From: Pachysolen tannophilus NRRL Y-2460
Lineage: Eukaryota
Assembly (NCBI GenBank): GCA_001661245.1
Contig: KV454013.1
Location: 838,502-902,501, forward strand
Direction: 5' to 3'
Length of the DNA stretch: 64,000 nucleotides
The position numbers and the translations under genes were made by a program. Below, piece by piece: positions 1-64,000 of the stretch (position 1 is the stretch's first letter; every line of letters starts with the position of its first letter). The notes beneath the pieces were generated by a model. The model had not been told where the DNA came from. It searched no databases and worked only from the letters and a program-made list of their open reading frames with translations.

Positions 1-2
1 GT

Positions 3-1892
3 GTGAGCGAAACAAAGAGAGTTTTACCACTTTTACAGAAACTTTCATCTACTTCACCAAACGATAGATCTATGGCTTTAAGTACCATAACTTTATTATG
101 CGAGGATCCTAATTTGAGAAGAATTTTCTTGAAGGAAAAATTGGTTAAAATTGTGCTTGAGCAGTGTATCAATGATAACAACGATGAGATAGTTGTTGAA
201 AGTTTTGGGTTATTAAGAAATTTGGTTATTGATGAAGGAGTATCATTGATCAAACATTTGCTAAGATCGAATTTATGGTTTTTAATTGAGCACAATATTA
301 ATACTAAATGTAAGAATTCATTTCATTATTTGTTTGGTAATAATGATAACGATAGTGGTAACAACAATAGTGGTAATAACAAGCCAGTTACTGTCAAGAC
401 AGATGAGATAAACCAGTTGTTTGATTTTACAGAAACTTTAATCAGCTTAGTTCTTAGTATATTAACTTGTTCAGATGATGAGATTTTTGTTCAATATTAT
501 CAGAAGTTGAATGAAGGTGAAATATTGAATTTTATTGTTGATTTAATTAATTTAAATCTTAATTCGAACAGCTTAAAGTTTTCTAAAAAATTATTTCAAG
601 CTTTGTTGGAATTCATTTATCAATTATCTAACCAATCTTCTGATTTTGTATTGAAAATAGTACCATTGATATCATTGACCAAGCTTTTGCAATTTGATGA
701 AAATTTTACAATTTTATCAAGGTTATCTCACATTTATATTCAAGGAATCAAATTTCATTATACGGAATTAACAGATGAATCTATTACTAATAGAGATGAA
801 TTCATATTGGCAACTTTAAGATCCATTACATCAATAATTTCTACAATAAATATTGAAGAATCGTTAAAGCTTTTAAACAAGCCAATTGATAATACAGAAC
901 CTAATAATGCTACAAAGGAAGAAGAAAATAATAAAGAACTTTCTACAATAAATGATGAGTTATTATCCATTGATATATCATTGGATATAATAGCCACTTT
1001 GATTGAATTTAATGGCTCAGAAAATTATGAAGAGTCTATTAGTTTAAATCAAGATTTGATGCAATTTTATATATCTTCACTAATCCCAATGATAATCCAA
1101 TTATTTACAAATTATAATGAATACTTTACTAATAAGGTTTTAATTGTTTTGAACAATCTTTCATGGTTATTTTCGCAACTGGATGAAAAACCTGTTGAAT
1201 GGTTTGAAAGTCTGCAAAAATTATATGAAATAGTGATTACTAAATTCTTATTATTAGAGGATTATAAAAATGATTTGGCTCTTGTAACTGATTACTTGAA
1301 TCTGTTATTTATCTTAGGTAAAACATTACATCATACATTACCATTCAATTTGAATAAAGAACAGTTGGATAAAATTTTGAAACTATCAAATAGTGTTATT
1401 GATATTTCTACAGATGAATCACAAGCAGAAGCAGAGGAAGAGGAACCACAATTAATCAAACAATTTTTCATAGCTTTAATTAGTTTCTTGGCTATTATAG
1501 CGAAAGTTCCATCACAATTAGAAATCACCTCCATTATATCAGATTATATTTTCCAATTAATCAAATTTTCTATGGAATCCCTAACAATAGATCAGCAGCA
1601 TCAAAATAATAAATTGTTTAAACACTTGAAACAAAACTATATTTTTGAACTTATAATAACTGAAGCTATTAATTCTATATTTGACATTTATGATGACAAG
1701 ACAAATGATTATGATTATCAACTTTTTGTTGCTGGAGGTTTAAATAATACTTTGAAAATTTTTGAAAAAGAATTCAAGTCCATTTATAAGAAAATTGATA
1801 AAAATAAAGATGAAATATTAAAATCCAAGAGTGAAGAAACTCTGATCAACTTGGGACGGTTTATTCAATACAAAGAAGATGAAGCAAGTTAA
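3..1892 (+). CDS. SYO1: Synportin-1, ARM/HEAT adaptor for Rpl5/Rpl11; 5' end lies outside the window
   Basis: LPLLQKLSS..PNDRSMAL..LLCED..R..FLKEKLV..DEIVVESFGLLRNL near the start and NLGRFIQYK at the end. The ORF is open to the window edge. Confidence 0.8.
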   Translation: MSETKRVLPLLQKLSSTSPNDRSMALSTITLLCEDPNLRRIFLKEKLVKIVLEQCINDNNDEIVVESFGLLRNLVIDEGVSLIKHLLRSNLWFLIEHNINTKCKNSFHYLFGNNDNDSGNNNSGNNKPVTVKTDEINQLFDFTETLISLVLSILTCSDDEIFVQYYQKLNEGEILNFIVDLINLNLNSNSLKFSKKLFQALLEFIYQLSNQSSDFVLKIVPLISLTKLLQFDENFTILSRLSHIYIQGIKFHYTELTDESITNRDEFILATLRSITSIISTINIEESLKLLNKPIDNTEPNNATKEEENNKELSTINDELLSIDISLDIIATLIEFNGSENYEESISLNQDLMQFYISSLIPMIIQLFTNYNEYFTNKVLIVLNNLSWLFSQLDEKPVEWFESLQKLYEIVITKFLLLEDYKNDLALVTDYLNLLFILGKTLHHTLPFNLNKEQLDKILKLSNSVIDISTDESQAEAEEEEPQLIKQFFIALISFLAIIAKVPSQLEITSIISDYIFQLIKFSMESLTIDQQHQNNKLFKHLKQNYIFELIITEAINSIFDIYDDKTNDYDYQLFVAGGLNNTLKIFEKEFKSIYKKIDKNKDEILKSKSEETLINLGRFIQYKEDEAS

Positions 1893-2120
1893 AAACTTTA
1901 CCTATATAGAAGTTCTATAGCACAATACTATTATAATTTGTCAATTTTTTCAAAAAGAACAACAACAATAATAAAATAAATTAATATGAATAAATGTAAA
2001 GAAAATGAACTGAAAAGAAAAGAATTTTAATACAATTTTGGCAAAACAATTTTTTTAAAAAAAAAAAAAAAGAAAAAGTAAGAAATTTTTGGGAACAAGA
2101 GCCAAGCTAAATCAGAAAGG

Positions 2121-2684
2121 TCAACTAGCTGGTGCACCATATTTTTGCGCCTGTTCTTTAACTTTCTTTTCATAAGTAGCTCTATCTTTACCGTAAGCTC
2201 TCCAAGCAGGTTCTTGAGCTGGAGAATCGGGATTAGGTGAATCTAATAACTCTTGAATCCCAATAACAATTTGTTTCAATGTAATAGCTGGACGCCAATC
2301 TTGTTCCTCGTTTAATATCGAAAGGCATATTGTTCCAGAAGGATAAACATTTGGATGATAAAAATTTTGAGGAAATTTAACTTTTGGTGGTTTTGATGGA
2401 TAATCATCTGGAAAATTAATCGTTACCGGATATACTCCTCCTTCCCATAAAGTATGAGATTTCCCCGGTATACCAGCTGTCCAGTTTTGAAGATCAAGAG
2501 CTCCTCCAACGGTCTTGTTTGGTTTGGCATAAAACCCAAACGGATGATCTTTTCTCCATCGTTTACTATTTAAATTAAAAAAAAAAAAACATTGGTTTAG
2601 TTAGTTGAAAACATTCTTAATAACTACTAAAATAATAATTAACACTTACCGTTCCTCTTGAAGACGAGTTTTGCAAAGACTTGA
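2121..2684 (-). CDS. UBC9: SUMO-conjugating E2; exons 2684-2650 and 2565-2121; its ATG is displaced to 3293-3295(+) by the inversion
   Basis: Manual translation gives [27 protein letters not shown]...[28 protein letters not shown]...[10 protein letters not shown]. Absent from the ORF track. Confidence 0.95.
2566..2649 (-). other. UBC9: Spliceosomal intron of UBC9 (84 nt)
   Basis: GTAAGT donor at 2649, AACTAAC branch near 2600 and TAG acceptor ending at 2566. Splicing gives in-frame EER-KRW. Confidence 0.9.
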
Positions 2685-3069
2685 CACTATTATTATTACA
2701 ATCTTGTAAATTCTCATTATTTTCCCTATTAATATCATTAACAAAAGATTCAAATTCTTTTGATAATTCTGGATTAGTTGACGATAATTGTCCCATAATT
2801 TTCAGAAACTCATCTTCAAATTGCTTATCCAATCCAGATCCAGATACACCCAAATCATCCAGTATATCACTTCTCAGTTCTTTCCCTGCATCTTGTTCAA
2901 ATTTTTCTTCTTCTTCTTCTTCTTCTTTATCTTTATTCGATTGTATAACGCTACTACCAGGAGGTTTACTCAAGATATCATCCTGTAACTCGTCTAAAAA
3001 ATCATCTAAATCATCCAAATCATCCTCAACCTCAATATCAGCATTCTTATCCACCAGTCTTTCAGACAT
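2685..3069 (-). CDS. PEX19: Pex19 N-terminal part, inverted relative to its C-terminal part
   Basis: MSERL...DDLDDLDDFLDELQDDILSKPPG is the acidic Pex3-binding N-terminus. It joins position 3296 in frame once 2685-3295 is flipped. Confidence 0.85.
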
Positions 3070-3295
3070 ATCCTTGTTTCCTTCTATCAAGTTCAAGGGT
3101 TTATTTAATTGTATTCTTCTTCTTCTTTTTAATTGTAATAGTTCAGCAACTTCATTTATATAAAAATGGTTTATTTAAAAAAAAAAAGAAAAAAAATAAA
3201 TTCAAAAATTTAAGTAAAACGGAAGATTTAACTTCAAATATTATTTGAATACAATCAAGGTCAAGATAAGTCGAGTCATTTAGATAGCTGATATG

Positions 3296-3941
3296 AAAGG
3301 CCATCTAATTTTCAAGATATTATGCTGGAAGCAATGAATAGGTTAAAGAAATCTGGAGAATCGGTGGATAAACAGTTAAAAGATGAACAATCATCATCTA
3401 ATGATTTTATTACTCAATTACTTTCACAATTGGGAGATTTGAATTTAGATCTGGATCAGAATGAAATAGATGGTGCAGCTGCTCTTGAAGGTGGTCAAGG
3501 AGATGATCAATTGATGAATAATCTTTTAAATGATCTTATATCACAATTGATTTCTAAAAAAATCTTGTATGAACCTTTAAAAGAACTTTCATTAAAATAT
3601 CCAATATATTTAAAAGAAAAAAAATTAATAATGATCAAGAAAATAAATATACAAAACAATATGAAATTGTAATGAAAATTGTTAATAAATTTGATGAAAA
3701 AGATTATGAAGATTTAAAAGATTTCCCCTTTATTAATAAACATTTAGAAGAATTACAAGAATTAGGAATGCCACCAAAAGAATTAGTTGGTGAAAATGAT
3801 GGATTAAACGAAATTTTTGGAGGAAATTTTAATATCAATAATAATGATACTAATAATAGTTTTGAAGAAGGAATTGGTAAAGATGATGAAATTCCTGAAG
3901 ATGTTCAAAAACAATTGGAAGAAAATTGCAAACAAGTATAA
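3296..3941 (+). CDS. PEX19: Pex19 C-terminal part, with an apparent 1-nt frameshift in the A-run at 3617-3624
   Basis: NFQDIM.EAMNRLKKSG, LISKKILYEPLKEL, LEELQELGMPPKEL and a C-terminal CaaX box CKQV. Confidence 0.9.
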
Positions 3942-4132
3942 ACCCCATAAAAATTTGTAAAATTTTATTTATCATTTAAAATCATTTAAAATTTTAATTT
4001 AAATATTTTTAAAAAAGAAACAAAGAAAAGAAAGAAAAAAAAACTCTTGATATTTTTTAATTCTCCCCACCATTTTCTATATCTTCAATATTCAGCTTAA
4101 ATATAAAATCTAAACATATACAAAAGTCTTTT

Positions 4133-5467
4133 TCAAGTAACAATATCTCCAGCAATATTGAATTTTGCATCATCACCTTCACCCAATTTTGTAGTACCTT
4201 TTTCCTTATATGTACTTACTGCTGGGATATCTGCTTTAATCTTAGTGACCAAAGTATCAAAAGCTCTTGGATCTAATTTAATTAAAGTATGTAATGGAAT
4301 TTTCATCCATGGACTTTCTTCTTGTGGAACATTCATAAAATATGCATATAAACATCTTAGCACTGCTTGATGAGTAATTAATAAGATATTTTCTTGATTT
4401 TCCAAATTCATTATAATTGGTTCTAATCTAATAATAACATCTCTATATGATTCTCCACCTCTATAACGATATTCAAATTTATTTTCATCTCTCATTTTAA
4501 AATCTTCAGGGTATAATTTTTGAATTTCTTCATAAGTAAGACCATCACATACTCCAGCATCTAATTCATCTAATGCTTTCCAAGTTTTTTTAGGATAATC
4601 CAAATATTGAGCAGTTTGTTGAGTTCTTTTCAAAGTTGAAGTCCAAACTTCTAAATTTTCATTATTTGGAATATAACGTGAAACTAATTCAGGTAAATTT
4701 TTTGCATATTTAAAACCTCTTTCTGATAAATCACTATCACCTCCAATTTTACCTTCTAAATTATAACTTGATTCACCATGTCTTGATAACCATATTGTTC
4801 TTGGTTTAATATGTAAATTCATTATGAAATAAACAATTCTACTTTCTAAATAAGTTTGAATTTTATTAATTATAATTTGAGCATTAACATTGATCAATTT
4901 AATAAAAGTTAAATCTGAATCAGTAGACATATTTAAAGGTTCATAAACTTGTTCATATTTTGTAATTCTTTTTAAAAAATCTTTAATAGCAAAATCTGGA
5001 TTAACACCTTGATAATCTGGTGAAGTTGTCTTTACATCTAAAATATTATTCATTATAATTTCATTATTATCACAATAACTTTCTAAAAACATTGGTTCAA
5101 TTTTATTTAATCTTAATAATTCCAATATTTTTTTCCTTCTTTCCCTAGTAGTATTTGAAGCATCTAATACTCCAACTGTACCATTTTTTTCATTAAACCA
5201 TGTAAGCATATCTTTTAATGCCATTTCTAAAGCTCGATTTCTAGTATCTAATCCTTCTTCATTATTTTCATCAAAAAATTCAGCAGTAGGTTGTTGTTTT
5301 TGACGCCTCCTATAAGATCCAACATTAAAACTCTTGGAACTTATAGAAAGCCAATTCAAATACCTAACAATCTTTTGACTCATTAATGACTTGCCTCTAG
5401 CTGGAAGTCCAACCATAACAACACATATCCTAACATTATCAACATGAGAAACTGTATACACCGGCAT
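4133..5467 (-). CDS. FBP26: Fructose-2,6-bisphosphatase / 6-phosphofructo-2-kinase family
   Basis: VMVGLPARGKS P-loop, WLSRHGES histidine-phosphatase motif, RYRGGESY. Confidence 0.92.
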   Translation of the reverse strand: MPVYTVSHVDNVRICVVMVGLPARGKSLMSQKIVRYLNWLSISSKSFNVGSYRRRQKQQPTAEFFDENNEEGLDTRNRALEMALKDMLTWFNEKNGTVGVLDASNTTRERRKKILELLRLNKIEPMFLESYCDNNEIIMNNILDVKTTSPDYQGVNPDFAIKDFLKRITKYEQVYEPLNMSTDSDLTFIKLINVNAQIIINKIQTYLESRIVYFIMNLHIKPRTIWLSRHGESSYNLEGKIGGDSDLSERGFKYAKNLPELVSRYIPNNENLEVWTSTLKRTQQTAQYLDYPKKTWKALDELDAGVCDGLTYEEIQKLYPEDFKMRDENKFEYRYRGGESYRDVIIRLEPIIMNLENQENILLITHQAVLRCLYAYFMNVPQEESPWMKIPLHTLIKLDPRAFDTLVTKIKADIPAVSTYKEKGTTKLGEGDDAKFNIAGDIVT

Positions 5468-5824
5468 TCTTCTAAAATAATACTACTCAACAACTAAACT
5501 CAATAGTGAAATATAAAATATTATCAAAACCTCTAACAATCCTCAATCCTCAATCCTCAATCATCAATCATCAATTCAAATGATTAAATCTCCTTTAAAA
5601 ACTAATTGAATTTGACCACAAAACAAAGAAAAGAGAAAAGAAAATAAAAGAAAAAAAAATTTAAAAATTTTTTTTTTTTGTTTTCTAAATACGGAGCAAA
5701 AAGTAAATAAATTTGATGTTTTTTAAATTAAAATAAGGTGATTTAATAAGGAAAAGAGTTGATATTCAAAGTTGAGGTTGGTATTGAAAAGAGGAGAGTT
5801 TAAAGTGTTTGTTTGAATTTGAGG

Positions 5825-7261
5825 ATGTCATTTAATATCAACTGGTCACAGACCAGGAATGATCTTTCTTCGATGACAAAGAATTTATTAAATAATACTC
5901 TTAATAGTAGTAAATCAAATATATTGACAAGTGAGATTGAGATATTAAATTTAGAATTTGGGAATCAAAAGCCAAATTTTGAGATATTAGAGATTGGAGA
6001 GCTTACTCAACAATCTTTTAGAGGTATATTTAAGCTTGATTATGAAGGTGATGCTAGGTTAAATTTGAAAACTACAGTTGAGGCAAATCCTATTAATATT
6101 TATACTAATAATTTAAAGGATATGTTTTTAAATGATCAAGAATTAAATGATTTTATAACACCAAAGTTTTTAATGGCAAATGATTCTTTTTCGATTCCAT
6201 TAAATTTACAATTATCACAAATTAAGATAAATTCAATTATTATTATTGTATTTAGTAAAAAAAAAGGTTTAACATTAGTTTTCAGAAATGAACCATTAGA
6301 GAAAATTATTGTTAATTCTTCTTTTGATAATATTTCACCATTAAAAGATTTTCTACAAAAAAAAATTGAAAGTCAAATTATGGATATTATTAAAGATATT
6401 TTACCTTCATTATTATATGAATTAAGTTTAAATTATGTTTCAAATAATAATAATATTGAAGATTTACATAAAAAATTACAAGAAAAATTACAAGAAGATA
6501 AACGTACTTTATTTAAAGATATTAATGAAGAACAACAAGATATTAGTCCTAAAAATTTAATGATTTTATCAAGATTAAGTGCATCAAATCAATCATTTGC
6601 AATTAGTAGTATGGTTAGTACTCTGGGAATTATGAATAAAACTTCTTTAAAATTAATTGAAAATAATTCATCTTCTCAAATTTTAAAATTTAAATTAAAA
6701 AATTCAGAAAAAATTAATGAAGAAAAATTAAATGAATTAATTATGAATATTCATAATTGTAAAAATATTAAAATTTCAAGAAGAAAGATAAAATTAGGTG
6801 GTATTAAATTGAATAAAAATAATAAAAATTCAAATCTTGATGGTTCTATATCTGATAGTAGTAGCACAATAATTTCCAATAGTGAGAATTCTACATTAAA
6901 TGATTCAGATACATCAGTACAAGATACTACTACAATTTCTAATTCTAATGAAACTTCCATCAAAAGAAATGATGACATTTCCAAAAATGATGATAGAAGA
7001 GAAACCTTGGTTCATCCAAAACCACAGTTGGCAACAGTTGGTATCCGTGGCTTGGAGAATTCTGTGAAAGAAGATGAAATTAAATGTAATCCCACCTATA
7101 AGCGCAATCATTACAATGTGTCTCAACGTGATAAAAAATCCCGCGACAAGAAGTCCCACAACAAGAAGTTCAACGAAAGCGATGGCAGTAACGATGGCAG
7201 TAATGGTGAATATAACATGGATAATCTAAGTCCACCACCACCACCATATTCCATCGGTTAA
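5825..7261 (+). CDS. MDM34: ERMES subunit Mdm34
   Basis: MSFNINW start; FEILEIGEL..FRGIFKLDY.GD; KGLTLVFRNEPL; C-terminal PPPPY. Confidence 0.9.
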   Translation: MSFNINWSQTRNDLSSMTKNLLNNTLNSSKSNILTSEIEILNLEFGNQKPNFEILEIGELTQQSFRGIFKLDYEGDARLNLKTTVEANPINIYTNNLKDMFLNDQELNDFITPKFLMANDSFSIPLNLQLSQIKINSIIIIVFSKKKGLTLVFRNEPLEKIIVNSSFDNISPLKDFLQKKIESQIMDIIKDILPSLLYELSLNYVSNNNNIEDLHKKLQEKLQEDKRTLFKDINEEQQDISPKNLMILSRLSASNQSFAISSMVSTLGIMNKTSLKLIENNSSSQILKFKLKNSEKINEEKLNELIMNIHNCKNIKISRRKIKLGGIKLNKNNKNSNLDGSISDSSSTIISNSENSTLNDSDTSVQDTTTISNSNETSIKRNDDISKNDDRRETLVHPKPQLATVGIRGLENSVKEDEIKCNPTYKRNHYNVSQRDKKSRDKKSHNKKFNESDGSNDGSNGEYNMDNLSPPPPPYSIG

Positions 7262-7659
7262 TTTATTAATATTCATCTATTCATGATTTCTTTTAATTTT
7301 ATTCTGTGTGTTTCTTTTTTTTTTTATTTTTTATTTTATTTTATTGGATTTTGTGTTGTTTTAATGATTAGAATGTTTGTTGGTGTCTTGTATAGCCTTG
7401 AGGTGTCCATTTGCTTTATTTTATTATCTTTCTTTTAAATATAATATCTATCTATATATATATATATATCTTTTAACTATCGTTTGTAGTTGTTGTAAAT
7501 CACATTTCTTCTTATCAAGAATTCAACAAAAAATTTCAAAATGCAACAACATTTAAAGGTGAAAAATTCAACTTTTTAGAAAACTTATCAAACTATTAAT
7601 TAATAACAATATTTAAAAATTAAATCAGTGAACGTTTCAAGTAGAGATCAAAAGTCGAG

Positions 7660-8046
7660 ATGTCTGGTGGAACCAATAACAGAAAGGATAATGAGGAAAC
7701 TAAGTCTGGGAAAGTAGGATCATCATCCAGCTTATCGTCATCTCAAAAATTTTTTATGGTAAATGGTATCATTTTTTTGGTCGGATGGGTAATACTTTTG
7801 AATATCACCATTTTCTATAAAAGCAAAGAAGAAAGCTATAGTGCTTGGTGTGTTTTCTTCAAGAAAAACCCACACTTATACTTGTACTATTTACCGTTTT
7901 TCGGATTACAAAGTTTTCTATATGATTATTTATTGCCAAAATTCAGTGCCTTCAATGAGATGAGCTTTTCATATAAATTTATGATAAGATTTTGGTTGAT
8001 TATTTTGATATATACTTATTTCAGGGAAAATTTTATTAATTGGTGA
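7660..8046 (+). CDS. Hypothetical 128-aa membrane protein
   Basis: ATG-started ORF that fills the intergenic space, with 2-3 hydrophobic/aromatic segments. No family recognised. Confidence 0.55.
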   Translation: MSGGTNNRKDNEETKSGKVGSSSSLSSSQKFFMVNGIIFLVGWVILLNITIFYKSKEESYSAWCVFFKKNPHLYLYYLPFFGLQSFLYDYLLPKFSAFNEMSFSYKFMIRFWLIILIYTYFRENFINW

Positions 8047-8115
8047 ATATTAAGAATGATTATTTGAGTTTTGTGTTTGTGTGAATGAGTTTCTATTTAA
8101 TTCTATCTAGTAAAC

Positions 8116-10404
8116 CTATGTATCCATTGGTTCGTCTTCATCATCATCTGTGTTGACATCAATCTCTGGCATTTCAAAATCTGAGCCTTCATCTTCTCTG
8201 TCGTTGTCATCAACAGTGCTCTCTATGATCTGTGTCTCAACAGATTTGATAGGAATTACGTCTTCAACTTTCAGCAACTTCGAAATGTCCTCTTTTAATT
8301 CTTTTCCGGCTTTTAAAGAATCATTAGATGGTATTGTAAACACTTCATCCAGATACTTATCAACCTCTTTCTCAGCGTAATAATTTTCTGCTACTTCTGG
8401 AATGTTGTCTTTTGAAGATTTATCTTCAGTGAATGATACTTCATTAATCAATGGTTCTTCAATTTTTCTTTTCTTTTCTGAAAACTCTTCAACTTCTTCT
8501 TCTTTTTCTTCTTCTTCATCACTTTCATCATCCCCTGATACAAAGTTTACTTCTTTTTCTTCAGCAAGTACATTAACTTTAACTGGTAATGGAGGTAATC
8601 TTGGATTAATGAATAAACTGAAAAATTCATCCTCACTACCTAAAATTTGTGATACAAATGGTAAAATATTGCCAGAGGTACCCTGTGGGAATAATAACGA
8701 AATTTTCAACAATTTCAATAAGGATTCCATCATCACATTTTCGTCATTACCAGTAACACCTAGCTTGATATACTGTGCCAACTGTTCACGGTTACGTAAC
8801 AATTCAAGTATTGTGTAACGAGAAATTTGAGATCTCACAGTATTGGTGGAAAACGAAGAGCTTAATATCTGTATAAAGAAATTATTCAAAGCTATTATAG
8901 TTTTTGAAGGAATTTTCTTAAGAGATGAATTATTAGTAAAGATTAAATCACTTGTGGAACTATTCGAAATACCATTTCCATTTCCATTCTTCTTTCTTTT
9001 CTTGTTATTTCCGCTTGAAGAATTTTCAACATCATTAAGAGATTGAGGTAATCTATCCTTAGATAGCACCAAGGCGGCTTGAATCAATTTATTAATCACA
9101 GAATGATCACCATAATTGTCTGTTAAGGATAAGTAAGAAGTAGCACATATCAATATATCAACTATGAAATCTTCCATTTCCAAGATTTTATCATTATCAA
9201 TTTTCAAAACACTTTTTGTATTAGTTGTTGGAATACAAAAATCTAAATCAACCAATATTGGGGTCAAGTACATCAACAAATCACCTCCGAATTTCTTTGG
9301 CAACGATGATAATAAATAAATACTTTTATGTTGTAAATCATTTATGGATTTATTTAAGAAAAAACTCAACTCCTGACTCAGGTAAAAACTTCTTTTGAAT
9401 TTAATAACATTTAAATTAAAAGAAGATAATATATCTCCCAATGAAACTATGTAACCCAAGGGCAATTTAAACATATAACTTTTACTTTCTAAAAATGAAT
9501 TATAATATGAAGTTATCAATTGTAATAATATATCTAATCTTTCATTAACCAATAATATACTCTTGGGGTCATTCACATCAATATCTAAAAATGGGAAAAT
9601 TGATGTGAATGAATTACTTGAAGGTAATTTTAGTTGTAAGTCAGAAAATATACTCTCACTATCAATAAAGTTTTCATAAAGTAATAAAACTGATTTGATT
9701 TCCATAATCAAATTAATGAAATTTTGATAATAAACTTCTGGCATTGATTCCTTCTCAGTGATGAAATTTAACACCACAAAACATTCACATGTTATTTGTT
9801 TCAATTCTAATGGTATAGATTTATTAAAATTTTGTAACAGTAACAATTCTAATAATTTTGTTTTAAATTTAACTTGGAAAGGTTTAAAAATTGAAGTATT
9901 TGAAATTAAAAATTGAAATAAATTCTTTAAAATCTCAAATGGTGATATTGAAATAAGATCAATAAGTACACTGACATAATTGGGCAAGTTTGGAGTTAAA
10001 ACTTCCCTTGTTAAAGCTGGTTTCCCTTGTATCTGCTTTGCAAGAGCTTTAAAACAATCCATTGAAGTTTTCAAAACCAACTTTATTTGTTCATTATTAC
10101 CACCATTATTAAAATTCTTAATATTATTCAACACTTTTAAAATATTGATGAAAAATTTTTTACTATAATTCGATAACACATATCCATTACTTCTCATAAC
10201 CAAGAGAACATGAATTAACTTTATCCCATAGAAATTGTTAAACAAGTGGTATGTCTTTAACAAATTTGTTACTCTCGAACATAAATGATCTTGATCAGTT
10301 TTACTAAACGTGTTGAAATGATAATAAATATTCTCAATTATAAATGGCAAATCTCGCTGTTGCGGATTCTCTATCAAAGTTAAAATACTCTTGATAGAAG
10401 ACAT
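8116..10404 (-). CDS. RIX1: Rixosome subunit Rix1 (PELP1-like)
   Basis: GKPALTREVLTPNLP, INPRLPPL and an acidic tail ending FEMPEIDVNTDDDE. PAC/RRPE motifs lie upstream. Confidence 0.85.
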   Translation of the reverse strand: MSSIKSILTLIENPQQRDLPFIIENIYYHFNTFSKTDQDHLCSRVTNLLKTYHLFNNFYGIKLIHVLLVMRSNGYVLSNYSKKFFINILKVLNNIKNFNNGGNNEQIKLVLKTSMDCFKALAKQIQGKPALTREVLTPNLPNYVSVLIDLISISPFEILKNLFQFLISNTSIFKPFQVKFKTKLLELLLLQNFNKSIPLELKQITCECFVVLNFITEKESMPEVYYQNFINLIMEIKSVLLLYENFIDSESIFSDLQLKLPSSNSFTSIFPFLDIDVNDPKSILLVNERLDILLQLITSYYNSFLESKSYMFKLPLGYIVSLGDILSSFNLNVIKFKRSFYLSQELSFFLNKSINDLQHKSIYLLSSLPKKFGGDLLMYLTPILVDLDFCIPTTNTKSVLKIDNDKILEMEDFIVDILICATSYLSLTDNYGDHSVINKLIQAALVLSKDRLPQSLNDVENSSSGNNKKRKKNGNGNGISNSSTSDLIFTNNSSLKKIPSKTIIALNNFFIQILSSSFSTNTVRSQISRYTILELLRNREQLAQYIKLGVTGNDENVMMESLLKLLKISLLFPQGTSGNILPFVSQILGSEDEFFSLFINPRLPPLPVKVNVLAEEKEVNFVSGDDESDEEEEKEEEVEEFSEKKRKIEEPLINEVSFTEDKSSKDNIPEVAENYYAEKEVDKYLDEVFTIPSNDSLKAGKELKEDISKLLKVEDVIPIKSVETQIIESTVDDNDREDEGSDFEMPEIDVNTDDDEDEPMDT

Positions 10405-10537
10405 CACTTAAACTCTACTGCTACTCTATCCTCGTTAAAGCTATATTTTACTTAATTATTACCTACCTCTTCATTTAAAAGGAATATAAAAATTTTTTGC
10501 AATAATATAATTAAAAAAAAAAACAGAAAAAAATTTT

Positions 10538-10556
10538 GCGATGAGGTGAAAAATTC
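10538..10556 (+). promoter_or_regulatory. PAC (GCGATGAG) plus RRPE-like (TGAAAAATT) motifs upstream of RIX1
   Basis: Direct match to the ribosome-biogenesis promoter motifs. Confidence 0.65.
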
Positions 10557-10634
10557 TTTAATACCCCAAAAAAAAACACAGTACAAAATAGAAAACTATA
10601 AAAATATTAATTGTTTAATTAGGAGAAAATCTAC

Positions 10635-12464
10635 TTAACAAGTTCCTCTGAAACTTTGGAAGATGTGTTTCTTGTGAGTGCCTTGTGTATGGTGAGTGTT
10701 GTTTTTATTTTCGTTCTTGATGTTGTCATTGTCCTTTTTATCACTTATGCTCAACTTTTTAAACTCTAAAAGTTCATTATTACCGTCAGAAGCAATAGAT
10801 AAGAGCATATTGTAGATGACATTTTTTTCCTCTTGATCGTTTTCAAAGACTTGCGTTTTCTTGACTACTTGGATACTTTCACGAACCAGTTTTGCTGAGC
10901 TGATCAAAATTTCTGTTACTTGAACAATATCACTCATCAATTTGTCCAATAATTGTAGCGTTAAGCTATACCTAACTACAATCCTTAAGATTTCGTTGTT
11001 TTTATTTGGCGAGTCAGATCCAATATGGTGTGGCAATGGGTAGTTTGGAAGGATAAATCCTCTGTTTCTAAGTAATGTGGCAACAATGGACTGTGGGATT
11101 TCAGGGTATTCTTTCCGAAATTCTTCAGAAAATTGAAAAGAAACAACAGGTAAGGCCTCATGATAATTTGCATGATCTGAAAGTGATAAATTTTCCCTAG
11201 ATGAAACATTTTTTGGGATATGGATATTGGAGACACATTTAAAATATCCACTTTCTTCTAAAAACATAGATAATAATCTAGCATTGGTAATACAACTATC
11301 AAAAATTTGCTTATAACCTGAAAATCCCAAATTAAGGAAATTATAATATTGATGAATTACTTGGTAACCAGGTCTAGAAAAATTCAAATTAAAACTTTCT
11401 TCCAAACCACCAAGATAGCGAAGTTGGAATTTCAAAGCTTCTGGAAGTAACTTATGTTCTTTCCATATAACCCAACCAAGACCAGCAGTAACAAGACCAA
11501 ATTTATGACCCGAAGTGTTTATAGAATGAACTCTCTTATTACGGAAATCCCATTGCAAATCTGGATAGATAAAAGGAGCAATCATAGCACCTGAAGCACC
11601 ATCTACATGAATTGGAATATCCCAACCTTTTTCCCTTTCTACTTCATCCAAAATTTGTGATACTTTATCAACTTTTTCAAAACCACCTGTATATGTGCTA
11701 CCAACAATTACGAAAACACCAATGGTATTCTCATCACAATTTTCCTTGATCAGATTATAATCAATAAGATAATTTTCCTTTGGATCTACTGGAAGAATTC
11801 GAGCTTCAACATCAAAGTAACGTGCGAATTTCTCCAAGGCAACTTGACAACATGAAGCCATAATGATATTCGGATGATAATAATCTTTACCAGCAGCCTG
11901 CCTCTTTTGTTGCCATAATTTTTTCATTGCTAAACCACCCAACATAACTGCTTCTGAAGACCCGGTACATGCAGTACCAATTGCACCAGTTTTACTACTA
12001 TCAGCACCAGTTGCTGGTGCATGCCATAAATCAGCCAAGATCGAAATACAACGTTGGTGAATATCCATTAAGATTGGATATTCATCATTATCTGCCAAAT
12101 TCTTGGTGATATTCTCTTGAATCAATTTTAAAATAGTATCATCACCAACAAAAGTATTAACAAAACTTGCCAAGTTTAAAGTAGGATTACCATCAAGTGT
12201 AAGCTCATCATGGATTGATTGATAACAATAATCGGCATTGGCACCTTTTGGGGGAATCTTATACTTCAATTCAAAATCAATATCGGTAATCTTATAAGTA
12301 GCTAAATTGGTATTCGAATTATCTAAATTCTGAAGATGTAGCGTATGCTTCTTATCTTTATTGTATCGGTTCTTAACTCCGACATACTTCTTCACCAATT
12401 GCTTGTTCTTTGAAACAATTTCCTTCTCCAAAGAATCAACGTTGATATGTGTAGCCAATGGCAT
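10635..12464 (-). CDS. GAD1: Glutamate decarboxylase
   Basis: LDGNPTLNLASFV, IHVDGASG and PLP-lysine motif SINTSGHKFG. Confidence 0.95.
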   Translation of the reverse strand: MPLATHINVDSLEKEIVSKNKQLVKKYVGVKNRYNKDKKHTLHLQNLDNSNTNLATYKITDIDFELKYKIPPKGANADYCYQSIHDELTLDGNPTLNLASFVNTFVGDDTILKLIQENITKNLADNDEYPILMDIHQRCISILADLWHAPATGADSSKTGAIGTACTGSSEAVMLGGLAMKKLWQQKRQAAGKDYYHPNIIMASCCQVALEKFARYFDVEARILPVDPKENYLIDYNLIKENCDENTIGVFVIVGSTYTGGFEKVDKVSQILDEVEREKGWDIPIHVDGASGAMIAPFIYPDLQWDFRNKRVHSINTSGHKFGLVTAGLGWVIWKEHKLLPEALKFQLRYLGGLEESFNLNFSRPGYQVIHQYYNFLNLGFSGYKQIFDSCITNARLLSMFLEESGYFKCVSNIHIPKNVSSRENLSLSDHANYHEALPVVSFQFSEEFRKEYPEIPQSIVATLLRNRGFILPNYPLPHHIGSDSPNKNNEILRIVVRYSLTLQLLDKLMSDIVQVTEILISSAKLVRESIQVVKKTQVFENDQEEKNVIYNMLLSIASDGNNELLEFKKLSISDKKDNDNIKNENKNNTHHTQGTHKKHIFQSFRGTC

Positions 12465-12981
12465 TGTCAATTGAATAGATCTTAACTTTTTATAACTGAT
12501 AAAAATAATATAAATTATGATTAAAAATAGTTGATGGGAAAATAACTATTTATATTAAAAGTGAAAGCAACCAATGCACGAGGTGTTGTAATTTGTAAAA
12601 CCTTTTATGAGGGGCAGTGATTAATTCAGATTAGTTTACTTTCTCTTTCTCTCTTTCTCTTCAATGAATAGCCAGAGAAGAAGAAATCTGTTACCTCGAG
12701 AATTGTATATTAATTACTTTGCCCTTTTTGAGTCTTTACTAATAGTAATTTGAAACTGTTTTGAAAGCGGTTATTGTTAGTAATACGTTTATATTAATTA
12801 CCAATTTTCAATACCTATATACGAAGAATCAAGAACCAAACATTATAAGATAGAATTGATAATCTTACAAACAAAATAAAACTACAGTTGAAATTGTGAA
12901 GTAAATGCATTGGTTGCTCTAGGTATTTACATCACTAGTAATGATTCATCATATGTTCATCATCACAAAAAATGTAACACA

Positions 12982-13016
<35 letters not shown>

Positions 13017-13050
13017 AAAGCTTTTTAAAAAAATTAATTAAAATCTGGTT

Positions 13051-14151
13051 TTAACCAAGTTTCTTGATAGATCTCTTTGCATTTCTCATCTTATCGCTTG
13101 AAGCATCAACTTCCAGATTGAAATCATCCAATAATTCGTTTTGTTCATTAACTTCGTTATGTATCACCATTGCAATTTCTTTCTGTCTTTGTATTATTTG
13201 ACGAACTTGGTCTACATCTTGTTCTTGCTGTTGCAATTGTAATTGTTGTTGTTGGAATAATTCTTTACTAGTCAATGGCAATGTTTTCGTTGTTTCCTTT
13301 TGCCTTCCTAACACTCTTCTACCACTTGAATCATAATTATTATTACCACCACTAAGAGGAGCAAATAATTGCTGTTTTGGAGCTCCTGCTCCCGCTCCCG
13401 CGGTCGCTACAGATCCAGCTCCAATAGTTGCTATTGTATTTGTACTCTTGATATCTTTTATCAAACGATCTAACTCGAGATATTCTCTCTTAAGAGAAGA
13501 TAACAATTCTGATCTTCTGTTATATTCACCTTCACCTATAGAAGTTTGAAATAACTTTAAATTTTTCTCTAAATTAGCAATTCTCTTCTTTATTATCATA
13601 GAATCATTAACCAATTGTAAATGATCAGCTGTATTATTAAGAATCTTGGCTATTAAAGTCTTTATTGAATTATTTGTCTTTTTCAAATATGGTGCCCAAT
13701 TATTAACATCTATCGATTCTTCACTCTTATTATTAAACCAACTACTACTACTACTACTACTATTCCCAGAATCAACATTGATATTCTTAATCATAAACGT
13801 CGACTTGGGTAATTGTAAAAAATCCAACACTAATTGATTGTTTCTCAAACTCGAATCATTAATAACATCATTTAAAAACTTGGTTAACTTAAACTTCCTG
13901 TCTTCCACCAACTTATCCGATGACACAAAATAACTAGTAAACCTTGACGGCAAATCATACGGTAATTTCTGATTAAACCTCAATATCTCTAAATTTTTCT
14001 TTAATTGAATAAAATCACTATATCTTCTATTAACAACATAAAATTTATAAGGAAGCTTAACGTGAACATTGTAATAAGTAACATCATCCTTCTCTGTAGT
14101 AGAAGGTATTGAAATCTCTATAAACTCATCATTTGGTTCCGTCATCTTCAT
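13051..14151 (-). CDS. VAM7: Vacuolar SNARE with PX domain
   Basis: PX motif RRYSDFIQLKK, RRVLG..ETTKT and a C-terminal Qc-SNARE with no TM segment. Confidence 0.88.
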   Translation of the reverse strand: MKMTEPNDEFIEISIPSTTEKDDVTYYNVHVKLPYKFYVVNRRYSDFIQLKKNLEILRFNQKLPYDLPSRFTSYFVSSDKLVEDRKFKLTKFLNDVINDSSLRNNQLVLDFLQLPKSTFMIKNINVDSGNSSSSSSSWFNNKSEESIDVNNWAPYLKKTNNSIKTLIAKILNNTADHLQLVNDSMIIKKRIANLEKNLKLFQTSIGEGEYNRRSELLSSLKREYLELDRLIKDIKSTNTIATIGAGSVATAGAGAGAPKQQLFAPLSGGNNNYDSSGRRVLGRQKETTKTLPLTSKELFQQQQLQLQQQEQDVDQVRQIIQRQKEIAMVIHNEVNEQNELLDDFNLEVDASSDKMRNAKRSIKKLG

Positions 14152-14154
14152 AGA

Positions 14155-14159
<5 letters not shown>

Positions 14160-14191
<32 letters not shown>
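14160..14191. repeat. (TA)n microsatellite next to an N gap (14192-14309); similar tracts at ~12986-13012, 14805-14845 and 61478-61504
   Basis: Directly visible. Confidence 0.9.
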
Positions 14192-14309
14192 NNNNNNNNN
14201 NNNNNNNNNNNNNNNNNNNNNNNNNNNNNNNNNNNNNNNNNNNNNNNNNNNNNNNNNNNNNNNNNNNNNNNNNNNNNNNNNNNNNNNNNNNNNNNNNNNN
14301 NNNNNNNNN

Positions 14310-14802
14310 TTTATTGAATTATTTGTCTTTTTCAAATATGGTGCCCAATTATTAACATCTATCGATTCTTCACTCTTATTATTAAACCAACTACTACTAC
14401 TACTACTACTATTCCCAGAATCAACATTGATATTCTTAATCATAAACGTCGACTTGGGTAATTGTAAAAAATCCAACACTAATTGATTGTTTCTCAAACT
14501 CGAATCATTAATAACATCATTTAAAAAACTTGGTTAACTTAAACTTCCTGTCTTCCACCAACTTATCCGATGACACAAAATAACTAGTAAACCTTGACGG
14601 CAAATCATACGGTAATTTCTGATTAAACCTCAATATCTCTAAATTTTTCTTTAATTGAATAAAAATCACTATATCTTCTATTAACAACATAAAATTTATA
14701 AGGAAGCTTAACGTGAACATTGTAATAAGTAACATCATCCTTCTCTGTAGTAGAAGGTATTGAAATCTCTATAAACTCATCATTTGGTTCCGTCATCTTC
14801 AT

Positions 14803-14808
<6 letters not shown>
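14310..14808 (-). repeat. Near-identical direct duplicate of 13661-14157 (VAM7 5' half); probably an unmerged contig overlap
   Basis: Identical apart from two 1-nt homopolymer insertions; it borders the N gap and a TA tract. Confidence 0.9.
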
Positions 14809-14851
<43 letters not shown>

Positions 14852-14972
14852 TTTCTTGATAGTTTAAATGATGTTTCAAAAATATATTTATGTTTCTTTT
14901 ATTATTTTTAAACGTTTTGATAATTAATGGTTATACAAAATACATACTAAAATATCTATTTATAAAGCCACG

Positions 14973-16145
14973 ATGCCAAAGCAGTATATATCCACCAACA
15001 GTGTGAAGAATGCTCATAAATCTGATGTATTGGGGTTATCAATAACTAAGAATTATACTGTTACTGTGAGTTCAGATGGATATATTAAATTATGGAATCT
15101 TACCAATAGTGAAAGAGTTGCTTCTCAGTTTGTGAACAAGTTGGGGTTACACCATTTAAGTGTTTTCGAAGATATCATCAATAATATTCATTATTTAATA
15201 ATTGCAGTAGTTGCCTTTGATGGGAAATGTTATTTTTATGAATTTGAAACCAAATTTGTTGAACTTGTATCTTTAAATGAAAGATTAGGTTTTAATAATT
15301 ATGCTATTGATTTTTTAAAAGATCCATTGGGGAAATCAAATAAATTTGTATCAACAGAATCAAATGGGAATTGTAAGATTTATGATTTATTGATTGAAGG
15401 GAAAGAACAAAATGATTTAGGAATTTCAGGAATTAATTTACAATTACAAGGAACTATAGAACCAAAATTGAAAAATTTTGCAACTTCTGTTAGCCTTGAT
15501 TCTAAAGGTTCTAATATAGCCATTGGTTATCAAAATGGAGATGTTTACTTGTATGATTTGGAAGTATTAAAACCAATTTATTCATTTTATGGATTTGGTT
15601 TGAAAAATGATAATAATTCAACCACTGTTAGAAGTATAAAATTTTCACCTACTGATAGATTACTTGCAGTAGCAAGAGATTCAGGTCCTTATGGTACTAT
15701 TACTTTATACGATGTTAAATATGGAGATACTATTGGAACTTTTACTGCTCCTACACATTCAGCTAATGTCAGTATTGGAGGTTATGCTCATGAAGGTTGG
15801 TGTTTTTCTTTAGATTTCAATGAAGATGGATCGTTATTACTGAGTGGTGGATTTGATTCAAAGATTAGAATTTGGAATGTTAAAAATAGACAGAGAGAAG
15901 CAACTTTGATATTAACAAAATCTGATTTTTCTCTGGATGTGAATGAAAAGATAAAAGAGAATGAAATTGAACCAAATAATGAAGAATATGAAGATGAAAT
16001 GGATGATTCTGTAATTACCTCAGTAAAATTCATTAAAAGTGGGCTAAGAATTGGTGAAGGAGATCAAAATGAAGGATTATGTGCTGTAGGTTTTGATAGA
16101 GGTATTAGGTGGTATAGAGAAGCTGGTGGAATATCTAAAACATAA
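14973..16145 (+). CDS. SKI8: WD40 protein Ski8/Rec14
   Basis: AHKSDVL, LLAVARDSGPYGTITLYDVKYG, DRGIRWYREAGG. Confidence 0.9.
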   Translation: MPKQYISTNSVKNAHKSDVLGLSITKNYTVTVSSDGYIKLWNLTNSERVASQFVNKLGLHHLSVFEDIINNIHYLIIAVVAFDGKCYFYEFETKFVELVSLNERLGFNNYAIDFLKDPLGKSNKFVSTESNGNCKIYDLLIEGKEQNDLGISGINLQLQGTIEPKLKNFATSVSLDSKGSNIAIGYQNGDVYLYDLEVLKPIYSFYGFGLKNDNNSTTVRSIKFSPTDRLLAVARDSGPYGTITLYDVKYGDTIGTFTAPTHSANVSIGGYAHEGWCFSLDFNEDGSLLLSGGFDSKIRIWNVKNRQREATLILTKSDFSLDVNEKIKENEIEPNNEEYEDEMDDSVITSVKFIKSGLRIGEGDQNEGLCAVGFDRGIRWYREAGGISKT

Positions 16146-16186
16146 ACAAAATTTCAAAATTTATCGTATTATATTGCTATTATTAT

Positions 16187-17017
16187 TTAAATAGTTTTAT
16201 ATGGATCCTTATCGGTTTCACTTATATATATTTTCGCATTTTTTAATTCATTTTTCAATTGTTTTTGCAAAATTTTTAAAAAACCTCTTTCTGTATTACT
16301 ATGATTACAAGATATAACGTAATTACCATTTTCTTTAAAGAAAAGTGCTTCATGATGGGATAATTCACCAGTGAAATATAAATCTGCTTCAACATTTTTA
16401 AATAAAGATCCACCAGAACCAGCACATATAGCTATAGTTTTAATTTTTTTATTAATTTCAGGTTCTGCTAATTGTAAATGATTAATATTTAAATGTTTTT
16501 TAATTTTTAAAATTAATTCTGTTATAGGAATCTCATTTGTTAAAGTTAATAACCTACCCATACCAGTACCTTCAATGTCTGGATTTGGCTCAATTATAGT
16601 TCTAACAGAATTTTCATCGCTGACACCGTCAGCTAACCAATCGTTAACTCCACCAATTGCAGCATCAATTGCAGTGTGAGGACAATAAACACTAATACCA
16701 TTTTGAATCAATCTTACCAAAGATTGTTGTTGAGGATTCACCTGATTTATTGCCTTCAAGCCACGAAATATAAAAGGATGATAAGCCAATATCAAATCAG
16801 TCTTCAATTTAATAGCTTCATCAACAACTGATTTTGTCAAATCTATAGTAAGCAAAATATTGATATCTGTAGTAGTAGTAATAGCCTCTGTCGAACTGGA
16901 ATCAACCAATAACCCAGTATTATCCCAAGTCTTGTCCGCTAACGCTACAGGATATAGTTTCTGAATAGCTCCCACAATTGAAGTGAGCTTGGACTTGGAT
17001 GTGACTAACTTCGACAT
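16187..17017 (-). CDS. NIF3: NIF3 family metal-binding protein
   Basis: WDNTGLL, AYHPFIFRGLK, PHTAID, TGELSHH, HSNTERGFL. Confidence 0.95.
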   Translation of the reverse strand: MSKLVTSKSKLTSIVGAIQKLYPVALADKTWDNTGLLVDSSSTEAITTTTDINILLTIDLTKSVVDEAIKLKTDLILAYHPFIFRGLKAINQVNPQQQSLVRLIQNGISVYCPHTAIDAAIGGVNDWLADGVSDENSVRTIIEPNPDIEGTGMGRLLTLTNEIPITELILKIKKHLNINHLQLAEPEINKKIKTIAICAGSGGSLFKNVEADLYFTGELSHHEALFFKENGNYVISCNHSNTERGFLKILQKQLKNELKNAKIYISETDKDPYKTI

Positions 17018-17215
17018 GATTCAATAATTATAATTGAATTTTTGCCAACAATATATATAAATATATATATAAATATATATATATTATGGAAAGTAGTGAG
17101 ATTTTTTTTTTTTGGTGTGGTTTTCAAGTATTAATAAAAAATCTTTCAGTTATAAATTATTCAACTAATTTATTTAAAATTTAATATTCAATTTGTTGAT
17201 GGAAAGTGGAGGAAA

Positions 17216-17494
17216 ATGAGTGATCAAAGGTTGACATCTGAAGGATTGGAGGCTATAATAAGAGAAAGGCTTCAGGCATCAATAGTTCAAGTACAGGACA
17301 TGTCAGGTGGATGTGGTCAAGCGTTTGCAGTTATAATAGTCAGTGATCTTTTTAAAGGTAAAAATAAGTTAATGAGACATAGATTGGTTAATAATGCTTT
17401 AAAGGAAGAAATAAGTCTTATACATGCGTTCACACAGAAGGGATTTACACCTGATGAATGGGAATTGGCAAAGAGTCAAGGAGGTTTGGTGTAA
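17216..17494 (+). CDS. BOL2: Cytosolic BolA protein Bol2/Fra2
   Basis: DMSGGCGQAF, LMRHRLVN, IHAF; no mitochondrial presequence. Confidence 0.85.
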   Translation: MSDQRLTSEGLEAIIRERLQASIVQVQDMSGGCGQAFAVIIVSDLFKGKNKLMRHRLVNNALKEEISLIHAFTQKGFTPDEWELAKSQGGLV

Positions 17495-18294
17495 AAAAAA
17501 AAAAAAATATACAGAAAGTTGTCACATTTCAACGACAACGACAACAACGACGGTAATTTAAACCCTTTTTTTTTTTTTTGGTGCTTTTTTCCCCCTTCTT
17601 CTTCTTCTTCTTCTTGCCTTTTTAACTTATCTTTTATTTAAGACATACTCAGGTTGGAACTCATGCTAGTTATAGGTATATATATATATATATATATATG
17701 TTCAGGCTTCAAATCTTAATGTAATTGTTTAATTTAATAGAATTAGTAAGTTGTTATCTACAGTTTACCGAATTTTTTATTTTTTATGTTTTTTTTTAAT
17801 GGTCTAATAGTTTATTTTGTATATTACACAATATCAATGCTTTTCATATATAATAAGTGAATATCATATAGGAAAATTCAATAAAATTTTCATCTTGTTT
17901 TCTTTAGCTTTCAATCAAGCTCAACTCTTTCCAACTTTTTCTTACTTTTGTGTGTTTGTGTGTGTGTGTATATCAAAGTTGGAAAAAATGTAACTGAAAA
18001 GATAACCAAAAAAGACAAATAAAAATTAAACCTTCAAATCTTTTGTGAAATTCACGTAAAATAACTGAAAAACAATTGATTATGCGATGAAAAAAAAAAA
18101 AATGTGTAGCATATATATAAAAATAGACTCTTTCATCTTCTCAACTCTTTTTCTTTTTCCTCCTTTTTTAATTAAAAAAACTGGAGGAAAAAAATGGGAC
18201 ACTCAATTTTACCAAGGACAAGAAAAATTAAAAACAAATTAGGAACAAATTCAATCAAAGGGTTTAGAATTAGGGGAACATAAGCAAAAGCACC

Positions 18295-19545
18295 TCAATT
18301 CTTTTCTAAAGTTTCCGTTTGGACAACTTCAGTCTGGACATGTTTATTATTTTCACCACTTTCGATGTCGGCACTTTCATTAATTTCTGATCCAGTATCA
18401 GTTTTCTTTTCTGATACTTCAATTCCACCAGCATCTTCTTCAGCATTCAGAGTCTTTGCAAATTTCTCTTGGACTCTTCTGAATAATTCTTCTTGTTCTT
18501 CTTGAGTCAATTCATTCTTCTTCTTATTTTTCAACCAATACATTGGGTTGAAATGAATTAATCTCAATTTCTTACAGAATGGAAGATGACCATGTTTTTC
18601 TTCGTATAACATTAAAAGTAATACCAGCATTAAAAAGATCCAATAAACGTTATAAGAAATGACAGAACCATATGATGCAGAATTTTGCCATCCCAATAAG
18701 GCATTAAAGACATCCCAACCGTTATCCAATTCAGGATTACAACAGTTAACATGCCAAACCGACTTGGTAATATCATAAGAACCAGCACCATCACCAGATT
18801 CCGAAGCATCACCACCAGTTAAGTTGTTAAATTCGTTAGTTTCGAAATCCCAAACAGCTCTTGAAAACAAACCTGCAGAAATCAAATACAAGATAGCTGT
18901 GGAGATACACAAGAAAACTTGTAATGATGATCTAGAACCACCGTAGTATAAGAAGACACCTACTGCCATACCGGAAATTAAACCACAGACAACAGGTAAT
19001 GGATAAGCTCTAGCAGATGATGCGTGAACAAGACCAACACCACCAACGAAAACAACAGCTTCCAAACCTTCTCTTAAACATGTGATAAATGGTAAAACAA
19101 ACATAGCATATTTTTTAGTCAAATAACCAAGTTTAAATCTACCTTTAAAATCATCTGGAGAAGCAAGTAATGCTTTGGCAATCTTTATTCTCCATTTTTC
19201 TTGCATCTTATTAATTCTCAACATAGCAACACCCATAATAGAAATCAAAACGGTTGCAAAAACACAGAAAGTACCTTCCCAAATATCTTCAGATTCAGAC
19301 CAAATATCATTACCTAACGAATAATATGTACCAATAAAGGCAGCACCAATAATTAAACAAACCAAAACACCAGTGAACGCCCCTATATAAACCTGTCGAA
19401 CAAGTCGTTTATAAACCAGGGGATCATCTGTCGCTTTACCTAAACCTTGTTTTAAGAAGGCTAATAAAACGGAAACAACGATAATTGCTTCCAATGATTC
19501 TCTAAGAACAATGAAGTAAACTTCAACATTGAAAACATCAACCAT
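18295..19545 (-). CDS. FTR1: High-affinity iron permease
   Basis: Two REXXE motifs (RESLE, REGLE), WHVNCCNPE, NALLGWQNSA. Confidence 0.95.
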   Translation of the reverse strand: MVDVFNVEVYFIVLRESLEAIIVVSVLLAFLKQGLGKATDDPLVYKRLVRQVYIGAFTGVLVCLIIGAAFIGTYYSLGNDIWSESEDIWEGTFCVFATVLISIMGVAMLRINKMQEKWRIKIAKALLASPDDFKGRFKLGYLTKKYAMFVLPFITCLREGLEAVVFVGGVGLVHASSARAYPLPVVCGLISGMAVGVFLYYGGSRSSLQVFLCISTAILYLISAGLFSRAVWDFETNEFNNLTGGDASESGDGAGSYDITKSVWHVNCCNPELDNGWDVFNALLGWQNSASYGSVISYNVYWIFLMLVLLLMLYEEKHGHLPFCKKLRLIHFNPMYWLKNKKKNELTQEEQEELFRRVQEKFAKTLNAEEDAGGIEVSEKKTDTGSEINESADIESGENNKHVQTEVVQTETLEKN

Positions 19546-20687
19546 TTTGCTCTTTTGTTCTTTTTTCTTTTGCTTATTTCTTTCGTAGACCCTAAATTTT
19601 CAGCTTGCAGCTCAAACGGGAAAATATACAAGGATGATATACAAGTGACAAGCAATAAAAAAAAAAAAAAAAAGAAGAAAAAAACACAGGTAAAAAAGAA
19701 AGACGGTGATACAACTGTTCTTCTTTTTTGCTTGAATTTTTCTCGTTCAAAGGAAAAAAATTGGTGTGAAGAGAAAAAGAAAAAATGAAAACAACAAAAA
19801 TGTTGATGGGAAAAACATCCAAGGTTTTATATAGCTGCAATCCAAAATGAAAATACTAGGTGAAAAAAGAAAATTTTTTATTTCTGACCACTCGATCGAT
19901 AAAAGAAATTAACTACTTGAAAATAAAGTTGAAAACCCGTATGCATTATGCATCATTGTAATAATCTATTTGATCAAATTCGAGGTACTTTTCCCGCGAC
20001 CCTCGGTAAATAATTTTCCAATTGGCTGAAAAGCCGATATTTTTCATTCTAAATGTGAAAAATATTCTGACCGGTTTCGAAAAAGTGAGACTTAATTAAT
20101 TATCAGATTCATCAGCTAAGATTTCGATAAGACAACAAAAAAAAAATTTTCTGTGCTTTTCCTTTTTCTTTTTTTTTTCTTTCTTTTTTTTTCTTTTTTT
20201 TCTTTCTTTTTTTGATGCTTCTAGTCATTTTTTACCGTTACAGTGTGCTTTGCTTTCGCTGTTAATGCTGATGCAGATTGTCTCCCTTCATTTTCCTTTG
20301 TAAATCGTTGCATGAAGTACTAGTACATTTCATGCTCTTGTTCGGATATATTGATCGTTGATGTCGCTAAAGCGCTGGAGCATGGGTGACCGTCTAAATG
20401 CTTATAAAGTATGTACGTGAGGAAAAATCTGTAAATTTTTAATTGGATAATTTTGCAGATTTTTTAATTTTTCTTCTTTTGTCCAAGCACCCTTGCAAGT
20501 GCTTAAATGTTTTCTTTTTTTTTTTTTTTTTTTTCTTTTTAAAAAATTAAGCACTACTACATAATACATGATCGGGCCCTAATTGGATGATTATCGAGAT
20601 TAGGGCTTACACACCTTCTAACAATACTAATAATAATAATAATAATAATAATAACATTAATAATAATAACTATGGTGACTAGCTTTA

Positions 20688-23195
20688 TTAATTTATTTGG
20701 TCTTTTTTATTTAGTAAGCTTTTTAGAGAATTGAATAGTAATTCTCCAATGCCATCTAGACCGCTTTTAGTAATACGCTTTAATAACAAAATGCGAAAAT
20801 CATCAAACCCTTGAATACCTAATTTATTATTGATCCAAGAATCACTACCATCTAGTTTCTTGATGAAACTATTAAAATTTGACTCGGTAATTGGACCTAA
20901 ATACTTTTTAATACATTTATCGTCTTTATCTTCTAGATCTCGTAAGATGGTTGTTGAGATATTATTCAACGCTGGATTATTGAAAACGTTAAAACTTTGC
21001 TGAAAAAAATCATCATCATATTGATAGTCATCCATTATGGTATTCTCATATAATGTTTTCAAATTTGATAATTTTTGAATAAATTCTGGAGGTAATAATA
21101 AACCTTTTGATGATGATTGTTCACGAAATTCAAATGGCTTATTTCTCCAAATTAAATTACAAATGTCCATGACATATGAATTATGTAGATTTTTAAAATT
21201 ATTCAACTGTTCTTTATTTTTAAGTTGATCGTCCCCATAAGTTATTATGCTTGTTCCTTCTTTTAACTTTGAATAATATTCACTATAATAACTTTTTGTA
21301 AATGAAATATGCTTGCAAATCAAAGACAATATCGTTGGGTTGCTGGATAATATGAATTGATAACATAAAATCGGTGGGATAATTAGATTTGATATTTTGA
21401 TATATTGAAATGGAATTTTATGTAAAAACTGTAAAAATGACAAGATTTGCAATTGTATATTAGTAGTATTGATCTTGGTGGAAAAATGGTTTAATATAAT
21501 CTCATATACTTTATTTATTATCTTGTACATTTCAAATGCATCTTCATTGTCATCTCCATAGCGAATTGACCAGTTTTGAAATAATTCAATTAATGACCTT
21601 AATAATTTTGAAGTCCATTCTTCATCATACTTGGATTCTAATAATATTACTTCATATTTTTTGAAATAATGTTCATAGAAAAAATCAAATTTGGTCAATG
21701 ATAAATATGGTAAAAACAGGAATTCATCAAAGACTGTCATTTTGATATTATTATTAGAATAATTAATTTTTATCTTTTGTTGTAATAGATTAATGATAAT
21801 AGGCAACAATATTTGTAAATTTTCAGAAATTTTAAGCAAACCTTGGAAAATTTTGCCATAATTTTTGGAATTGTTGTAATCGATAGTAATTGTTGGAATA
21901 TCATGATTATTAATGTCGTCATCAATAAGAACCATTTCACACCAAGAATTTAAATTTTTAATTAACTCTTGATCTAATTTAGAATAAATTAAATATATTG
22001 AATAATTAAGAGTGGTAATCTTATTTTGAAAATTATTAACATGATTGACATTTCTCCTAATTTCAGCATCTTCAGATTCTGCTAATTGAAACAAAACTGA
22101 TCCAATTTGCAAAGGTATTTTCAAATTTTCAATCTCATTAACAAACTTTTCTTTAGAATAAATAGTATAAATATTATTATTATTATTAAAATGAATAATA
22201 GATAACAAATCACTTGAATGCTGTTGTTCTTCAGAGATGATTTTTCTCCTTTTAAATCTATCTTTACAAATTTCCATTAATTGCAAGGACTCGTGAATAT
22301 TTTCAACAAATGTATCGTAATTATGATTTCTCTTTGGAATGTTATTATTTCCATTGTTATTTATTTGTTTAATTTCAATCATTCGATTTAAAAAATTATA
22401 ATCAGGATAAGAAAAAAGATTGATACTAATTTTTTTTTCCTTAATAATCGAGTTAATCTTGTAGCGATAATTTATCATTATTTCATCATCTTTAACCATA
22501 GTACCATCTCCAATAAAATCTTTAAAAATCGTCAATAATACAATCAAATATTCATCATTTGTTGTTTTCTTGTTTAATTCGATTAAATAATTTAATCTCC
22601 ATGGCTTCATGAAATTATTTAAAAAAATTTTCTTGCAATTGAAGTGTAATAATATTTTCAAAATAATCAATGAAATAAATGATCTAATATACTCAATGTT
22701 TAAATTTAAGAAAATCATTGGTAATAATTTTGCCAATTGTTTAAAATCAGCTATATTGTTAATCAAAATATTCAAATACAACCATTTGACCAATTTAATC
22801 TGTAAATTCTTATGAATATACTGTTTCTCATTGTTACGCAAAGAATTAATTCCAATACAACCAATAACCCTTATCACAGTATCACCATCTATTGGATCAT
22901 AAGAATATAAGAGATTTATAAGTTGCAGTTTCAACCGACTCGTAAATATACCCCTATTACCATTATCAGTTATTATCAGTACCAATTCCGATGCCTGAGT
23001 TGATGATACCCCATATCTCAGTACTAACTTAGATAAATCTGCTATAATGTCCAGAATCGAGTTCTTAATACTATTCGCGTCAACCTCTTCACCTAGTACT
23101 TCCACAGCGCCATTCTTATTTATATCCACCAACTTATTGATCTTTTCGTCAACCGCCCTATAGTATCTCAATATCTTTGTATGATCTAAATTCAT
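20688..23195 (-). CDS. CTF3: Inner kinetochore protein CENP-I/Mis6/Ctf3
   Basis: HNSYVMDICNLIWRNKPF and LQIKLVKWL; C-terminal GIGELLFNSLKSL. Confidence 0.65.
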   Translation of the reverse strand: MNLDHTKILRYYRAVDEKINKLVDINKNGAVEVLGEEVDANSIKNSILDIIADLSKLVLRYGVSSTQASELVLIITDNGNRGIFTSRLKLQLINLLYSYDPIDGDTVIRVIGCIGINSLRNNEKQYIHKNLQIKLVKWLYLNILINNIADFKQLAKLLPMIFLNLNIEYIRSFISLIILKILLHFNCKKIFLNNFMKPWRLNYLIELNKKTTNDEYLIVLLTIFKDFIGDGTMVKDDEIMINYRYKINSIIKEKKISINLFSYPDYNFLNRMIEIKQINNNGNNNIPKRNHNYDTFVENIHESLQLMEICKDRFKRRKIISEEQQHSSDLLSIIHFNNNNNIYTIYSKEKFVNEIENLKIPLQIGSVLFQLAESEDAEIRRNVNHVNNFQNKITTLNYSIYLIYSKLDQELIKNLNSWCEMVLIDDDINNHDIPTITIDYNNSKNYGKIFQGLLKISENLQILLPIIINLLQQKIKINYSNNNIKMTVFDEFLFLPYLSLTKFDFFYEHYFKKYEVILLESKYDEEWTSKLLRSLIELFQNWSIRYGDDNEDAFEMYKIINKVYEIILNHFSTKINTTNIQLQILSFLQFLHKIPFQYIKISNLIIPPILCYQFILSSNPTILSLICKHISFTKSYYSEYYSKLKEGTSIITYGDDQLKNKEQLNNFKNLHNSYVMDICNLIWRNKPFEFREQSSSKGLLLPPEFIQKLSNLKTLYENTIMDDYQYDDDFFQQSFNVFNNPALNNISTTILRDLEDKDDKCIKKYLGPITESNFNSFIKKLDGSDSWINNKLGIQGFDDFRILLLKRITKSGLDGIGELLFNSLKSLLNKKDQIN

Positions 23196-23407
23196 AACAG
23201 TTATATTCTATGTTTTTCCTTTTTTTGATTTTCCAGATATACCTTCATTTAACTATAATTTGTAACAAAGGATAAATACAACAATCGTTCTGTTGTATTC
23301 TACATGTAAACAAAAGAAAACAAAGTTTTAGTTTTTCACTTTTCTCGTTTTCTAGGTGGGGTTTTTTTCGGTAACTCAACAGGCCTTTTCTGATGTCTCA
23401 ACTACAA

Positions 23408-23479
23408 TCCGATGTAGTGTAACGGCTAGCACGGTCCGCTTTCACCGGGCAAACCCGGGTTCGACTCCCGGCATCGGAA
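23408..23479 (+). tRNA. tRNA-Glu(TTC), intronless
   Basis: TCCGATG/CATCGGA acceptor stem, CTTTCAC anticodon loop, GGTTCGACTCC T-arm and a T-run terminator downstream. Confidence 0.97.
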
Positions 23480-23607
23480 AATTTAATTTTTTTTTTTTTT
23501 ATATCTTTTTTTTTTTGCACTTTTTATAAATATCATACTAAAAGTGAACTCAACTCATCTCAACTCAACTGAAGAGATCAGATGATGAGATTGTATTTTG
23601 GTTTGAT

Positions 23608-25131
23608 ATGAATAAGAATCCACAGTTTACACCTTACAAATCCAAAAATGAGCTCTTGCAATTAAGAGATTGGTTTTACAACTATGATGAAAAGGATAAT
23701 AGACAACGAGCATTATCGAAAGTTTCTGCATTAATGACTAAAAGTCAAGTACCTCATTCGATAGAGTCTACGTCGCTTTTAACTGCGGTTGTTTTGAATG
23801 ATGAGAAAACACAAGGTGGGGAGCTTATGGCTGATTCCACATCGATGCTACAACTTTCTTATACAATGGGACTTATAAAATTTGTGAATGGGTTGTTGGA
23901 TCCCTATCAACAGTCTAATTTTGCTATACCTTTACATACTTTGGCTACTTTTTTAAAATTACCAGGGTTTTTCGTTGAGTTAAGACATATTGGTACACAT
24001 GAATATTTGCCATCTTTAGAGATGTTGAGAATAGTATCTAGAAAACTGTTGGAATGGTTATTTGAAAATTATTGGAAAGAAATTGATAAGGAAGATGATG
24101 AAGATGATGAAGACGATGAAGGTGATGAAAATCGCAATTATGACCTAGCTGAAGATGAAGAAAAAGAGTTGTTAATGAGATTCAATACAAAGCTTTCACT
24201 TATACTGGAGATTAAATTGAATTTCAGAAATTTCAAAAAAATAAGAAAGATGAATTTGAATAAATTCATAAAATTTGGAGATTCTAGTGAAGTTGGTGTT
24301 TCATATTGGAAATCTTTAACGTATTTAAAGAAACAATTTATTGAAGATGGTGAGTTTTTCATAAATGTGATACTTTTCAAAAATATCTTAATTTTAAAAG
24401 ATAAAAAAAATTTAAATGAAAGTAAAATTAATGGATTAAGGTTATTATATAAACCTTTTATGGAAGAACTAGGTTATGAATTTACTATCAAATTATTTGA
24501 AAAATTGGTTGAATATCAAAATAAAGGAGTAGTAAACAGAAGTGACATTGAAGAAGATTTTCGAGATGAATCTATAACAGATTCTTTAATAATTAATGAA
24601 GAAGATACATTGGGGCATGAATCAGAAGATCAATTGAGTCAATCTGTGAAATGGTGTGAATATTTAATGAGTGATGATTTAAAAATAAATGTAAAAGACC
24701 GAAATTCAGGAAAGATATCAACTAGACAATTTGTTACCAAGACAAATTTATTATATTTAATTGAAATATTAACCAGATTGAATAACGAGATAAATCAAAG
24801 ATTATTAGAAAATTTAATGTTTCAAAATAAAAAATTAATAGATAATCAAATTCAACAAAATATAGTAGAACGTATAAAGTTGATGAAAAAATTTCAAATC
24901 AATAATATCAATATCAATAAAGATTTATCATCTAATATTTCTTCAAAGAGACTGCTGCCATCATTACCAGACATCGATTCAGATTTGGAAATTTTGAAAA
25001 AAAGAATAAAATTTACGAAAAATGAAAAGGAAATTGCAAAAATTGAAGAAAAAATTGAAAAGAAAACTGAAATCAAGTTATGGCAAGTTTGTGAGAATTG
25101 GAAGCCTACTGCTTACGGAATACCATTATAA
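23608..25131 (+). CDS. LAS1: Las1 HEPN pre-rRNA endonuclease
   Basis: PHSIESTS, IKFVNGLLDPYQQ, HEPN motif FVELRHIGTHE, WKPTAYG. Confidence 0.92.
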   Translation: MNKNPQFTPYKSKNELLQLRDWFYNYDEKDNRQRALSKVSALMTKSQVPHSIESTSLLTAVVLNDEKTQGGELMADSTSMLQLSYTMGLIKFVNGLLDPYQQSNFAIPLHTLATFLKLPGFFVELRHIGTHEYLPSLEMLRIVSRKLLEWLFENYWKEIDKEDDEDDEDDEGDENRNYDLAEDEEKELLMRFNTKLSLILEIKLNFRNFKKIRKMNLNKFIKFGDSSEVGVSYWKSLTYLKKQFIEDGEFFINVILFKNILILKDKKNLNESKINGLRLLYKPFMEELGYEFTIKLFEKLVEYQNKGVVNRSDIEEDFRDESITDSLIINEEDTLGHESEDQLSQSVKWCEYLMSDDLKINVKDRNSGKISTRQFVTKTNLLYLIEILTRLNNEINQRLLENLMFQNKKLIDNQIQQNIVERIKLMKKFQINNININKDLSSNISSKRLLPSLPDIDSDLEILKKRIKFTKNEKEIAKIEEKIEKKTEIKLWQVCENWKPTAYGIPL

Positions 25132-25290
25132 GAATATTAATTTAATTCAATTTATGATCATATATATATTTATGTATCTAACTAATAACTAATTAATTTA
25201 TAAATCTGTTAGTAAACTAAAACACTTTGTAGGTAAGCTTCTATTTTCTTTTTTTTTATCTTCATTTTTACTTATTGTTTCAATTTTTAT

Positions 25291-25404
25291 AAAATCAGAC
25301 ATCCATGGAAGGTCTATGGGCGGTCACTGGAATACTAAGATGGGTTCTTATGCGTATTCTACCGAGGAAACTGCGAATGTTTAAGAAAAATTTTCATCAT
25401 CTAA
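25291..25404 (-). ncRNA. SNR128: U14 box C/D snoRNA
   Basis: Box C ATGATGA (25400-25394), domain A AACATTCGCAGTTTCC, Y-domain TACGC..GAACCCAT, and GACCTTCC..GGATGTCTGA with box D at 25298-25295. Confidence 0.92.
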
Positions 25405-25609
25405 AATAAAAGCCAAAACAATAAGAAAAGAAAAAAAAAAAGAGAAAAAAATTTTCTCAGCAACTTGAACATACCTTATTAGAATTCACTTTCAGCAAAA
25501 AGTGGAGTGAATGAGTATTAATGATACCTATCATTAGCAAAAAAAAAAATTATAAACTTTAATAATTGGCCTGATTGTGTAAAAAATCCAATTGGTTTTC
25601 ATAAAAATT

Positions 25610-25760
25610 GTATCAGAAATGTTAAATACTGGCAAGTATAAGTCAAATACATTCCTAAATTATAGACAAGTGTCTATAAACTGGAATGAAGACTATTTTC
25701 AACCCTGTCGTCATAGTCGAATCGGACTGGGAAAGAAGTAAACTTTATCTCATCATTCAA
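25610..25760 (-). ncRNA. SNR190: snR190 box C/D snoRNA
   Basis: Box C (25756-25750), CTTCTTTCC..GTCCGATTCGAC.ATGACGACA, CTTGCCAGT and box D CTGA (25616-25613). It lies upstream of U14, as in other yeasts. Confidence 0.88.
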
Positions 25761-26032
25761 AAAAAAAAAAAAAAAAAAATTGGAAGCCACACAAACACGA
25801 ACCAAAAAAAAATTTAAATCATAAATTCACAACCCAATAGCAGGTAGATAGAATCAGATCAAAAATAAAATCTTTTATTTTTACCCATTCAATCCACTTT
25901 TTGTCTACACTAAAGTAATTTAGAATAATGAATAATAAATTAAAGTTAATAGAAATTTTTTTTTATTCAAGCTTCTTTTCTCTGCTTTTTATAAGGTGCA
26001 AAAAAAAAAGAGAATTTTGAAAAATTTTCGAG

Positions 26033-26063
<31 letters not shown>

Positions 26064-26601
26064 TGCTTTTGATTTTGAGTCCACGACATTTGCAGACTTT
26101 TTTTCTTTCACTTTAATAATAATTGGCATTAATGCACTACTATTCTTGTAATTTTTTCCATTTTTCCATTTTTGGACTCTCCTAATATTGTGTGCACGTC
26201 CTAATATTTTTTTATTTTATAACTTCTTATTTGCCCGATACGTTTTTGTGTTTAATTTTTTTTCTTTTTCTTTCTTTTTTTGGCTTTTTCTTAGGCGTCT
26301 GCCATTTTGTTTGAGCTCTTCGAAATTTCTCTGGTAATTAATTCACAGTTTATTATTTAGTTGGAACAAAGATCTCTTGTTCTTATCAATTGATTACACT
26401 ACAAGCATCAAACTATTTAACCATTAATACATCATCAATTGATATATCTATAGAAGGATAATTGGTATTTTGATATCTCTCTTCCATATAGTTTATTTTT
26501 TTTTTTTTTTTTTTATTTTTATTTTTTGTTGTTGTTCTTGTTTTTGAATTGAGAGAAAGAAAGAAAAAGGAAGGAGACGAAAAAGTGATTTAGCTTTGAA
26601 C

Positions 26602-29313
26602 ATGTCGGTTAGATCTTCAAGTTCCTCTGTTAATATATCGCCGGAGGAACAAGCCAAAATCTTGGAAAATTCAATAGCGGTTATTAAACAACAGATTTTA
26701 TTGATGAGGAAATTTCTTGATGTTACGAATAAGAAGACAAGGTTGATGGATGCGTTGAAACATGCTTCGACTTTTTTATCAGAATTGAGAACAAATTTAT
26801 TGACTCCTAAACAATATTATGAATTATATATTTTAGTGTTTGATGGTTTGAATTATCTTTCTGTTTATTTAAAAGAAAATCATTTGAATAATCATTTGGC
26901 AAACTTATACGAGTTGGTTCAATACGCTGGTAATATTGTTCCAAGGTTATATTTGATGATAACTGTAGGAACAGTTTATATGTCAATTCCAGATGCTCCA
27001 ATTAAAGAAATTATGAAAGATATGATTGATATGTGTAGAGGTGTTCAACATCCAATTAGAGGTTTGTTTTTAAGATATTATCTTACTCAAAGAACAAAAG
27101 ATTTATTACCTGTTAAAGTGACTGCAATATCAGAACATTCCGGGAAACTTGAAGATTCCATACAATTTATTATAACAAATTTTATTGAAATGAATAAATT
27201 ATGGGTTAGATTACAACATCAAGGACATTCTTCTGAAAGAAATAAAAGAATTAAAGAAAGACAAGAATTACAAATTTTGGTTGGATCAAATTTAGTCAGA
27301 TTATCACAATTAGATCATATCGATAGTTTATATTATAAAGATCATATTTTACCAACTGTATTAGAACAAATCACTCAATGTAGAGATGTGATTGCTCAAG
27401 AATATCTATTAGATGTTATTATTCAAGTTTTCCCCGATGATTTCCAATTAGCAACATTAGATGATTTCTTAAATGCAACTTTAAATTTGAATCCAGAAGT
27501 TAGTTTGAAAAAAATATTAATAACTCTTATAAATAGATTGGTTGGTTATAAGAAAAGAGAAGAAATTGATGATGTTTCTGAAAAATTGAAAACAATACAA
27601 TTGAATACTGATGAAGAAAGAGGAGTTGATGATATCACTAATGATATAGATTTGTTTGGGAAAGTTTGGAATTATGTTCAAAAATTAATAGAACAAAAAC
27701 CTTCAATTCATTTAGAAGATTTATCTACCATCTTGGATGCTTTAACTAAACTATCAATAACATATTATCCATCAAATTATGAAAATCTTTCACAAATTTA
27801 TGGTTATGCTATTGAAGTTCAAAAAAATTTTGAAACAAACAATTCGATTAAATCTAAAGAATCTTCTGAATTGGTAAATGCAAATTGGAGGCTTTTACTG
27901 TTATCACCAATTTATAATTTATCAAATTTATTAGATTTATTAAATATTGAACATTATTATGAATTTTTAGAATCACAACATAATTTGAAAAAAATTGTAG
28001 CAATTGAAATTATTGAAAAAATTTTGAAAAATGATGTTAAAATTACAGAAATTAATAGTATTCATAAAATGTTTCAATTATTAAGTTTTATTATTGAATC
28101 AAAACATGATGATAATAATAGTGGTAAATCTTCAGCAGCTATGAAAAGGAAATTAAACAAATCTTTATTATTTGGTAATGATGAAACAGATTCATTAAAA
28201 TCAGCATCAATTTCAGTGGCTAGTGATAATCATTCTTCAATTGATAATATTGAAACTGTGATTCAACAGGAAAATTTAGCAAAAATTTTACATTTTATAT
28301 ATAATGTGAATCCATTTATTAATTTTGAATTACTTGTTACAGCTAAATCTTATTTAAGTAAAGGTGGATTAAAAATTAAATTTACTTATCCAACATTGAT
28401 AAATATAACTTTAAGATTAATTAGAAAATTAAAATTGATGAAATTAATTGATTTAAAGAAAAATGATGTATTATTAAAAATCAAAACAATGTTTAAATTT
28501 ATAAGTTCTTCTGTTAATGAATTATATGAATTACATCAACAAATTACATTGACTTCAATTAATACAAATATTTCAACTTTATGTTTAAATTTAAATTTAA
28601 TGACTGCTCAATTAGCTGATGAAATAGGATTATGTGATATTTCTAATGAATTTTTCATTCAATCATTTGTCATATATGAAGAAAGTATAGTTGATTCAAG
28701 ACTTCAATATCAATCAATATTGTCTATGATTGGTAAACTTCATCAATGTCATAATTTGATAACAATATCTCCAGAAAATTATGATAATTTAATTACCAAG
28801 ACTGCATTATATGGATCAAAATTATTGAAAAAGACAGATCAATGTAGAGCAGTTTATTTAGCATCACATCTTTGGTGGATAGTGGAAGAAAATCAAGATA
28901 ATGAAAGTGAAGAAGAAATTTTACAACCTATAAAGAAAGATGGTAAAAGAGTATTAGAATGTTTACAAAAATCTTTAAGAATTGCTGATTCTTGTTTGGA
29001 TAATAGTGTTAGTCTAGAACTTTTTACTGAAATTTTAAACAGATGTTTATATTATTTCATACATGGTAATGAAGTTATTACAACAAAATATATTAATGGT
29101 TTAATTGAATTAATTCAAAATAATATTAAAAGTTTTGAAAATAGCACTAACGAGAATGGTACAAATAAGTCGACTGGTAACGATAACGAAGATGAAAATG
29201 ATGAAGATGATGATGATATAGAAGATTCGGCTAAAAAGCATTTTAAAAGAACATTAAAATACATTGATGAACAAAAGAAAATTGATGAGAGATTTCAGGA
29301 AATTGTTTACTAA
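26602..29313 (+). CDS. VPS35: Retromer subunit Vps35
   Basis: LYELVQYAGNIVPRLYLMITVG, RGVQHPIRGLFLRYYL, KRVLECLQKSLRIAD. Confidence 0.97.
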   Translation: MSVRSSSSSVNISPEEQAKILENSIAVIKQQILLMRKFLDVTNKKTRLMDALKHASTFLSELRTNLLTPKQYYELYILVFDGLNYLSVYLKENHLNNHLANLYELVQYAGNIVPRLYLMITVGTVYMSIPDAPIKEIMKDMIDMCRGVQHPIRGLFLRYYLTQRTKDLLPVKVTAISEHSGKLEDSIQFIITNFIEMNKLWVRLQHQGHSSERNKRIKERQELQILVGSNLVRLSQLDHIDSLYYKDHILPTVLEQITQCRDVIAQEYLLDVIIQVFPDDFQLATLDDFLNATLNLNPEVSLKKILITLINRLVGYKKREEIDDVSEKLKTIQLNTDEERGVDDITNDIDLFGKVWNYVQKLIEQKPSIHLEDLSTILDALTKLSITYYPSNYENLSQIYGYAIEVQKNFETNNSIKSKESSELVNANWRLLLLSPIYNLSNLLDLLNIEHYYEFLESQHNLKKIVAIEIIEKILKNDVKITEINSIHKMFQLLSFIIESKHDDNNSGKSSAAMKRKLNKSLLFGNDETDSLKSASISVASDNHSSIDNIETVIQQENLAKILHFIYNVNPFINFELLVTAKSYLSKGGLKIKFTYPTLINITLRLIRKLKLMKLIDLKKNDVLLKIKTMFKFISSSVNELYELHQQITLTSINTNISTLCLNLNLMTAQLADEIGLCDISNEFFIQSFVIYEESIVDSRLQYQSILSMIGKLHQCHNLITISPENYDNLITKTALYGSKLLKKTDQCRAVYLASHLWWIVEENQDNESEEEILQPIKKDGKRVLECLQKSLRIADSCLDNSVSLELFTEILNRCLYYFIHGNEVITTKYINGLIELIQNNIKSFENSTNENGTNKSTGNDNEDENDEDDDDIEDSAKKHFKRTLKYIDEQKKIDERFQEIVY

Positions 29314-29351
29314 GAAAAAAAAAAAAAAAAAAAAAAAAAACAAAAACAACA

Positions 29352-29915
29352 NNNNNNNNNNNNNNNNNNNNNNNNNNNNNNNNNNNNNNNNNNNNNNNNN
29401 NNNNNNNNNNNNNNNNNNNNNNNNNNNNNNNNNNNNNNNNNNNNNNNNNNNNNNNNNNNNNNNNNNNNNNNNNNNNNNNNNNNNNNNNNNNNNNNNNNNN
29501 NNNNNNNNNNNNNNNNNNNNNNNNNNNNNNNNNNNNNNNNNNNNNNNNNNNNNNNNNNNNNNNNNNNNNNNNNNNNNNNNNNNNNNNNNNNNNNNNNNNN
29601 NNNNNNNNNNNNNNNNNNNNNNNNNNNNNNNNNNNNNNNNNNNNNNNNNNNNNNNNNNNNNNNNNNNNNNNNNNNNNNNNNNNNNNNNNNNNNNNNNNNN
29701 NNNNNNNNNNNNNNNNNNNNNNNNNNNNNNNNNNNNNNNNNNNNNNNNNNNNNNNNNNNNNNNNNNNNNNNNNNNNNNNNNNNNNNNNNNNNNNNNNNNN
29801 NNNNNNNNNNNNNNNNNNNNNNNNNNNNNNNNNNNNNNNNNNNNNNNNNNNNNNNNNNNNNNNNNNNNNNNNNNNNNNNNNNNNNNNNNNNNNNNNNNNN
29901 NNNNNNNNNNNNNNN
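29352..29915. other. Assembly gap (Ns)
   Basis: N run between poly-A and poly-T tracts. Confidence 1.
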
Positions 29916-30087
29916 TTTTTNTTTTTTTTTAAAAAATATAACTTTTCCCCCTTTTATTTTATTAAAGAAAAAAAAATCAATTAACTATATGTATAATTTT
30001 TCAATTTGAAATTATCTTTATTTTTTTAGCCCATTTTATAATATATCTTGGGACATTAAAAAAATAGAAATTTTATATTAAAACAAT

Positions 30088-30258
30088 TTAACGGTATTTA
30101 ACAAAACCAATATCCTTAGCCTTTTCTCTGAAACATTGACGACAAATGTTTAAACCGTATTTTCTAATTAAACCAGAGTGTGATGAACAGACACGACATT
30201 GTCTTGAACCTTTACCGTAATTTCTTGGGTGTGAAAACCAAACTGATTCGTGAGCCAT
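30088..30258 (-). CDS. RPS29: 40S ribosomal protein S29 (uS14), 56 aa
   Basis: [24 protein letters not shown]...CRQCFRE. Confidence 0.97.
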
Positions 30259-30263
30259 ATTCG

Positions 30264-30646
30264 CTATAAGTAACAAGAAATTATTAAAGTTAGTAATTCT
30301 GAAAATAAATGAAAACGAATCCAAAGACGAAAAAAGAAAGAAAGAAAAAAGCCAAAAGGTGAAAAGTTCAAAAGTGTCTGTGATGTTCCTCTTTATGAGA
30401 ACAAAAAAAAAAGAAAAAATTAAATAAAACTTCAACGTAATCACGTATTCTTGTAAAACTCAAAATCTTTCCGTTTTATTTGGAAAATTTTACAATTTGT
30501 TCATACAACTTTGTATAATGCTTTAAAATTCAACTCGACTCAACTAGACTCGACAAAGTACAGTCAAAAAAAATTCAAATAACACAAACATAATCACAGA
30601 CAACTTTCAACACTTTTTTCTTCTAACTGGAATGATCATTACTCAC
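30264..30646 (-). other. RPS29: 5'-UTR intron of RPS29 (donor uncertain)
   Basis: TACTAAC at 30295-30289 and TAG ending at 30264, 5 nt before the ATG. Candidate donors are GTGAGT at 30646 and GTATGA at 30506. Confidence 0.7.
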
Positions 30647-31027
30647 ATTAAATATATTTATTATTCGATAGTATTCAAAATCGTTAAAATAATAAAAACG
30701 TATATATAATTAATATGTATATAGGTTTTGGTGAAATTTTTTTTTCTTCTTTCAAAGAAACTTAATAGAGAAAAAAGAGGAAAAAAAGAAAAAAATAGAA
30801 AAACAGAAAAAGTGTCTGCCAAAAGTGGTCCCAATTGACACTGACACTGGTTGATACTGGTTGATACTTTGGCGATTAGGAACAAATAGAAAAATTGAAA
30901 AGTAGTGTGCACAAGTCATATAAACAACTTAAAAGTTGGAAAAGATTTGTGACTTGGTTTAAGTTTCCGTTTTGGGATAATTTGTTTTGTGGTGTTGGGA
31001 TGTGTGGAAACCCAAATCTCAAGTACC

Positions 31028-31041
31028 AACCCTAACCCTAA
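31028..31041. promoter_or_regulatory. Tandem Tbf1-type sites (AACCCTAACCCTAA) in the RPS29/TSR1 divergent promoter
   Basis: Two TTAGGG units on the minus strand. Confidence 0.55.
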
Positions 31042-31187
31042 TTATTATTAATTTTTTTCTTTCTTGTTTCAAAGTCGTGTCCTCCAATGATAATTATCCG
31101 AAAATAGAAATTAGAAAAAAAAATTTTTTTCCTCTTTTTGAGCGCCCCAGTTTTTGTCTTGTTTTTTGGAGATTACGTAATCATGCA

Positions 31188-31206
31188 CGATGAGAAGAAA
31201 ATTTTC
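31188..31206 (+). promoter_or_regulatory. PAC (CGATGAG) and RRPE (TGAAAATTTTC on the minus strand) upstream of TSR1
   Basis: Direct motif match. Confidence 0.65.
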
Positions 31207-31360
31207 AAATTTTTTTTTTTTTTCAGCTCGTTTAAAGGTGTAGGAAGGAAACAAGGTGTAAAGTATAAGGTAATAATAATAGTTTTATATTTAAAAATTC
31301 ATATTGTATATTGAATATTTATTTGATTTTGTGTTGTGTTGTTTTGTGTTGTTTGGAACA

Positions 31361-33772
31361 ATGGCAGGTCACTCACATAGGTCCACGTTGAAAAATAATC
31401 ATAAACCTTTCAAGTCAAGACATGCTTCTAAAAGTGCATTGAAAAATCAATATAAAGGTAAAGTAGAGAAAGATAATTCTTTAAAGACAAATAAAAAATT
31501 AAAGACTATTTCTAAATTTGATAGAAAAAATTTTAATAATCAACTCAAGAAAAATAAGATCTTGGCTTCGAGTTTGGAAAGAAAGATATTTAATGGACCT
31601 TCAGGTGTTGAAAAAATTGTTACAATCATTGCTTTAACTAATGATATATCTTGTATTGATATAGCAGAAAAATTAATTAATTCTTGTAAAGATAATGATG
31701 ATGAAATACAAGAAATATTAAAATTTCAAGTTCCTTCAGTTAGATCTGTTAAAATTAATAGATTTAAATCAAATTTAAAAATAATAATACCAGATGATTC
31801 AAATTTTATTTCATTATTAGATGCTTGTAAAATTTCAGATTTTGTTATATTTGGATTATCTGCTTCACAAGAAGTTGATCCAAAAATAGGTGAACAATTA
31901 TTAAGAGCTATTGAATTGCAAGGTATATCTTCAGTATTAGGTGTTGTTCCAAACCTGATTTCAGCATATCCAAATAGGAAAAATTTACAACTGGATGCTT
32001 TAAGATCTTTATCATTGTATTTTAATCATTTCTTCCCAGATCAAGAAAAACTTTATAATTTGGAAAATCCATCAGATTGTATTAATGCAACTAGTCTCTT
32101 ATGTCGTAAATTTCCCAAATCTGTAACATGGAGAGATTTACGTGGTTATATGCTAGCAAATTCTGTGGAATGGGTTCCATCATTAGAAAATAATAACGTT
32201 GAAGGTTATATGGCTGTTGAAGGTGTTGTTAGAGGTGTAGGTTTTACTGCAAATAGATTGATACATATTCCAGGTTATGGTGATTTTCAAATTGACCATA
32301 TAGAAAAAATTCCAACAAGATATCATCGTAATAATAAATTAGATGTTGAAATGGTTGATGAATCTGAAAATAAATTTTTCCCCAATATAAATCAAGAAAA
32401 TTTGGATGAATTAGCTCCATTAGAATATAACATGTCTGATGATGAACTTGAAAATGATATTAATGGGGACAAACTTGATGAAAAATCAATAAGAAGAGGA
32501 CTGAAAGATCAAAATATCGATGATTTCAACATTAAAAAGAGAATTCCTAAAGGTATGTCAGAATATCAATCTCGTTGGTTTTTAGAAGATGAATTAGAAG
32601 AATTAGTTGATGAAGTTGGTGCTGAAGAAGAATTACAAGAAATTTCAAAACAAAAATTAAAACAAGTCAATGGTGATGATGACGATGAAGACGATGATGA
32701 TGATGAAATGTCAGTTGAAGGCGAATATGATAATCAAGAAATGGATAATGAAGGTGAAATAGAACCTTCAGAAATGTTTGTTGATTTATCACCAGAAGAA
32801 GAAAGAAGACAATTAGAATTATTCAAACAACGTGAGCATGATGATTTAGAATTCCCTGATGAAATAGAATTATCTCCTTCTGAAAGTGCTATTGAAAGAT
32901 TGCAACGTTATAGAGGTATAAAATCGTTAGCTAGTTGTGAATGGGATTGTGATGAACAAGATAGTGGTAAGCAACCAAGTGAATGGTTAAGATTATTAAG
33001 AATTAAGAATTTCAAAGCAACGAAAAATAAAATAATAAAACAAGCTATAACTGAAGCCCAAGTTGTTGCTGGTGATAAAGTAAGGATATTTATTAAAGTA
33101 CCATTTTTTATTCTTGAAAAAATTGGTAACCCTTTACAACAACCTTTTATCATTTATGGACTATTAGAACATGAACATAAATTGGCTGTTTCTAATTTCT
33201 CGATTCAAACATGGGAAGATTATGATAAGCCAATCCCATCAAAAGATTCTATAATAGTTCAATATGGTCCAAGAAGACAATTAATCCAACCTGTTTTTGG
33301 TTCCAATTCAAATAACAAGAATAATGTCCATAAATATTCGAGATTCTTACATGAAAATAGTTTAGAAATTGCTACATGTATACTGCCAGTTACATTTACT
33401 AATTCACCTGCAATTTTCTTTAAGCAATCACTGGAAACTGGTAAAATTGAATTATTGGGCTCTGGTACTTTCCTTAATTGTGATCATACAAGAGTCCTAG
33501 CAAAGAGAATAGTATTGACCGGTGAACCATTCAAGATTCATAAGAAAGTTGTCACTGTCAGATATATGTTTTTCAACCCTGAAGATATCAATCATTTTAA
33601 GAGCATCCCATTATTCACCAAGATGGGTAGAGCAGGTTTTATTAGAGAAAGTTTGGGTACACATGGTTATTTCAAAGCTACTTTCGACAATAAATTAAAT
33701 GCACAGGATACTATTGCCATGGCTCTATACAAGAGAGTGTGGCCAAAACCTTCTATTATGTGGAGTGGTTAA
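31361..33772 (+). CDS. TSR1: Pre-40S assembly factor Tsr1
   Basis: MAGHSHRSTLK, FPDEIEL, GFIRESLGTHGYFKATFD, LYKRVWP. Confidence 0.97.
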   Translation: MAGHSHRSTLKNNHKPFKSRHASKSALKNQYKGKVEKDNSLKTNKKLKTISKFDRKNFNNQLKKNKILASSLERKIFNGPSGVEKIVTIIALTNDISCIDIAEKLINSCKDNDDEIQEILKFQVPSVRSVKINRFKSNLKIIIPDDSNFISLLDACKISDFVIFGLSASQEVDPKIGEQLLRAIELQGISSVLGVVPNLISAYPNRKNLQLDALRSLSLYFNHFFPDQEKLYNLENPSDCINATSLLCRKFPKSVTWRDLRGYMLANSVEWVPSLENNNVEGYMAVEGVVRGVGFTANRLIHIPGYGDFQIDHIEKIPTRYHRNNKLDVEMVDESENKFFPNINQENLDELAPLEYNMSDDELENDINGDKLDEKSIRRGLKDQNIDDFNIKKRIPKGMSEYQSRWFLEDELEELVDEVGAEEELQEISKQKLKQVNGDDDDEDDDDDEMSVEGEYDNQEMDNEGEIEPSEMFVDLSPEEERRQLELFKQREHDDLEFPDEIELSPSESAIERLQRYRGIKSLASCEWDCDEQDSGKQPSEWLRLLRIKNFKATKNKIIKQAITEAQVVAGDKVRIFIKVPFFILEKIGNPLQQPFIIYGLLEHEHKLAVSNFSIQTWEDYDKPIPSKDSIIVQYGPRRQLIQPVFGSNSNNKNNVHKYSRFLHENSLEIATCILPVTFTNSPAIFFKQSLETGKIELLGSGTFLNCDHTRVLAKRIVLTGEPFKIHKKVVTVRYMFFNPEDINHFKSIPLFTKMGRAGFIRESLGTHGYFKATFDNKLNAQDTIAMALYKRVWPKPSIMWSG

Positions 33773-34018
33773 AATCATTTTTAAATAATAATCATTATTT
33801 TATAATATATAGAGAACAAATTAATTTTTTTTTTTTTTTTTTTTTTTCTTTTGCTTTTTTTTAATTTTTCAAGCATTATTAAATAAATAGAATTAATAAA
33901 AAGACAATTGATAATTGATTGCTTTGGTAATAGCTTTGCTAATATAAGAAGAGATTAGATTATTCAACATCAATCATCAATAACTAATCGAAAGGTCACA
34001 GGTGTTTTAGTTTTAATC

Positions 34019-35329
34019 ATGGATTTATCTATATCGTTACCACATAGTCAAAATCCTCAGCGGTCTTCATTTATGTGTAATTCTTGTGCCATAAATTTTC
34101 CAACTGCTGATTTACAAAGATATCATATGAAAACCGAATGGCACAGGTATAATTTGAAAAGAAGAGTTGCACAGTTAGCTCCTGTAAGCTCTGATTTATT
34201 TGCAGAGAAGTTTATGTTGAGTCAAAATAAAGAATATGAAAGAGATGAAGATGAATATGGATTTGCATTATATAGCAAGAGAAGACCAAGAGATCAACCA
34301 AGAAAACAAATAACAAAGAAGGAGTTGAAAAGACAAGAGAAGTTGAAATTAAGAGGGAGGAATAATCTTCTTATTGGATTAGATGAGGGTCAAGGTGTTA
34401 CTAGAGATTTAAGTCCAGCTTCTGTTGCTGGATCAGAGTTTTCAAATTTCTCATTAGCTGAGTCACTTCAAACAAATTTAGAGAGCAATGATCGTGAATC
34501 GATTGGTGATACTCTTTCTGAATCTAGATCAGTTGAGGATGGTAGTGGATTGTATGATTATAGTTCAGATAATGAGTATGTTTCAGAAGAGACCACTGAT
34601 GATAATGAAGAAGAAGAAGATGATGATGATGATTATGATAACGATACAGCCGATGAAGACAAACTTATGCCAATAACAACATGTTTTTTTTGTGGAGATA
34701 CCAATGAAGGAATCGAGCAAAACATTGATCATATGTTCAAGTCTCATGGTTTATATATTCCAGAAAGATCAAATTTGAAGGATGTTACTGGATTATTGGA
34801 ATTTTTATCGTATATTTTTTCAATTGATAATGAGTGTTTAATTTGTGGATTCTTTGGGAAAAGTTTAGAAAGTTTGAGACAACATATGGTTGCTAAGGGA
34901 CATTGCAAGTTACCTTTTGAAACGAGAGAAGATAAAGAGTTTTTCGCTGATTTTTATGATTTTAATTCTTCAGATAATGGGGATCAAGAACAAAGCAGTT
35001 TATCAAACTTGAATAATTTGAATAATTTTGCAGAAGATCACAGTGAATTGGTTTTGGCCAATGGTTCGAGAGTAGCACATAGATCGATGATGTCACACTA
35101 TAATCATAGAAATTCATCATCTTTAGTTCCCAGAACTGAAGGCCAGAGAACCATAGCTGTTTCAGGAAGAAATTTCTGTGGAGGCCTTACACTCAAAGAA
35201 GTTAATAAGCTTACAAAAAACCAATACCTCCATCAACAAAAGGCTAAAAAAGCTTATGAAAAGAGAAGCGCAAAATATGGAAATTTTCAAGCACATTTTA
35301 GAGATGATGTTTTTGGAACCACAAGTTAA
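34019..35329 (+). CDS. REH1: Cytoplasmic 60S maturation zinc-finger protein Reh1
   Basis: CNSC..LQRYHMKTEWHRYNLKRR, EDEYGF, HMFKSHGLYIPE, NFQAHFRD. Confidence 0.85.
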   Translation: MDLSISLPHSQNPQRSSFMCNSCAINFPTADLQRYHMKTEWHRYNLKRRVAQLAPVSSDLFAEKFMLSQNKEYERDEDEYGFALYSKRRPRDQPRKQITKKELKRQEKLKLRGRNNLLIGLDEGQGVTRDLSPASVAGSEFSNFSLAESLQTNLESNDRESIGDTLSESRSVEDGSGLYDYSSDNEYVSEETTDDNEEEEDDDDDYDNDTADEDKLMPITTCFFCGDTNEGIEQNIDHMFKSHGLYIPERSNLKDVTGLLEFLSYIFSIDNECLICGFFGKSLESLRQHMVAKGHCKLPFETREDKEFFADFYDFNSSDNGDQEQSSLSNLNNLNNFAEDHSELVLANGSRVAHRSMMSHYNHRNSSSLVPRTEGQRTIAVSGRNFCGGLTLKEVNKLTKNQYLHQQKAKKAYEKRSAKYGNFQAHFRDDVFGTTS

Positions 35330-35660
35330 TATTCATCGGTTTATTTTTATTTATTACTACTTGTTACGCTTCCACGTATACAATCAACGGAGTTTTTTTT
35401 TTTTTCAATCAAATGAACTATTTTCAACGGATAAAACTAGGTTCTTCCCCCATATAAATGGTAAATGGCTCTCTTGTAGTTCTCTTGTAGGCTCTCTTTA
35501 TCTTGTCCCGCAGGGTAACCACGCAAGAAATTTTTTTTTCTTTTTTTTTTTGGCCTCGCAGGAAAATGAGTTGAAAAAATTTAAATGAAGTTTCTTATAT
35601 ATCCAATCTATTATTTCTTTCTTTCTTTTTTTTTTTCTTTTTTTCCTTTTTTCTTTCCTT

Positions 35661-35865
35661 AATCAAAAAGTATATTTCAGGAGGTATTTGCCACGGCGGA
35701 TTAACGTTAATTGTCAAGTTATATTCGTTGCCATTTAAAGAATATAAAATATTTTTTACTTGTCACCTCCGAGACAAAATTTTTTATACCCGGATAGGAA
35801 GTTTGAGATTCGTGTGTCTCTTAAGTGAGATGATGAACTTGAATGTCGATAGAAGGGTAACATTC
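35661..35865 (+). ncRNA. SNR34: H/ACA snoRNA snR34
   Basis: Hairpin 1 with TGCCAC..GCCA pocket, AAAGAATA H-box region, hairpin 2 GGATAGGAAG..ATGTCGA and ACA at 35860-35862. Matches recalled yeast snR34. Confidence 0.8.
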
Positions 35866-36327
35866 TTGCTAGCATTAGTCTCATTTGATACATGAGCAAG
35901 CTGCAATTAATAAAAAAATCTATTCTAGTAGACCAGTGAACCAAATAAGAAAAAGAAAAAAATCTATCTCTTTCAAGCTTTTTTTTAATTACCATTCTCA
36001 TTTCAATATTTGTTTCCACATCTTACATAGGAGGATTTACACTTACTGAAATCCATATCTCTTTGCTCTTGAATGATTCAAAGTTGTAATCTATTCATCT
36101 TTATGAAACCAACTCAACTCAACTCAACTCAACTGTTCGATTTTACGGTATTAAAGAAATGGTCGTGCGAATATCTTCGAATTCTACTTTTTCGGTAATT
36201 AGCTGTAAATCAAAACAAACCTTTTTTAGTCTAATCTAGTTATCTCAAATTATTTAATAAGAACAAAGTATTGATTTTTAATTGATTTACTGATATAGAA
36301 GCTGTGGTGAAGAGATTGTAAATTGTT

Positions 36328-39133
36328 ATGGGTAAGTTTTAACTTTAAGTATATTTGTGTGCTTATTTGACAATTTTTTTCTTTTTCTTGTGGTTATTTT
36401 GTAATATATGATAGACTAACATGATTTTAAATTTTTTTTATTTTGTTGTTAGATAAATCAATTGCTAAAGGCTTACATGATCGTCTTTATGATAAACGTA
36501 AAGCGGCAGCTTTAGAATTGGAAAAAGTTATTAAGCAATGTCTTGCAGAGGGAAATTCTCCAAAAATTAGAGAAATAATTAATGATCTTTGTTGTGGGTA
36601 TGCTTATGCTGTTCATCAACCTAATGCAAGAAATGGTGGATTAATTGGTCTTGCCGCTGCTGCAATAGCTTTGGGTCAAAATGAAGTTGCAAATTATTTA
36701 GAAGATATTATTCATCCTGTATTGGCATGTTTTGGAGATCAAGATGCGAGAGTTCGGTATTATGCTTGTGAAGCGTTATATAATATTTCAAAAGTTGCAA
36801 AAGGTGAAGTTTTATTATATTTTAATGAAATATTTGATGTTTTATGTAAATTATCTTCAGATTCAGAAATGAGTGTTAAAAAAGGTGCTGATTTATTGGA
36901 TAGATTAATTAAAGATATTGTTGCAGAGAAGGCAGCAACATATGTTTCTGTATTACAAACAAGAGATCCTACTGAATTGTTAAAAAATAATACAATTGTG
37001 GATAGTGATGGTAAAACATTACAAATTAATGAACCACAAGAACCAACAGCATTTAATTTACAAAAATTTATTCCATTATTGACTGAAAGAATATTTGTTA
37101 TTAATCCATTTACTAGAATGTTTTTAGTAAGTTGGATTAAATTATTAGATTCAATTCCTGATTTAGAACTTGTTTCATATTTACCAACTTTCTTGGGTGG
37201 ATTAATTTCATTTTTAAGTGATACACATAAAGATGTACGAGTAGTGACTCATAATTTATTAGATTTATTTTTACATGAAATAAGAAGAATTTCAGAAATT
37301 AAAGAATTTGTTGAAGAAAGAGATAAACAATTGGAACTAAAACGGAAAAATCATGAAAATGGAAGTGAACCAACAAATAATTCATTAGAAAATGTTTCCA
37401 AAAAAATCCAAGATGAAGAAACTAATGATAATGTATATGAAGATCCCGATGATACTTCAACTTCAGAAGGTGCATTATACATTCCAGGTCAAGATGTAGT
37501 TTTGGATTATCCAAGAATAATTGATATTTTAATATCTCATTTGGATTCTTCAGAAGAAGAAATTCAATTGGTAGTATTGTCTTGGATAGAAACTCTTTTA
37601 GAGATATCATCACAAAGTTTCTTGGATTATATACCGAAATTGTTAATGGTATTGTTACAAACTATGGCAAATGAAAGTGAACAGTTGAGAGAAAATTCAA
37701 AATTGGTAAATAATCATTTAATGGAATTGGTATTAAACCTTGATGAAGAACAAGATAAAAGATTAAATTACTCTCCAATTATCAATACCCTTATTTTACA
37801 TTTTACCAATGAAAAACCAATAACAAGAGTTGCTTCTATTGATTGGTTAACAATGTTACATAATAAAAATCCTAAACAATTGTTAGAACATGGTGATAAC
37901 ACATTTTTAACGTTATTGAAAGCTTTGAGTGATCAAAGTGAAGAAGTTATCAATAAAGATTTACAATTGTTATCAAAAATTTCAAATGAAAGTGATGATG
38001 TATATTTTAATTCCTTTATGAGTGATTTATTAACTTTGTTCAAAAATGATAGAAAATTATTAGAGACTAGAGGAAGTTTTATTATTAGAACTATGTGTAT
38101 TTCATTAAATCCAGAAAGAATTTTTAAATCACTTGCAGAAGTATTAGAAGAAGAAAAAGATTTAAATTTTGTCAGTATAATCATTCAAATTTTAAATAAT
38201 AATTTATTAACAGCGCCGGAATTAAATAAATTGAGGAAAAAATTAACTTCATTAACTACATCAGATTCTGTTTCCAATAATGAAGGATGGATAACTTTTT
38301 CAACACTTTTCAAAAGTTGGTGTCATAACCCAGCCGCACTGTTATCTCTATGTTTAATTTCACAAAATTATCAATTAGCTTACAATATTTTAACTGAACT
38401 TGTTGAATATGAAATTACAATCAATTTATTGGTTCAGTTAGATATATTAATTCAATTATTAGAAAGCCCAGTTTTCACTAAATTAAGATTACAGTTATTA
38501 GAAGCGGAAAAGTATCCCTATTTATACAAATGTCTTTACGGGATATTAATGTTACTACCTCAATCTTTAGCATTTAAAACTTTGCAAAATAGATTAAACA
38601 GTGTTGGTCCTATAGCAAATATTTCTCACATTTTCCCAACTTCAACACCAGATGATAAAAAATCATCTTCTAATATCGAACTGGACTCTACTTTTGTCAA
38701 TGAACAAAATTCGTTATTAGAACATTTCAAAAACACACAGATAAGACATGATCTGTTTAAAAATAATGTATTGGATAATGTGGATAGAAAATTTGAATCA
38801 ACATCTAAGATAAAACAAAATTACAGAACAAGTTTATCTAAAAATTTAACTAAGTCTTTACAAAGTTTAAATTCGAATGATGCTAGTGGTTCAAGTGAAG
38901 CCACTAGGATCGCTAATTTTAATACCAGTAATCATGGTTTAGATAATACTAAAGGAACGCCATACACTTACGGTATTGATAACGGTTTGGGAGAAACGAG
39001 TAGTAATAGAACTTCTGCAGGTTCTCCAGTATCATTCGCTGATAAAAAGAATCATAAAAGTGATAATATAGTTAGAAAACTAAGCGGTAGATCTTTTGGT
39101 ATAAAAGGTTTTGGAAGTGATCATAGAACTTAA
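36328..39133 (+). CDS. VAC14: PI(3,5)P2 regulatory scaffold; exons 36328-36331 and 36453-39133
   Basis: ATG G|GTAAGT..GACTAAC..TAG|AT gives MDKSIAKG. Also ARNGGLIGLAA, VRYYACE and LLESPVFTKLRLQLLE. Confidence 0.95.
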
Positions 39134-40363
39134 CTACATAGAAGCAGAAATAATAATAATATTGATAATTACTTTTAACATTTTTTTTATAACCCTTTTA
39201 ATTTGTAACAAACGATGTAAACTTGAATAGAAATCTGATATAAAAAAAATTGAAGATCATTTAACAAGACCACTCATTGGCGGCCAATATTTATAGCTTT
39301 AATGTCTTCTAGCTATTATCTGTTGTATTACTGGATCTGACTGTAAAAGTTATTTGAACAACTTTTCAATGTACCTATTATGCTATAATTGTTAACCCCT
39401 TGAGAACAAGCGATGACTTTTTCTTTGGCCAGATTGTGTTATCATTCACAGTTTATAATACTGTCAAGTCCAACCTTGAAATTACTTCAGATACAGGTCT
39501 ACCGTATGCAACATAATGTGATCGGGTCTCTCGGTTCTTGCTACTAAATTTACAAATGATGGCTTTTTATCTCTAAGGACGGTACTTCTCTTCCCGATGG
39601 GCTGGTATGCACCATTGCTGCAAGTAGCTGTTTCTAAATAAAATAAAATTGATTATACAAAGACTCTGGTCAGAACAATCTGCTGTTTTCTCATTAGGGG
39701 TGTTACCCCTACTTAAACAGCTTTTGCGATCTCAATATTTACACTTGTGTCGTTGATGCTAATCAAAATTTTAGTTTTGTTAATTCCTCAACAGATGTAT
39801 GGATCTAGCTATTAAATAAATGAATTGGAGACGATTAGTTCTATTTTAGCTTGTTGCCAATTGCATTTAGTTGATTTATAATTGATCGGATAACAGTTCA
39901 AGAGTCCAAAGGTTATTCCGAGACTGTATACGTAATAAAATTTACAAAAGTTTTTAATTTTTATCTTCTTATCATTTCCCTTCTACATCCTAAGGACTGA
40001 ATATGCATTGTTTCTGTGTATGAATTACAACGTTTCAATAAATGTAATGATTTCCCCCAATTTCTTGAGAATTGTATACCGACGGAACTCGGTAAAGATT
40101 TAGTACAAATTGGGGTTTCGTTTGAGTATTACTAATACAATGTATTAATAATACTCATTAAACTGTTTAGGCCATTGCTAATTTGTTCATAGATTGCTTA
40201 GTCGATGAAATTTCGGTAATCCGTAGCACTTTCCATGCTTTAAGGACAATATTAAATACTTTGATTTATAAGTTCAATAAGTTGTATAAATCCAATTCAA
40301 GTTTACTCGTTTTCTAGTTTTCTTTTTTAATTTTTTTTTTGTTTTTTCTGTGTAACTCTAAAC

Positions 40364-41491
40364 ATGGTTTACAAAGTTGTTATCATTGGAGCTGGATCTA
40401 ATCCACTGCTAACGTCATGGGCTTCTAAGAGTCATATTCCTGCATTACAAGCATTGGATAAAGAATATGAAATTGCAGGGATACTCAATTCTTCGGTAGA
40501 GTCAGGAATCAAAGCACGAAAGCTATTTAAATTTTCTGACCAAGTGAAAGTCTATGAAAATATACAGCAAGTTGCAGACGATGTAAGCATTGATCTTGTG
40601 GTAGTGACTATTAAGGTCCTGAAGCATTGGAAATCGACAATTCCCTTTTTGGCTTCTGGTCAAAAGAAAATAGTATATGTTGAATGGCCTCTAGGCAAAG
40701 ATGTTGAGGAGGCTAAGAAATTATCAGCTTTAGCTAAGCAGTATAACATTACTACCTTAGTCGGTCTCCAGAGTCGTTTTGATCCAGTCATTTCAAAAGT
40801 AAAAGATTTAATTACAACTGGGGTCATTGGTAACGTGACATCGGTCTCGTTTCTTGCTTCAGCTTCAGAATGGGGATATTTCAGCTCTCATGCCGATTTT
40901 TATTTATCTGATGTTGAAAAGAGAGCTAGAAATACCCTCCTTAGAATTCCTGGTGGCCACTCCTTGGATGCAATAAGATTTGTGCTTGGTCAAGAATTCA
41001 CTTCTGTTAAGGCAAGGGTTGATACGAAGTTTAAAAAAGTGACAATAGTTGATACAACAGGTAAACCTACAGGTGAGGTTATAGAAAAGACAACTCCAGA
41101 CCACATCAATTTGGTGGCTACACTTGGGAAAGATATTTTACTTTCGTACAGTGTAAGTGGTGGTCAGACTACACCATTGACCCCAGGGTTAGAGTGGCAC
41201 ATAAGAGGAACAAAAGGTGATATCTTTGTTCAAGGTCCGAGTGCCTTTACTCAATTTATACCTTTAAAAATGAGTTATGCAACTACTGATAGTAAAGGCA
41301 AAATCAATGAGTTTGTTCCTGAGTACGATGGTACTGTAGGAAACATCCAAGATCTTTGGAAGACTTTTGCCGAGAACCCCGACGAGGATCGTGAAAACCG
41401 ATTGGTGGATTTTGAAGGAGCCGTAACCTTACACAAGGTCCTTGAGGCAATTCAGCAGTCATCAGATACTGGAAAGGAGATTTTTCTTTGA
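40364..41491 (+). CDS. Gfo/Idh/MocA (Gal80-like fold) oxidoreductase
   Basis: VVIIGAG, WASKSHIPAL, VYVEWPLG, VGLQSRF, IPGGHSLD. Confidence 0.85.
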   Translation: MVYKVVIIGAGSNPLLTSWASKSHIPALQALDKEYEIAGILNSSVESGIKARKLFKFSDQVKVYENIQQVADDVSIDLVVVTIKVLKHWKSTIPFLASGQKKIVYVEWPLGKDVEEAKKLSALAKQYNITTLVGLQSRFDPVISKVKDLITTGVIGNVTSVSFLASASEWGYFSSHADFYLSDVEKRARNTLLRIPGGHSLDAIRFVLGQEFTSVKARVDTKFKKVTIVDTTGKPTGEVIEKTTPDHINLVATLGKDILLSYSVSGGQTTPLTPGLEWHIRGTKGDIFVQGPSAFTQFIPLKMSYATTDSKGKINEFVPEYDGTVGNIQDLWKTFAENPDEDRENRLVDFEGAVTLHKVLEAIQQSSDTGKEIFL

Positions 41492-42441
41492 ATTTTCTCT
41501 CTTTTTCGTGATAAAACACCATTACATCAATTCCAAAAATTATTTAAGGTGTACTCTTAGATGCGCATCATACATGTATGTAGTTATTTCATCGGTAACT
41601 ACGCTTAACTTGAAGTAAACAAAGAGAAAAAAAAATAAAAAAAAAAACTTCTACTGTAGGAACACTTTTAATGTAGATTACTATCCATCTCATCACATCT
41701 CATCTCTATATGAAATATAATATAATGGCAATTAATAAATACTCAATAATTATTAGAGATCTTTTCTTTAAAAAATCATTTCGACACTACCCTTCCTTTT
41801 ACTCTTCCTTCTACTCAGAATGTGGCTCTATTTGGTAAGATCTAGTGTGAACTTTTTATATTAGCCGTATCAACAATCAATCGTTCAGCGTTATTATCGG
41901 CCAAAGATTTAGTATGGTAGTGTATATATATAGTACTCGTACGCATACACAATAATGATCCTCCGGCATATTCCTGCAGTTCGCGGAGGCAACAATAAGA
42001 GTGCCAAGGAATCTTTTAAACGCAGACAAAAGTACCTCGAATACTACTACTACTACTACTATTACTACTACTTTAGATACAGATTATATAATATAATAAA
42101 TATATATATTAAGTAGTAATAAGAAGCAAATTTCAGTAACTTAATCCATGTTCTTGCAGCCAAGAATTACCAGAAGGGGCACAAAAGAAAAAGAAAAAAG
42201 AAAAAAGAAAAATTATAGTTTTTCATGTTTTTTTACTCTTACTTCTACTCCACTCAAATAACTCAACCCCGACAATCACAAAAAGAGATCTACACGCTCC
42301 AGATTAATATCGTAAAAAGTCTTGTGACTAAAAGAAATTTAAAGTGACAAGGTTTATCTTAAAGATAAACTTTTAATTTTCGTTTAAGCGACTCGAGCTT
42401 AAAGTTAAAAAGACAGACGATTCGCGAAATAATAATTTCAT

Positions 42442-42474
<33 letters not shown>

Positions 42475-43832
42475 GGAAAAAAAAAAAAAAAAGAAATGCA
42501 CTATAGCTGGATGAACCGAACCCCACTTTTGAACAAACTGAAATTACACTAGTACTAATTTTTCAATTTTTGTTGATTGAGCTGGTCGTTCAGACGCTGA
42601 AGAAGTGTAAAAGTTTCTTCTACATCTATTGTTTTTCGATGGCGGTAGGTCTCTGTACTAGGTACTTGGTCTAGAGTCTAGTTCTTTATGGCTAGTTTTA
42701 ACAATTTGCACGTATCTGGAATTTACAATATGCAAATATTTCTTGTAACCATGGCTTCTTATGTCTAAAAAAGCAAAAAAAAAAATTAAAATTAAAAATT
42801 AAAATGTACCCTTAAACATTTGAATCAAGATTGTAAATGCGTAATTATTATTTATTATAAGCTAATATTTACTAATACGGAAACTGTTCGCATGGCCCAA
42901 AAAAAAAAATTTTTTTTTAAACAAAAAAAAAAAAAGACTTGAAATCTTGGTATTAATTATTAGATAAGTAACTGTTTGCTCATACGAGTCAATCATATGA
43001 TAGTAATTTTAAAGTACTACGGTACTAATGTCAGTAAAAAGAAATGTGACCTCAACTTCTTTATCTTTCATATCTGAAACTTTAAAACTCTCTGCTTTTT
43101 CCTAAATAAGGTTGAAATATGTGAGAAGTCAAAAGTGCTGTAGGTTTAAAGTTTAAAAAAGAAATTCTTGAAGATGCATATCCAATTATGGGTTGGTTTT
43201 GTATAAACCATAAGGTTGTAAAAAGAAAAGTTCAATAAGTTTTTTTTTAATTTTTTTTCTCTCACTCACTCAATTGTGCAAACCATTTGTTAATATCCAA
43301 TTACACATTCAAGCAATGTTGTTAATTTAGCTGGATTCTTCTTATTTCTTTAAAGTTTTTTTTTTTTTTATTTTTATTTATTTGTCTTCATTCGAATTGA
43401 GTCAGATATGGTAGGTAGTAAGCTTTTAAACATGCATTAGTGAATAGTTAAGTTCTTCATATTGACTAACTAGATGAGGAAAAAAAAAGAAAAAAAATTT
43501 TTTTTTTTTTTTTTCTTCTTTCTCTCTCTCTCTCTACCTTACTTTGTTGATGCATGAAGAAGACTTGCTTGCAGTTTTTACTTAGTTTGTCTTTTGAGTT
43601 TTCCAAGCTGCAGATTTCTTCAATGTTTTATCGGATTTCACAATGTAAAAAACCAAAAAGAAATGTAAAGACAAAAAAATTTCTTTTCGTTGAAGCCTTG
43701 TAGTGATATTAAACAGTATCATATATATATATATGAGATGTGTTTTCCCTAACTACTTAATTAGATTAAGTTGTAATAAGAGATTGAAAAATAAAATTAT
43801 CAAGAGAATTATTTGGAAAAAAATATTTACAA

Positions 43833-46403
43833 ATGTCTTTTATAATAAAATATAAGAATATGTCCAAACGCAAATCTACTTTTTCCAAAATAGTACTTGC
43901 AGTTTTGGTATTATTGACAATAGATTTTGCTTTATTTTATAATAATTCTTCTGTAAGTCAGCAAACTATTACCAATCAAATACTTGATACAAATATTGGA
44001 CATCAAGTTCATAAATATTATGATCAAAATAATAATAAAGTGGATGAAGTGGTTGAAGTGATCAATGATAATAAAGATTTACTTGAATTATACGATGTCT
44101 CAAATCCAAGAAATAGAAGATTAAGATCTTTTTTACATTCAGATTTATATGATGAATTAAGACCTGAATTAGTTGATAAACTTAAATCAAAAAATAAAAA
44201 TTTTGGGAAATTTGATAAAAGATTATTACCTGCTTTTTATTTAAATTTAATAAATAAAAATTTAGATATAAATTCTAATAATACTTCAATTTTACCTGAA
44301 GATTTTAAATTACCATTTAATTGGAATTTAGTAACTAATACAGCTCAAGAAATAAGAAATAATTTATATTTTGAAAAAATAATAGCAAATAAATCAACTT
44401 GTCAAGAATTTCATGATCTTTCACCTGAAAATCAACCAGAAAATTTTTCAGAATATTGTTTAGATTATAATTATACTGATCCAAATTATAAACATAATGA
44501 TTATAAATTACCATTTAGAATAGTTAAAAAACTTGATGAACATTTAACAGATGTTCATTGGAGAAGACTTTATAGTCAAATGTATATATTGGATAATTTC
44601 CCAATCCCAGATAATGCTATATTTATGGGAGGAATTGGTCAAAGTGAAATGAAATCATTATTAGTTCCATTGAAAAAAGTAACAAATGGTAAAAATGATA
44701 TAACAAAGATAACATCACAAGATGATAAATTGAAAAATTATTATAATAAATTATCTGAAGATTATATTAATGATAGATTAGATGAATTTAAATCTTTAAA
44801 AAGAGAAGATGTCTTAGCAAATGGTATTTCACTTTATCAAGAATATATTAAATTAAATCAAAAATTAGAATATAGTGGTTTAAAAGAAAAATTATTTGAA
44901 AATTCAATAGCTGAACCAATTTATAAACCAAATAAACCAATGATTTTAGGAAGAAAAATTTCATTTTTACCAGAATCAAGTATTGTTGAATTAGAACCAA
45001 AAATTTTTGATTGGTATTTACCAGATGAATTAAAAAAATTAGAAGTTGAAATTTCAAATGCAAAAGAAGGTGATGATGTTTCTCAATTAAAACATTTAGT
45101 TCAATGTGCTAAAAATATTGCTAATGAAAAATATGAAGAACCATGGTATTATGGAATTCCAAGAGTTGAAACAGAAGAATTAACTCATTATGATTGGAGA
45201 TTTTTCAATGAATATACTGTTAAAGAAAATGGTGAATTACATACAGCAGTACTTCATAGATTAGCTAGAGTTTGGTATAGAATGTGTCAAGAATTTGGTA
45301 TGCTGTCTTGGTTAAACCATGGTCCTTTAATTGGATGGTATTGGAATGGTGTTAGTATGCCATATGATTTTGATTTAGATTTACAAATGCCAATTCAACA
45401 TTTACATAAAATGGCTAAATTTTTAAATAATACTATATTATTTGATTTATCAAATGAACCAGAATATATTAATGATGATGTTAAAATTGATAATAAAGCT
45501 GAATTTGGTTATAGAAGTTATTTTATTGATATTGATCCAATTTATTGGGATAGACAAATGCTTAGAAGTATTGAAAATAAAATAGATGCAAGATTAATTG
45601 ATACTGAAACAGGAATTTATATTGATATAACTGCATTATCTGATTTACATGGAGGAAATGATTTTAATTTTGAAAAAGAATTAGAATATATTAAGAGTCC
45701 ACAGACTAAAACATTAAAAAATAGAATGTTTGCACCAATTTATATGGATCAATATCGTGATGAAGATGGTGCTTATGTTAAAAATGATGCAACATCTGAA
45801 AGTATTCAAACAAATTTAATTGAAAGATATGAAACTTATATGAAAAATAATCCAGGTAAAGATACTCTTGCTCCAGATTCTCCTGCAAGAGAATTAGATG
45901 GTATAATTCATGATAAACATTATCATACATATAAAGTTTCAGAAATATCACCATTAGTTCCAATTTATTTTGAAGGTACATTATGTTATATTCCTGGAAA
46001 TTGGCATAGAAATATAGCAATTGAATATGGTATTAAAGCAACTCATGAAACATATTTCCATAAAAATAAATTTCTTAAAGATTTAATGTTATGGGTAAAT
46101 TATGAAGAATGTCCAAGTTTTTGGGATAAAGAAACAGGTAAACCTTTAAGTGAAGATGAATCAGAAAATGATGTTGCAATGAATTGTCTTAATTATAATA
46201 AAAAAATTGAAAAAGATTTTAAAACCAATCATTTTTACAGTATTATGCATTCTTTCTTTAGAGAAAAGATTGAACCAAGATTGGATAGTAAATTTAAACC
46301 AAATTATGACAATTATCAAACTGAATTATTCCCAATTCTTCAAAAAATTCCTGGAAATATAATGAGGGCTGAGCCTTGGGTTTCTGAAAACTTATTTACA
46401 TAA
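43833..46403 (+). CDS. Mnn4/Mnn14-like LicD-family mannosylphosphate transfer protein
   Basis: N-terminal TM; HYDWRFF; HGPLIGWYWNG..PYDFDLDLQMPI; IDARLIDTETGIYIDITAL. Confidence 0.88.
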   Translation: MSFIIKYKNMSKRKSTFSKIVLAVLVLLTIDFALFYNNSSVSQQTITNQILDTNIGHQVHKYYDQNNNKVDEVVEVINDNKDLLELYDVSNPRNRRLRSFLHSDLYDELRPELVDKLKSKNKNFGKFDKRLLPAFYLNLINKNLDINSNNTSILPEDFKLPFNWNLVTNTAQEIRNNLYFEKIIANKSTCQEFHDLSPENQPENFSEYCLDYNYTDPNYKHNDYKLPFRIVKKLDEHLTDVHWRRLYSQMYILDNFPIPDNAIFMGGIGQSEMKSLLVPLKKVTNGKNDITKITSQDDKLKNYYNKLSEDYINDRLDEFKSLKREDVLANGISLYQEYIKLNQKLEYSGLKEKLFENSIAEPIYKPNKPMILGRKISFLPESSIVELEPKIFDWYLPDELKKLEVEISNAKEGDDVSQLKHLVQCAKNIANEKYEEPWYYGIPRVETEELTHYDWRFFNEYTVKENGELHTAVLHRLARVWYRMCQEFGMLSWLNHGPLIGWYWNGVSMPYDFDLDLQMPIQHLHKMAKFLNNTILFDLSNEPEYINDDVKIDNKAEFGYRSYFIDIDPIYWDRQMLRSIENKIDARLIDTETGIYIDITALSDLHGGNDFNFEKELEYIKSPQTKTLKNRMFAPIYMDQYRDEDGAYVKNDATSESIQTNLIERYETYMKNNPGKDTLAPDSPARELDGIIHDKHYHTYKVSEISPLVPIYFEGTLCYIPGNWHRNIAIEYGIKATHETYFHKNKFLKDLMLWVNYEECPSFWDKETGKPLSEDESENDVAMNCLNYNKKIEKDFKTNHFYSIMHSFFREKIEPRLDSKFKPNYDNYQTELFPILQKIPGNIMRAEPWVSENLFT

Positions 46404-47282
46404 AAGATAAAAGATGGATGAATATTAATCACTCACTACACAAAAAAACCTTCCTTTGTCCCTCATCCCTCATCCCATCCATCAACAAAAAAATACTTTT
46501 TTTTTAATTCATTTTACTCTGCTTTATTTTTTCCAAATTTTCATTTATTGCTATTTTTTTATTCTTCTTCATCATCATCTTCCCCATTTCTTGTATTATC
46601 TATCGCATTTTAACTTCTATATTTTATTGTTTTTTTCTTTATCTTTTTTATCTTTTTACTTTTTACTTCTTTTCTGGTTTTTTCTTTTTCCTTTTCCTTT
46701 TTTTTTGCCTTTTCATGGTTTATATGTTTGATACCGGTTTGTTTTATATTTAATAGTCAACACCCAAATTGATACTTTTAATAGATTTTATTTTTATTGA
46801 TTTTAATATTAAAAAAATATAAAATACATTCATTACTTACCTTATCTATTTTATAAATACTTGTTTCTTTTAATAAGTAAATCATCTATCTGTGAGCAAC
46901 TTTAAATATTTTTAGGTGACATAATCACTTTTTTTTTTAAAAATAACAAACAAAAAAAAAACATAAAAAAAAGGTAAATAGTATAAGCCCATCAATAAGT
47001 AATGATTGCTACCGTTAGCGGTAACTTGTATAAATTCATTTTTATATAAGATTAATAAATAATATATATATAAACTTGAAGGGATAATTTAAGTAAAGTA
47101 AAGTAAAGTAAATTAAATTAGAATTAACTTTTAGTTAACTTAAGTTAATTATTATTATTATTATTATTATTATAAAATAAAAAATAATTGTTATTAGAGT
47201 TGTATAGAATAGTTGATTTTTTTTTTTTTTTTATAAATTTTATTGTTGTATTGTATTGTAGATTTTTATTTTTGATATTATT

Positions 47283-48299
47283 ATGAGGTTTTTATCTTTA
47301 TTTCAATATTGGCAATTACCATTATTGGCGTTAATATCATGGTATGGAATGTTGATTGCCATGTTGGCATGTTGGTCATTTCAAGGTCATCCTATTTATT
47401 GGTTTATGACTGGGTATCAAGATCCGGTATATCTTTCTGATATAGGCGCTACTTCATTACAACCACTTTTCATTGCTTGTGCTGGATTTCAAGGTTTATT
47501 TTATTTTATAACCTTTGTTTGTGAATTTTTTTTAAGATTGAATAAAAAATTAATTCCAGGTTTTTATAATAAAGATGAAAAAAATTTAAGTTTTGCCGCC
47601 ATTATATTTGCCGCCATTGGCCAATTGGGGATCTTGATGGTATCCATCTTTAATACTCATAATTTTAGTAGAGTACATGTTATTATGCTTTGTGTTTTCA
47701 TTGTGGGTGTTTTCCTGTGTATGGTTTGTAATATAGGAGAATATGGGTCATTATGGAGACATTATAGGACTCAAGGAGATAATTATGATGTGGAAACTTA
47801 TTATGATGTTTATTCCGTTGAAAATGGCCGTGGTCATGGACATGGTACCGGCGGCGGCAATGGCAACGGCAATGGCGCTATTACCCACGGTGGCAGTGTC
47901 AGTGGCAATGGCTATGGTTATGGCGGTAATAACCATTTATTCATATTTGGTATGGATAAGTTAGTAATTAGTTTTTTCGGGAAACTAATTTGGATAATCA
48001 TTGCTATTGTGTTTGCAGTGGTGTTTGCCGTTGACATGAAAAGTTCTTCTGATGAAGAATGGGGGATCTCAGCTTCATTCGAATGGACATTATGTTTTTG
48101 GTATGGTATCTTACATAGCCTATTGGCAATCGATTTAAGTTGTACAAGACATCTGGGCTATGACCATCATCATTACTACGAAAAAGAAGGAGATGATGAT
48201 AGGCATACAATAAATGATAGTAATCATACAAATAATACCATCTCACTGGCAACGGCAACAGCTACTGATTATACAGAAACTCCGGTTTTACCTTCGTGA
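47283..48299 (+). CDS. SFK1: Sfk1 (Frag1/DRAM family) membrane protein
   Basis: WYGMLIAML..W..QGHPIYWFM, VYLSDIGATSLQPLFI, SASFEW. Confidence 0.85.
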   Translation: MRFLSLFQYWQLPLLALISWYGMLIAMLACWSFQGHPIYWFMTGYQDPVYLSDIGATSLQPLFIACAGFQGLFYFITFVCEFFLRLNKKLIPGFYNKDEKNLSFAAIIFAAIGQLGILMVSIFNTHNFSRVHVIMLCVFIVGVFLCMVCNIGEYGSLWRHYRTQGDNYDVETYYDVYSVENGRGHGHGTGGGNGNGNGAITHGGSVSGNGYGYGGNNHLFIFGMDKLVISFFGKLIWIIIAIVFAVVFAVDMKSSSDEEWGISASFEWTLCFWYGILHSLLAIDLSCTRHLGYDHHHYYEKEGDDDRHTINDSNHTNNTISLATATATDYTETPVLPS

Positions 48300-48686
48300 T
48301 ATGATAACTCAATTAGATTTAGAGATAGACAAGAATTTGTATTTTTTTCTTTCTTTCTTTCTTTCTTTTTATTAGTTAGTTAGTTGTGTTTAGCTTTTTT
48401 TTTTTTACAAGTTGCTATGTATTATTGTATTATTGTTTTCTTCAGATATAAATTTCAACAGATTTCAAATTGATTGTGTTTTTTTGAAATTAAAACCTTG
48501 AAAAGGGGGTGAACTCCCTATTTTTATTTATTTATTTTTAAATAAATATGTATCTTTTTGCCCTTCATTTCGTCCGCTTAAATTAATAAAAGATGAAATT
48601 ATAAAAATATATTTAAATTGAAACAAATCAATTGATTTTGAATTTTTTCTATCTCTCTATCTCTATTTGTGTGTAAAAGAGAGACA

Positions 48687-49637
48687 ATGGAGTTTAAACT
48701 GGTTTCATCATCATCATCTAAACCTTTATCATCAGCGGTATTGGTGAAAATAATAGCACCAAAATTACAAAAATTAAAGTGGTTACTTAAGTTAATAGTA
48801 AATCCAAATTTTTATGATTTAATAAATAATTCAATTTTTGAAAATTCATATAATTTAGATTCAACTTTATCTACAATTTGTTATTTAGCATTATTTGCTT
48901 CTCAAGTATTGTTATATCAACCAAAAATTATATTATATTTAAAGAAATTGATTATACTTATTAAAAAAAAATATAATATTAATATTAATTTATTTAATGA
49001 TATAAATGAAAAAGAAAATAATAAAGAACAAGAATTTGAAAAGAAAGAACCAATTATAAATGAGAAGATTTTAATCATATCACAAAAGCTTAAATTGTTG
49101 TCCTCATATATATCGGATGTTAGAATTTTTAATAGAATGTGGGCAACATTACCATTAGCCTCATGGATGTTTTCAACTTTCCAAAATATTTATCAAAAAC
49201 CATCAAATCAATATTCAAATTTTAATAAATTATTGGATTTCTTACAAGTTACATCATGTTTTCTATTACAATTATTTGAAAATATTGGATTTTTGGGAGA
49301 TCATAAATTTATAAATCAATTAGAATCAAAATCTCTTTGGTATAATATATGGTGTTGTAAATTATGGGGGTTTTACGTTATTCTTGACATTATTAAAAAT
49401 TTTGAACAATTATTAAAAAGAAAAGGTGGATCCCGTCTTTTACTGTTGTACAATATTGATGATGATTTAAATCAAAAATTTATTTCAAATATTGGTGATT
49501 TACCATTGACAATTCATTGGTCAATGGAAAAAGGATGTTTATCACCATTGGCTGTTGGGTTTTTCGGTACATTGAGTAGAGGATCAAAGGCATTGAATGT
49601 TTGGAAAAATACTTTTAAAGAAATTAGTAAGTTATAA
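48687..49637 (+). CDS. Pex11-family peroxisomal membrane protein (Pex11C-like)
   Basis: ISDVRIFNRMW, LQLFENIGFL, LPLTIHWSMEKG..VGFFG. Confidence 0.6.
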   Translation: MEFKLVSSSSSKPLSSAVLVKIIAPKLQKLKWLLKLIVNPNFYDLINNSIFENSYNLDSTLSTICYLALFASQVLLYQPKIILYLKKLIILIKKKYNININLFNDINEKENNKEQEFEKKEPIINEKILIISQKLKLLSSYISDVRIFNRMWATLPLASWMFSTFQNIYQKPSNQYSNFNKLLDFLQVTSCFLLQLFENIGFLGDHKFINQLESKSLWYNIWCCKLWGFYVILDIIKNFEQLLKRKGGSRLLLLYNIDDDLNQKFISNIGDLPLTIHWSMEKGCLSPLAVGFFGTLSRGSKALNVWKNTFKEISKL

Positions 49638-50046
49638 TTATAGTATGATTAATCACTTTCCCCATATATAGTTTATAGTCTTTTGTTTAAAATATTATGA
49701 ACCATACTCTTAAGCTAAAAAAAAAACTTCTGATCATATATAATACAGAAATGTGAAAAAAAAAGCTATATATATATATATAACCAAATTATAGTCAAGT
49801 GTACAAGTCTTAAAAAATAAATAACCATTAAAAAAATTAAATTGAAAAAAAAAAAAAGCTTTGACTAAAGCTTTGGAGCTTCTGCTCCTGGATCTTTAAA
49901 AATTAACAAGCAAGAATAAAAGGGAAATTAAAACTTCGAAATTAATAAAGAAAAGAAAAGAAAAGAAGAAAGAAACTAAAGCAATAAAAAAAAAAAAAAA
50001 CAGCAAAAAAAAAAAGCAAAAGCAGAAAGCAAATCCAGTTGGGTCT

Positions 50047-52068
50047 TCATTGTTCAGGATTTTCTCTTAAATAATCAACATGAGGAATAAAAATTTCATC
50101 ACATTCTCTTTGTAGTAAGTCTTTATCTTTTATAAAAGTCAATTCTTTGCCTAAACCTTTCTCAACAATCTTGAGTTCATCTTTTGAATCGTCGTAATTT
50201 TCACATAATAATTGATCGAAAATCTCATTGATTTCTAGTTCAAAGTCTTGTTTAATTCCTGAACCTCTGTACAATCTCCTGTGTTCACCATTTGATTTAA
50301 CGTATTCCATATCATCAATCAATTGGTTAGGAATCAATTTCGGATATGATAAATGCATGAATAAGATTGATGGTTCAACGTATTTTTCATTAGTCGGATC
50401 TTCAGCACAACCATTTAAATAATTATTATGATCAGCTACACAATCATATTGACCTAATGCCTTTGAATGGAAGCTATTGTCTTCATGGTAACCAATGAAT
50501 GCAAATGCCTTTTTAACCTGATAATATGGCTGCTTCAATACATGAGCAGCAGCAATAAATGTCTCTTTATCACCTTCCCCAGCACCACCTTGAGTAAAAA
50601 GTGGATAATAATAGTCTGGTCCAAAGATGTTATAATATAACGATAAATATAATGTAGTAGATTGTAATTTTTTATCTACTAAAATCATTCCACTTTCAGA
50701 TGAAGGATTAGGTATTGTATTTTCCAAATCATGGAAATTGAATTCAGTTTTATCCATAAAATATCCACGAATAGGTTTATCACCAACAGCTATATCTGCA
50801 ATTTCATAATATTTTGGTGATGTTGTCCTTGCCCAAGCATCTGGCCATAATACTAACCCATATTCTTCAAATAGTTTAGAATCTAATAAATAATCTGGAT
50901 TGGAAACAGGTACATTATCTGCATCCAAAAACAACACTTTTTCAAATTTACTTGTTAAAAGTGCTAATGTCTTGTATTGATAACCATTTATCTTAAATTT
51001 CTCCAATAATTTTTCATTTGTAATCTCTTTCCATAATAAATTACATCTAATATTTGATCCAATTTTAGGTAAAATATTATCACAAAAATTTGAATCATAT
51101 TCAGCTTTACTACCAATAAAAACTTCAACTGGTATTTCTGATTTCAATATTTTCAAATATTCAATATTGATTAATGCCAATAAATTGAATTTACTACCAC
51201 CAACAATAACAATACCTTTTGTGCCTTCATCTACTTTCCCAGGATCTCCAAATATTTGATAATCTTGCAGTAATACGCTATCTAAATAAGCTTTGTGGTT
51301 TTTCTTTAAATCAGCTACAGCTTCATCACTAATTTTTAATAATCCATTTAAATATTGTTCACTAAATATAATATCTGTTTCAGTATGAAATCTTTGGGCA
51401 GCATGTCCATTAACATATTCTTTTAAAGCGGGTATTGAAGGTTTAGATTTTGAAATTAATTCAAAAATTTGAGTATAAAAATTAACTTCATTTTCTTTCT
51501 CATCAATTGTGTTTCCTTCTTTATTTATTATTTCTTGAGTATCTTTCCCTTCTTCTTTTAAATTATTTTGTAATTGAGAAGAAGAAGAAGAAGCTTCGCC
51601 ATCATTCTCTTGTGAACCAGAGGCAATGCCTTGAATTCCTTGATTTATTTTCTTACTAATTTCTTCATTATGGAGTCGATCATTATTTACGCTATCACTA
51701 TCAATTTTTTCATTGTAAGCCTTGTCATTTTTAATCTTATAGTCTTCTACATTATAAACAACATTTTTATCCTTCTCCAGTTCTTTGCCGTCAATATCTT
51801 TTACATCTTTATTAATCGTATTAGCAATATTATTAACTTTTAATTGCTGTCCAGAAATAGCATCATTACTATCCTTCCCTTTCTTCAATGATTCAACCTT
51901 ATTATTACCAACTATCACAGCACTAGAAGAATCCAAACTTGACTTCAACTTCTCAATATCCGATTGGTCTATTTCCGTTCCTCTATAATTTCTTAAAGAA
52001 AAAATTATTATCACCACCACCAGGATAACCAATAACAGTTTATGAGACTTCCTCGGTAACCTGATCAT
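50047..52068 (-). CDS. GT71 alpha-1,2-mannosyltransferase (Mnn2/Mnn5 family)
   Basis: Type II TM; GYQYK; LFLDADN; LWPD.W; YYYPLFTQGGAGEGDKETF. Confidence 0.9.
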   Translation of the reverse strand: MIRLPRKSHKLLLVILVVVIIIFSLRNYRGTEIDQSDIEKLKSSLDSSSAVIVGNNKVESLKKGKDSNDAISGQQLKVNNIANTINKDVKDIDGKELEKDKNVVYNVEDYKIKNDKAYNEKIDSDSVNNDRLHNEEISKKINQGIQGIASGSQENDGEASSSSSQLQNNLKEEGKDTQEIINKEGNTIDEKENEVNFYTQIFELISKSKPSIPALKEYVNGHAAQRFHTETDIIFSEQYLNGLLKISDEAVADLKKNHKAYLDSVLLQDYQIFGDPGKVDEGTKGIVIVGGSKFNLLALINIEYLKILKSEIPVEVFIGSKAEYDSNFCDNILPKIGSNIRCNLLWKEITNEKLLEKFKINGYQYKTLALLTSKFEKVLFLDADNVPVSNPDYLLDSKLFEEYGLVLWPDAWARTTSPKYYEIADIAVGDKPIRGYFMDKTEFNFHDLENTIPNPSSESGMILVDKKLQSTTLYLSLYYNIFGPDYYYPLFTQGGAGEGDKETFIAAAHVLKQPYYQVKKAFAFIGYHEDNSFHSKALGQYDCVADHNNYLNGCAEDPTNEKYVEPSILFMHLSYPKLIPNQLIDDMEYVKSNGEHRRLYRGSGIKQDFELEINEIFDQLLCENYDDSKDELKIVEKGLGKELTFIKDKDLLQRECDEIFIPHVDYLRENPEQ

Positions 52069-52376
52069 CGTCACTATAACCTAGATATAGTTCACCTCTA
52101 CACCCAAACCCAATTATCTCGATTGCAATCAATACAAAGTTATTGGGTTTATTTAAATTGTTGTTATTTCTTTTTTTTTATTAGCCAGTAGATGAGACTA
52201 AAAGATGAAATGAGTAAATATTTCACGTTCACGTTAATAAATGCATCTGTTTTCCAATATTTCACGATTTTTACAAATTTCCAATAATTTTTTTCCATTC
52301 TTTCGTTATTCTTTCCTTGGAAAAAAAATAATATTCAAAGTAAAGTGTAGGTGATATAGGCTTTAAAGCTGGTAGG

Positions 52377-55151
52377 ATGATGAGGATGAAGATGTTGAAG
52401 AGGAATTCTACTTGTTTTCAATTTAAGGTATTATTGGTTACTAAGAAGTTTTCTCGCTTAAGCAGGAATTATTCTCAGACCTTTAATACCGCTTCTGAAG
52501 CAACTTTACAAGTGGAATTAAATCAGTTGGATAAGAAATGGATTGATAAATGGTCTTCATTAATTCCAAAAGAGCATCCACATTCGATAAACCCATTGAA
52601 ATTTATCAATCAAGAGAATGAAAAGAAACCAAAGTTGTATACACTTTCAATGTTTCCATACCCTTCGGGTATGTTACATATGGGACATTTAAGAGTTTAT
52701 ACAATAAGTGATGTATTGACCAGATTTAATAGACTTAAAGGTTTTGATGTGATTCATCCTATGGGTTGGGATGCTTTTGGGTTACCAGCTGAGAATGCTG
52801 CAATAGAACGTAATATAGATCCTTCAGTTTGGACAAGGGAGAATATACTTAAGATGAAAGAACAAATGAAATTGATGTTGGCTGATTTTGATTGGGAAAG
52901 AGAAATAACAACTTGTAGTGATGATTATTATAAGCACACTCAAAAAATCTTTAAATTGTTATATGAAAATGGTTTAGCTTACAGATCTAAATCAGAGATA
53001 AATTGGGATCCAGTAGATCAAACTGTGTTGGCCAATGAACAAGTCGATGAAGAGGGAAGATCTTGGAGATCTGGTGCCATTGTTGAGAAAAAATTATTGG
53101 AACAATGGTTTTTAAAAATAACTGATTTTGCAACAGATTTGAATAAAGATTTAAGCTTATTAGAAGAATGGCCTGAAAAAGTTAAGTTAATGCAAAAAAA
53201 TTGGATTGGTGAAAGTCATGGTGTTGAATTAACGTTCAAGTTAACCAATGGTAATGATGAAGATTTGATCAAGACATTTACTACTAGACCAGATACTATT
53301 AAAGGAGTTCAATATTTAGCTATATCATTAGATCATCCCTTGACCAAGAAAATAATGGTTGAAGATGATGCTTTACAAAATTTTATCAAGAGAGCTGAAA
53401 AATTACCAGAAGATACAAAAGAAGGTTATTTATTGTCTGAAATTTATGTTAAAAATCCCATTGATCCGTTACATAACAATATACCTGTATTTGTAGCTCC
53501 TTATGTATTGGGTTCATATGGTCATGGTGCTGTTATGGGCTGTCCCGGACATGATCAACGAGATTATGAATTTTGGATTGAAAATGCTTCTAATCAACCA
53601 ATCATTAAGATTATTGATCCATCGGATCCAAATATCAAAGTTGATGTAAATAAGCCTTACCTTGGTAAAAATGGTGTATTAAATCAAAAAGCTGGTAAAT
53701 ATCAAGGTTTATCGGTGAAAGAGGCAACAAGTCAAATAATAAAAGATTTAGAAAGTGTAAAATTAGGTCAAAAAGTTACTCAGTATCGTATTAGAGATTG
53801 GTTAATAAGTAGGCAACGTTATTGGGGTGCACCTATACCTATGATTCATTGTAATTCTTGTGGTATAGTTCCAGTTCCAGATGAAGATTTACCTGTGTTA
53901 TTACCAAAAGTCGATAAGATTATGGGTAAAGGTGGATCACCTTTATCCAAGGTTGATGATTTTGTTAATGTCAAATGTCCAAGTTGTCATAAAAATGCCA
54001 AGAGAGAAACTGATACAATGGATACTTTTATGGATTCTTCATGGTATTTTTTCAGATATTTAGATCCTAAAAACACTGAAATTCCATTTGACAAATTAAA
54101 AGCTTCAAATCAAATGCCTGTTGATATATATATCGGAGGTGTTGAACATGCCATTTTACACTTGTTATACTCAAGATTTATTGGGAAATTCCTACATAGA
54201 ATTGGATACTGGGATTCCAAAATGAATGGAGAGCCAATCAAGAAATTGATTACCCAAGGAATGGTTCATGGTAAGACTTTTATTAACCCTGTAAATGGAA
54301 GGTTCTTAAAGCCCGAAGAATTAATTTATGATTCTTCGGAAACCAGTCCAAGGATTAAAGAAACTGGCCAAGAGCCTTTAGTTACATATGAGAAAATGTC
54401 CAAGTCCAAATACAACGGTGCTGACCCTGGTAAAACCATTGCCAAATATGGAGCCGATTCCACAAGGGCTCATATCTTATTCCAAGCGCCATTAACAGAT
54501 ATCTTGGATTGGGATGAATTAAAAATCGTTGGCGTTCAAAGGTGGTTAAGAAAAGTTTTGAACTTGAGCCATAGAATCTCGAAATTGGTCAAGACAGAAA
54601 CAGTTTTAGAAAAACCTAAAATTCTAAACCAAGATGAAATCAAATTACACAATGATTTACAACATTATATTAAATCTGTTGAAGATTCTTTTACTAGTAC
54701 ATCATCACTAAACACCGTGGTTTCCGATTACATGAAATTAACAAATTCTCTCATATCATCTCTAGACTCTTCCAAAGTCAGCTTGGCATTGATTGAAGAT
54801 GCTTTTTTGAAATTATTAATCATTCTATCACCGGTAACTCCCACGGTTTCTGAAGAAGCTTACGAGATATATTGTAACAATTTGAATAAAAATTGGAAAT
54901 CAGTCTTAATAAATCAATGGCCCAAGTTAGAACCAGTAATTGAAAGTGACTCAGTCAATTACAGTGTTATGATAAACGGTAAATTTAGGTTTGTATTCAA
55001 TGGTAAGAAATCATTATACAAAACTCAAGATCAAAATGAAATCTTAAAAGAAATTTTATACCTTAAAGAAGGTCAAAAATGGTTGCAAAATCGTGAAATC
55101 AAGAGAACAATCATTAAACCAAAAATGATCAGCTTCCTTGTAAATACTTAA
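52377..55151 (+). CDS. NAM2: Mitochondrial leucyl-tRNA synthetase
   Basis: [18 protein letters not shown] and a basic presequence. Confidence 0.95.
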
Positions 55152-55545
55152 ATAGAGAAAAAAAACTTGTAAATAAACTAGATTCTTAGATCTCTTAGAT
55201 CTCTCTTAATTACAAAGAAACCTGGTTTCTTTTTAGTATGTTTTAATTATTTTTAATGTAAGAAAAAAGCTCTCGGGTTTTAACCAACGAAAAAAAAAAT
55301 AATGAAAAATTTCAACCAAAAACAATTGAATTTTGTTTAATTTTTGATCATTCATAATTCTGTGAGATTTAAAGAAGAATCGGTGGCAATAGTGATAGAA
55401 TAGATCTACTGAAGCAAGAGAGTTTGGTTTTTTCTTTTTCTTTTTTTTTTGTCTTTTGGTTTTTGGAATTGAGGTTTCACTGTATTTTAGTAATACGTTG
55501 TGTTGTTTTTTTTGTTAGCTTTCCAATTAACAAGAAAAGATTAAG

Positions 55546-56985
55546 ATGAACGGTACTTCATCATCATCATCAAAGACAAAAGTATCACGCAATCATATTC
55601 CTTCATCGGCGGAATTGTTTTCCGATAATGAAACAAGGTATCCAAAGGGCCGTGTAGAGAATTTAACTCTGGATCAAGAGTATGTCTTGAAGGAAGTTTG
55701 GGGTTATCTTTTGAAATTTTGGGGTTATGACGTGGTACTACCTCAAAAATATAAATCTTCTGATAATGGATCTCCAGTGATCCATAGAACTAATACTGTG
55801 AATTCAATTAAATCTAATTCTACTGCGCGTACGAGCTCAACGAGTTCTGGTTCTTCAAAGAAAAAATTTATGTCGAGATTTGGTGGAAATAAGAAGAAAA
55901 ATGGTCATCATAATGTTGATGAATTAACAAGACAAGTTTCACAATTATCTACAGAACCAGGTGTTAGTGTTAATACAGATATGCTGATTCATAATTCTTT
56001 TAAAAATATGAAGGGAGAACAAGTTAAACAAGATTTTTGGAAATTTTTAAGACATGATACACCAGATAATTTAGTATTACGTTTTGTTAGGGCAAGAAAA
56101 TGGAATGCTGATAAATCTTTAATGATGTTAGCCAATACTTTACATTGGAGAGTTCATGAAACTAAGGTGGATAAGATTTTTGAAGGTAATGAATTAGCCT
56201 TTATCGATAAAGATGGAGTGATGTTACAATTTGATAAGGGGAAAGCTTACATTAGAGGTTATGATTTAAAGGGGAAACCAATTGTTATTGTTAGACCAAG
56301 ATTTCATCATTCATCAGATCAAAATGAAGAAGATATGCAAACTTTCATATTATTGGTTATAGAGTATGCAAGACTTTTCTTGAATGAACCAGTAGATTCT
56401 GCATCTATTATATTTGATTTAACAGATTTTTCAATGGCAAATATGGATTATGCTCCTGTAAAATTTATGGTAAAATGTTTTGAAGCTCATTACCCAGAAT
56501 CTTTAGGAACATTGCTAATTCATAAAGCGCCTTGGGTATTTGGTGGTATATGGTCTATCATTAAAAATTGGTTAGATCCAGTTGTTGCTTCAAAAATTAA
56601 TTTTACTAAAAATTTAAAAGATTTACAAAAATTTGTCGATATAAAACATATTCCAAAAGAATTAGGTGGAAATGATACTTTTAATTATAAATATATTAAA
56701 CCATCGGAAAAAGATAAAAGATTGGCATCAGATCTGTGTAAGACAGAATTATTACAAGAAAGGGAAGAACTTATAGCCAAATTTATTGAAAGTACTATAT
56801 TATGGGTTGAAAGTACAGAAAAATCCGATAATGATCGTTACCGTAAGGAGAAAATACTTATTGGTAGACAATTATCTAATAATTATATTGCATTATGGCC
56901 GTATCTTGTAAATAAGACGATATACCATAGATTTGGGTACTTAGAATTACAAGAATTTGAAATCTTTTACGATTCAATAGATTGA
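55546..56985 (+). CDS. CSR1: Sec14-family phosphatidylinositol transfer protein
   Basis: PDNLVLRFVRARKW, NMDYAPVKF..CFEAHYPESLG, WLDPVVASKI. Confidence 0.9.
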   Translation: MNGTSSSSSKTKVSRNHIPSSAELFSDNETRYPKGRVENLTLDQEYVLKEVWGYLLKFWGYDVVLPQKYKSSDNGSPVIHRTNTVNSIKSNSTARTSSTSSGSSKKKFMSRFGGNKKKNGHHNVDELTRQVSQLSTEPGVSVNTDMLIHNSFKNMKGEQVKQDFWKFLRHDTPDNLVLRFVRARKWNADKSLMMLANTLHWRVHETKVDKIFEGNELAFIDKDGVMLQFDKGKAYIRGYDLKGKPIVIVRPRFHHSSDQNEEDMQTFILLVIEYARLFLNEPVDSASIIFDLTDFSMANMDYAPVKFMVKCFEAHYPESLGTLLIHKAPWVFGGIWSIIKNWLDPVVASKINFTKNLKDLQKFVDIKHIPKELGGNDTFNYKYIKPSEKDKRLASDLCKTELLQEREELIAKFIESTILWVESTEKSDNDRYRKEKILIGRQLSNNYIALWPYLVNKTIYHRFGYLELQEFEIFYDSID

Positions 56986-57132
56986 AAAAAAAAAAGCAAA
57001 TATTCTTTTCATTTCTTTTAAACATCTATTTTCTTTTATTATATTATATCTCTTTTTTTTTTTTTTTTTTTTTACTTATTGTGTTATAAAATTACTGAAA
57101 ATATAGTTTGCCTAGTTATATATAGATGTTAC

Positions 57133-58320
57133 TTATTCAGAATCAGTTCCAAAATTTGGTGTTCCACCAAGGGTTCCAAAATAGTCACCAATATAATTTG
57201 TTGGTTTGAAATAACCTGTTCCGTAATAAACATCCCAATTACTTATAACGTCTTGAACAAATGGCAATCCTGCTATGTATAAATTAGAAATAGCTACACT
57301 TGAACCTCCTTGATATGCATCAAAGAAGAAATATGTAGTTTCGTTATTCATTGAAGGTGGAGGCCTATCGAAATCCGAGATAGTTCTTAAAATTACTATT
57401 CTACCAAAATCCACTAGACCAAATTTAGCAGCTCTTAACATTGCTTCCAATGTAGCATTATCTTCTTGTTGAGTTGAACAATATGTTGCAGTGTAATTTG
57501 TTATAATTGATGTATAATTTGCAAAAGATTCACCCAAGATTGATCCAAACCAATAAACGTCACTTGTCAGGGTATCACATGCAACTACTGCAGGTGGATC
57601 ATTTGCAGGTGGTGCTCCATATAATTCTCTAAATGAGATGTTATCTTCTGACCCATTGGCTAAAGAAACTTGTTTTGCTAAATACATTGCTCTATTTCTT
57701 AAAACATCATTTATTTCAAATACTTCAGTACCATAAATTTCACTTGGATATTGATTTGGTTCATCATTTCCAAATGCAACATATCCAGAAGACCAATTTC
57801 CAGGAATTTGTCTAGAATCCGCCTCATACTCCAACCCAACTTGTACAGCAAATTTGGGGAAAGTTGCCGAACCTAAAGTAACTTGTAATGGAGATCCACC
57901 AGCTATTCCTGCCACTATAAAATAAGTTTCAGTTAAATCAAATAAGGGGGATAATGTCAATGCAGTTATTGTTGATGCAGCATTTATTTCAGCTTCTCCA
58001 GTGGTAACTTGGCATATTGAATAATTTGCAACACAATGAATCTCTGGGTATAAAGGTGAAAGACCTGGAATTGAAATATTATAAACCATGTTGAGACCTT
58101 CAATCCAAGGCTCTTGCTCATTTGAAAACATATTAATAACAAATGCTTTTGGTTTAAAGATTGCACCTGTTCTACCATATGCAACCTTAATTGCACCGTC
58201 TGTAGATGTTGCAACGATCGTAGACGTAGTAGATGAAACTTGATCACGCTTAAAATTGAGAGGGTGCCCACCAACTAAAACAGTTGCTAGACAAATAGCA
58301 AAAAGACTAATTGCTCTCAT
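57133..58320 (-). CDS. NUP family ('purine nucleoside permease') secreted protein
   Basis: Signal peptide; TTGEAEINAA; YFIVAGIAG; QQEDNATLE; RTISDFDRPP. Confidence 0.88.
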   Translation of the reverse strand: MRAISLFAICLATVLVGGHPLNFKRDQVSSTTSTIVATSTDGAIKVAYGRTGAIFKPKAFVINMFSNEQEPWIEGLNMVYNISIPGLSPLYPEIHCVANYSICQVTTGEAEINAASTITALTLSPLFDLTETYFIVAGIAGGSPLQVTLGSATFPKFAVQVGLEYEADSRQIPGNWSSGYVAFGNDEPNQYPSEIYGTEVFEINDVLRNRAMYLAKQVSLANGSEDNISFRELYGAPPANDPPAVVACDTLTSDVYWFGSILGESFANYTSIITNYTATYCSTQQEDNATLEAMLRAAKFGLVDFGRIVILRTISDFDRPPPSMNNETTYFFFDAYQGGSSVAISNLYIAGLPFVQDVISNWDVYYGTGYFKPTNYIGDYFGTLGGTPNFGTDSE

Positions 58321-58888
58321 TCTCAAAGAGGACTTCAACTTCAATTAGAATTATCCCCCAAGTTAAGAAATAAATCAATAAATATATCTATATTTATATA
58401 TATAATATATATAAATATATAGATATATAGATATAGATATAGATAATAGAAACAGAAGAAAAGAAGTTTAATTAGCAACACAACAAAGCTTCCAACTTGA
58501 AATTAATTGAGCCAAATCCTCGACTAAAAAGGTAAAAACTCTTCACTAGTAAAAACTTTGGTATTTCAGCTTGGTTCATTGATTAACTTCAACTTTTTGG
58601 AAATTATAAATTCTTGAGATAACAAATTACATGCAGAAAATTGCATGAGTCTTGCAGAAAGTGAACAAAAGTAAGCAGAAGTTGAAAAATCAACAACCTC
58701 CACCACCACACACCACACACCACACACATATGGATACAAGATACAATGAACATTGATTTCCATCTATTTAGTTCACACCATTGAAACTTGCAAGATCAAT
58801 TGAAATAAATAAATTCAAACAATTCAAAATCCAAAGCTCAAAGTATACCCAGATTTCAACTGTGTCTTTATTTTTGATTTTCGCTGCT

Positions 58889-58932
58889 GGGCGGCAGAGC
58901 TGTAGGGCGGCAGAACGGCAGCTCTGCCGCCC
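58889..58932. repeat. Perfect 14-bp GC-rich inverted repeat with a third internal motif copy
   Basis: GGGCGGCAGAGCTG (58889-58902) pairs with CAGCTCTGCCGCCC (58919-58932); GGGCGGCAGA recurs at 58905-58914. Confidence 0.9.
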
Positions 58933-59132
58933 GTTTTCCTCGAGAGCGCGGAAAAAATTGCTGCCAAAATTTGTGTGGGCAAATAAACTCAGCGGCGGCA
59001 GCAGCAGCAGTTGTGACGAAGGAGGACAAGTTATAGTTAGTTATAAAGATTACTTACTACTTGAAGACTGTTTGTTGTATGGGTATAGATAGATCTAGGG
59101 GTTTTAGTGATTTTGCTTTATTGGAATTTGTT

Positions 59133-60059
59133 ATGTCAATTTTTGGGTTTGGTAAATCTTATTTTGAAACTGAAGGGAAACTAGTTGTTATTTCTGGTGG
59201 TTCTCAAGGTGTTGGTGCTGAGTTTGCAAAAAAATTGATTTTAAAAGGAGCAGATGTTATTATTGTTGCAAGAACAGAAGAGAAATTGAAACGTAAAGTT
59301 GAAGAGATTTCTGGGCTTAAGACAAATAAAGATCAGATTATTGAATATAGATGTGGGGATATTTCAAAGTATGAGGATTGTGAAAGAATTTTCAACTCTA
59401 TTGATAGAATTCCAGATATTGTTGTATGTTGTGCTGGTTCTTCACATCCTGATTTATTTCTTAATTTAAAAGCTGAATTTTTGCAACAAGGTATTTCAAC
59501 CAATTATAATACCGCGTTATTTTTCAGTCATGTTGCTTCATGTAAGATGGCATCTGCAAAGGATAAAACTACCAAGAGACATATTGTATTTTTTTCATCT
59601 TCAGTAGCTTTTTTTTCATTTATTGGTTATGGACTGTATTCTCCATTAAAGGCTGCTGTTAAATCATTAGCAGATTGCCTTAGACAAGAATTATTACCTT
59701 ATAATATTAGTGTTGAATGTGTTTTCCCTGGAAATTTTGCAAGTGAAGGTTTTGCAGAAGAAGAAAAAACTAAACCTGAAATTACTAAATTAATTGAAGG
59801 TCCTTCAACACCAATAAGTTGTGAAAAATGTTGTGATATAATCCTACTGAACTTGGAAAAAGGATATCAATATGTTACTACAGATACTGCTGGATATATG
59901 TTAAGTTGTATTTCTTTGGGGAATTCGCCAAGGTGTTGGTGGTGGTTACAAGTTTTAATTGCTTTCGTGTTAAGTTTAATTGGTCCAATTATTGATTGGT
60001 ATATGAATTTACAAATCACTGACTACTTTACGAAAAATAATGATAAAAAGAAAGATTAG
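59133..60059 (+). CDS. TSC10: 3-ketodihydrosphingosine reductase (alternative ATG at 59079)
   Basis: SGGSQGVG, YSPLK (YxxxK), FPGNF.SEGF.EE.KTKPEITK.IEG. Confidence 0.9.
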   Translation: MSIFGFGKSYFETEGKLVVISGGSQGVGAEFAKKLILKGADVIIVARTEEKLKRKVEEISGLKTNKDQIIEYRCGDISKYEDCERIFNSIDRIPDIVVCCAGSSHPDLFLNLKAEFLQQGISTNYNTALFFSHVASCKMASAKDKTTKRHIVFFSSSVAFFSFIGYGLYSPLKAAVKSLADCLRQELLPYNISVECVFPGNFASEGFAEEEKTKPEITKLIEGPSTPISCEKCCDIILLNLEKGYQYVTTDTAGYMLSCISLGNSPRCWWWLQVLIAFVLSLIGPIIDWYMNLQITDYFTKNNDKKKD

Positions 60060-60127
60060 AACATAAATTACTAGATGCTATATACAATTGTGGAAAGTTT
60101 CTTTTTTTTTTTTTTTTTTCAATTTTT

Positions 60128-60781
60128 TCAGTTTTTTCTAGGTCTAGGAACCATAACAATTTGATCTTTCAATAAGCTTCTATTAAAACCATTACTATTC
60201 TCTTTCAATTGTGGTAAATTTTCCAAACTTTCTTCATTCAGATAAAATTCTTTCTTACAAATTTCAACAATATCTCTAAATTTTTGTTTCCCAGCTTCAT
60301 CTTTATGTTTTAACAATTTATCCAAATTTTTCTTTGTCAAATCATTTAATGGTTGTTTTTGTAATTCTAACCTGGCCATAGTCTTTGCCAAGAGCCAATA
60401 TTTAATTTCTCGATCTTCATTATCAACTAATTCCAAGATACATTGTGGTGCATTATCACCTATTCTAGATTCCAATTTTAAAATTCTTGTATAACCTCCA
60501 GCTCTTTCTAAATAACGTGGAGCCAATACATCAAACAATTTGGGTAACGTTATATTATGCTCAAAAAGATCAGATCCACATCTTATCCTAGCATCTTGTA
60601 ATAACTTTTCCTGACTTTGTGGTCCAACACTTTTCTTTGCTTTTGTAATCAAATTCTCCACTAATCCTTGAGTTAACTTTGCCTTTGCCTGTGTAGTTAT
60701 AATCGATTCATGTTTTATCAAAGAAGTGGCCAAGTTTCTCAATAAAGCACGCTCGTGTTTCACTGACCTTCCTAATCCCAT
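60128..60781 (-). CDS. MRPL8: Mitochondrial ribosomal protein bL17m
   Basis: ALLRNLATSLIKHESI.TT.AKAK, RAGGYTRILKL, GDNAP. Confidence 0.9.
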   Translation of the reverse strand: MGLGRSVKHERALLRNLATSLIKHESIITTQAKAKLTQGLVENLITKAKKSVGPQSQEKLLQDARIRCGSDLFEHNITLPKLFDVLAPRYLERAGGYTRILKLESRIGDNAPQCILELVDNEDREIKYWLLAKTMARLELQKQPLNDLTKKNLDKLLKHKDEAGKQKFRDIVEICKKEFYLNEESLENLPQLKENSNGFNRSLLKDQIVMVPRPRKN

Positions 60782-61051
60782 ATCCAACTATCTTTTTTTT
60801 TAAAATGACCTTATAAACAATCAATAATAATAAATTTCAAAAAAATATTAGTATTATTTGAAAAATTGGAAAATTTTGTATTTTATAAAAATTTTTATAA
60901 AAAGTGTCTCATAACCTCGAAACCTTCTTTCGTTTTGAACCGGAAACCAATAATAAAAATTAAGTAAAACATCAATCAATCAATAAAATAAACGAACTAA
61001 GGAGTTGATTATTTGATTGGATGGAATAAGATTGATATCTGAAGTTAAAAG

Positions 61052-61375
61052 ATGGGTCGTATTCAAGGATTTTTAGGAGGTGTTTTATTAACATCAACGC
61101 TTACGTATTTAACAGCTTTAGAAATAAATTCTAATAAAACTGCTGTTAGTAATGCTTTGAGAAATTCAGCAAAGATAATAGATGATAGAGATAAAGAGGT
61201 TTCTTTTAAAGAGAACGTTATTGAGATCAACTCTAGACCAAGCATTTTAGAAACTTCAAAGGATATTTGGAATAATGAAGTTATTAAGGCAACAAATTTT
61301 TTGTATTCGCTTAGTTGGTATGGATTTGGTCAAAGTATATCTAATGAAGTTAAAAAAATTGTTCGTAATGAATGA
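61052..61375 (+). CDS. MIC12: MICOS subunit Mic12
   Basis: MGRIQGFLGGVLLT, ETSKDIWNNEV. Confidence 0.8.
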   Translation: MGRIQGFLGGVLLTSTLTYLTALEINSNKTAVSNALRNSAKIIDDRDKEVSFKENVIEINSRPSILETSKDIWNNEVIKATNFLYSLSWYGFGQSISNEVKKIVRNE

Positions 61376-61472
61376 AAAGAATTAAAAAAAAAGAAAAGAT
61401 GAATTTTATGGATTTTATAATTAGTATATATAGAAAATATATATAAAAAGTATTTAATTTGATGTTTTGTTA

Positions 61473-61508
<36 letters not shown>

Positions 61509-61532
61509 AAAAGCTTCTTTTTTTGAATTAAA

Positions 61533-62858
61533 TCAATTCTCTTGTTTTTGTAAAGTTGACATTAAAATCTGGTTGGATCTAAATGATAAGCCTTTTGTCT
61601 TTTCAATAACTTGTTGGTATACACTGTTAACTTGATGATTCATGATAATAGTACCTTCACTTTCATTAATCTTTGCATCTAATTTTGTTTCTTTAATTAA
61701 ATTAGCAATCCATTTTTCTCCTTGTTCTTTTGATAAATTTAAAGATTCTGATAATTGTAATAAATCAATCTTTGAATGAACTCTACAATAAACTTCACTT
61801 ATTAAATATCTCGAATTTTCAAGACATTTTTCAGCAATATTATTTAAGAAAAAATCAGTCTTTACTAATACTTCAATTTTTTTCAAATTATTTTGTGCTT
61901 CAACAAAATCAAATTCTAAATATAATGATTTTAAAAACATAGTTAAAGGATCATTATATTCATATTGTTCTTGACTAACAACTTTAATCAAATCTTTTAA
62001 TCTTTTTTGGAAAACATTTGATTGATGATTTTTCAAAGAGGTGGAAATTACTGCAGCGACAAGGTATCTTAATATCCAAGGACATGCTGCTTGAATAGTA
62101 GATAAATATGATGATGAAAAAAATAAATCACACAACTGATCTAATCCGTTTAAAGTATTAAAAAATGGGAAAAGAGACCAATGTATAATCCAAGTTCTAT
62201 GGTGTAATTGTGTTAATGGATCACTAAATGATCTAGAATCTACTAAATCACGAAGTTTACCCAATTCTTGTAACGCATTATCCCAATCTAACCTTATGAT
62301 TTCAGAAGCCAATCTCCCCCATGTAGCACTAATATTTAAATCATTATTTGTTGATAAAACTTTAAAATTATTTAATAAATCACTAGCCATAACATAATCA
62401 CCACGATTATATTGAAATTGACCAAATTCATATAATTCATTAATCTTCTCCTCTGTAATTTGAAAATTCTTCTCCAAATACTCTTTATTATAATTCTTAT
62501 CTTGCTTTAAATTATCTTGAACTTCTCTTCTTGATAAAATATTTAAAGTGTTTTTAGTCTCTGAATCTAATCTTATCAATTCTGATGAAACAAATTTTTC
62601 CTTTTCTAAAAGCTCCGGTGGGAATTCCTTACCAGGGTTCAAAGTCTGATACTTGTCCTTAACAAACTTTACCATATTGGTCTCTTTTAAAAGATCATAT
62701 GAAAGTTGATTAATGATTTTTTCATCATAAATTAAATCCAAAGATTCAATCAATGGATAAATTAAATGCCTATCTAAAAATGGAATAATCTTGGAAGACA
62801 AATCATACTGTCTTGCCAACTCAAGCTCTTCCTGCGTCAACGGAGCCATCTCACTCAT
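61533..62858 (-). CDS. INT6: Translation initiation factor eIF3 subunit e (Int6)
   Basis: FLDRHLIYPL, WGRLASEI, HRTWIIHWSLF, CPWILRYL, VYQQVIEKTK. Confidence 0.93.
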   Translation of the reverse strand: MSEMAPLTQEELELARQYDLSSKIIPFLDRHLIYPLIESLDLIYDEKIINQLSYDLLKETNMVKFVKDKYQTLNPGKEFPPELLEKEKFVSSELIRLDSETKNTLNILSRREVQDNLKQDKNYNKEYLEKNFQITEEKINELYEFGQFQYNRGDYVMASDLLNNFKVLSTNNDLNISATWGRLASEIIRLDWDNALQELGKLRDLVDSRSFSDPLTQLHHRTWIIHWSLFPFFNTLNGLDQLCDLFFSSSYLSTIQAACPWILRYLVAAVISTSLKNHQSNVFQKRLKDLIKVVSQEQYEYNDPLTMFLKSLYLEFDFVEAQNNLKKIEVLVKTDFFLNNIAEKCLENSRYLISEVYCRVHSKIDLLQLSESLNLSKEQGEKWIANLIKETKLDAKINESEGTIIMNHQVNSVYQQVIEKTKGLSFRSNQILMSTLQKQEN

Positions 62859-63402
62859 TTTCAAATCACTTCCCTTCTATTAGATTCAGTTCAGTTCAGT
62901 TCCTTATTCAGGCCACGTAATCTCAAAAAGATAATAAATAACCAAACAATAACTAGTAAGAAAGTAAGTAAGTAAGTAGTAACCTTCAACTTTATATGGA
63001 ATACAAACTTTCTCACTTTTCTACATCTGTTGAAAGAAAAATTTTTTTAACTTGATCAGCAGCGCACGACCACTTTTTTTCTTCTTTTTTTCATTTTTTT
63101 TTTTCAAACAAAATAAACAAAAAACAAAATCTGCCAAACAAGTATCAGAACGTGTCAACAATGTAAAATCACCCAAATGAGAAACTTGTGTTTAGTATAC
63201 ACGACAACGGTGGTGTCGGCAACGATGATGATGGGCCCGAGTTAAGGTGAAAGCTGGCAAAAAAAAAACAAAACAAAGCATAAAAAGCAGTATAGTAATG
63301 ATGAAGATTAGTTTTTAACCGCCGTTGGCCAATTTCAATATAATTGTATGGTGATTGGATTTGATTATTGAGGTATGTGGAGCTAGAAGTCTAGGAGGAA
63401 AT

Positions 63403-64000
63403 ATGGGTAATTTTTTTGGTATTTCTTTTTTAATTTTAGCATTAGCGCTATTGCTTAATACACATTCTCTGTTTCAACCATTACAAACTTCGGTGGCATT
63501 TTCAATATTGGGTTATAATATAACTTGTTATGTGATACCGCGGGCTAAGGATGCTTTTATTAAAATTGGGCTTTATGGGAAGGATATGTCTAAGAAGGGC
63601 AAGCCTATAATCCCTGAAACTATTGGTATAATTCCTGCTATAACATATATTTTTTTAATGTTTTGTTTTATACCTTTTTTATTTTTAAAATTTTTAGTTA
63701 TTGATACAAGTGGTGGTGGTAATAGAGAAATAGGAATTTCACAAGATTATGATAAATTTAAGTTATTCCCACATAATAAATTGTCTTCATATTTGAGTGG
63801 GATGCTTTCATTGGAAAGTATGATCTTATTAGGATTAATTGATGATTTATTTGATATAAGATGGAGACATAAATTTTTTTTACCTGCAATTGCTTCAATT
63901 CCATTATTGATTGTTTATTATGTTGATTTTGGGGTTACTTCTATTCTTATACCAAATTTTATTAAAAATTATTTTGAATTACCATTTAATAATATCGATT
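63403..64000 (+). CDS. ALG7: UDP-GlcNAc:dolichol-P GlcNAc-1-P transferase, 3' end beyond the window
   Basis: Manual translation gives GLYGKDMSK..IPETIG, FPHNKLSSYLS, GLIDDLFDIRWRHKF. Not in the ORF track. Confidence 0.93.
   Translation, partial: MGNFFGISFLILALALLLNTHSLFQPLQTSVAFSILGYNITCYVIPRAKDAFIKIGLYGKDMSKKGKPIIPETIGIIPAITYIFLMFCFIPFLFLKFLVIDTSGGGNREIGISQDYDKFKLFPHNKLSSYLSGMLSLESMILLGLIDDLFDIRWRHKFFLPAIASIPLLIVYYVDFGVTSILIPNFIKNYFELPFNNID

Follow-up and report, generated by a model that had tools for sequence, protein, structure and literature searches.

The public assembly of Pachysolen tannophilus NRRL Y-2460 contains an exact 611-bp inversion at the gene pair UBC9 and PEX19, and both public gene models at this locus, ODV96120.1 and ODV96121.1, are distorted by it. 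The deposited scaffold carries a second lesion as well, a run of eight A (A8) that shifts the PEX19 reading frame, and the annotation is bent around both. The inverted segment lies at positions 2685 to 3295 of the 64-kb stretch of DNA analysed here (the window). The original prediction had proposed an exact inversion at this place, and our reading of the two junctions, together with a scan of 3721 alternative boundaries, bears it out to the base.

The inverted segment and the genes it divides

The features at the locus, in window coordinates, are as follows.

2685..3295, no strand: inverted segment, 611 bp, backwards relative to the ancestral order; ends ambiguous by 2 bp
3070..3292, no strand: UBC9/PEX19 intergenic promoter, common to both genes, 223 bp, inside the inverted segment
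2121..2565, minus: UBC9 exon 2, intact, stop codon 2121-2123 included, PF00179 match
2566..2649, minus: genuine UBC9 intron, 84 nt, GTAAGT...AATAG, at the codon position seen in the relative L001
2650..2684, minus: UBC9 exon 1 without its ATG, 11 residues plus CG of a split Arg codon (TCA AGT CTT TGC ... GAA CG)
3293..3295, plus: orphaned UBC9 start codon, opening a 14-codon ORF into the Pex19 C-half
2686..3069, minus: PEX19 codons 1-128, the N-half bearing the DDLDDLDDFLDELQDDILSKPPG motif; wrong strand compared with the remainder of PEX19
3296..3616, plus: PEX19 C-half up to the frameshift, beginning with bases 2 and 3 of codon 129; PF04614 positions 67-165 of 249
3617..3624, plus: A8 run shifting the PEX19 frame; A9 gives a 343-aa protein, A7 a stop
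3625..3941, plus: PEX19 tail in the shifted frame, to CKQV and a stop; PF04614 positions 165-248 of 249
3..1892, plus: SYO1-like ORF, convergent to UBC9
4133..5467, minus: 6PF2K/FBPase ORF, 444 aa, flanking the PEX19 side

On the plus strand, the left junction, at 2684|2685, reads ...GACTTGA followed by CACTATTATT (in a longer reading, ...CAAAGACTTGA|CACTATTATT), and the right junction, at 3295|3296, reads ...GCTGATATG|AAAGGCCATC (longer, ...AGCTGATATG|AAAGGCCATC). Reverse-complementing 2685-3295 by script turns these into GAT ATG TCA AGT CTT TGC and AAT AAT AGT GAA AGG CCA, without gain or loss of a base, and reproduces the predicted outcome of a 160-aa Ubc9 and, once the A-run is corrected, a continuous Pex19 of about 343 aa. 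The boundary scan tried 61 positions around each end in all combinations (61 x 61). The full 253-codon reading was recovered from only three of the 3721 pairs, namely 2685-3295, 2686-3294 and 2687-3293, which are one event within a 2-bp CA/TG ambiguity; six more pairs satisfied a looser test, each at the cost of lost residues. The homology between the ends is the 2-bp inverted microhomology that had been described (CA at 2685-2686, TG at 3294-3295), and it extends neither inward nor outward. By hand calculation, the chance expectation for a microhomology of at least 2 bp is about 0.16, and its presence thus lends weak support to a microhomology-mediated inversion. The segment also contains the whole promoter common to the two genes, as had been claimed.

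The identities of the two genes, assigned earlier from the letters, agree with their Pfam matches, PF00179 for UBC9 and PF04614 for PEX19 (E-values of 2e-24 and 5e-19 for the Pex19 pieces and 1e-46 for Ubc9). The UBC9 exon 2 ORF matches PF00179 (UQ_con) at E 1.1e-46 over profile positions 6-139 of 140; its identity is 100% to ODV96120.1 and 85-86% to the yeast Ubc9 proteins next in rank. On the minus strand, UBC9 exon 1 stands directly behind ...AAT AAT AGT G, the end of the Pex19 N-half, so that GTG stands in front of TCA AGT and the UBC9 ATG is found on the opposite strand, at a distance of 611 bp; the junction letters agree with the earlier description of a UBC9 that lacks its ATG and is fused to Pex19. 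Only after re-inversion is an ATG contiguous with the Ubc9 N-terminal helix (M-SSLC...), giving the protein of 160 aa that begins M-SSLCK.

The original prediction held that, as assembled, Ubc9 could start only from a near-cognate GTG at 2687. A GTG is indeed present at 2687-2685, but the UBC9 frame is open further upstream, with in-frame ATGs at 2738 and 2717 and no stop before exon 1; starts at these codons give 18 or 11 additional N-terminal residues, respectively. On a transcript from the PEX19 promoter, ten ATGs (the Pex19 ATG at 3069 and nine more, down to 2796) precede the first in-frame ATG at 2738, and scanning ribosomes would therefore not reach UBC9. Judged from this arrangement, Ubc9 would need a cryptic transcription start inside about 2740-2800.

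PEX19 is interrupted twice, its N-half lying on the minus strand, its C-half on the plus strand, and the latter carrying a -1 frameshift at A8. The N-half frame runs for 128 codons from the ATG at 3069-3067 (MSER...DCNNNS) and continues unbroken into UBC9 exon 1, base 2685 being the first base of codon 129. On the plus strand, the orphan ATG at 3293-3295 is followed out of frame by AA AGG CCA TCT AAT TTT (RPSNFQDIM..., in the middle of Pex19), which confirms that the C-half lies behind an out-of-frame ATG. Re-inverted with A8, Pex19 stops after 253 codons; with A9 it reaches 343 aa and ends in the CaaX box CKQV. The needed correction to the A-run is thus a change from A8 to A9, and the corrected length is the one expected. 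The PF04614 domain, the acidic N-terminal motif and the C-terminal CaaX box CKQV of a Pex19 are all present. In an alignment with four full-length Pex19 homologues, the minus-strand piece covers DDLDDLDD..ILSKPPG, a block at the N-terminus; the second piece opens with the conserved P-x-NFQ, and the third takes over after KYPxxL. Three separate pieces of the window thus tile full-length homologues in order, and a chance origin of the split frames is implausible.

Read as it is recorded, the locus would yield from the PEX19 promoter residues 1-128 of Pex19 with a short out-of-frame tail. This product is 150 aa long if unspliced; if it is spliced, the frame meets TAA straight after the intron, as had been noted (UBC9 exon 2 begins TAAACG). 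The UBC9 promoter would give the 14-codon ORF from the orphan ATG at 3293, which we recover as MKGHLIFKILCWKQ*, and then a Pex19 C-fragment from the ATG at 3322. That such a fragment might start there had also been suggested; the start is present, and the frameshift ends the fragment early.

Public gene models and the order in relatives

A script reproduces both deposited proteins exactly, to the last letter, and it does so only with the inverted DNA. Each contains an intron that has been fabricated at one of the two lesions.

2687..2809, minus: fabricated 'intron' of ODV96120.1, 123 nt, GT...AG, joining ATGA to TG|TCA at 2686 and creating 'MM'
3567..3616, plus: fabricated 'intron' of ODV96121.1, 50 nt, GT..AG, deleting the conserved YEPLKELSLKYPIYLKE and stepping over the frameshift

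ODV96120.1 (PACTADRAFT_75298, Ubc9) is 161 aa long with the N-terminus MMSSLCK, and is assembled from ATGA (2813-2810), TG|TCA... (2686-2650) and, after the genuine intron, exon 2. The acceptor AG used for its first junction (2688-2687) exists only because the Pex19 codons AAT AGT abut UBC9 in the inverted DNA. In the re-inverted DNA, GCTGAT stands before ATG TCA and offers no AG, so that 'MM' could not be modelled. We rejected the possibility that this intron is real; it starts at GTTTCT within Pex19 coding sequence. An 'MM' start drawn from a 4-nt exon within Pex19 coding sequence also shows how a structural break can be hidden by gene callers guided by homology.

The consecutive accession, ODV96121.1, is labelled uncharacterised. 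It is a C-half-only Pex19 of 189 aa that begins at ATG 3322 (MAEAMNRL...) and lacks the first 137 Pex19 residues as well as 17 conserved internal residues. P. tannophilus is reported to read CUG as alanine, which corresponds to NCBI table 26 (PMC4937558), and under this table the protein is rebuilt exactly from 3322-3566 and 3617-3941. Its 50-nt intron was likewise rejected as real, as it removes conserved Pex19 residues. That the window sequence itself had been edited is ruled out, since the public models can be built only from inverted DNA.

In a search of 1.84 billion representatives, which returned 181 proteins with E up to 0.001, no close Pex19 relative other than ODV96121.1 was found. 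For the Pex19 N-half we found no public model in a protein collection of 5.8 billion clusters (0 of 687 longer candidates scored, 0 of 31 near its length). When the as-assembled ORFs were looked up exactly, five of six were absent under table 11 and none matched under table 26, the neighbouring 444-aa 6PF2K/FBPase ORF being the only one matched. A literature search returned no paper naming both Pachysolen and PEX19, none among eight of the nine on Pachysolen and peroxisomes that deals with peroxins of P. tannophilus, judged by title and abstract, and nothing relevant on UBC9, PEX19 and bidirectional promoters. Whichever explanation of the inversion holds, two records of the P. tannophilus reference proteome are wrong through this stretch, and comparative work on this proteome will score PEX19 as truncated or absent in a CUG-Ala yeast. 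We suggest that P. tannophilus PEX19 should not be scored as truncated without a check of the reads.

Comparison with relatives, which the original prediction had called for, indicates which of the two orders came first. When metagenome contigs were scanned with the Ubc9 protein, 65 loci were recovered, 32 of which extend at least 2500 bp upstream of UBC9. By tblastn, PEX19 lies upstream of UBC9 in 17 of these 32 fungal loci (no Pex19 was found in the other 15), and in all 17 the entire gene is on the strand opposite to UBC9, its N-terminal end facing UBC9. The closest relative, locus L001 (86% Ubc9 identity), is one of those with the intact head-to-head order. Its PEX19 is a single 374-aa ORF (2433-3557, minus), separated from UBC9 by a spacer of 334 bp, against 223 bp in the window, and its UBC9 (ATG AGT AGT TTG ... 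AAA G|gtaagt) has the intron at the same codon as the window. An exact 30-nt stretch of UBC9 gave no match among the metagenome contigs.

The head-to-head pair is kept across Ubc9 identities of 42-86% to P. tannophilus (17 of 32 loci), and it appears from these loci to be old and stable. On the same comparison the re-inverted order is the ancestral, conserved one and the inversion is derived. The re-inverted order also matches that in S. cerevisiae, YDL063C-YDL064W-YDL065C, in which UBC9 is YDL064W and PEX19 is YDL065C. The window thus resembles the conserved fungal pair in its genes, in the SYO1-like neighbour convergent to UBC9 and in the position of the UBC9 intron, and differs from it in the reversed orientation of the promoter, of both ATGs and of 128 PEX19 codons.

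Origin of the inverted order

The explanation we prefer, at about even chances, is that the inverted order is an error in the sequence record, arising in assembly, in finishing or from a rearranged template. The ranking in the original prediction, with a misassembly ahead of a minority or heterozygous allele and a switch as speculation, agrees with our results. On the preferred explanation, the working genome would probably keep the intact order, encoding a 160-aa Ubc9 and a 343-aa Pex19, and the A8/A9 frameshift would add another consensus error within that kilobase. The locus as assembled looks non-viable. UBC9, which encodes the SUMO E2 and is essential in S. cerevisiae, lacks its ATG and its promoter and sits behind the promoter of PEX19; an N-extended Ubc9 from ATG 2738 or 2717 could relieve this difficulty, given a cryptic transcription start. 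The event would seem to be recent, judged from the clean ORFs of both Pex19 halves; as these halves and Ubc9 are free of decay, it should be either very young or not biological.

The condition of the neighbouring sequence bears on this explanation in both directions. The two lesions, the inversion and A8 in place of A9, lie about 320 bp apart in one gene, the frameshift standing 322 bp from the right junction. Pfam matches were obtained for 29 of 57 ORFs in the window, and only the family of PEX19 is split over two of them; in 41,952 bp of other long ORFs there are ten A/T runs of at least 8, none of which breaks the frame. Two neighbouring lesions among genes that are otherwise unsplit, with their runs in frame, may point to a local quality problem, although decay of a truly dead PEX19 would account for the frameshift just as well. 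The assembly is a draft, for which its description gives a contig N50 of the 10^4 bp class together with a scaffold N50 of 1.69 Mb (PMC13232491), and the window itself belongs to a gapped draft scaffold with three runs of N.

14192..14309: N run, 118 bases, the nearest to the inverted segment, at 10.9 kb
29352..29915: N run, 564 bases
29921: N run, 1 base

Inversion misjoins in draft assemblies are reportedly known from assembler comparisons such as GAGE. The window resembles them in being part of a gapped draft scaffold and in an implausible order that breaks conserved genes. Typical misjoins, however, occur at repeats or beside gaps, and the junctions here are at neither; the surrounding 10.9 kb are free of N runs, the genes on either side are intact, and nothing suggests a patched gap. 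Ordinary assembler error does not make two mutually exact junctions without flanking inverted repeats, and none are present. Moreover, a 2-bp microhomology is typical of real end joining or template switching, and the two junctions look like those of one physical molecule. A chimeric read, which had been offered alongside misassembly as the simplest cause, is a weak candidate, as it needs two mutually exact junctions 611 bp apart. Artefacts of DISCOVAR assemblies are described at yeast MAT loci (PMC6692504).

The composition of the sequencing runs gives a further hint, to which we attach little weight. Five runs, four from one sample and a fifth from another study, each contain 0.91 of 227 sampled words of the stretch, and the equal shares suggest that the same words are absent from all five. 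We modelled this deficit as 20-21 missing words, ignoring other causes; the model is uninformative if the index omits low-complexity words. Neither the junctions alone (56 of 2171 words) nor all runs of at least 9 explain the deficit (P at most 3e-4), and all A/T runs of at least 8 fit poorly (P 0.008-0.02). The junctions together with runs of at least 8 do fit (P 0.25-0.34), and all runs of at least 7 without the junctions are compatible with it (P 0.12-0.20). The modelled deficit is at most weakly in favour of junction words being absent from the runs.

Alternatively, the inversion may be a recent and real structural mutation that became fixed in the sequenced stock, through rejoined breaks or a template switch at the 2-bp inverted microhomology; we consider this possible, but lean against it. 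Microhomology-mediated inversions arise by end joining or by replicative template switching (NHEJ/MMEJ, FoSTeS/MMBIR). The window resembles such events in that both junctions have 2-bp microhomology and no inserted bases, and departs from them in that every base is kept at both junctions, which would place it at the cleaner end of such events. The exactness of both junctions and the lack of a gap nearby speak for a real mutation. So does the consensus, which would normally need many reads at each junction, and the equal word shares of the runs from two studies, which therefore probably agree on the state of the junctions. A second disabling lesion in PEX19 is what would be expected of a gene that is already dead, and the in-frame upstream ATGs, with no stop before exon 1, leave a route to Ubc9. 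That route requires a cryptic promoter within about 60-100 nt, because of the ten ATGs between the PEX19 transcript start region and 2738. Apart from the A-run, there is no decay, and the modelled word deficit is somewhat better accounted for with junction words missing from the runs, a weak point against a fixed mutation.

A pex19 null is expected to lack peroxisome biogenesis. If the mutation is fixed, the strain would be such a null, with Ubc9 made from a cryptic transcript within the former Pex19 N-half, starting at ATG 2738 or 2717. A real inversion would mean a type strain without peroxisome biogenesis and with an essential-class SUMO E2 made from a cryptic start; this would be a moderately interesting natural experiment, and the stock would be unsuited to work on peroxisomes or SUMO.

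It is also conceivable, though in our judgement unlikely, that both orders were present in the sequenced DNA, as a sub-clonal mutant or as an allele of a diploid or duplicated region, and that the assembler printed the broken path. The viability problem would then disappear, since an intact copy would keep the cells alive, and the junctions would be physically real and exact. The assembly graph would presumably branch exactly at 2685 and 3295 and force the assembler to pick one path, and a sheltered null allele could carry the A-run frameshift too. Against such a mixture, the vegetative phase of P. tannophilus is described as haploid, and a lethal or sick sub-clone would not be expected to become abundant in culture.

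That the segment is programmed to invert, as a promoter block toggling expression of UBC9 and PEX19, is very improbable. The segment does contain the whole common promoter and both start codons, and P. tannophilus inverts DNA on purpose at MAT, where the published account describes an 8-kb region flanked by 2-kb inverted repeats whose inversion is induced by nitrogen depletion (PMC6692504). The original prediction had called a switch speculative for want of long inverted repeats and of a recombinase, and we found neither. Of the 186 inverted pairs between 2300 and 3700, the 25 longest include none that pairs the two breakpoints, and the long pairs are A/T or TTC low-complexity matches of 71-84%; the ends have only CA/TG in common. 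Recombinase, integrase or transposase families were matched by none of the 57 ORFs of at least 90 aa in the 64-kb window, a weak test, as flip/flop MAT switching needs no dedicated recombinase. Furthermore, cells in the 'off' state would go without an E2 whose S. cerevisiae counterpart is essential, and PEX19 is on one strand in all 17 related loci that have it upstream of UBC9.

Flip/flop mating-type switching, as described for P. tannophilus, Ogataea polymorpha and Komagataella phaffii (PMC6692504, PMC5720833), is like the window in that inversion of a segment alters gene expression. In those accounts it proceeds by homologous recombination between kb-long inverted repeats, over a region of at least 8 kb, and both states are functional, whereas the segment in the window is 611 bp long with ends that share 2 bp, and in the state on record two genes are broken. 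That the 611-bp block is a true invertible element, flipping through some undescribed mechanism guided by microhomology in place of long inverted repeats, strikes us as scarcely credible. Equally doubtful is the corollary of one state with UBC9 and PEX19 both expressed and another with truncated Pex19 pieces and little Ubc9, the assembly having caught the 'off' state. On this comparison of sequence features, the inversion is in all likelihood not programmed.

Elsewhere in the window

Rfam and ARAGORN found no RNA genes inside 2000-4000. A G+C island at 58850-59000 reaches 56-57%, against 28.5% in the window, and immediately precedes an ORF for a short-chain dehydrogenase; across it, both strands have long open ORFs, and it has no Rfam or Pfam match. 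A borderline match to the H/ACA snoRNA snR34 lies at 35661-35865 on the plus strand (39.9 bits, against a gathering score of 39), and Rfam and ARAGORN agree on a tRNA-Glu(UUC) at 23408-23479, also on the plus strand.
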